Positions 1-64,000 of a DNA stretch of 64,000 nucleotides are shown piece after piece; positions within the stretch are counted from its first letter, which is position 1; the number at the start of each line of letters is the position of its first letter. Both the position numbers and the translations under genes were made by a program. Source of the stretch: Gracilinanus agilis (lineage: Eukaryota); the NCBI RefSeq assembly GCF_016433145.1, contig NC_058130.1, positions 53,508,793 to 53,572,792 of the forward strand. Reading direction: 5' to 3'. A model generated the notes under the pieces. It did no database searches. It was given only the letters and a program-made list of their open reading frames with translations, and was not told the DNA's origin.

Positions 1-269
1 AGTTGAAGGCTGCTCCCCCAGGAGAAAATGGAAGGGTCTTGGGTCTCTTCTCTCATAAGGATGGATCCAATCACCCTCTCCCAGTGCCTGGGCTCCCTTG
101 GGACCCAGGCCAAAACCAACAGCCTCCTAAAATGGCACCCGCAGCCTGGCTATATAGCATGTGCCTGGTGTGTGTGTGTGTGGGGGGGTGAGGTGAAGTC
201 CGAAAAGGGAAGCCAGTCTAGGCTCAAGAGCAGAAACTCAGCTTCGTCTTCCCCCTACCCTTCCAACAG

Positions 270-2757
<2,488 letters not shown>

Positions 2758-3002
2758 GGGGCTGGTCCTTCTGCCCTATCGCTTCCTGTGTAGTCACCTA
2801 GAGGGCTGGGTTGAGCTGGGCTGGGCCCAGCTCCAGGTCCCAGAGCTGAGTGAAAGGGTCAGCCTCATACCAAGCTGTCCTCCTAGGAACCTGCCTCCAG
2901 CTGGTGGGTGGGACTGACTGAGAAAGGCATGCCACATCCTTCCCCCAACCCCAATGCCAACTGAGAAGGGGCCTGTGCCCTCAGCTGAGTCCTTACGCCA
3001 AT

Positions 3003-3008
3003 AATAAA
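3003..3008 (+). terminator. CPNE9: Probable CPNE9 poly(A) signal AATAAA
   Basis: First AATAAA seen, about 245 nt after the stop codon. Confidence 0.6.
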
Positions 3009-4351
3009 GCTGAGCTTTACCCTCACATCTGTCTCAATATTCTGCTTGGTGGGCAGGGAGAAGGGTCCAACCAGGATGGCTGAACCTGGGGCTCTGGGGT
3101 TAGGCACTGCAACAAGAAATCTTAGCTGAATGATCAGAAGGCCATCCTGGGGTGGGGGAGACCATGTTTCCTTGGGAATTGGGAGATAGGGAAGGATAGA
3201 AACCATAGACAAAGGGACAAAACCAAGGACAAAAAATATAGACCTTATTCTGAAAACCGTAAAGATCCCAGGCTGCTCTGGGGGAAGAGAAGTCAGTTTT
3301 TCTCTATACCTGGCATCTAAGACAGGATATTTCCTCTTCTAGCAAACTCCAGATGGGTACCCAAATCTGCACCCCATTAGCTCTGGGATCAGTTCTGCCC
3401 CTCCATCTTCATTCCATTTCTTTTTGCCTTCTAAGGCTCAGCTGCCCAAATAGAGGAGGCTTTTTATGAATAGAAACCCCCCCTGAGAAGGTCCTAAGAA
3501 ATGAGATGTGTATGTTTGGTGGGGGATGGAGGCAGGACAGGGATGGATAAGAAGGTTAGAAAGGGGGGTGGAGAGGGCTGGGACTGGTCCTAACCACATC
3601 CCAAACAGAACTGGTGATCAGAACGGTTCTGGGCCATCTCAAAGCACAGGTTACTTCTGACTATGAACCTAACTCTGCCCAGGTGAAATGAGGTTAAAAT
3701 GAACTTTGTGGGTGGCCCAGATGGGAAAATAAGAGTGTCCTATGGGCTGACTCCAAGGCCCTGATGCTCCAGGGGTTCATTTTCTACAAAGCTCAACCCC
3801 TATCTGATATCAGGGATGCAAACTGCTTCTCCAAGTAAAGCCTTGCAAAGGCTTCTTCCTCCCATCCCTAAAGCAGTATTTGCATAAATCCTGGGTCTGG
3901 GGAACCGTCCTTTCCCATCCCAGCTTCCCAAGCACAGTAGAGCTAGAAGATGGTTGCTCCAATTACAAGTCACAGAGAGCTTTCCCCCCTCCTCTTCCTT
4001 CCCTATTCACTTAATAACAAGCATTTATTAACCCGAGTAATGGGGACATGAAACCTAAATGAACAACAAACAGTCCCTGCCCTCAAGAAGCTCCCATTCT
4101 TCTGGGGCTATAGATGAATACAGAGAAATAAACATAAGGTATTATAAGGAAGAAAAGAACACTAAGGAAGGTCCTTGGTAGGGAGTAACATCTGAGATGA
4201 ATGAGCCATGAAGGGAGTTCAGGATCCTAAGAAAAAGAGAGTGAATTCCAGGTCATGAGGGAGAGCCAAGAGAAAGAAAGCAGAATTCTGGATGCAGAAT
4301 GTATAAAAGGAAGTTTTGTGAAAGGTCTGGAAGTTTAGGATGGAGCCATAT

Positions 4352-4548
4352 TTTGAAAAAATAGACTCTTACTTCTTAGGATCGATACTGTATGTTGGTT
4401 CCAAGGCAGAAAGGTGGTAAGGGCTAGGCAATGAGGGTTGTGACTTGCCCGAGATCACACAGTTAGGAAGTATCTGTGGCCAAATTTGGACCCAGGACCT
4501 CCCATTTTCAACCCTGGCTCTCTAGCCACTGAGTCATCTTGCTGTCCC
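4352..4548 (-). mobile_element. tRNA-derived marsupial SINE (SINE1_Mdo-like)
   Basis: Shares the ttggttccaaggcaga...gggctaggcaatg...tgacttgccc...gtcacacag block with several other copies in the window; approximate ends. Confidence 0.7.
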
Positions 4549-4922
4549 AGGATGGAGTCATACTGTGAAGGCCTAAATGGTGAACAAGAGTGTAGAGTTT
4601 ATCCCATAAGTTAGAGGGAGACACAGAAGATTCTTGAGCAGGTAATTGGTATGGTAGGACCTATGCTTTAAGAAAATTACTTTGGTAGAAGTATGGAGGG
4701 TAAACTGGAGGAAGGAAAAGGTTGAAAACAGGAAGACCAATTGGAAAGTGAGAAAGGTGTGAACTAGAGTGATGATTATCTGAGTCAAAAGATGGGGGAA
4801 AGCGGATAAACAGTCTTAATCAACTAGAGGGGGTAAGGGAGAATGAAATATAGACGCTTTTAACAGAAATAAGAAAGTATGGAAGAGAGAAAGGGTTTAA
4901 GAGGGGAGATTAAATTCAATTT

Positions 4923-5117
4923 TGTTTTTTAAACCCTTGCCTTCCATCTTAGAATTAATACTGTGTATTGGTTCCAAGGTAGAAAGGTAGTAAGGGCTAG
5001 GCAATGGGGGTTAAGTGCCCAGGGTCACACAGTTAGGAAGTGTCTGAGGCCAGATTTGAACCCAGAACCTCCATCTCTAGCCCTGGTTCTCAACCCACTG
5101 AGCCACCCAGCTATCCC
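4923..5117 (-). mobile_element. tRNA-derived marsupial SINE (SINE1_Mdo-like)
   Basis: Poly-T tail, body and reverse-complement tRNA head (gatttgaacccag = B-box). Confidence 0.75.
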
Positions 5118-5157
5118 TAAATTCAGTTTTGAACATACCAAATGGTTTTCTGGAAGC

Positions 5158-5340
5158 ATAATAATAATAATAACAACAACAATAACAATAACAATAATAA
5201 TAGCACTTTAAGCATTTACATGTATATCTCATTTAATCCTCACAACAACCCTGTGAGGCAGGTGCTATTTTTATCCCCATTTTACAGATGAAGAAACTGA
5301 AGCAGACTGAGGATGATTTGACCAGTCACACAGCTAGTAA
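5158..5340 (-). mobile_element. (ATA/ACA)n microsatellite followed by a MIR/CORE-SINE fragment
   Basis: ataataataataacaacaac then the core motif ccccattttacagatgaagaaactga. Confidence 0.65.
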
Positions 5341-7424
5341 GTGACTAAGGAGGGATTTAAATTCCTTTCTTCTAAAAGCTCAATCTGATGCTTTCTCCAG
5401 AAGGCCAGCTAGCAAGCCACCCCACCCTCCATTTGGTAAAATCTAGTGACACCCCCCCCCATCAAATATCAAGTCCTCTGCTGAGCCTTCAAAGCCCTCC
5501 CTAACTTGGCCCCTTCCTACTTTCCAGTCTTCTTGCCTTTGATCCTCCTCCACCCACGCGATGATCCCAGGACAGAGCCTCCCATCTCTGGGCCAGTGTG
5601 GAATGCTCCTCCTCTCCTCTGCCTCTAACTTTCCACGGCTTCCTTGGAGACAGCTCAGATTCCACCTTCTGCCCCAGACTTCCCCCATCCCCAGCAGCTA
5701 ACCCCTTCCTCCTTCGGATTACCATCTATTCAGCAAAGATATTTAAGCACCTCATTATTTACTTTTGGGTTCCCACTTTAGACTGGAAGCTCCTTGAGGG
5801 CAGAAACTGGTTTTGCCCCCTTTTTTTTGCATCCCGAGGGCTTAGTGCAGTACTTGACATATAGTAAATGCTTAATAAATCGTTGTTGGTGGTAATAATG
5901 GCTCTCACATAGCCCTCTAAGGTTTGCAAAGTATTTTGCATCCATCTCATTTTATCCTCACAACAACCCTGGGAAATAGGTGATTGGTGCTATGATTATT
6001 CTCATTTTACAGATAAGGAAACTGAGGCTGTGACCTGCCCAAGATCACACTGCTAGTAAATGTCCTGGGTCCTATCTGAGATCAGATCTTGTTGACATCA
6101 GGTCCAGTTCTCTAGTCACTGAGTAACTAGTTCAGTGTGGACTGAATAGATGCTTAATAGACATCCAAATGGAGCTGTCCAGCAGGCAGCTGAAGAAACC
6201 TCAATCCTGTGGCAAAACTCGACGTTCAGCTTCCGGGCCTGCTCCGCCCCCTCCCCCGTCCTTTTTTTTTGCTCCTGAAGTTGTAAATTCAAACAGCAAC
6301 TTCAATGGGCCGAATTCCGAGAGACCCCACGACCCCCAGGCTGGCCTCCTGCCAATGCTCATCTTCAGAAGTTCTATTCAGCCCTGGGAGGCAGGACTGC
6401 AATCTTCCCGCTGCCGGGAAGGAAGCATCGTCCTTGAGACTGTATCGCACACTCTAGCTACTGTATTCTGTCTCCAAGACTCGTCCATCTCCCTCCCTCC
6501 AGCCCAAGAGGAAGCTGTCATTGGGGAAGCCTTTCCCAACGTCCCACGCCACCAAAATGGGCTCCCAGGCTTCGAGCCTCCCCCTCCTCCTTTGTTCGAA
6601 GGCAGCTCTGGTTCCAGCTAGTCTAGTCCCTCTTTTCCCTGCTCCCTGGTCTCCTGCTTTACCACCCTCTTCTCCCTCCCAACTAGTCAAGCCGCATTTA
6701 GGAAGCGCCTCCAATGTGCCAGGGACCGTGTTAAGTGCTGGGGAGCCAACAGAAAGGCAAAGCCAGTGCCTGGCCGCTAGGAGCGCACTGCCTAACGGGA
6801 CTGACAACCTGCAAACCACTGTGGAAAACTAGCTACAGCCGGGGGAAATGAAGAGTGACCTCGTGTGCCTCTTTCGTGCTGCTGAATCGCTAATGAAGGC
6901 TTAGCCCTGCGAGCTACTAGATGACAAACACTCCTGCCTCCTCGCTTCCTTCCTACCCGGAGCTTCCCGGGAATTAAGATAGGTTCCTGATGTCTTGGGC
7001 GTTCCATCACCCACATGCCTCACTCGCTCCCCATCCAGATTTTCTCAGCTCTACATCAGTGAGGAACTTTCTTTTCCGCTCCTGGGCACGGTGGGCGAGA
7101 CACCCACTTGTAATTCGAAGGACCTGGATTCAAATTCTAACCAGACTGCCAAATCGCTCTTCTGTAGACCTGGGTTTCCTTTTCTATAAAAGGCAAATGT
7201 TAGACTCCAGAGTCCCTTAAGTCCCTCCAGCTCTACACTCTTTTGACCGTGGACAAGTCACATTACCTTCTTGGGCCTCAGTTTCCTCCTCTGTAAACTC
7301 AATGGCCTAAAAGGCACCCTGAAGCTCGAGGTCCGAGGCCCCATGTATGCCTACTGAATATCCCCAATTCAGCGCTTGGCACGAGTGGGCACCTCCAAGA
7401 AGAAGCGATTTAGGATGGAAGAGA

Positions 7425-7506
7425 TGGCCGAGGTGGGATTCGAACCCAAGCCGCCGCCACTGCTATCAGCTCGGAGGTCAGCTCGCTGTCCCTGCTCCAC
7501 GTGGGA
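7425..7506 (-). other. tRNA-like element (A-box-like and perfect B-box), not a functional tRNA
   Basis: Minus strand TGGAGCAGGGACAGC...GGTTCGAATCCCACCTCGGCCA; T-arm present but the acceptor stem does not pair. Confidence 0.5.
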
Positions 7507-8760
7507 GGCGGCTTCAGCGCCAGCCCAGGCTAGGCCCCGCCCCCTAGACTAAGCCCCGCCCCTCTCCTCGGCGCTCCCTCCGGACTCCCGGCTCCGCCCC
7601 GCCCGGCCCGCCCGGACCGGGGGGAGGGCGCCAGCACTTGGCCCTGCTTCGGCCCAGCGGGGAGGGCGGGCAGGCAGGCAGGCAGGCTGGGAGGGAGGGA
7701 AGTTCTCCGGGTCTCGCGCTCCGCATTCGCGTCAGCAGATTCGCTGCAAACGGCCCGAGGCACCCACCCCACCCCCTCCCCCGCCCCAGCGGAGCGGCCC
7801 CATCTCCGCCCCCCGCCCCACCCCCGCGGTGGCGCTGGGAGCGGGCGGCGGCCGGGGCTCCGGAGGGCTAGGCCTGGCCCCACGTGGAGGGGACAGGGCT
7901 GTCGGAAGAGCCGTGTCGAAAGTGCGGCTCGGCGCGGCCGCAGCCTCGCGTTTACCCTGTGCTGCTGCTGCTGCCGCCGCTGCCGCCGCCGCTGCCGCCG
8001 CCGCTGCCCCGAATCCCTGCCGCCGCCGCCGCCTCCTTCTCCGCCGCACCACCCCTCCCCGCCTTCTTCTCCACCACTCCATCCTCCTTTCCCCTTTTTC
8101 TTTCCTCTCCTCTCCTCTCCTCTCCAGCTCCCTCTCCTCTGCTCCCTCCCTCCCCCTCCCAGGAGCCTCTATTGTTCCGCCGCCGGCGGCGCGGCCCGAG
8201 CCCAGCCCGGCCTGCCGGGAGGCAGCGAGCAGCCTCAGGACGAGCGGGGCCGGGGCGGCCGGGTGCCCGGCCGGGCCCGGCGGAGGCTGCTGCGCGCCCC
8301 CGGCGGCCTGCCTCGTCCTGCCGCCTCCCCCGGCCCGGGGGCCCCGCCCGGACGCCGGCTATGAGCCCGCACTGGCGGCGGCCGGTGAGTACGAGCCCGC
8401 CCGAAGAGGGACGCCCGGGGGGGGAGGCGGCGGGGGCCGGGCACTGCCCGCGGGCCGTTTCCACGCCAACCGCCTGGCCCTTTAAGAGGGCCCCCCCTCC
8501 GATTGCTGGGGACCCCCCTCCTCCGGGTCCGATTGTTTGGGCCCCCCGTTCCGGTTGTCTAGTCCCCCTCTACCCCCCTCAGACCTTCCGTGACCCGGGC
8601 TGCGGCGCTGGGAGAGCGCCGAGAGCGCAGTCCAGGCTTGGCCGGTCGGGATGCCCCTGCTACAAAGTATCCTTCGGGGGCGTGAGCCAATGGCAGCTGG
8701 GAATTGTTGTTGTTTAACTTGTTACTCTTGAATCTAGGGGAAACTGCGGGCGGTTTCCGG
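7500..8760 (+). promoter_or_regulatory. BRPF1: BRPF1 CpG-island promoter and non-coding exon 1 (donor after 8384)
   Basis: Very CpG-dense with multiple GGGCGG boxes; CCG|GTGAGT donor at 8385; TSS not determinable. Confidence 0.8.
7960..8035 (+). repeat. (GCT)/(GCC)n trinucleotide tract in the BRPF1 5' leader
   Basis: tgctgctgctgctgccgccgctgccgccgccgctgccgccgccgctgcc, then a further (GCC)n run. Confidence 0.85.
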
Positions 8761-10335
8761 GATGGGGGCTGGGGAGCGGGGAGCGCCCGGCTCGGCCACC
8801 CCCGGGGCCTTGGGGGGGTCCAATAAGCGGATCCCTCTGCCGTAGAGACTCGGGCTGTGCCCCATCCTGCTTGTTTCTGGCCCGGGAAGGGCTTTGTGAG
8901 GGGCAGCTGTCACACTCTCAGGCCCCCATTCATTCTTCAGCCTTTCAAATCTATTAATTTGCTTTTTGTTGTTTTTTTCCCACCAACACACCCGCCTCAC
9001 CATCACCGCCACTGCCCCCCTCTCCCTCAATCCAGCCGTAAGTGGGGCCCAGTGTGACAGCGGCAGGAGCAGAGAACAGGCTGGCCCAGCCAGAGCAGAG
9101 GCGGGAAAGCTGCGGGGAGGAGAACAGCCTATTGTAGAAAGGGTAAGGGCTGGGCTCCGGTCTGGGGCCGCGGGCTGGGCTTTCCCTGGTTTTTTTCTTC
9201 AAAAGCGAAAGGCCTGGAAGTCAATGTAACTTCTCAGAGTTCAGTGTACGGCCTCGCTCTGCAGAGGTCAGGATGTTGTTGCTTTAGGAGAGGTCAGTGA
9301 ACTTTTAAATGTGTTGTTTTCAGATGTTGGTAACTCTCAGAGTATACTTGGTTTCCATTGTTAGCCCCTGCACTTGTGTTTTATACATTTGAAAGAAGGG
9401 GGCCAGACCTGAAGAAGGTTAGGAGGCCTTATAGACACCGGGTTGGAGGGTGACAACCCTGTTCCCCGAGGCTGGGCCAAATCCAAGCCCAGGAGGTGAA
9501 TCTTCCTTCCCCCAGCCCAGGACCCCCTCACTGTCTGGTGTGGCTTCCCCCATCGTTGGGGCCTGGGAAGAGGGGAGGAGCCTGCACGGTCCCTGGGCCC
9601 AGGCCCCAAGGACCCAGAACCCAGATGTCTCTGAGGCCCCAACGCAGTTGTTTTCTGTGGCAACAATCTCCATAGAGACCAAGAGGTTAAAAGAGCTCAA
9701 ACATAATACAAACCACTTTGTTCACCTTAAGTCAAAACCCAGTATTTGCTGGCTGAAAAGTTCTGTTCTTGGCACTGTGATCTATTCGAAAATCTAGTGC
9801 CTGGGTTCAGGCACCGGTTCTGTGCTTGTGGGCCAGCAGTTAGAGCACAGAGCCTAGAACAGGAAGATCAGTACAAATCGTGCCTCAGACACGGCTGACC
9901 TACGTGACCCTGGGCAAACCACCAAACCCCTATTTGCCTCAGTTCCTCATCTATAAAATGGGGACACACCAGAGAAGGCAATGGAAAAAGTAGTTTTGCT
10001 GAGGGTCAGACAGGACCAAACAACAATAACAGCTGTCCGTTGTTGATTCCAGCTGGAGATGGCCATTCCGGCCCTGCTGCTCACTCTCAGCAGCTCTAGG
10101 CCAGCCTCAGTTTCTCTGTCTGAAAAACAGGCATGCTGATCCCTGATCTGTATCTATAGGAAGGCGAGAATTACTTAATGGATTATGGGATGGGACAACC
10201 AGGTGGCTTTAATGGATTGAGAGCCAGGGCTGGAGAAGGGGGGTTCTGGATTCAAATGTGGCCTCTGGTGGGCTCAGGGGGAGGCTGGGTAGATTAACTG
10301 GGGCGCCTGCCCTGAGCTCTCCTCCCTCCCTCTGA

Positions 10336-21884
<11,549 letters not shown>

Positions 21885-22479
21885 TGCTGCCTGGCCAGTG
21901 GAGCTCCCCTTCCTTCCTGGTGTCAGGAGGGAACCCATCAGCCTCTGCACTGACTCATTCCTGGTCTTGGGGCCAGTCTCAGGGGAAGCCGGGCGGGGGT
22001 GGCCCCGCCTAAGTGCAGCTGGACTGTACAGGACACTCCAGGGTCCGAAGTGGCCTCTGGCCAGAGGAATCTCCTTCAGCCCCAGAGGAGCCCAGAGCAC
22101 GCCCTCACTGTACGAGAGGGAGCGGACCTTGGCTGGACCCTGAGAGGAGGGCTGGCTCCCCCGTGTCACCCACCCCACCTCGGCGGGCCCTGAGGGAAGC
22201 GCGCCCGAGTCTGCCCAAGTCCCGCCCTGAAAGGGTGGGGAGGGCGGAGGCGAAGGGGGGGAGGCGCCCAGTGACCCTCTGCTGGTGTACATACTGTAAA
22301 TGAGCGGAGAATTTAAATTATTCTCATTTGTAACTGCGTTTCCGGGTCACGCCAGAGTCCTTGGGCACCAAGAAGCCTGGGGCTTGTCCCCAACCCCGTC
22401 CCCGCCTCTCCCACGGGTCCCCGCCCTTCAAATTGGTTTGTATTTATTTCCGAGGAAGAAAATATATTGATTCTTAGAA

Positions 22480-22485
22480 AATAAA
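22480..22485 (+). terminator. BRPF1: Probable BRPF1 poly(A) signal AATAAA
   Basis: About 600 nt after the stop codon, preceded by AT-rich 3' UTR motifs. Confidence 0.7.
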
Positions 22486-22499
22486 CGGTCTATTTGGAA

Positions 22500-23186
22500 T
22501 CCCGCCTCCTGGGGAAGGGAAAGGGCCAAGAAAAGCACGATCAGGTCTGAAAGCGCACGCTAGAGAGGCAGCGGAAGCGAGGAGCCGAAAGAAGAAGGGG
22601 GAAGGGGTTCCGGCTAGAGCCCGCCGACCGCGAGATCACGGCCTAGCTTCCGAGTTCATAGTTCCTCATTGGATCCCTCTCTATGCTATCTGTTCCGGAT
22701 AGGCTGTTGTCCTTTTCCTATGGGGACTCTGGTGCACTCTACTTCCGGGGGTGCGGCAAATCTCAGATTACAGTAATATCGCGTGATCAAAATGCATCAC
22801 GCACTTTTGCAGCGACTTCCGATTTTGCGCCGCAAACCAGGCCCCAATGTAGTAAAGCAAGATAGTAGAGGGATGTGGCCTGGAGGGGGCAGAGCCTACA
22901 TGCAATGGGGAATGGGCGTGGCTTTGGTAGGAAAGGATGTCAGCGAATCCTAGACGTGGAAAAGGCTCCCTGGTCAGCAATAGGCGGGACTCTGGGTGAG
23001 GAGAATATACGATAGGCGGGGCCTCGGCCCAGTGAAATTCTGAAGGGGGTGTGGAGCTTAGAAGGATTCCTTCCTGAGACTGGGCTGGGCTGGGCTAGGC
23101 TAGGCGCACTAGGTCCTTAAAGAGCCGGTGCTATCGTTCTCTGATTAAGGTGTTGTGTGGCGCAGCTCCACCGGGCTCTGGGCGCG
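22500..23186 (+). promoter_or_regulatory. OGG1: OGG1 promoter and 5' leader (CpG-rich)
   Basis: ETS-type ACTTCCGG at 22741, GC boxes, CCAAT-type motifs; directly follows the BRPF1 3' end. Confidence 0.6.
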
Positions 23187-23293
23187 ATGCAGCATCGCAC
23201 CCTCACCTCGGTCCCCAGCCTCTGGGCCTCCATCCCCTGCCCGCGCTCCGAGCTGGACCTGGACCTGGTGCTGTCCTCGGGCCAGTCCTTCAG
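23187..23293 (+). CDS. OGG1: OGG1 exon 1
   Basis: [36 protein letters not shown]; AG|GTGAGC. Confidence 0.9.
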
Positions 23294-25324
23294 GTGAGCG
23301 AGGGCTGCTGGGCTCCTTCGCTGCCCCACGTGCCCCGGTGTGTCCTGAAGCCCCAAAGGCGGGCGGGAGGGAGCCGACCCCTATCCCCCCCCCCTTCCTC
23401 GGGACCCAGCGGAGCAACTCTGTCCTCCTTGGGTCTCAGGTGGAGAGAGCACAGTCCTAGGCACTGGACTGGGGTCCTGGACAGCCGGCTGTGGACCCTG
23501 ACCCAGGCGGACGGTCGGCTGCACTACACCATATACGGGGAGGAGGCCGGACCCGGGGCTCAGCAGACCTTGTGCCGGTTCTTCCAGCTCCACATCCGCC
23601 TGGCAGACCTGTACCAGCAGTGGGCCTCCGCTGACCCCCACTTCCGAGAAGTGGCCTCGAGATTCCCGGGTAAGCAGGGGCGCCTGGAGACGGCCTCAGC
23701 CTGGTCAGGGCTGAGGCCAACCCTCCTTTCTGCCTTCCCCGCAGGAATCCGGCTGCTCAGACAAGACCCCGTGGAATGTCTCTTCTCCTTCATCTGCTCC
23801 TCCAACAACCACATCTCGCGCATCACCGGCATGGTGCAGCGGCTGTGCCAGCACCTGGGGCCTCCACTGGGCCAGCTGGACGGCATCTCCTATCATGGCT
23901 TCCCCAGCTTGCAGGCTCTAGCCAGTGAGCCAGGCCGCCCTGCCCGGTGCCCCCAGCCACGGTCAGGCTGACCATCTTATTATGCAGGGGAAAGAGTGCC
24001 AAGTTCGAGCCCGCCCCTTCCTGGCTGCCTGACCTTAGACAAGCCATTCCAGCTTCTCCCTGGCCCCCTCATTTCTAAGGAAGGAGCAGAGTTCAGTGAT
24101 CTCTGGGTGGCGCTCTGCCCTTCCAGGAAGCCTTCCCAGACTGGCCCCAGGCCTCTACTGTTAAGGGACCAATTGACACTTTTTATCATCTTTCGGGTAG
24201 GACTGGGGCCTGTTCCCCAGTAACTTCCCTCCAGGCCCCAGGTGGGAGGCACAATAGAGGTGATGAGCGTATTCCCCAATGGGACAGAAGTAAGAAAGAG
24301 CCCAAAACTTCGAGTGGGGAGCTCATGGTGTCGCCCAACTCTCCCTGCAGAAGCAGAGGTGGAGCCCCAACTTCGGGAGCTGGGTTTTGGGTACCGTGCC
24401 CGCTTTGTGAGTGAGAGTGCCCGTGCCATCCTGAAAGAACAGGGGGGAGCCAGCTGGCTGCAGCAGCTCCGAGCAGCATCCTACGAAGAAGCCCAGCGGG
24501 ACCTTTGCTCCCTGCCTGGGGTTGGAGTAAAGGTAAGGCCTAGAAGGATGGCCAGTGCCCATGGCCTGCCCTATTGCCCTGCACACAACACACACTCTCT
24601 GGGTTTCGATGGGCATTGCTAGACTATGGAGCCGCTTAGGGGGGAATGGAGTTTGGAGGTATGATGGATTTGGGGTGAGCTAGAGAGCCATAAGGGCTAG
24701 CCTGGGTCCTGAACTGCTGTGTTGAAGGTGGCCGACTGTGTGTGTCTCATGGCCTTGGACAAGCCTCAGGCCGTGCCTGTGGACGTCCATGTCTGGCACA
24801 TCGCCCGCCGGGACTATGGCTGGCAGCCTGCTTCCAAGAGCCAGAGGAGCCTGAGCCAGAAGGCCAGCAAGGAGCTGGGTGAGCAGCTTTGGGGCTGGGG
24901 TCCTTGAGGGGACAAGAAGGGGAAGCACCCTCGGGGGCAGATTCAGCAGTGTTCCTTCTACTGCAGGAGACTTCTTCCGGAGCCTGTGGGGACCCTATGC
25001 TGGCTGGACTCAAGCGGTTAGTGCCTTTTCCCCCTAGAATTCTCCTCCCCCATTAAATACCCACCCCTACACCCACACTCTCTCTCCATTCTTCCTCCAG
25101 CCCCTCCAACACTGAGCCCACTGGACTTGCCCTTCTCCAGGAAGACTTTTCCACTCAGACAACCCCCTTCCTTTCCCCAGGTGCTGTTCTGTGCAGACCT
25201 GAGACAGATCCCCAAACCACAGATTCTCCCCACAAAGTCCAAGCCTGGAAAACGCCAGAGGAGAGCCTCAGGGGAGAGGAGAGGCCCAGCATCAGGACCA
25301 GAGGATGCTGGAGACCCAGGATGA
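23187..25324 (+). CDS. OGG1: 8-oxoguanine DNA glycosylase 1 (alpha-type C-terminus), 347 aa, 7 exons
   Basis: join(23187..23293,23440..23669,23745..23924,24351..24532,24728..24878,24967..25016,25181..25324) = 1044 nt. HhH LPGVGVK with the catalytic Lys, GPD-type AVPVDVH with the catalytic Asp, SSNNHISRI, basic C-terminal NLS-like KPGKRQRR. Confidence 0.95.
23440..23669 (+). CDS. OGG1: OGG1 exon 2
   Basis: [13 protein letters not shown]...EVASRFP. Confidence 0.93.
23745..23924 (+). CDS. OGG1: OGG1 exon 3
   Basis: [27 protein letters not shown]...QALA. Confidence 0.94.
24351..24532 (+). CDS. OGG1: OGG1 exon 4
   Basis: [16 protein letters not shown]...LPGVGVK. Confidence 0.94.
24728..24878 (+). 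CDS. OGG1: OGG1 exon 5
   Basis: [23 protein letters not shown]...KEL; weak AAG acceptor. Confidence 0.93.
24967..25016 (+). CDS. OGG1: OGG1 exon 6
   Basis: [17 protein letters not shown], 50 nt. Confidence 0.93.
25181..25324 (+). CDS. OGG1: OGG1 exon 7 (last)
   Basis: VLFCADLRQ...DAGDPG*. Confidence 0.9.
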   Translation: MLFCADLRQIPKPQILPTKSKPGKRQRRASGERRGPASGPEDAGDPG

Positions 25325-25569
25325 TGGGAGCTGCCTCACTCTTCATGGCACCAGGGACAGATTCCTTTCCTCCCCTCTCCCCTACCCCACCTGGCCTTGG
25401 GTTTGGGGATTCCGTGGCTCAGGGTTACCTGATTCTCAGCATCTACCTCAAGGAGACTTTCCATCTCCATGTCAGACTGTCAGTCATGCACTGTTGGGGA
25501 AAGGAAGGGATTGGGAAGTGTGTGCCACGCCAGAGGGATGAAGCACTTCAATGGTTTTAACCCCTTCCC

Positions 25570-25575
25570 TTTAAT
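25570..25575 (-). terminator. CAMK1: Probable CAMK1 poly(A) signal ATTAAA
   Basis: tttaat on the + strand, about 530 nt past the CAMK1 stop codon. Confidence 0.55.
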
Positions 25576-25587
25576 ACAAGAAAGAAC

Positions 25588-25593
25588 AATAAA
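25588..25593 (+). terminator. OGG1: Probable OGG1 poly(A) signal AATAAA
   Basis: First AATAAA after the OGG1 stop, followed by a GT-rich tract. Confidence 0.65.
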
Positions 25594-26107
25594 ATAGAAA
25601 TATTTGTTTGGAAAATGTGTGGATGTCTTGGCCAGAATCAGGGGGAGAAAAGGGAGCACTGAGAGAGAGGAAGAAGGCCAAGTGACCTGCACCTCACACG
25701 TCTCTTCTCAGGGCCCTGGTTCCTGGTATTACTTCCTTGCTTTGACTCCCCGTCCTTCCCAGAGGCCTTACACGGGTCCCCTGGCCAGTGTGACCAGGGC
25801 GAGGGACTACAAAGAGGTTCGGGAAAAGGATCCAATTCCAGGCCAGACAGGGTGTGAAAGAAGAAGCCTGTTCTTCCCTCAGAAGGAGGCCTGGACTGAA
25901 ATGGGCTCAGGAAGAGCCCTCTGAAGGAAGGAGGGGAAGGGGAAGGGAGAGGCGAGCAGTGTTCCATCTCTTCCCAATCAATCGGCAGCTCCAACTCCTC
26001 CTGTCCAGCAGCAGCCTCCCCACCTAGGGGCTTCCTGGCAGACTCCACCCTAGCCCCTTCCCCAGGGGTCCTGAGGATCGAGCCCAGCAGCTGGAGTGTG
26101 GGCGGCT

Positions 26108-35757
<9,650 letters not shown>

Positions 35758-38599
35758 TGCCCAATGACCACTGGCTGCAGCCAGAGCTCCTGGGAGTGGG
35801 AAAGCCAGGGCTCAGTGATTCCTGTTTTCTCTTTCCTAGTTCTAGATCAGCCTCCTTCCCACTCATTCCACCTCATCATCCCTTGAATAATAGGGACTGA
35901 TTTCTCCCTCTAAAAAAACAGGGGCCCAAATTAGAGCTCCTAATATAACACCCCCCCCACTCCTTCCATTAATTCATAATGGTGAGAACACAGTGAAGAG
36001 GCCTGACTGATGACTAGCCAAGTTCCCCAGGGGTGAGAGGGTCCATGATCGCAACACTGATCCCCAGAAGGGGTATGTCCAGGATGTCCCCTCCTCCTCT
36101 TCCTCCTCTCTAAGAAAACAGGTTCCCTGGTCCCTTTGCCTTCGGCAATATCTCAGCCACATTTTTAAATAGCTCCATTTGTACTGTTGCTATGACAACC
36201 AGAGCCACATCTGGAACAGCTGGTACTCCCTCATCCTCCCACTTCCACCTATCATTCCCCTGTCCCAGCCAGCCCACAGCAGATGCCCGGACCCCTGGGT
36301 CTTGTCCCCAGCCCTTGGCCTTGAAGAGCCCCTACCCCTGCTTTATCTTCACTAGCACTCCATCTAGCTCAGCATGGCAGGACACAGGGTTCGAGGGTCC
36401 TGTCAGCTGGCCCTCATCCAGGTCACACAGGGCAGGGCTAGGGTCTTGCACTAAAAACTAAAGAACCACCCCTCCCTATTCCAGTAAGGGGCAAATGATG
36501 TCTAGTTCCACCAGGTTCCTATTTCAAAGTCAGCCTGAGCTCCCACTAATGTACCTCCTGAATAGAAGCATCTTTCTAAAAAAAGATCTAGGGAGACTGG
36601 GAAATGAGCAGTAATTTCAGTTCTCTAGGTGGGGAAACTGAGACTCTGAGTTATATACGAGTCAAGGAAACTCCTTGTTTCCCCAGAAGGTTCAATAACC
36701 AATCTCAGTTCTGCCCCCTGGGCCAGAAAAGGGCTGACCTGAGGGGGAAAAAATAGGCAGAAAAGGGAAAAAAAGGCAGAAGGGTGATACCCCTTGACAA
36801 TCTGAGTTATAGGGAAGTAGCGATATACTGGAAAGAGCTGTGGGCATGGGATTTCTCACTTGTTAAATGAAGGGATGGGACTAAATAATCTCAAGGGTCC
36901 CTTCTCTCTTTTCCATTCTCTCAGTCTATAGAAATCAGGAGATGGTCTTCTAGGAGGGATTCCGCTCTATTTCGCTGTGTGTTTTGGGGTACAAGACTTT
37001 CCCTCACTAAACCCCTGTTTTAAGAAAAGGAAGTTGGATTGTATGATCTTTAAAGATCTTTAAAGAACAGAATTTCACACACCTCTCTGAATAAACCTTT
37101 TGATTCTACAGGGGCCCCCTGTAGACACCCAGAGATCCAGATGTCTTTTCCCAAGGGAAAAGGGGTCAGAGAGAGTAGGACAATAAAAAAAAAAAAACAA
37201 GTGTAAATCGTGGAGCTTCTCTGCCTCTGGTCCTATCCTTAGCCCCTCTAGCCACAGAAAGCATCAGGCAGGGCCCATGGAGCAGACCTGGCCAGAACTG
37301 AGGTTTGGGTAGCAAACCCAAACTGTGCTCTCCACTGCCCAGGGAAGCCCAGATGTTCAAGTATCAGGAACCACAAGGCAGGAACAAAAGGTGAGTCCTT
37401 CCTGGTGGAGGAAGCCTCCCTCACGATCTCCTCCTGCTACCCCTCTGTCTGACCAACTTTTCAACAGCCTCCCCAAAGCCCAGGGAGAGTCCAGTCCTAG
37501 TGGAAGCTCTGGAAATGAGGAGGTCATGGCCCATCCTTTCCTTTGTCATGTCCCCAGAAAGGGAAGCCAGAAAAAGGATGGGTGTGTGAAATTTCGCAAA
37601 GATCAGTGATAGCCAAATTACTGAGCTGCGTGAAAACTCCTAGGACACAGAGATGGCCCTCCACCAGGACACTGGCCACTAGCCTGGCCACATACCCTAA
37701 TACCCCGACACCTGCACACTCAGATGTGTCCCCAAATCTAGACAGACCCCGACACCCAGCAGCGCTGGCCCCACTCCGAGCAGGATGTGCCCCCTTGTAC
37801 TCCAATCCCCATTGTCTCCCTCTTGGACACACCCTACCATTCTTCTATAGGAGGTGAGGGGGCTGGACCAGATGATAGCTCCGCTGGCCCATCTGGGCAT
37901 CATCCCTGATCCTCCCGAACCTCTACCTTTCCTTGCAAACACAGCCTGACACCCATGGAATCAGCCATCCCTTAAGTCTTGCAGCGCACAATGCAAACGC
38001 AGAACAACCTATGTTCATGCAAGATGCTGACTCGGGTCTCGGGAAGGAGAGTAGCTGCCCCAGGCCCAGAGAACAGCGTGCCTCTCCACGGGAGAAGCAA
38101 GCACCTCGCCTGGCCCTGCCAGAGAGCAGATTGGCCCTGTGGGTTTGCAGCCCGGGCAGAAGGAGGTCTGACACACTTATCGCGCCCTCCCCCCCTTCTC
38201 ATTTGCTAAACATATCCCACCCACCCCTTCATCAGGAATTCCCTGATTCCCCGGGGTCTCCTGGGAAAGGCTGAGGAACTATATGTCAGAGCTCCCACCC
38301 TCAGCCCAGAGACACGCCCTACCTCCCCCAACCTCTCCGGAGACTCAGCCCGGGACCTTTGTTTGGGAGGGAAGGCCAGGGGCAGGGCCGTTAGCTGCCC
38401 GGGGGCAAAGTCCCCCACCGGTGGCCCCAGCAGAACAGGTGTATATGCTTGGGGGCCCCTGAAGGAGAGGCGGAAGAAGGGGAGCTGGGGGGAGGGTCGG
38501 AGCCCCTGCAAGGAACCTCCCTCCCCCCCCCCCACCTCATCCCTCAGTGTGGGGCTGAGAGCCTTTCTGCGGTTTAACCCAGGGATGGAGCTGAAGTTG

Positions 38600-39250
38600 G
38601 GGGACGCGAGGAGAGATGAGGGTCAAGATTGCTCCCGGGAGCCCCGGGGGAGGGGCCAGGTGAGGCCAGAGGGCAGGCTCCGGCAGAGCTTGCCCAGGGC
38701 TGGGGGTGCCCAGACAGGTTTCCTCCCGCGTACCTGAGGCTGCCCCGAGGTGGGTGGGGTGGGGTGGCTCTTTGGGTCGCTCGGGCCCCCACCCCCACCG
38801 CCTCCCGAGGCCGCCGCTGGCCCTGGCCCCGATGTCTGCCTCGCAGTGCTCCCGCGCGTCCGCCTGCGCGCTCGCTCCGAGCTCCTCTCGGCCGCCGCCG
38901 CCTCCTTCTCCTCCTCCACGCTCGGGTCCCCTGTGCCCACAATCGTCGGCGGTAGCGGCTTCTCCTCCGCCTCCCTAACCAGCCGGACGCTCCGCGGGTT
39001 TGCTCTGATGTCAACCGGGCGGAGGAGGAGTTTGTGCGGCCGCGGGAGGGGAGAGGAGGGGAGGGAGGGGAGAGGAGGGGAGCTGGGCGGGGGCGGGGCG
39101 CCGAGGAGCCCCTGCAGAGCCGGGAGAGGGGAGCCAGGAGCCGGCACAGCACAGGAGGGATGCGCAGCGAGGGCCGAGGAAAGCCGAGTAGAGGAGCCGC
39201 TGCCTCTCCAAACCGCGCAATGGGCCGCTCTGAGGCTCAGAAAAGAGGGA
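38600..39250 (-). promoter_or_regulatory. CAMK1: CAMK1 CpG-island promoter and non-coding exon 1 (candidate donor after 38734)
   Basis: CpG-dense; CAG|GTACGC on the - strand; CRE-like TGATGTCA at 39006-39013; GC boxes. Confidence 0.6.
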
Positions 39251-39817
39251 AGAGACTTGGCCAAGGTCGCACAGGTGGTAAGTGGCAGAGCGCCCCTTCA
39301 AACTCGAATTCTCTGGCTCCAAGTTCGCCGAGCATATGCCGCCGGCTCTTGCCAGTTATCTTTCCCTACTTATCGGGGTTGCCACGTGATGGCGAGGGTT
39401 TGGATGCCAAGAGCTTCATGGACTAGAGCCAAGCTGGGCAGGGGAAGGTGGAGGCACCGAGTCTCAGGCTTTCCACGGAAAGGACTGAAATGAGATAAAC
39501 CTTGAGTCCCAAAGACGCCAGTTCAAGTCCTGCCTCGGACGCCTACCAGTTGTGTGACAGGTAGCCTCGGCTTGCCTACTTGGCTTCCCACCGGCCAGCC
39601 AATCCGCGGAGACTCTAAGTTCCGCTCTTCCTCACCAAGTGTTGACTCACCACCTAGACTGTGAGATCGATCCCTCCAGGGACCGCCCTAGTCTCGAACT
39701 TCTTCGGGGCTTCCACAGTGTCACGTGCAGGGCAGGCCACCGTAATAGATACATATTTATTGGTACGGAGGATCACAGCTTTCGAATTGGAAGGGGGCAT
39801 AGATCGAATTTGGTTCA

Positions 39818-40032
39818 GCTGCTTTTTCAGTCGTGTCCGACTCTGTGACCTCATTTGAGGTTTTCTTGGCAGAGATACTGGAGTCGTTTGCCATTTCCTT
39901 CTCCGGCTCATTTTACAGATGAGAAAACTGAGGCAAACAGTTTGCCCAGGATCTCACAGTTAGGGGGTGTCTGAGGTCAGATTTGAACTCAATTAAGGGA
40001 TGTCTTCCTGACTCCAAGCTTGGCACTTTATT
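39818..40032 (-). mobile_element. MAR1-type marsupial CORE-SINE
   Basis: ttcagtcgtgtccgactctgtgacc...ggcagagatactggagt...tttgccatttccttctcc (RTE-derived tail) plus the CORE domain. Confidence 0.75.
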
Positions 40033-40099
40033 CGATTATAAACGTATCTGTCCCTAACCTCCAGTGGGATAGCTCTGCCTTCCCATTAGAATCTCCAAC

Positions 40100-40945
40100 T
40101 AAATCGCCTATAGACTTCCTAAATTCAATATATCCAAAATTGAATATAGTTTTCCCCCAAATCCTCCCATCTTTCAGTCCCCCAGGTTAGGTAGCCTTGG
40201 AGTCATCCTCAGTTTCTCACTCTTACTCAACCTAGTTAGCTAATCTGTTGCCAAGTCTTGCTTTTACCTTCCCAACATTTCTCCTACACGATCTCTTTCT
40301 CTTTTCTAACACAGCCACCAGCTGGTTCAGACCCTCATCACCTCACTTCCTGGATTATTACAAAAGCCTTCTGGTTGGTCTCCCTGCCTCCTCTCTCTGA
40401 CTCCAGCCCATCCTCCAAACCTCTAGATTTCTAAAACTCGGATCTGCCCAAGTCTGTTAAAAATAAATTCCAGTGGCTCCCTATTACCTCCAGGATCAAA
40501 CATGGAATCCTCTGGCTTATTTTAAGGTCCTTCCATCCTTTCCAAGTCCTTTTACACCTTCCTCCCTTCCCCACCCTTTTAAGTGGCACTAGCTTCTACA
40601 CACTGGCTATAACCTCCAGCTCCCAATGGGCTCCTCTTCTTCACTAGCTCTCTTCCACCTCTGGAATGCTCTCCATCCTCTTCTCTGCTCCCTGGCTTTC
40701 TTCAGATCTCCAGTAAAATGGCCTCTTTTTGCTGAAGGTCTCTCCTGGTTCCCACTCAATGCTAGTGTCTTCCTCCTGGCTCTTCTACCTCTCAGTCACC
40801 CTGCATGTATTCTGAGTATGCCTAGTTGTAGGTTGTTTCCTCACTAGAATGTGAGCTCCTCGAGGATAGGGGCTATTGTTGCTTTTGTCTCCCCAGTGCT
40901 TGGCATAGTGCCTGGTACAAAGTTGGTACTTCATAAATGTTAGAT
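40100..40945 (+). mobile_element. L2 LINE 3' fragment
   Basis: ccagtggctccctattacctccaggatcaaa and terminal agaatgtgagctcctcgagg...gtgcctggtaca...ataaatg; approximate ends. Confidence 0.65.
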
Positions 40946-43007
40946 TTGGATTATTGATTAACCAAGTGAATGCAGAAAAAGGAAGGGGGAGTTTATTGTT
41001 TTTATTTTTTTATTATTACTATTTATCAGTTTATTGTTTATCAGTGCAGGAGTTTATTGGAGGACAGAGAAGGGGAGGGGAGCTATTTAGGAGAGCCATT
41101 CTCTGGCTTATGCCAGCCTCAGGCTACCATTCATTATCTGTGCAGTTATTTCATGGACTAAAGAAGGTTGAGCTGTCCAGAAAGATCATGGCAGGTATCG
41201 AGAGGTTGGGATAAGGAAGAGAGCGATGGAATCTTCCTATTTTCCCCATTCCCTCCCCTAGTTGCTAAGTAGCCTTCAGATCTGGCCCCCAGGAGGGTCT
41301 GAAGCAGGGGGTGGGTAGAGGTAGTTCAGGAAGGAGCTACAGGAGAGACAGGAGAGGACAAAGGGGACGAGGACTGGGTGTTTGATGGAATCAGGTGAAA
41401 GAACAGCAGGTTGCCATGTGATAGGTGTCTAAGCCAAGGGTTTCGTGGATTGTGGCCAGGTTGGGCAGGTGTGGGTGAAGGGCACCAAACCTCCAGCTTA
41501 TTTGATTCCTCTCTGCCAAAGAACAGAGTACTTCCTGGGATTATGGGAGAAAGAGGCCAGAAGCCAGAGGAATTAAGACTGAAGCAAGGACATCAAAATG
41601 AGTTCCTTAGGAAGAAAACATCGAGGAAAGGGGGTGCTGGGGAAGGGAGGAGATTGCTTGGAAGGATCAAGAGATTCAGCCTTCAGAAAAATGAAGTTTT
41701 CTTCCTTTTGGGGACCCCCCCCCATATCTGAATACCTGCTCTTCTGAATTCCTCTTCCTCTTTGCCCAGAGCTGAGTGCTAGGAAAGCATAAAGACTCTA
41801 TAGACATTTATGGAGAACCTACTTTGGGCAATGCAGCCCACTGTAGGGAGTGGGTGTTGAGTAAGGATGCTGGATCCTGGGAATGTGGCACCCTCCAGTG
41901 GCCAGGGTCTCACCCCACAACCTATGAAGACACAGGGTCCATTCCAGCCTCAATTTTTCAGGAATGGATTCCCTTCCCCTGGGAAAGCCATAAGAACTGG
42001 GCAATCCTTCCATTGGCTTGAGACGAGGACACTATAGGTGGGTTCAGGAGGACTGGAAATCTCCCGTCCAGGAGAATGGCCCTTTGGAATGCCTTAATTC
42101 CCCCCTGGAGCTTTTCTAGAGTACAAGACCCAGACAGTGAAGAGGTCAGACAAGGGACTCTAGTGAGACAGAGACAGCTAAGACTCTCAGGGAAAATAAA
42201 AACAATAGCTTACATGTCTATTGTGGTTTATGATTTACAAAGAATTTTCTTCATGCCAGCCCTGTGAGTATGTATATAAGAATTTTATGATGAAACAAAT
42301 AAGTTAAGAGATTTACAGAACTACAGGCTTTTGACCAAGAAGAGACCTTACAGACCTAGTTTCAACTCGTTTCACTGATGAGGACTCTGAGCTCCAGAAA
42401 AGGGAAATGACTTGTCCAAGGTCACAAAGAAAGTGATGTAGCAGAGCTTAAATTAAAATCTAACTCCTTTTTAACTTCAATTCACACAGCTAGTAGGGTT
42501 TGACCTCTGATCTTCTGATCTTGTTTGGGTTCCAAGCTTAGTTTTTCCACTACCACAAGGAAAGACCCCATCCCCTGTGCCTGAAATCTCCCTGCTCTCC
42601 CCTACCTCTTGGAATCCCAAGCTTCCTTCAAGATGCCTGCTGTGATTCTCATTTGGATTTTCTCTCCAACAAACTATTTTTTTACTTTGTACTTATATGA
42701 CTGATATTTTTTAAATCACGAGCGTTTAAACTCTTTGAGGGCAGGGACTGCTTTGCTTTGTATTTCTAGCACTTGACACATGCTTTGTAAATGCTCAATA
42801 AGGGAACAAGCTATCAAGCCCATAGTTCACCCACCCCACCTTACAGGGGGCCCAACAGCTATTGCCCCTTCTAACTTCCTTGGCTGTCAGGGAGTTGAGT
42901 GTCAGTCTGAGACAAAGTGCTTTCCAGGGATGTTGATATCACAGAAATTGCCCACCATTTAACCTTATTCTTTTAATGATTTCACAATTTATATTACTTT
43001 CCTGCTA

Positions 43008-43165
43008 GTTTTTTTTAAAGCCCTCACTTTCTGTCCTAGTAACAACTCTTAAGACTGAGGGGCAAGGGCTAGGCAATGGGGGTTAAGTGACTTGTCCAGG
43101 GTCACACAGTTACCGAGTGTCACATTTGAACCCAGGATATCTTCTGTCTCTAGGCCTGTCTCCTG
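43008..43165 (-). mobile_element. Marsupial SINE fragment
   Basis: gggctaggcaatgggggttaagtgacttgtccagggtcacacag block shared with other copies. Confidence 0.7.
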
Positions 43166-43949
43166 GCTCTGCTAGTTTGTTTTAGTTGTAAAACTCCAAA
43201 AGTTTATTTTGAGCATAAAAGCTATATTCTCCATAAGGATTCTGAAGGATTTATCATGTATGAAGGAATGACAGTTCCAGAAATTTCCCTGGGAACCTTA
43301 AGCTATGCTACTTTGATAAGACATCTCAAGGTCCTCTTAATATCCAAAACTTGTCCAGATTTCTTTTATCTTGGCTGAAAGATCAGAGCCACCAAATCCC
43401 ACAATGTCTAAAGATGACATTTGCATAATGAGAATTAGGAGGGAGGGGTGCTAATTTACAGGGTAAAAGGACTCAGGCCTTGCTTTCAACCTGTTTCCAT
43501 CCCCCACAATCACTGAAATGCAGTTCTTACTAGTTCATTGGGTCTTACTAGACATGGAAACAAACTAAAAACATCCCCCACAGAAACACATAGTTTAACT
43601 ACTATTCCCAGCTCTTGAATTTCCCCAAGATAGTTTACTCTGGATAGAATTATGACTTTTTATAGTGTTGGATGAAATTAAGCATAAATTCCCACCAATG
43701 CCTTTTGCCTTATTTTATCTGGTCTAATATTGTAAAAGGAAATTTGTCCACCTTTGATGTTTTCTGGTTTCTTCGCTGGCATCAAATACACCCGGGTCTT
43801 CCCTCTCCTTAACAAGGACAAACCCCCTTACTTGAGCCTACTTCAGGGTAGCATCTTCTGCCTCGCCTCTCTTTGATAGTCATGGGATAAAGACTAGTGA
43901 TTTCTCTGTCCTCCTGGCAGCTCCTCAGGGGCCTTTACAGGATCAGCAT

Positions 43950-44188
43950 CTGCTGCCCCTTCGGCTCTCTGCGTGGACTGGACCACTTTCCTGCGCTCCA
44001 GTATCCCATCCAGTCGGGGGCAGGTTGGTAGTCCTCCTTCCAGTGTGTTCTCACAGGATTCCCACTCTAGTTTCTGCTGTTATCACCCTGTCTGGAGCAT
44101 CGCACGAGCCTCCTCATTGGTCTTCCTGGTTCATCCCTCCAGCTTCCCGAAGCTGCCAAACTGCTATTCCTAAACCCCAGGTCCGCTT
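43950..44188 (+). mobile_element. L2 fragment, left half of the element interrupted by the ERV
   Basis: cctcattggtcttcctgg...ttcctaaaccccaggtcc continues as tcatcctgtcactcctcggctca...gagtggctcc at 50244+, a typical L2 3' run. Confidence 0.55.
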
Positions 44189-44355
44189 TGTAAGGATTAA
44201 AATTTTGGTATTATAGGTATATATTAAAATATGTTGTCACGTGTGGGTAACTCGTCTCCCCTCCCCACTAAGGGAGGTTAGGATTACATCATTAGCACGC
44301 CTGGGTTGAGTAGATTTTTGACTATTAATGGGCTGGAACTAATTCTATTTACACA
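44189..44355 (-). repeat. ERV 3' LTR, internally deleted (167 bp)
   Basis: 44234-44355 matches 50122-50243 at 116/122 by hand count; 44189-44233 matches 49628-49674 more loosely. Confidence 0.9.
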
Positions 44356-44366
44356 ATCCCCCCTGA
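44356..44366 (-). other. Polypurine tract of the ERV
   Basis: TCAGGGGGGAT immediately upstream of the 3' LTR on the - strand. Confidence 0.8.
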
Positions 44367-45893
44367 TGATCATATTGGGTGCCTAGTCACCCCAAGTGAT
44401 CATGTTACACAACCATCTTCTACCACAAAGGTCCTTCTAACTACAATAGTTAGAGATAAGAGGGAAATGGAAAAGAGAGAAAGCAAAACCAATGTTTTGC
44501 TAAGCGTGTTGACAAGAAACCAATTGGGGGCAGTCCCCAATCGGCATATCATGTACAATTAAAGTAGCTGTTCAAACCCATCAGTCCATTCATTAGTACC
44601 CAAAGTTCGTTCTGGATCACTTGATGCAACAAAACCCCATCAGTTCAATCAATTGCAACCCAAAGTTCATTCTGGATCTCTTGATTAAACGTAGGTTCTT
44701 CAGGCATCTCTCTGCAAGCAGTTCATTCTCTGGATTAAGGAATCAGCAGGTTTCTTTCCCTGAGAATTTTCTCAAACAAAACCAAAAATTAAATCTTGGA
44801 TATAATAAAAATACGATTAATCTTGGATTTTATAAAAATACAATCCCCCCTGACGTGGGTATTTAGAAAGAAATACCCAGATCAGCTCAATATATACAGT
44901 TGAGTCATGGGGTTGTATGAGTCAATTCAAAAGGAAAAAAGAAAGAAAAAATATAAAATCAATAGAAGAAAATTGAAGCTTTTGAAAAAAAAAGGCATTA
45001 AAATCAAAATCAAATATCAAAAGTTATGTACATAAAAATTTTTGAAGAAAACAAAATAAAATTATAACAGGCCCTTGTATTAGGGTCTAATCAATTATAA
45101 TTTCCATCCTACTAGTCTGTAGGATACAATGCAGTAATACTGCACTTACCCATTTGCAGCTAAGACTACAGGAAGTTGCCATTCTATAAGAGAGAAAAAA
45201 GGACCAGATTTAAATGCAAGGAAAGCGTCTGTCATTCCCTTTACTCTCAGGAATATATGGTTGAGCCAGATAATAGCCAACCTGCGGTACCTGACTGGCA
45301 GTGTAGTTCAGAGAGTCCTACATCTTAACATATGTTAAGCGTCGCAGCTTCGATTCTTACACTGAGTTCAAGTCCTCAGTGTTGGCGTGGGAGTACCTCA
45401 ATCCCACCTGTATATGTATGATCTTTAACCTTGTGCTCCTTGGCACTGTGCAGATGTTCTCAGAAATCCCATTGGATTTGTCGGTTGGTCTTCATGACCT
45501 TGTGCTTTCCTTAGCACCATTAATGGCTCATGTGTTCCCTTCTCCTGGAATTAGATAGAAGCATTAATCACAGTCCCATAACATTTAACAATGTATGGCA
45601 AGTTCTTGGAGTCTAAACCTTGTGAGTAAGCAGTAATATTACAGCAATTATATATATATTAAAATTATAGCATTGCAAAAAACAATGAAAAAATTAAGTG
45701 ATTATATGTACTCAAGTACAAGAAATGAGAAAAAAGACAAAAAAAAATATCAATTATTCTATTAAAAGATATTAGGAAATCAATAAGAAATTTAAAAATA
45801 AAATCAGGGAAAGAATCAAGACAAACCAATGATTCCAAATTAACATCCATGAGTCCATGAACTGTTATCTCCAATGCAGGTAACAGGAAACAG

Positions 45894-47510
45894 TCAATCA
45901 GGTTCAATAGAAGATGCCCTCTTTACATGTGAGCAATGAATCCAAGAGTCCTTTTCTCCGATCTTTATAGCTGTTGGGGTGGTTATTAAAATTTCAAACG
46001 GGCCATCCCACGAAGGCTGGGTTGCCCCAGTGCGCTGGAAGTTCTTTATATACACTTTGTCTCCTGGATTCAGGTCGTGAAGTGAAAAGTCTATTGGTCC
46101 TGCTTGTACTGCAGTTCCAGATTCATGGAGTTCACGCAGTCTGTGTTGCAATTCCTGTATATAGGAAGCAATAGAAGTATCTCCTCCTAATAGTGATGTA
46201 TATGCAGGAGAAAAAGGTTTAGCTTGTATAGGAGGATGTCCAAAAAGCATCTCATATGGTGAGATGTGTAGATCTCCCCTAGGTCTGCTTCTAAGATAAA
46301 ATAGAGCTAGAGGGAGAATTTCAGGCCATTTTAGATGTGTCTCAGTATATAATTTGCCAATCATGGTTTTAAGTTCTCTGTTCATCCGTTCAACTTGGCC
46401 TGAGCTCTGGGGGTGATATGGTACATGGAATTTTGGAGTTATCCCCAGGCATGAATATATTTCAGATAAAACTGAATCAGTAAAGTGACTCCCTCTGTCG
46501 GAGTCAATACGTGCAGGCAGACCAAAACGAGGAATAATTTCTTTTAAAAGCACCTTGGCAACAAAGGCTGACGTGGCTGGGGCAGTAGGAAATGCTTCCG
46601 GCCACCTGGTCAGTTGATCCACTATGACCAGACAGAATTTATATTGTCCAGCCTTTGGCATTGTTATGAAATCAATTTGTAGGTGCTCAAAAGGTGTGTA
46701 AGCCAATGGACACCCACCAAAAGCCTTGCCACGAAAGGCGTGTTGGTTATATGCTTGGCAAGTAAGGCAAGCTGCACACACTTTAGAGGCTATAGAGGTT
46801 ATGCCAGGAGCTATCCATACTCTCTTAACAGAGTCCACGATGCCCTGGGTACCAAAATGACCATTTTTATGAATAGATTGGCAAATTTGGCGATAAAAGT
46901 GTCTAGGGAGCAGGGGTTTTCCTTCAGAGGACACCCATACTCCATTTATCTGTTTGGCTTTAAATTTCTGTTTCCATTTTGTTACTTCCTTCTCATCATA
47001 GGAAAGTGATAAATTTAAGTCATCAGTGGTTGTTAATGTTAAAATTAATTCAGGCCCTTCTATTGCTGCTACCTTTGCAGCAATATCTGCCCAATTATTT
47101 CCCTTAGAGACAGGGTCAGTGCCACCTGTATGGGCAGAGCAATGAACTACAGCTAGGGCTTTGGGTAGTTGGAGAGCAGAAAGAACTTCATTAATAATTT
47201 TTGCATTAGCTATAGATTTTCCAGCTGAGCATTTGCTATTCCTGGAATTATTATTATTATTATTATTCCTGTTGTTATTTATATAGTTGGCTTTTGACTG
47301 GGTATTATTTCCGATTACTCTTAAGAAATTCTTACAGTTCATTATTATATGGCCCTTCTTCATAAAGAATTGGCAGATAACGGATTGATAGTTAGATTCT
47401 TGGAGAGGGGCTATTGTCTCTCCTTTATTTTTCATTTTTTCCTTTAGCATTTTAATTTCTGCTTTTAAAGCATCCAACTGAGTCAATGTCTTCCTCATGT
47501 CTTTGTGCAT
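45894..47510 (-). CDS. ERV Gag C-terminus/NC fused in frame to the RNase H end and a complete integrase (538 aa, uninterrupted)
   Basis: Zn-knuckle remnant [14 protein letters not shown]; RNase H AVVHCSAH...GNNWAD; integrase HHCC (HKNGH...CAAC/CLTC), QIDF, IDSDRG, GQVERMN and WDGPF. Confidence 0.88.
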
Positions 47511-47754
47511 GGCCCTTAAAAATAGAAGATGCTACTTTCCTCAATTCCTCAAGACTCATAGATTCTCCAGTTGGGGCAGTTAATTTTAAAACAGTCTTTG
47601 ACTACTTTGCAGGAATTCTCAATGAATTGCCTACTTATATGTCTAATATGCTGTTCCATGGTTAAATCAAGGTCCGGATTATATTTCTCCCACTTCAATC
47701 AGCCTGTCCATAAAATGGGAGGGAGTTTCATTGGTATGTTGTTTTGAATTTTGC
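47511..47754 (-). pseudogene. Disrupted Gag capsid C-terminal domain including the MHR
   Basis: TAG at 47755-47757, then frameshifted ETPSHFMDRLIEVGE (47700-47729) and further frameshifts. Confidence 0.7.
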
Positions 47755-48774
47755 CTAACTGTCAGGTGTATCAGCACAAGCTTTCATGGCTGACAATAAT
47801 GCCTCTCTGCCAATGCACAATTTTTTGTAATCTGGGATAGAATTGTAATCCCAGTTCGGATCCTGGAGGGGCCATTTAGGTCCTCCCTTGCCTTTCTTGT
47901 GATTGGCCCGAGAAATGATTCTTTCTTTCTCACCGACTGTCAGAAACTCATCTAATATATTTTCAATATCCTGCCAACTGGGGTCATAAGTTCGGAATAT
48001 ATTGTCTAATTTTTTTACAAGTAAGAATGGTTCTTTCTCAAAAGTAGGCATATTCTTTTTAAATCCAGCTAAATCATCAGGGCTGAAAGGAGTAAAGTGT
48101 TTTACAGATACCAAGTCTCCTTCAGTATTAAAAGTAGGTACTTCTCGTAAAGGAAATAGTGCTGTGCTATCTTGAATGGCAGGGAGTGTAGGTCCTGCAG
48201 CAATAGCAGTAGCCCTGATTGTCTGTAGGAGGGGCTGAGGGGTGGGTTGGACAGGTTGAGGAGGCGGGAGCAGGACAGGCTGGGGATGGAGTGGTATGGG
48301 TTGGGGAGGGGGCGGGATAGGTTGGGGGAAGGGGACGGGTTGAGGAGGGGGTGTGTCAGGAGCGCTTTCATAGGAGGAATCCTCGAAAGCGGAACTATGG
48401 AGGAATAATTCTCTCTTTTGTTGGAACTTCTTTTTAAACTGTTTCCTCCTTCTTAACTGCTTAGCATGGTTTTTTAGATAAGCCAGCAGTTGTTCTTGGC
48501 CCTCTTCCATATTCTCCACTTTCTTCTCTATCTTACTAAATCTCTGTGAGTTAGTGTCATCCAGCTTCTCTGTTATATTTCCTTTTTCCTTCTCTATCTT
48601 ACTAAATCTCTCTGAGTTAGTGTCATCCAGCTTCTCTGGCAGTTTCTTTTGAGAGAAGTAAAGATAAACTATTCTGCCTACTATGAGTATTATCACACCT
48701 ACATACAGTGCATCAAACAGCCCTTGAAAGGTATTTTCTCGTGTTATTCTTCCGAAAAAAAAACAGCATAACAT
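47755..48774 (-). CDS. ERV Gag N-terminal ORF (339 aa): hydrophobic TM segment, repeats, Pro-rich linker, capsid NTD
   Basis: FPLREVP boundary motif; PFSPDDLAGFK...YDPSWQDIENIL...WPLQDPNWDYN...REALL resembles p30-type capsid. Confidence 0.85.
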   Translation of the reverse strand: MLCCFFFGRITRENTFQGLFDALYVGVIILIVGRIVYLYFSQKKLPEKLDDTNSERFSKIEKEKGNITEKLDDTNSQRFSKIEKKVENMEEGQEQLLAYLKNHAKQLRRRKQFKKKFQQKRELFLHSSAFEDSSYESAPDTPPPQPVPFPQPIPPPPQPIPLHPQPVLLPPPQPVQPTPQPLLQTIRATAIAAGPTLPAIQDSTALFPLREVPTFNTEGDLVSVKHFTPFSPDDLAGFKKNMPTFEKEPFLLVKKLDNIFRTYDPSWQDIENILDEFLTVGEKERIISRANHKKGKGGPKWPLQDPNWDYNSIPDYKKLCIGREALLSAMKACADTPDS

Positions 48775-49599
48775 GCCATAATATAGACTGGATCCAGCGT
48801 CTTAAAGTCTGAAATCTGGTATTTTTTTCATCAGTAATGGTTCGAACCCACCACATTCTTACTCTAGTCAGTAGATGTCTCCAGTGGGTAAGGTCTTCCT
48901 TTTACTAAGGGTTGGGCTAGTTGTATTGTTTGGGTCAAGATTTCCTTTTGTTCCCGCCTGGCTGAGGACAAAGGCTATAGCCTGAGGCCGAGTACTAGAG
49001 ATAAAGCTCTTTGGGGGTAGGCAGGGCTTTTTGCCTGAGGCAAAAAGTTGGGAGTGTCTTTCAAAAGCTAATTTTGGTTCTGGGAGGCTCTATTCGATTG
49101 TAAAAGTCTGAAAAATTTCTTTTCTTTTAAAGTTATGTGCCTTCTACTGTGGGGGAAAAAACGGCTTTTTTTAAAATTCTAGCTGGCCCCACCAGGCTTT
49201 TGCTTTTTCTAAAGATTTTAAAACTAAAAATACGGTTTGAAATAGAACAGAGTTTAAGCCTATTTGTAGCCTAAAAAAATTACTCTCCCTAATTCTACTA
49301 AATAAGTCTAGTGCCTCCTGCTTCTATTTGGCTGCTTTTAAATCTTATTCAGGTGTGCTCCTGGCCTGGCTAGGAGAACTGAGCAGTCCTTCCCAGGTGT
49401 GGCCAAGGCCTCCTACTAGGCTTATTTCTTTCCTTAAGACAAAGAGGCAACCTAGCTAAATTTTCAGGGTCCCCAGGTTTTTTTGATCTCACCAATCTAG
49501 CAGCTTTATATCGACTGAAGCTCCAAGGCGTGCTGTGAGAAGGCTGACTTAAGGATAGGTATAAAGAAGAATTCAAGAAAATTCAGAAAGATTGAGGAA

Positions 49600-49623
49600 G
49601 TTCGAGACCTAAGTGGTCGGCCA
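49600..49623 (-). other. Degenerate primer-binding site (tRNA-Arg-like, uncertain)
   Basis: Minus strand TGGCCGACCACTTAGGTCTCGAAC begins 4 nt after the 5' LTR; tRNA identity guessed from memory. Confidence 0.5.
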
Positions 49624-49627
49624 ACTG

Positions 49628-50243
49628 TGTAAGGAATAAAAATTTAGTTATTATAGCTATATATTAAAAATATGTGGCCGCCAGGAATCAACAATTAGGT
49701 TGATTCCGTAATTAAATCAGACCCAAGTCAGCATCGGGTTGAAGAGTTTATTTACAATCAGGTAGGTAAAAGTAGGGATAAAGAGAAAAAGGAGGTTAGA
49801 AGGCTAAATAAATGAAGCTGTAAGCCACAGGGCCCAACAGCCAGATAGGCAGAGTTTAGAATTGGCCCAGCTAGGCCAAGGAAGCCAGCCTAACTTACCC
49901 ACGTGACAATACAGAGTGTAAGCTGTCTGTGGTCTCAGGAGATGCTTCTTCCTCCAGTTCGAGACGGCAACTGCCCCACAGGAAGTTCACTCACTTACTT
50001 AAAGAGATCGTGTCTTTCATCACTTCCTGTGGTCCACCTCTAATTCAAATGGACAAATGGCAGTTTCTACATTGATTTGGACTGCCCAAAGGGCAGTCCC
50101 TTATTCTTAATTCGTTACTTATTGTCACGTGTGGGTAACTCGTCTCCCCTCCCCACTAAGGGAGGTGGGAGTGACATCATTAGCACGCCTGGGTTGAGTA
50201 GATTTTTGACTATTAATGGGCTGGAGCTAATTCTATTTACACA
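49628..50243 (-). repeat. ERV 5' LTR, full length (616 bp)
   Basis: TG...CA ends; AATAAA on the - strand at 49747-49752; E-box and ETS-type motifs. Confidence 0.9.
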
Positions 50244-50720
50244 GCTTCAGTGACTCATCCTGTCACTCCTCGGCTCAGGACATTTGAGTGGCTCCTTCTT
50301 ATCTGGGCCATCCATGGCAGATTCATCTTTTTGGCCTTTAAAGTCCTTCCCCATCCGGCTCCAGGCCACAACCTCACCCACTCTAAGCCCAAACGGGCCT
50401 CCTCGCTGTGTCTCCCACCCAGGACCCCATCCCTGCTCTCTAGACTGTATCCCGGCAGTTCTCCCCACTTGCAATGAACGCCTCCTAGAAGGGAGCCCTT
50501 CCCTGGTCTCCCAGGAGCCTGCATTTACTTTGTATATGTTTAGTATCTGCTAACGGTCTCTCTTGGCCGTCTCTCTCCCCACACAGTAGGCAAGTTCCTC
50601 GAGCCCATGGGTGGTCTCCGTTTTGCCTTTCTATCCCGTGTCCTACACTGACTCACTCCTATGTGCCAGGCACTGTGCTAAGTGCAGAGGATGCAAAGAG
50701 AGCCAAAAGACAGTCCTTGC
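50244..50720 (+). mobile_element. L2 fragment, right half of the element interrupted by the ERV
   Basis: L2-like 3' sequence continuing from 44188; approximate end. Confidence 0.5.
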
Positions 50721-51283
50721 TCTCAAGAGCTTATCCTCCGGGAGGGCAATTGTTGCACAGCTGGCTCAGTTTAGTAACAGAAAAGGTTCATAAACTTGGT
50801 ACAGATGGCCGTGTTTATGAAATGTAGCTCTGTCCTAGAGGCAGACAGGTGGTACAGTGGATAGATCCCCAGCCTGCAGTGAGGAAGACCCAAGCTCCAA
50901 TCTAGCCTCAGACACTGGCTGTGTGACCCTGGGCTTAGCCACTGCCTGCCTCAGTTTCTTTAATTGTAAAATAAAGCTGGTAATAACAGCAATTACCACC
51001 CCCTCTTCCCCAGGGTTGTTGTAAAGATCAAATGAGAGAAGTGTAAAGGCAATTCCTGGCGCAGTAGGCACTTAGTTAACATTATTCCCTTCTCTTTAGC
51101 CCCACCAGGAATTTTGGGTCCAAAGTATCAGTGCTAAAGCCTCAACTCTTTTAATTTTCCTCATTGTTTTTTTTTAGTCTTTCTTCTACTTCACAACCTA
51201 CATCTTAGTCATGGCAGCATCAGACTAGATGCCTCTGAGCTTTCTTCTCCCTTTTAAATCTATGATCCTAGTATCCGTTAACA

Positions 51284-51488
51284 TTTTTTTTAAACCCTTA
51301 TTTTCCATCTTGGAATCAACACTGTGTATTGGTTCCAAGGCAGAAGAGCATTACGTAAGGGAGAGTCTATGGGGGTTAAGTGACTTGCCCAGGGTCACAC
51401 AGCTAGGAAGTGTCTGAGGTCACATTTGAACCCAGAACCTCCAGTCTCTGGGCCTGGCTCTCAACCCACTGTGCCATCCAGCAGCCCC
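51284..51488 (-). mobile_element. Marsupial SINE (SINE1_Mdo-like)
   Basis: Closely matches the 4923-5117 copy (ccatcttggaatcaacactgtgtattggttccaaggcaga...). Confidence 0.75.
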
Positions 51489-52945
51489 TCCCTTAACATT
51501 TTTGCTGAAGTTCTTCCCACCCTTAATTTCTGTTCTGTTGCTGTAGTCAGCAACTCACCCAGTAGCAAGGAAGTTATTTCACATTCTCTAGGTTTCATTG
51601 TTTTCTCCAAACATTACTGAAACCACAATGTATTTGTAATTCCTTTTCTCTGGCTCTACTGAGAGATGAAGATCCCTAATAAATTATTTTGGGGGATGAG
51701 GGTGAGAAAAAAGATGAAGAATTTAGGGGTCAATTATGGGTACAGAAAACAATTAAAGGAATACTTTTAAAAAACTGCCAACTCCCACTCCCACCCTGAA
51801 TCCTTTGTAATTATGTATGTCTGGGCTCAAGTACTTCCTTTGCCCAGAGGTTCATTTATGCCCTTTCTCTCCATCAGTTCCCTTTTTGCCACAGGCTAAC
51901 ATTGATTTTTGGAAAGTCCATGACCTGCTGATTGTCTGCTGTTTGGCAGGGGTCAGTGAGGCCTTAGTATGTACTAAGCATCCTTCCTCCCTTTAGAGTC
52001 CTTAGAATGGGGAAACAGGACAGCGGTAAGATTTAGTTCAGTAATAATAGCTGACATTTATATGGTGCTTTAACATCTACAAAGCACCTAAAAATGTCCC
52101 TGTGAGACAGTGGGAGATCAGCCCACTCTTACCCCATCTTCCCTATCCAAACTTGTTTGCCATTCAAGGCCTCCCCCAATTAACAAACAGGATATATTCC
52201 AAAAGTTCATTTGTTAGCTAGTTTGGAACATGGAGTTTCTCCACAGAAACAATGTTATAAATGTTTATGTTCCCGGGGAGGTTCTCAAAAGCCTACTTAA
52301 ACAGAAAATAGCCATGCTACATGAGTTTCCCACTGTCTCTTTGGGAAAATACATTCCAGTTCTAACTGGGAAACTGGGAATACACCAACCCCTCCTTGAA
52401 GGACCTTGCCAATAAAGGAAGAAGCCTGGTTTCCTTCCTACTGCATTTAGGGGATTTCCATTTCCCCCTCCCCTAGCCTAGCCTCCTTCTCCCCTTCTCC
52501 CTCCCTCATCCCCTACTATGACAATAGAGAAGTATTTCTGGCAGAAGTGGACCTTCAAGCAGAAAAGGATAGTTCCAAGCCCAGAATTCCTACCTCTGAG
52601 AGTTGTAGACGCCTCTTCAGCCATCTGAATGGATGAGATTTACTCGTGACACTTTCTTTGTTTGGAGGATCCTCCCCATTTAATATTTATTCTCTTAGAC
52701 CAGGTTCATTTCAGCCCACCTTTTCTCCTCTGATTTTCCTAGCACTTCTAGGCTATATCCACTAAGGACCTCATTATAGTCTGCCCTGGAATGTTCTCGA
52801 AATTTTCACACAGTTGTCTTATTTTCTCCAAATATGGAGAATTTCTCATAGGGCATGGACCATGTTTTCTTCTCCTTTTGTATCCACACATAGTACCTAA
52901 GTATAGGGAGGGATATAGCAGATGCTCAGGGAGGCTCTGAGTCCT

Positions 52946-52951
52946 TTTATT
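52946..52951 (-). terminator. TADA3: Candidate TADA3 poly(A) signal AATAAA (second candidate at 52686-52691)
   Basis: tttatt on the + strand about 500 nt past the stop codon. Confidence 0.5.
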
Positions 52952-53454
52952 TCCCCAATCATCCCCCTCCAGGCTCACAGGGAGAGATGACTTTTCTCTC
53001 ACTGTCACCTCCTAACCCCAGCCCTCCCACTCTAGTTCCTTCTCTGTACTCCAAGAGATGACACTGGGACTTGGATTATTTTCTTAAAAACCAGAGCAGT
53101 CTGTTTACTCTAAAGTTTACACCTTAGAAAAACACAGGGGAAAAGTTCTTGGAAGAAAAGAGGGGGAAGAAGGGACAACAGCCAGGTCCAGGGGAGAAGT
53201 GAAGCCTGGCCCAAGACACCAATCTCTCATTAGAATTCTGCCAAGCACAGTCTAGGGCCAGCTCCAGCCCACTCCTCTGGCTCCCTGGCTGAGCATTGTC
53301 TAAAAAAGTCCAGTGAAGAGAGGCAGCAAATATACAGCAACTCCCACCCATTCTGTCAGAGGAAGGGCCTGGGGTCTTCCCATTCTTCTAAGCATTAAGA
53401 TTTGGGAGAGAGAAGAACTAAGAGGCAGGGCAGGAACCGAGAAGCCCAGCCTAG

Positions 53455-53647
53455 CTATCCATCCAGAAGTTTAAGGATGCTCTCCCGCTCCTTCAGTGTT
53501 TTCCAGGCCTGGTCTTTTTCCTTCTTGGTGGGAGTCCTCTTCTTCTGCCGGGCAGCCATGATCTTCCGGAAGGCGTCCATGACCTCATTGTCTGCCATGC
53601 GTACCCGCTGCCTCAGCTCTTGACGATTCACTTCTTCTTTTGCCAAC
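53455..53647 (-). CDS. TADA3: TADA3 last exon
   Basis: LAKEEVNRQELRQRVRMADNEV...KLLDG*. Confidence 0.95.
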
Positions 53648-56600
53648 CTAAAAAGACCATCATACTTGTTCAATCCTAACTAATTCAGAGAGCATTGCCA
53701 ACTCTTCTTCTCCTTCAAAATCCCAACTAACTTCCATCTTCTAGAACACTTTCCCACTCTGAACCCCTTGTTTGGTCACCATCCCACAGCTGAGCTCTCC
53801 AAGTCCCATTCCAGTCAAAAAAACAAAACAAAAACCAAAAATCTTAAAAAAAAATGTTCTAGTCAACTGCCTAATTTCAAAATAACACAATTCCAAAACA
53901 TCTCAAGAATTTGGCCAGAGCCCTAGGCTTCACCATAAAGTATGTCTTAACCAATTTTCTAGTCACACAGGCAGTCTAGTGAATCCTATGGATCCCTTCT
54001 CAGAATCATATTTTTTAATAGCATAAAAATATAATACAAAGGACTACCAAAGGAAACTTGTTATATTTAAAGTTATCAAAACATTAAAACAAACGCTAAG
54101 TTCACAGACCCTAGGTTAAGGACACTATTTGATCTTCTTTTCCTTGCTTAGCCTAGAAATACTTGAGAAAAGGCTTTTTTTTTTAGTCAAGTAAATTTTT
54201 GTGTATTTATTACATGAACTACTCCTCTGCTAAATGTCCCAGGGGATGCCAAAGGAGGGGAAACCTCAGTCCCTCCTCTCAAGAAACTTGCAGCCTGGTC
54301 ACTTCTCTAATGGGCTATTAAAGGCTACTTGTTTTCTAAAGGAGATTCAAATTCCGGCCTAGACTTTGACACTAATTAGCCATGGGACATTGGGCAAGTC
54401 ACTCCTCTTTGGATCTCAGTCTTCTCCTATGATTAATAAGAGGGATGAGATATACAGAGAGAAATGAGAGAGATGCAAAAAGCAGTACTAAGTCACTTGT
54501 TACTAATGTATTAAGCTCATATATTTAAAAAAATTATACATAGCAGAAATCCATAGTTTCTTGAACAGTTCTCTTTTCTTCTGCATCTTGAAATGTTTTG
54601 ATTATTGATCACAATAAAAAATGAGTGGGATAAAATACTGGAAGGTGAGGTCATATGTTAGGTTTTGCTTCACTTTTTTTCTCTGAAGGCCAAAAAGGCA
54701 TAGAAGAGAGGTATATTTAGAAATGACTGTGATGTAACAACAAAAGACATCAACAAAATATTTTTTTAAATGAGGGTTTGGACCAGATTGTCTAAAATCC
54801 TTCCAGCTCTAATATTCCAGGATTTTCTCCCACAACATTATCCCTTCGTGCCCTCGCCAGAGATATTATTAGGCTAGATTGACTATGAATCTGCCCATCT
54901 GCTCATGCTTCTTTAAAGCATGCAATATGCAGTTGGGCACTACTCAGTCCATACCCCAAAACATCTCAAGTATGAATGATTCCACATGTGTGGCCATCCC
55001 CACTGATGAGGATACAAAGTGAAAACCTGAGACACCTTTGTAGAACGGGTATGGCAAAAAAAAACAAAAAACAAAAAACTTCATCACCTGGTAGCCAAGT
55101 CTCTAAGGAGGAGCTCCTACGCACTTAACTGGGTGAGAGTTCCTGCCCCTCAGAGCCTTTCCAACTTTGTAGTACCCACACCACAACTTGTGCTCCAATG
55201 GCACCGACTTCAAGAACTTAGTGTCACCATCACCCCATAATGAGGCAATACAGAAAGACTTTAAAGGGCCCAATAATAGCTGCTTACATTTACTTTAGAG
55301 ATGACCCCAGTGATGCAGGAGGCACTAAAATTCAGGGATGGTATCATCCAGTGTCCAGCAAGGCAGGGAACTAACTATCCAAAGCTGTAGCTCCCAGTCC
55401 CCGTCTGTGCTCATACCCACCTCAGAAGATCATGCTTCTTGGTTCGGTTGTGAGCGCTGAGTGCCTTCAATTCAGCCTGCCGCTTCCTCAGCTCAGCCAG
55501 GACTTCATCCTCCGAGTCCTCAGCAGGCCTGTCCTCAGACTCCAGCAGGCCCTGGGCTATCAGCTCCTCTTTTATTCGTCCCTCCAGAGACTTGGTATGG
55601 GGAACACTGTGAATGGGTCAGATGGTCAGTGTCCCCTAAGCTTCACATCATGCCACCACCCTCTCCCCTATCAAAGGATAAGCTGGTAGAGGATCCAGCC
55701 CTGTAGTCACAGAAAATAGAAATGCTTCAGCAGCTCCTGAGCCCATCCAAGGACTCTCATCTCTTACCCCTCTTCCCTGGAGGCCTCCCCATTTGAAGTC
55801 AGAGACCCAGAAGAGTCAGTTGACCCTTAGGTAGAAGAATGAGCAGAAGGGATGAGGTAAAAATGGGTGAGAGGGGGAGTACTATTCACCTGAATGGCTT
55901 GTTCTGATTTCGAGGGGAGGTGCTGGCACCATCAGCTCCAGACTCTTTGCCAGACACATCTGGAATAGGGGAATCTTCCATGGGGGAGATAATGTTTTCC
56001 TACAAGGCCATAAAGCAAGACAACTGCTATGACTCAAACTCAGCTCTATTCCTATAAAAGTCACCTTCTCCCTACTTCCCAGACTGACAGGTCACCCCTT
56101 CTACACAAAGCTGAAATATTCTCCTTTCAAGCAAATCACACCTTTTCTCCTTCACAAACCCTATTCTTGTCTAAGACCAAGTGTTCTAACCACTACAATG
56201 ACTGTGGCAAACACCTTCTCCCCTAGAATTTATGAATGAAAAATACAATCAACAATGGTCTGAATAAGTTTCTTAAGTTTTTCTTAGGTGTCTATTCTGT
56301 ATTCCTCCCCCTCCCATAAGACTAGGAGCTCTCAGAGAACAAGAACATTTTAAATTTTCTTCTAGCGTTCCACGGCTATTTACCCCATGATAAAGGGTCC
56401 TACACAGGATGAATCTGAGGTTATCTTTAGGAACACAGATTTGGAAGTACTGGAAGAGATCCTAAAAGTCATCTAGTCTAACCCCCTAATTTTACAGATG
56501 AGGAAAAACTAAAAGCCAGAACAACTAAGTTACTTGCCAAAAGTCCCACAGGCAACATTAGAAACTGGGTCCTCTTATTCAAAGCTAGAGATTCTTATGT

Positions 56601-58494
56601 AAAACTGCTTTAGTCCCATTCTGAGTTCCCTAACTACATGATCTTAGGCACCCTAAGAATCTGAATCCTTACCTCCACCAAAGCCTGTAGGAGTCGTTGA
56701 GTCAGAGGGCCAAAGGGACACCCATCTTCAGGCTGCTCGTGCTGGGCCTCTGATTTCTTAAGCAGTGCATCCACATCTGGACCCAGAGATGGGTAGAGAA
56801 TGTAAAGAGGGCAAGTGGGTTGTGGAACACAGCTTAGACATTTTCCCTGGGTCTCATAGGGATTAGGAGGGAAAAGGTGACCCCACTAGACACAGGAGAG
56901 TACCTTTGGTGTCCAGTTCCGTCAGTGGTCCCATAATGCCTTTCTTCTTGTCAGCTACAGCTGCTGCTCGGGCTCCATCTTTCTGTTCTTCCAGTAAATC
57001 TTCCTGGGCCCAACGCTGGGAATAGTGCTTCCCCAGAGGTGGGATCTGTATGAAAAAAAGGAAGCAACCAACCTCAATAGGATAAAGACCAGTCAAACCA
57101 AAGAACCTGTTTTGCATCTTTTTCCTTCCTTATTCAATTGTAACTATTTCTGTGTGTTTCAGAACCAGAGCTTGAGGTGGTCTAAGCCTCAGACTAAGTG
57201 TTTCCATCAATCCTTAACACTCCCTGCCCAAAACAGGGTCTGACAAGGGGCGGTGCTCAGAAGGGTCTACCTTGTAATGCTCAGCCTCATCTTCTGGGGG
57301 CTTCAGCAGCTCTTCCAGCGTTCGTACTTCCTCACTGGTGATGTCAGCACAGTACGGTTCCACGGAAGCCCAGAACCTGGGAGCAGAGCCTGGCCCTGAG
57401 CACAGACAGTCCCCTCGCCTATTATCAGCCACTGTATTAAGTATCTGCTAGATGGGTGGTCCCATTCTACATGCTTATCACAGAGAACAATGACAGCCCC
57501 CAGAAGAACAGAATCCCCCCTTGGTTCCCTCCCAATTCTTGATAACCCATTTCCCTTGACTTCTCCCAGCCCTGCACCTGTTAGGAGCATCATTCTTGGG
57601 AATCCGTGGCACATCAATGGGGTCATCTGTGAATTCATATTCCTGAATCTTGGACTGGAGGTTCTTGGACTTGGGCCGGCCAGGGCCAGGACCTGGCCCA
57701 TGACCTGCCTTTCCTTCCAACTTCTGTTTTTTGGGCTTGCCATGTTTTGCAGGGGCTCCTAATTCATGGTCCCGGCCCAGCTTTAGGAATCGCCGGTCAC
57801 CTTTCTTATCCTGCCAGTCAGTCAGGATCTGAAAGACAGATAAATGGTTATTGAGGGAAAGAAGGAAGTCAACAGAATCACTTTCACCCAAGGAAAATTT
57901 AGAACTCAAGGGGCATAAGCCCACAAAAAATAGGCTGGTGCTAAACTCCTGATGTGAACTATAACTCAAATATTCAGCTGTGATTCAAATTATTACTTTC
58001 TAGGCAGCCTTCCCAGGCTGCAAAAGCACTTCCTTCCCAGTATTCAGAGCAATAATTTTGGTGTCATTGTGTACCTATGTATTTTTTTAATATAAGTCCT
58101 CACTCCCTAGTATGTAAGCTTCTGTTGTCTTCTTTAACTCCCCAAAGTACCCATACCCATATAGCAGATAGATTATATCACTCTTGTCTATTCCATTCAT
58201 ACTTGGCCTTACTATCCAATATGCATTCTCCTCATTTCTCCTTCTACCCTATAGTTAGGAGAGGAACAAATTAAAGGAGGAAGTCACCTGGGTCTCAGCC
58301 TCCAGCACCCGAAGACGTCGGCTGGCTGAAGAAAGCAGAGTCTCCAACTCCAGCTGAAGAGTGTCGAGCTCCTCAATGCCAATACCATCATCTTCTGAGC
58401 GGGCCAGTACCGCTGTATATCGGGGACATACCTTCAAGTGGTCCACTGACTTGAAGTCATGGAACTGCAGTGGGCAGTCCTTTAGCTCACTCAT
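53455..58494 (-). CDS. TADA3: Transcriptional adapter 3 (SAGA/ATAC HAT module), 432 aa, 8 coding exons
   Basis: complement(join(53455..53647,55421..55606,55890..55999,56673..56776,56904..57045,57271..57376,57578..57828,58288..58494)) = 1299 nt; MSELKDCPLQFHDFKSVDHLKVCPRY...ERESILKLLDG*. Confidence 0.97.
53960..54128. mobile_element. Old hAT/Charlie-type MITE fragment (MER-like)
   Basis: cctatggatcccttctcagaat...agttcacagaccctaggttaagg resembles Charlie-derived MITE ends; by eye only. Confidence 0.4.
55421..55606 (-). CDS. TADA3: TADA3 exon (VPHTKSLEGRIKEEL...HDLLR)
   Basis: GT-AG, 186 nt. Confidence 0.95.
55890..55999 (-). CDS. TADA3: TADA3 exon (ENIISPMEDSPIPD...NKPF)
   Basis: GT-AG, 110 nt. 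Confidence 0.95.
56673..56776 (-). CDS. TADA3: TADA3 exon (DVDALLKKSEAQH...QALVE)
   Basis: GT-AG, 104 nt. Confidence 0.95.
56904..57045 (-). CDS. TADA3: TADA3 exon (IPPLGKHYSQRW...ELDTK)
   Basis: GT-AG, 142 nt. Confidence 0.95.
57271..57376 (-). CDS. TADA3: TADA3 exon (FWASVEPYCADIT...EHYK)
   Basis: GT-AG, 106 nt. Confidence 0.95.
57578..57828 (-). CDS. TADA3: TADA3 exon (ILTDWQDKKG...NDAPNR)
   Basis: GT-AG, 251 nt. Confidence 0.95.
58288..58494 (-). CDS. TADA3: TADA3 first coding exon
   Basis: ATG at 58494-58492; 69 codons to CAG|GTGACT. Confidence 0.95.
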
Positions 58495-58506
58495 TGCCCT
58501 TGTATG

Positions 58507-58610
58507 CTCTATAGGGCTAGAGAAGAAAACAATCAATTTACAAGAATTGGAAGGTTGATTCTCTATAGGGCTAGAGAAGAAAACAATCAATTTACAAGAA
58601 TTAGGAAGGT
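58507..58610. repeat. 54-bp-period tandem duplication spanning the TADA3 acceptor
   Basis: ctctatagggctagagaagaaaacaatcaatttacaagaatt occurs at 58507 and 58561. Confidence 0.92.
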
Positions 58611-58879
58611 ATCTATAAGGAGGTTGGCCCTCAAATGTGGTGAGGGTCCTGGGATGGCTTAACTTCAAACATAAACAGTAATTCTCCCCACTCCCAGGAT
58701 GTCATTTTTCTCTTATTCAATCTATTTTCCCCAAAATCAACCCTAGTTCTACCCATCCCTTTACAATCATCAGCTATGTCTCTCACTGGGCTCTTGACCT
58801 TATTCTATGTCATAAGTTGTTCCCCCTCCCACAACCCCTAAATTTTTCCCTTCTTTTATTTTTTTCATTCTTTTTCCTC

Positions 58880-59960
58880 ATTCAATTCAATAAGCATTCA
58901 TCAAGCACCTACTACATACCAAGAACAGTGCTAAGTACCATAACTCCAAAGACAAAAAGAAAATAGTCTTTGGCCTTGAGGAGTTTATATGATACTAAGG
59001 GGAAACTATATTGTAAATAAGTCCTAAAATTATACAAAATAAATACAAATTAATTTGGGAGAGAGTAACTGGGGGAAATCCACAAAAATTTTTTGTAGTA
59101 GTTGGCATTTGAACTAAACTTTGGAGATGATGGGGACAGTTTTTGTAAAGACATAAAGACAAAATGGCACATGCTGAGAAGTGAGTAGGCAAGTGGACTA
59201 GTTTGGTTGGGATGCAGAGTGATAGAGGAAGAATAATTAACCTGGAAAGTTGGGCTGAAGTTATAATGTGGAAAAGTGTAAATGCCAAATGGAGAAGTCT
59301 TTTATCCTAGAGGCAATAGGGAGCCACATAAGTTTTCTGAGCATGGTAAAGGAGATGTGAGTAAATTCAAAGGGACAGATTTGAAAATGTTATCAAGTAC
59401 TGCCAAGACTTGGCAACTGGTTGAACATGGGATGTGAGAGAGTGAAGAGTTGAGAATGAATCAAAGGCTTTGAACCTGGATAATGAGGATAGTAAATTTT
59501 GTTCTTATTTTTGTATGTATTATTTCCCCTCAGTAGAATGCAGTTGCCTTTGACTGCAACTGACAAACTGAGAGGCAATATGGCCTAGTGCAACATTGGC
59601 GAACCTTTGAGTTTTGAGTGTCCAGAGGGCAAATTCAAGCTGCCTGTGAGCCCTTGCATTACTGGAAAGAGCTGAGGGAGAAAGTCCTTGCTTTGGAAGG
59701 CTGGACAGAGGGGTGGGGCATGCAAAAAAGTGTCCTTGGGAACTGGGAAGAGGGGGAATAGAATAGCTCCCCAGTGCCTGCTCTTCACCAGTGCCAAGGC
59801 TGGTCTAGTGGATAGAACATTTATGAGGAATAGGGAAGGGAGTAGGGGGGATAGATCTAAGAAGAAAATTATTAAGTTCCGCTTTAGACATGCTGAGTGT
59901 GAAGCGACTACAGGACATTTTGAAGATGATGTTTGACAGATTACTAGTGAGACAGGGCTG
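58880..59960 (-). mobile_element. L2 LINE fragment
   Basis: Begins cattcaattcaataagcattcatcaagcacctactacatacc (reverse L2 3' end), then purine-rich L2-like sequence; approximate ends. Confidence 0.6.
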
Positions 59961-60180
59961 AATCTCAGAAGAGGATGACTAGATTTCAAAGGATTACAGA
60001 TTTAGAGCTGGAAAGAACCTTAGAGGACATAAAATCTGATCCTTTTCTTGCCCTCTTATTTTTCAGAGAAAACTAAAACATATAGAAGTTCAGTAAATTA
60101 TCTAGGGTCATACAACTAGTGTCTGAACAAAGATATAACCCCAAATTCAACTAACTCCAGTATAGCTCCATTCACTAGGC

Positions 60181-60454
60181 CAGTGATGGTGAACCTATGG
60201 CATAGGTGCCAAAGATGGCACGCAGAGCACTCTCTGTTGCCCTCCTCTGTCGCCTGCCCTCCCCACATCCCAGTTCATTACTAGAAAGGCAGAGGGCCTC
60301 AAGTGAAGCTGCTCCCTTCCTCCTCTCATTGTACCTGACAACATTTTTTCACATCACCCTCTTCTCTACCCAGCAGCCCAATGGGAGCCCTTCCCTGGGG
60401 GATGGGATGAGGTTGGGGTCCAGCACTCCATCTCTAAAAGGTTAAACATCACTG
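60181..60454. mobile_element. Non-autonomous hAT DNA transposon (MITE), 274 bp
   Basis: TIRs CAGTGATGGTGAACC / GGTTAAACATCACTG; perfect 8-bp TSD CACTAGGC (60173-60180 and 60455-60462). Confidence 0.9.
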
Positions 60455-62099
60455 CACTAGGCCATGAGATTGGGAGGGTAGCTTCGTCCTACTAAGGGGA
60501 AACAATATGTATACAGATAAGTACAAAAAAAATGCATGTAAAATAAATACAAAGTAATTTGGGGCAAGAAGCAATTATAAGTAGGGAAAGTCAGGAAAAG
60601 CCTTTTTCTAAGAGGTAAGAGAGATGACGGTTGAACTTATAGGAGTTGATCATATCACTAAGAGAGAATATATAGAGAAGTGAGCCTCATCACATCCCAA
60701 GAGGACACTGTTATTGGTGCTTCTGTATTTGGGGCCCAGTCCTCATGACTGGTGACTGAATAAGTGCAAACTAGCCCACTTGACTCCTATATCTACTAAC
60801 AGGCATCAGAAACCATTCAGCCTTCCATCCATCTTTACATCTGCCTGCCATTCCTTACCCTCCTCCTTCTCAACTTCCTACCTTTGGCACAGTATTTAAA
60901 CCAAGAGGGCCACTGCTTCTGGAATAGACACATCAACTAACTATACTATATACAACTTGCCTCCTCAGACACAAACTCTTTTTCTTGTTTACCATGTTTG
61001 TTAAATTCCCCAATTAGAATGTATGCATCTTGAGAGGAGGGACTGTCTTGTTCCTCTCATCCTCTCCATGCTGGACCTCCTCCATGATACCCAAACTAAA
61101 GCCTCATTCCAGTCCTGGAACTCACACCAAGTACCCTTGGTTCCTGATGCCTCTCCCTGTGACTAGATGGTTCCTCACTGAACTCCCATTTAAGGAGGAG
61201 TGTCCAGGCTAACCCAGTCTCATTCTTCTTCAGGTTACACTCGGGATTTCCACTACCAGCCCCCAGGTCTTTCCCCATTATGGCACAAGTTCCTTGAAGG
61301 CAAGAACTTCCTTTCTATTTGTATTTGTAACCTCAGCACTTAAGTAGAGGTCTAGAAGTAGTAACTGCTTAATAACAAGGATTTGCTTGTTGACTTGTTT
61401 ACACTAACAGGTACATAATAGTGTTCATTCATTTGTTTAAAGAATACTGAGGAGAGGGTAGGAGGACAAAGAAGGAACCTGAAATCCTATGGAAGAGAGA
61501 GGATCTTGGAAGAGATTGAAGAAAGGAGGATGGATTCAGGGCAGAGTATTCTTCCTTCTCCCCACCCCTCCCATGTGTTCTTAATTCCCAATGATCTTCC
61601 CCAAAGATTCCCTCTCCTAAATCTGCCTGTTTATTCTCCTCCAAATCTGCCTTCTTCTTACTGATGGAGCCACAAAGCCCTTCACCTCTACCACCGTTCT
61701 CATATTCCCTTTTCCCTTAGGTGGTCCCCCCTTGAGGTTCCCACTTGTCTCCCTTCATTCCCTTACCGCATGCCCTTTCACTCCCTCACCTCAAATCCCC
61801 TCCTTCCCTAACCCTCCTCACTCCCTTGCTCTCTCATTCCCAAACTCTCTCCCTAATCTCCTCACTCCCCACATCATCCTCCCCTCCGGCCTCCTTGCCC
61901 ACCCCTCCTCATTCCTCCTGTCCTGTCATTCTCTCCCTGACCCTCTTCATTCCTTAAGTTGTTCCTTCTCCCCACGCTCCTTAACCCCACGCCCCCCTCA
62001 CTCCCAACATGGTCCTCGGTCCTCACCCCACACGCCCTCAGCCTCTTGCCTCTCTTCGTCCCCGTGTCGCTGACCCCTCCCCACGCCCCCTGAGCCTCT

Positions 62100-62844
62100 T
62101 CAATCCGTGTAACCCACCGCACCTCACTCCCAGAGTTGTCCCCCCAGTCCTCACCTCACGCCATCTCGGCCCCCCCGCCCCCTCCCCTCCTCGTCCCCCG
62201 AGTCATCGCTCCCTCCCCACGCCCCGGTCCCGCCTCCACCTTCACAGTCCGAGCTCTATCCGGATCCACGAGGCACGCGCTCGGCTGGTCTCAGTCCCTC
62301 GCGGGAGGCCGGCTGGGGTCCTCGAGCGCAGGTAACCGCTGGCTCTGCGAGGACGGGCGGAGCCGCCCACTGCGGCCCGGGGGTGGTGCAAAGGGGCCGG
62401 GCCCACTCTCGGGCGAGGCAGGGGAGCAGGAGCGTCTCAGGCCTGGGCAGTAACAGACCGCGGGAGGGCGGGGTCAGAACCGGAAGAGGCGGGGTGATTC
62501 CGCGTCTGGCCCTGTCCTAATATGGAGTTAGAACGGCGAGCTGGGCTATACCATCTGTTGGACAGAAGGGGAGACAGGAGAAGAATGTTGAGACGGCAAT
62601 GAAGGACAGACACGGCGGGAGCTTCTGCCATCGTGATAATCATTTAAAAATGTTCATTGCCTCATTTCTAAGAGGTTTATGCGAGAGCTCGGGGCAGAAG
62701 GAGAACAGCTGTGGTTTTCCTGCTCTAGCTGCCCTTACCTTCGGAATAGCGGTGGTAGCGCTCGAACCTGGCTCCCGGAAGAGACGGCGCCCAGGACCCT
62801 GTGCACTCCTGCACTTCCGCTTTCCGGCCTAGCCAGCACCAGCA
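62100..62844. promoter_or_regulatory. Bidirectional CpG-island promoter shared by TADA3 (-) and ARPC4 (+)
   Basis: Head-to-head genes; ETS/GABP-type CCGGAAG near 62480 and 62775, CACTTCCGCTTTCCGG at 62812-62827; GC boxes; candidate TADA3 exon-1 donor after 62155. Confidence 0.75.
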
Positions 62845-62847
62845 ATG
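62845..62847 (+). CDS. ARPC4: ARPC4 exon 1 (codes only the initiator Met)
   Basis: gcaATG|GTGAGA. Confidence 0.88.
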
Positions 62848-63902
62848 GTGAGAAGTGGGGATCGTTCGCCCAGGGACCCCGAAGGGACTGGGAGGGAGAT
62901 AGCCTCTCGGTGGGGCGGGGACTGAGAGGTCCTGGGGTCTGGTGAGGAGCTAGGGCCGGAGGAGAAACCAGGGCAGCTTCCCTGGGGAGGAGCCCGGGAG
63001 ATTGAGGGGGCTGGGGGAATTGGAGGGGCAAAGGCGCGGAGAGCGAATGAGGGGCCTGGCAAAGGGGTGCAGAGAGGATGAGGAGCTAGGTGGGGAGAAG
63101 GAGAGGGTTGAGGGTTCGGGGAAGGATCTGGGAGTGGGGGAGTAGGACCTGGAGGGGATGAAAGATGGGTAAGAATGAAGGGGCAAAGGCGCGGAGGGTG
63201 GATGGTGGGAAAGATGAGAGGACTGACAGGGATGGGGAGGACAGGGGAGAAGCATGGAGGGGCAGCTAGGGTACAGAAGGAAGAAGGAGAAGTGGGCATG
63301 GAGGAGGAATCCAAGAGAAGGAAGGAAGCATGAAAAGGCAGGGTTGGATCCCAGTCCTGCACTTGACAAGCTCTGAGTGACCTTGACCAAGTCACTGAAC
63401 TCTGCTTTAATTTCCTAATCCAGAGTGATAGTGTGTGATGCCCACTTTCAGGATATAAATAAAAGCACTTTGTCAGGTGTGTAGGGTCATATGAAGCTAA
63501 TTATCATTGGGAAATGAAAGGCTGCTGCAGTGGTCCAAGGTGAGGTGGGGACTAAAGAGCACAGGTTACAGAGGTCGAGGTAGCCCACCAACCAGACATT
63601 GCCACCTTTCCAGCTCTAGTCACCTGGGTGAGATGGCTGGCACAGCCCTTCAGGTCAGCCAGTGACACCAAGCCAACAATACTGTTTGTTTCCTAGCAAA
63701 AGTAACTGGGGGTGGGGGGGGGGGAATCCCTACTCTTTGGGATAGGGGCACCCAGATCTGATTCTTTATGTTTTTCCCTATAGACTGCCACTCTCCGCCC
63801 CTACCTTAGTGCCGTGCGGGCCACGCTGCAGGCTGCACTTTGCCTGGAGAATTTTTCCTCCCAGGTTGTGGAGAGGCACAACAAGCCAGAAGTGGAAGTC
63901 AG
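62845..63902 (+). CDS. ARPC4: Actin-related protein 2/3 complex subunit 4 (p20-ARC), 5' partial
   Basis: join(62845..62847,63784..63902): M|[40 protein letters not shown]; continues beyond the window. Confidence 0.95.
63784..63902 (+). CDS. ARPC4: ARPC4 exon 2
   Basis: AG at 63782-63783, GT at 63903; 119 nt. Confidence 0.95.
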
Positions 63903-64000
63903 GTAGGAAAGAAGTAGTGCATGTTTTGGGCCTCACTTAGTGGGAACTGGTGGGCACCCTGAAAACCAGCCAAGGGTTAGTGAAAATTGCAGATCCAATT

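Follow-up and report, generated by a model that had tools for sequence, protein, structure and literature searches.

How an endogenous retrovirus (ERV) with neither a myristoylated matrix nor an env gene could bring its Gag to a membrane is the question raised by an element in the window, the stretch of 64,000 nucleotides of Gracilinanus agilis DNA analysed here. An earlier note on this DNA had proposed that its Gag begins with a transmembrane (TM) anchor instead of a matrix and assembles on intracellular membranes. Three points have to be settled in turn: whether the hydrophobic segment belongs to the translated Gag, whether it stands in for matrix beyond this one copy, and on which membrane such a Gag would assemble.

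Organization of the element in the window

The element is bounded by two LTRs and a target-site duplication (Table 1), and its primer-binding site is presumably that for tRNA-Arg. The window copy is defective. A 2.4-kb deletion has removed the end of gag, the protease, the reverse transcriptase (RT) and most of RNase H, and its junction (47233/47229) is spanned by 10 other loci at 94-99% identity. The stop at the end of the capsid (47755-47757) is common to five of the nine examined loci that share the junction (L034-L037 and L041), and the capsid is ~80% identical to the young family, as against 90-97% elsewhere in the element. Since junction and stop recur at other loci and the capsid diverges from its flanks, the window copy is best read as a broken recombinant, a non-autonomous form spread in trans, whose capsid derives from a different subfamily than the flanks. 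A 66-nt tandem duplication (48502-48633) lies in the stalk region, and a protein search with the window fragment gave no match among 1517 candidates.

Table 1. Features of the element, in positions of the window
Feature	Position	Strand	Basis or remark
LTR element, whole	50243 to 44189	-	
Target-site duplication, 5′ copy	50244..50247	-	4 bp
5′ LTR	49626..50243	-	repeat pair; 94-97% to both LTRs of full-length copies
Primer-binding site	49606..49623	-	position; related site in L057
Leader without any ATG	48857..49605	-	0 ATG
Start codon (48856) and amphipathic, partly hydrophobic N-terminal helix	48768..48856	-	out of frame with TM in window copy
T-run where the frame of the window copy breaks	48752..48767	-	6/29 copies frameshifted there
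Transmembrane helix	48655..48711	-	Kyte-Doolittle 2.19 in window copy, 2.83 in open copies
Lys-Lys, capsid side of TM	48643..48648	-	translation; clade-wide charge bias
Probable coiled-coil stalk (long helix) ending in a basic patch	48410..48640	-	22-residue tandem repeat
Pro-rich disordered linker without PPxY or P(T/S)AP	48157..48400	-	translation; coil in relative's model
FPLREVP and p30-type capsid, premature stop at end	47755..48156	-	Gag_p30 E 2e-10
Capsid C-terminal part and zinc-knuckle region	47234..47754	-	broken by stops and frameshifts (three-frame translation)
Junction of 2.4-kb deletion	47229..47233	-	alignment to full-length copies
RNase H tail and complete integrase	45894..47228	-	rve, Integrase_H2C2, MLVIN_C; 96-98% to full-length copies
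AT-rich 1.5-kb spacer at the position of env	44366..45893	-	35% GC; 25-38 stops per frame
Polypurine tract	44356..44365	-	sequence adjoins 3′ LTR
3′ LTR with internal deletion	44189..44355	-	95% to 5′ LTR over 122 nt, then terminal 51-nt piece
Target-site duplication, 3′ copy (4 bp)	44185..44188	-	identical 4 bases flank both element ends

Several natural copies are full-length, with an LTR, a gag of ~615 residues, a stop, a pol of 1195 residues, an AT-rich spacer of 1.5 kb and a second LTR, and pol is stop-free in 37 of the best 38 genome matches. In these autonomous members, with their open pol, Gag and the read-through Gag-Pol share one TM anchor. Since LTR pairs are up to 99% identical but reach only 86-88% in older branches, the activity of the clade spans a long time and may be recent. 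Apart from these features, positions 44356-44410 look conserved across distant subfamilies of the clade, with a possible stem-loop; the folding of this hairpin before the polypurine tract is not exceptional (z -1.39), and Rfam gave no match in the spacer or the pre-polypurine region. About 5 kb from the element, positions 37900-39500 of the window are GC-rich and CpG-island-like with long open frames, and are probably a host promoter or first exon.

Start codon, TM segment and stalk of Gag

The best 19-residue window of the gag frame coincides exactly with 48711-48655; topology was read from hydropathy and flank charge. The segment is followed by SQKK, the tandem repeat, the basic patch, the Pro-rich linker, FPLREVP (48156) and Gag_p30, so that the helix, the Lys-Lys pair, the repeated coil, the linker and the p30-like capsid described in the earlier note all lie where it had put them. 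Its Gag interval, 47755..48779, holds these features and misses the start codon, which is found outside it at 48856 and in another frame. Start codons were compared in 29 copies, namely the window and 28 loci, some of them near-identical, drawn from a nucleotide search of the same genome (197 candidates, 40 scored). The ATG equivalent to 48856 is present in all 29 and shares one frame with TM and Gag in 20; six of the others, the window included, are frameshifted at the T-run, and three have a stop. The leader of the window has no ATG against 3.85 expected, a value reached by 10 of 1000 dinucleotide shuffles, and no upstream ATG occurs in 15 of 18 leaders, which are related copies and not independent. 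Given a conserved ATG in frame with TM and Gag behind an ATG-free leader, the TM segment is read as part of the translated Gag, ~48 residues in and behind an amphipathic helix (hydrophobic moment 1.1-1.5), and the reservation in the earlier note that it might lie outside is not borne out by the natural copies.

Chance is a poor explanation of the segment, because none of 37 Met-Gly matrix-type Gags carries a TM-grade segment in the first 150 residues. The TM of the window copy is three residues shorter than in most young copies, a short form shared with L042 and an older subfamily. The architecture of the family is an amphipathic helix, TM, basic residues, a coiled coil, the Pro-rich linker and capsid. 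The stalk corresponds to helix 83-159 in a structure model of a relative (a single-sequence model with pTM 0.29), and heptads are strong in the Monodelphis domestica Gag P0156, where 35 of 37 hydrophobic residues fall at a/d, but weak in the family of the window. A search of the ESM Atlas with residues 1-165 gave no usable match, and a fold search of the N-terminal model (pTM 0.29) against viral structures returned none with E up to 0.001. Stalk length varies widely through tandem repeat expansion, of which the 22-residue repeat in the window is another case, among the Gags compared (P0002, P0154-P0161 and P0164), from almost none in P0164 to ~140 residues in P0156. Two candidates were rejected: L037 as an independent subfamily with two TMs, which proved to have drifted within a subfamily homologous to that of the window, and P0158 as a Met-Gly Gag within the clade, whose start is an internal stalk Met.

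Absence of matrix and env

Since Pfam Gag_MA misses the outgroups too and is not diagnostic here, a matrix profile was built from 20 matrix-type N-termini. All 16 matrix Gags withheld from it were recovered (E up to 7.5e-6), as against none of 11 clade proteins and none of 96 genomic frames (60 + 36), which together with the missing Met-Gly start bears out the earlier note on the absence of a myristoylated matrix. The same note had pointed to the lack of PPxY and PT/SAP motifs. This is true of the linker in the window but is weak evidence, because the nearest matrix-type outgroups lack a motif too and one clade member has PSAP; although a late-domain motif occurs in 23 of 37 matrix-type Gags and in 1 of 13 clade Gags, its loss was rejected as an argument.

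The claim that env is missing between integrase and the polypurine tract also held. The window has no env-length frame there, and across seven copies no reading frame of the spacer is conserved. Post-integrase frames, with X at stops, gave no Pfam match in 30 cases (21 frames from 7 loci and 9 from 3), whereas an env control was found at E 1.5e-152, and a tblastn env query matched none of 39 clade loci (27 + 12), many of which are truncated. The length of the spacer could fit a fully decayed env, of a kind that both Pfam and tblastn could miss. A small hydrophobic post-integrase frame in the window was considered as a fusogen-like gene and rejected, being absent from six other copies. The genome does contain env-bearing ERVs, and the four inspected among 78 scored env matches are beta-type and unrelated to the clade. 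Young beta-type ERVs with an open gamma-type env are numerous in this genome (L063-L066; TLV_coat ~500 bits; 1621 candidates), and five identical env matches stand at 5.8-kb spacing on C1 near 265.58-265.61 Mb. No full-length relative with a myristoylated matrix or env, which would have spoken against the proposal, occurs among those sampled. Matrix loss, env loss and the anchor are each well supported, and it is very probable that the family as a whole has a TM-bearing Gag and lacks both matrix and env.

Extent and origin of the clade

Relatives in Monodelphis have an RT 89% identical to that of the family, and TM-type N-termini are found in ten Monodelphis Gags (P0002, P0007, P0009, P0013, P0022, P0154-P0157 and P0164). 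The architecture from amphipathic helix to capsid recurs across the clade in very divergent N-terminal sequences, and the Monodelphis TMs look unrelated to that of the window. Among old copies, 10 of the 20 fetched have a homologous hydrophobic segment in the capsid frame, judged by eye; the other ten are truncated, interrupted or frameshifted. In a second deep branch, whose pol is ~52% identical, 11 of 12 copies carry hydrophobic segments within their first 110 residues; by eye these are weaker, and there may be as many as three. Two copies of this branch, L081 and L082, start with Met-Gly yet have no matrix. Between gag stop and protease the branch also has an open stretch of ~400 additional codons (L084 5366-6889 on the minus strand, L085, and L087 3112-4401 on the plus strand), where Pfam gave only a sub-threshold DUF5376.

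In the RT tree both opossum branches are united at 100/99 and lie among class I elements of reptiles, birds and fish, outside the PERV clade; P0194, another Monodelphis pol, falls outside the clade. The nearest RT relatives, at 51-56%, are class I ERVs of sauropsids (turtle, lizard and pigeon). The capsid tree joins 37 opossum rows with an SH-aLRT of 99, adjoined at 88 by Met-Gly Gags of turtle and echidna; it is a quick version restricted to proteins with at least 140 aligned residues and a Met-Gly or hydrophobic start, plus five others retained by name. No named protein from outside the opossums falls within the clade. Class I placement is indicated by the trees, in which the RT goes with gamma/epsilon-type retroviruses, and by the best solved relatives, which are p80 RT/RNase H chains (E 1e-161, as against 4.6e-20 or weaker for class II and lentiviral chains). 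A p30-type capsid, an MLV-type integrase C-terminus and a gag and pol that share a frame but are separated by a stop agree with it. The gamma-like marsupial lineage of the earlier note thus stands as a marsupial class I lineage and not as a gammaretrovirus proper, since its RT lies outside the MLV/PERV clade and it has neither a Met-Gly matrix nor env. Nor does the RT place it in class II, where the IAP family belongs; the beta-type loci L065 and L066 are a distant outgroup in the RT tree. The sauropsid ERVs and the echidna Gag, which are the nearest relatives by RT and capsid and have the same gag-stop-pol layout, differ in having a Met-Gly start with a matrix domain, and the pigeon model carries an env domain, unlike the clade. 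Because the outgroups on both trees bear matrix, its replacement in the opossum lineage is the simplest reading of the sequences. These data suggest that the clade is a large opossum-lineage group of class I ERVs turned intracellular retrotransposon.

Topology and constraint

On the capsid side of the last hydrophobic segment Lys and Arg are in excess in all 18 rows compared, with L037 kept as one of them. By this proxy of flanking charge the capsid would be cytosolic, as the earlier note had predicted from the positive-inside rule; the bias blurs in the family of the window when acidic residues are counted (net charge 0 vs -1 in L027). The simplest members, of the P0156 type, have an acidic leader of 23 residues, one TM and basic residues, an N-terminus consistent with an N-out, C-in anchor. 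In some older branches a further segment lies upstream, with an N-x-T sequon between the two segments, which would fit a signal peptide or a hairpin and leave the capsid in the cytosol.

A different topology is that of glyco-Gag of MLV and FeLV, an extra product of an env-bearing virus. If the clade were arranged likewise, the TM form would be an accessory protein with a lumenal capsid, and the structural Gag would come from a downstream Met or a spliced RNA. Class I elements with a TM before Gag do exist, such as P0036 and P0065, which we take to be of the glyco-Gag type and in which, as in the clade, a TM stands upstream of a p30-type capsid in the Gag frame; internal Mets, some then followed by Gly, also occur in the stalk. 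These controls keep a matrix behind the TM, whereas the clade has none, and the charge bias is reversed in P0065. The internal Met-Gly is not kept between copies, and the ATG of the TM form is the first past the primer-binding site. A glyco-Gag arrangement is accordingly improbable.

Within the N-terminus, constraint is strongest on the TM (pN/pS 0.29, or 0.47 by distinct variants, with the small counts of 5 synonymous and 6 non-synonymous). Residues 1-35 (48768-48856 in the window, with the homologous leaders) change fastest, with non-synonymous changes exceeding synonymous ones; the coil also gives a ratio above 1. Such change, and N-termini that are poorly alignable between branches, might mean that the hydrophobic N-terminus is a relaxed and drifting remnant, produced partly by T-rich slippage, of a Gag that assembles in the cytosol, as that of MusD does. 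In gamma ERVs of cat and bat that have no env, matrix evolution is relaxed, according to the accessible part of their description (PMC4643047), and L037 gained its extra hydrophobicity by drift from its subfamily. What drift would not readily explain is that a TM-grade segment with the same charge bias is kept across branches whose capsids are ~40% and pols ~52% identical, nor that charged residues are nearly excluded from it (2 in 414 positions over 18 copies), and we regard this explanation as unlikely.

Site of assembly

With an integral, capsid-in topology, assembly on the membrane of the endoplasmic reticulum (ER) or the early secretory pathway is mildly favoured, by analogy with IAP. In the scheme that we propose, the signal recognition particle (SRP) would recognise the hydrophobic segment during translation, and Gag would enter the ER membrane as a single-pass protein (in some branches as a hairpin), its capsid facing the cytosol and its N-terminus outside. 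The stalk would space and oligomerise Gag, the capsid lattice would form on the ER or another early secretory membrane, and a protease cut near FPLREVP would release the core, so that reverse transcription and integration could follow within that cell. The anchor would thereby prevent loss of an env-less particle at the cell surface, the role of the IAP signal sequence. According to the portions available, the loss of env in IAP went with the gain of an ER signal read in frame with Gag (bioRxiv 10.1101/2022.06.22.497016), and SRP brings IAP Gag to the ER membrane without translocation (PMC3945221, citing Fehrmann 2003).

The same anchor and topology would also suit a Gag that travels through the secretory pathway to the plasma membrane, endosomes or the nuclear envelope, the TM merely replacing myristate as a tether. 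No ER-retention signal is evident in Gag, the TM of young copies, at 23 residues, presumably fits the plasma membrane as well, and a basic patch follows the stalk in the family of the window; that patch is absent from the Monodelphis families. Zebrafish Bik-1 Gag reaches the plasma membrane via an N-terminal coiled coil, in the accessible portion of its description (PMC12067270). Against this route stands the amplification of an env-less clade to thousands of candidates. An env-less particle released at the cell surface cannot re-enter, and this alternative is therefore rather doubtful, if the strongest of the three weighed here.

Going further, it is a tentative suggestion, which we would put a little short of probable, that a matrix-less integral membrane Gag assembles on the cytosolic face of the ER, perhaps without scission so that the core stays within reach of the cytosol; that this gave a route to a main ERV expansion of opossum genomes, independent of and more radical than that of IAP; and that the lumenal leader evolves fast under host pressure. 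The signal-peptide region of IAP overlaps a TRIM28-repressed sequence and diverges in escapees, in the part of that study consulted (bioRxiv 10.1101/2022.06.22.497016).

Relation to known elements

Mouse IAP (IAPEz) is the closest parallel: as presented in the sections at hand, env was lost, a hydrophobic N-terminal Gag sequence was gained and a large expansion followed (bioRxiv 10.1101/2022.06.22.497016; PMC3945221), and the clade shares the first two traits as well as the expansion. IAP is class II and the opossum clade class I, and their origins are therefore independent. FcERV-gamma6 and MLERV1_3 are class I elements that lost env, retrotranspose and have a fast-evolving matrix; they differ in keeping a recognisable matrix, and no TM is reported in the accessible text (PMC4643047). 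The Gags of zebrafish Bik-1 and Bik-2 have an N-terminal coiled coil before the capsid and associate with membranes, but belong to a non-autonomous lokiretrovirus, and neither "transmembrane" nor "signal peptide" is mentioned in the available text (PMC12067270). MEBrv 3 of dasyurid marsupials is an env-less marsupial ERV amplified by retrotransposition, with a beta-like RT instead, and the portion of its main text at hand makes no statement on TM or myristoylation (PMC11334065).

The clade is thus a variant of the known theme of env-less retrotransposons with retargeted Gag, its Gag architecture being apparently new: no description of a class I or opossum Gag with a TM in place of matrix was found in the searchable full-text literature, whose coverage excludes most subscription papers, which agrees with the suggestion of an undescribed system in the earlier note. 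Catalogues of opossum ERVs probably include the family already, and its lack of env may be known too. Mouse class II elements supply most of the grounds for the rule that an env-less ERV has to retarget its Gag in order to spread within cells. As an independent class I case that combines young copies and many divergent anchors with an outgroup that has matrix, the clade allows a direct comparison of env loss, Gag retargeting and copy number. It bears also on how a core is returned to the nucleus from a membrane-bound particle and on what makes opossum genomes so rich in ERVs. These make up ~10% of the Monodelphis genome in the accessible part of a published account (PMC13709493), and in the Gracilinanus genome a capsid query returned 9355 candidates.
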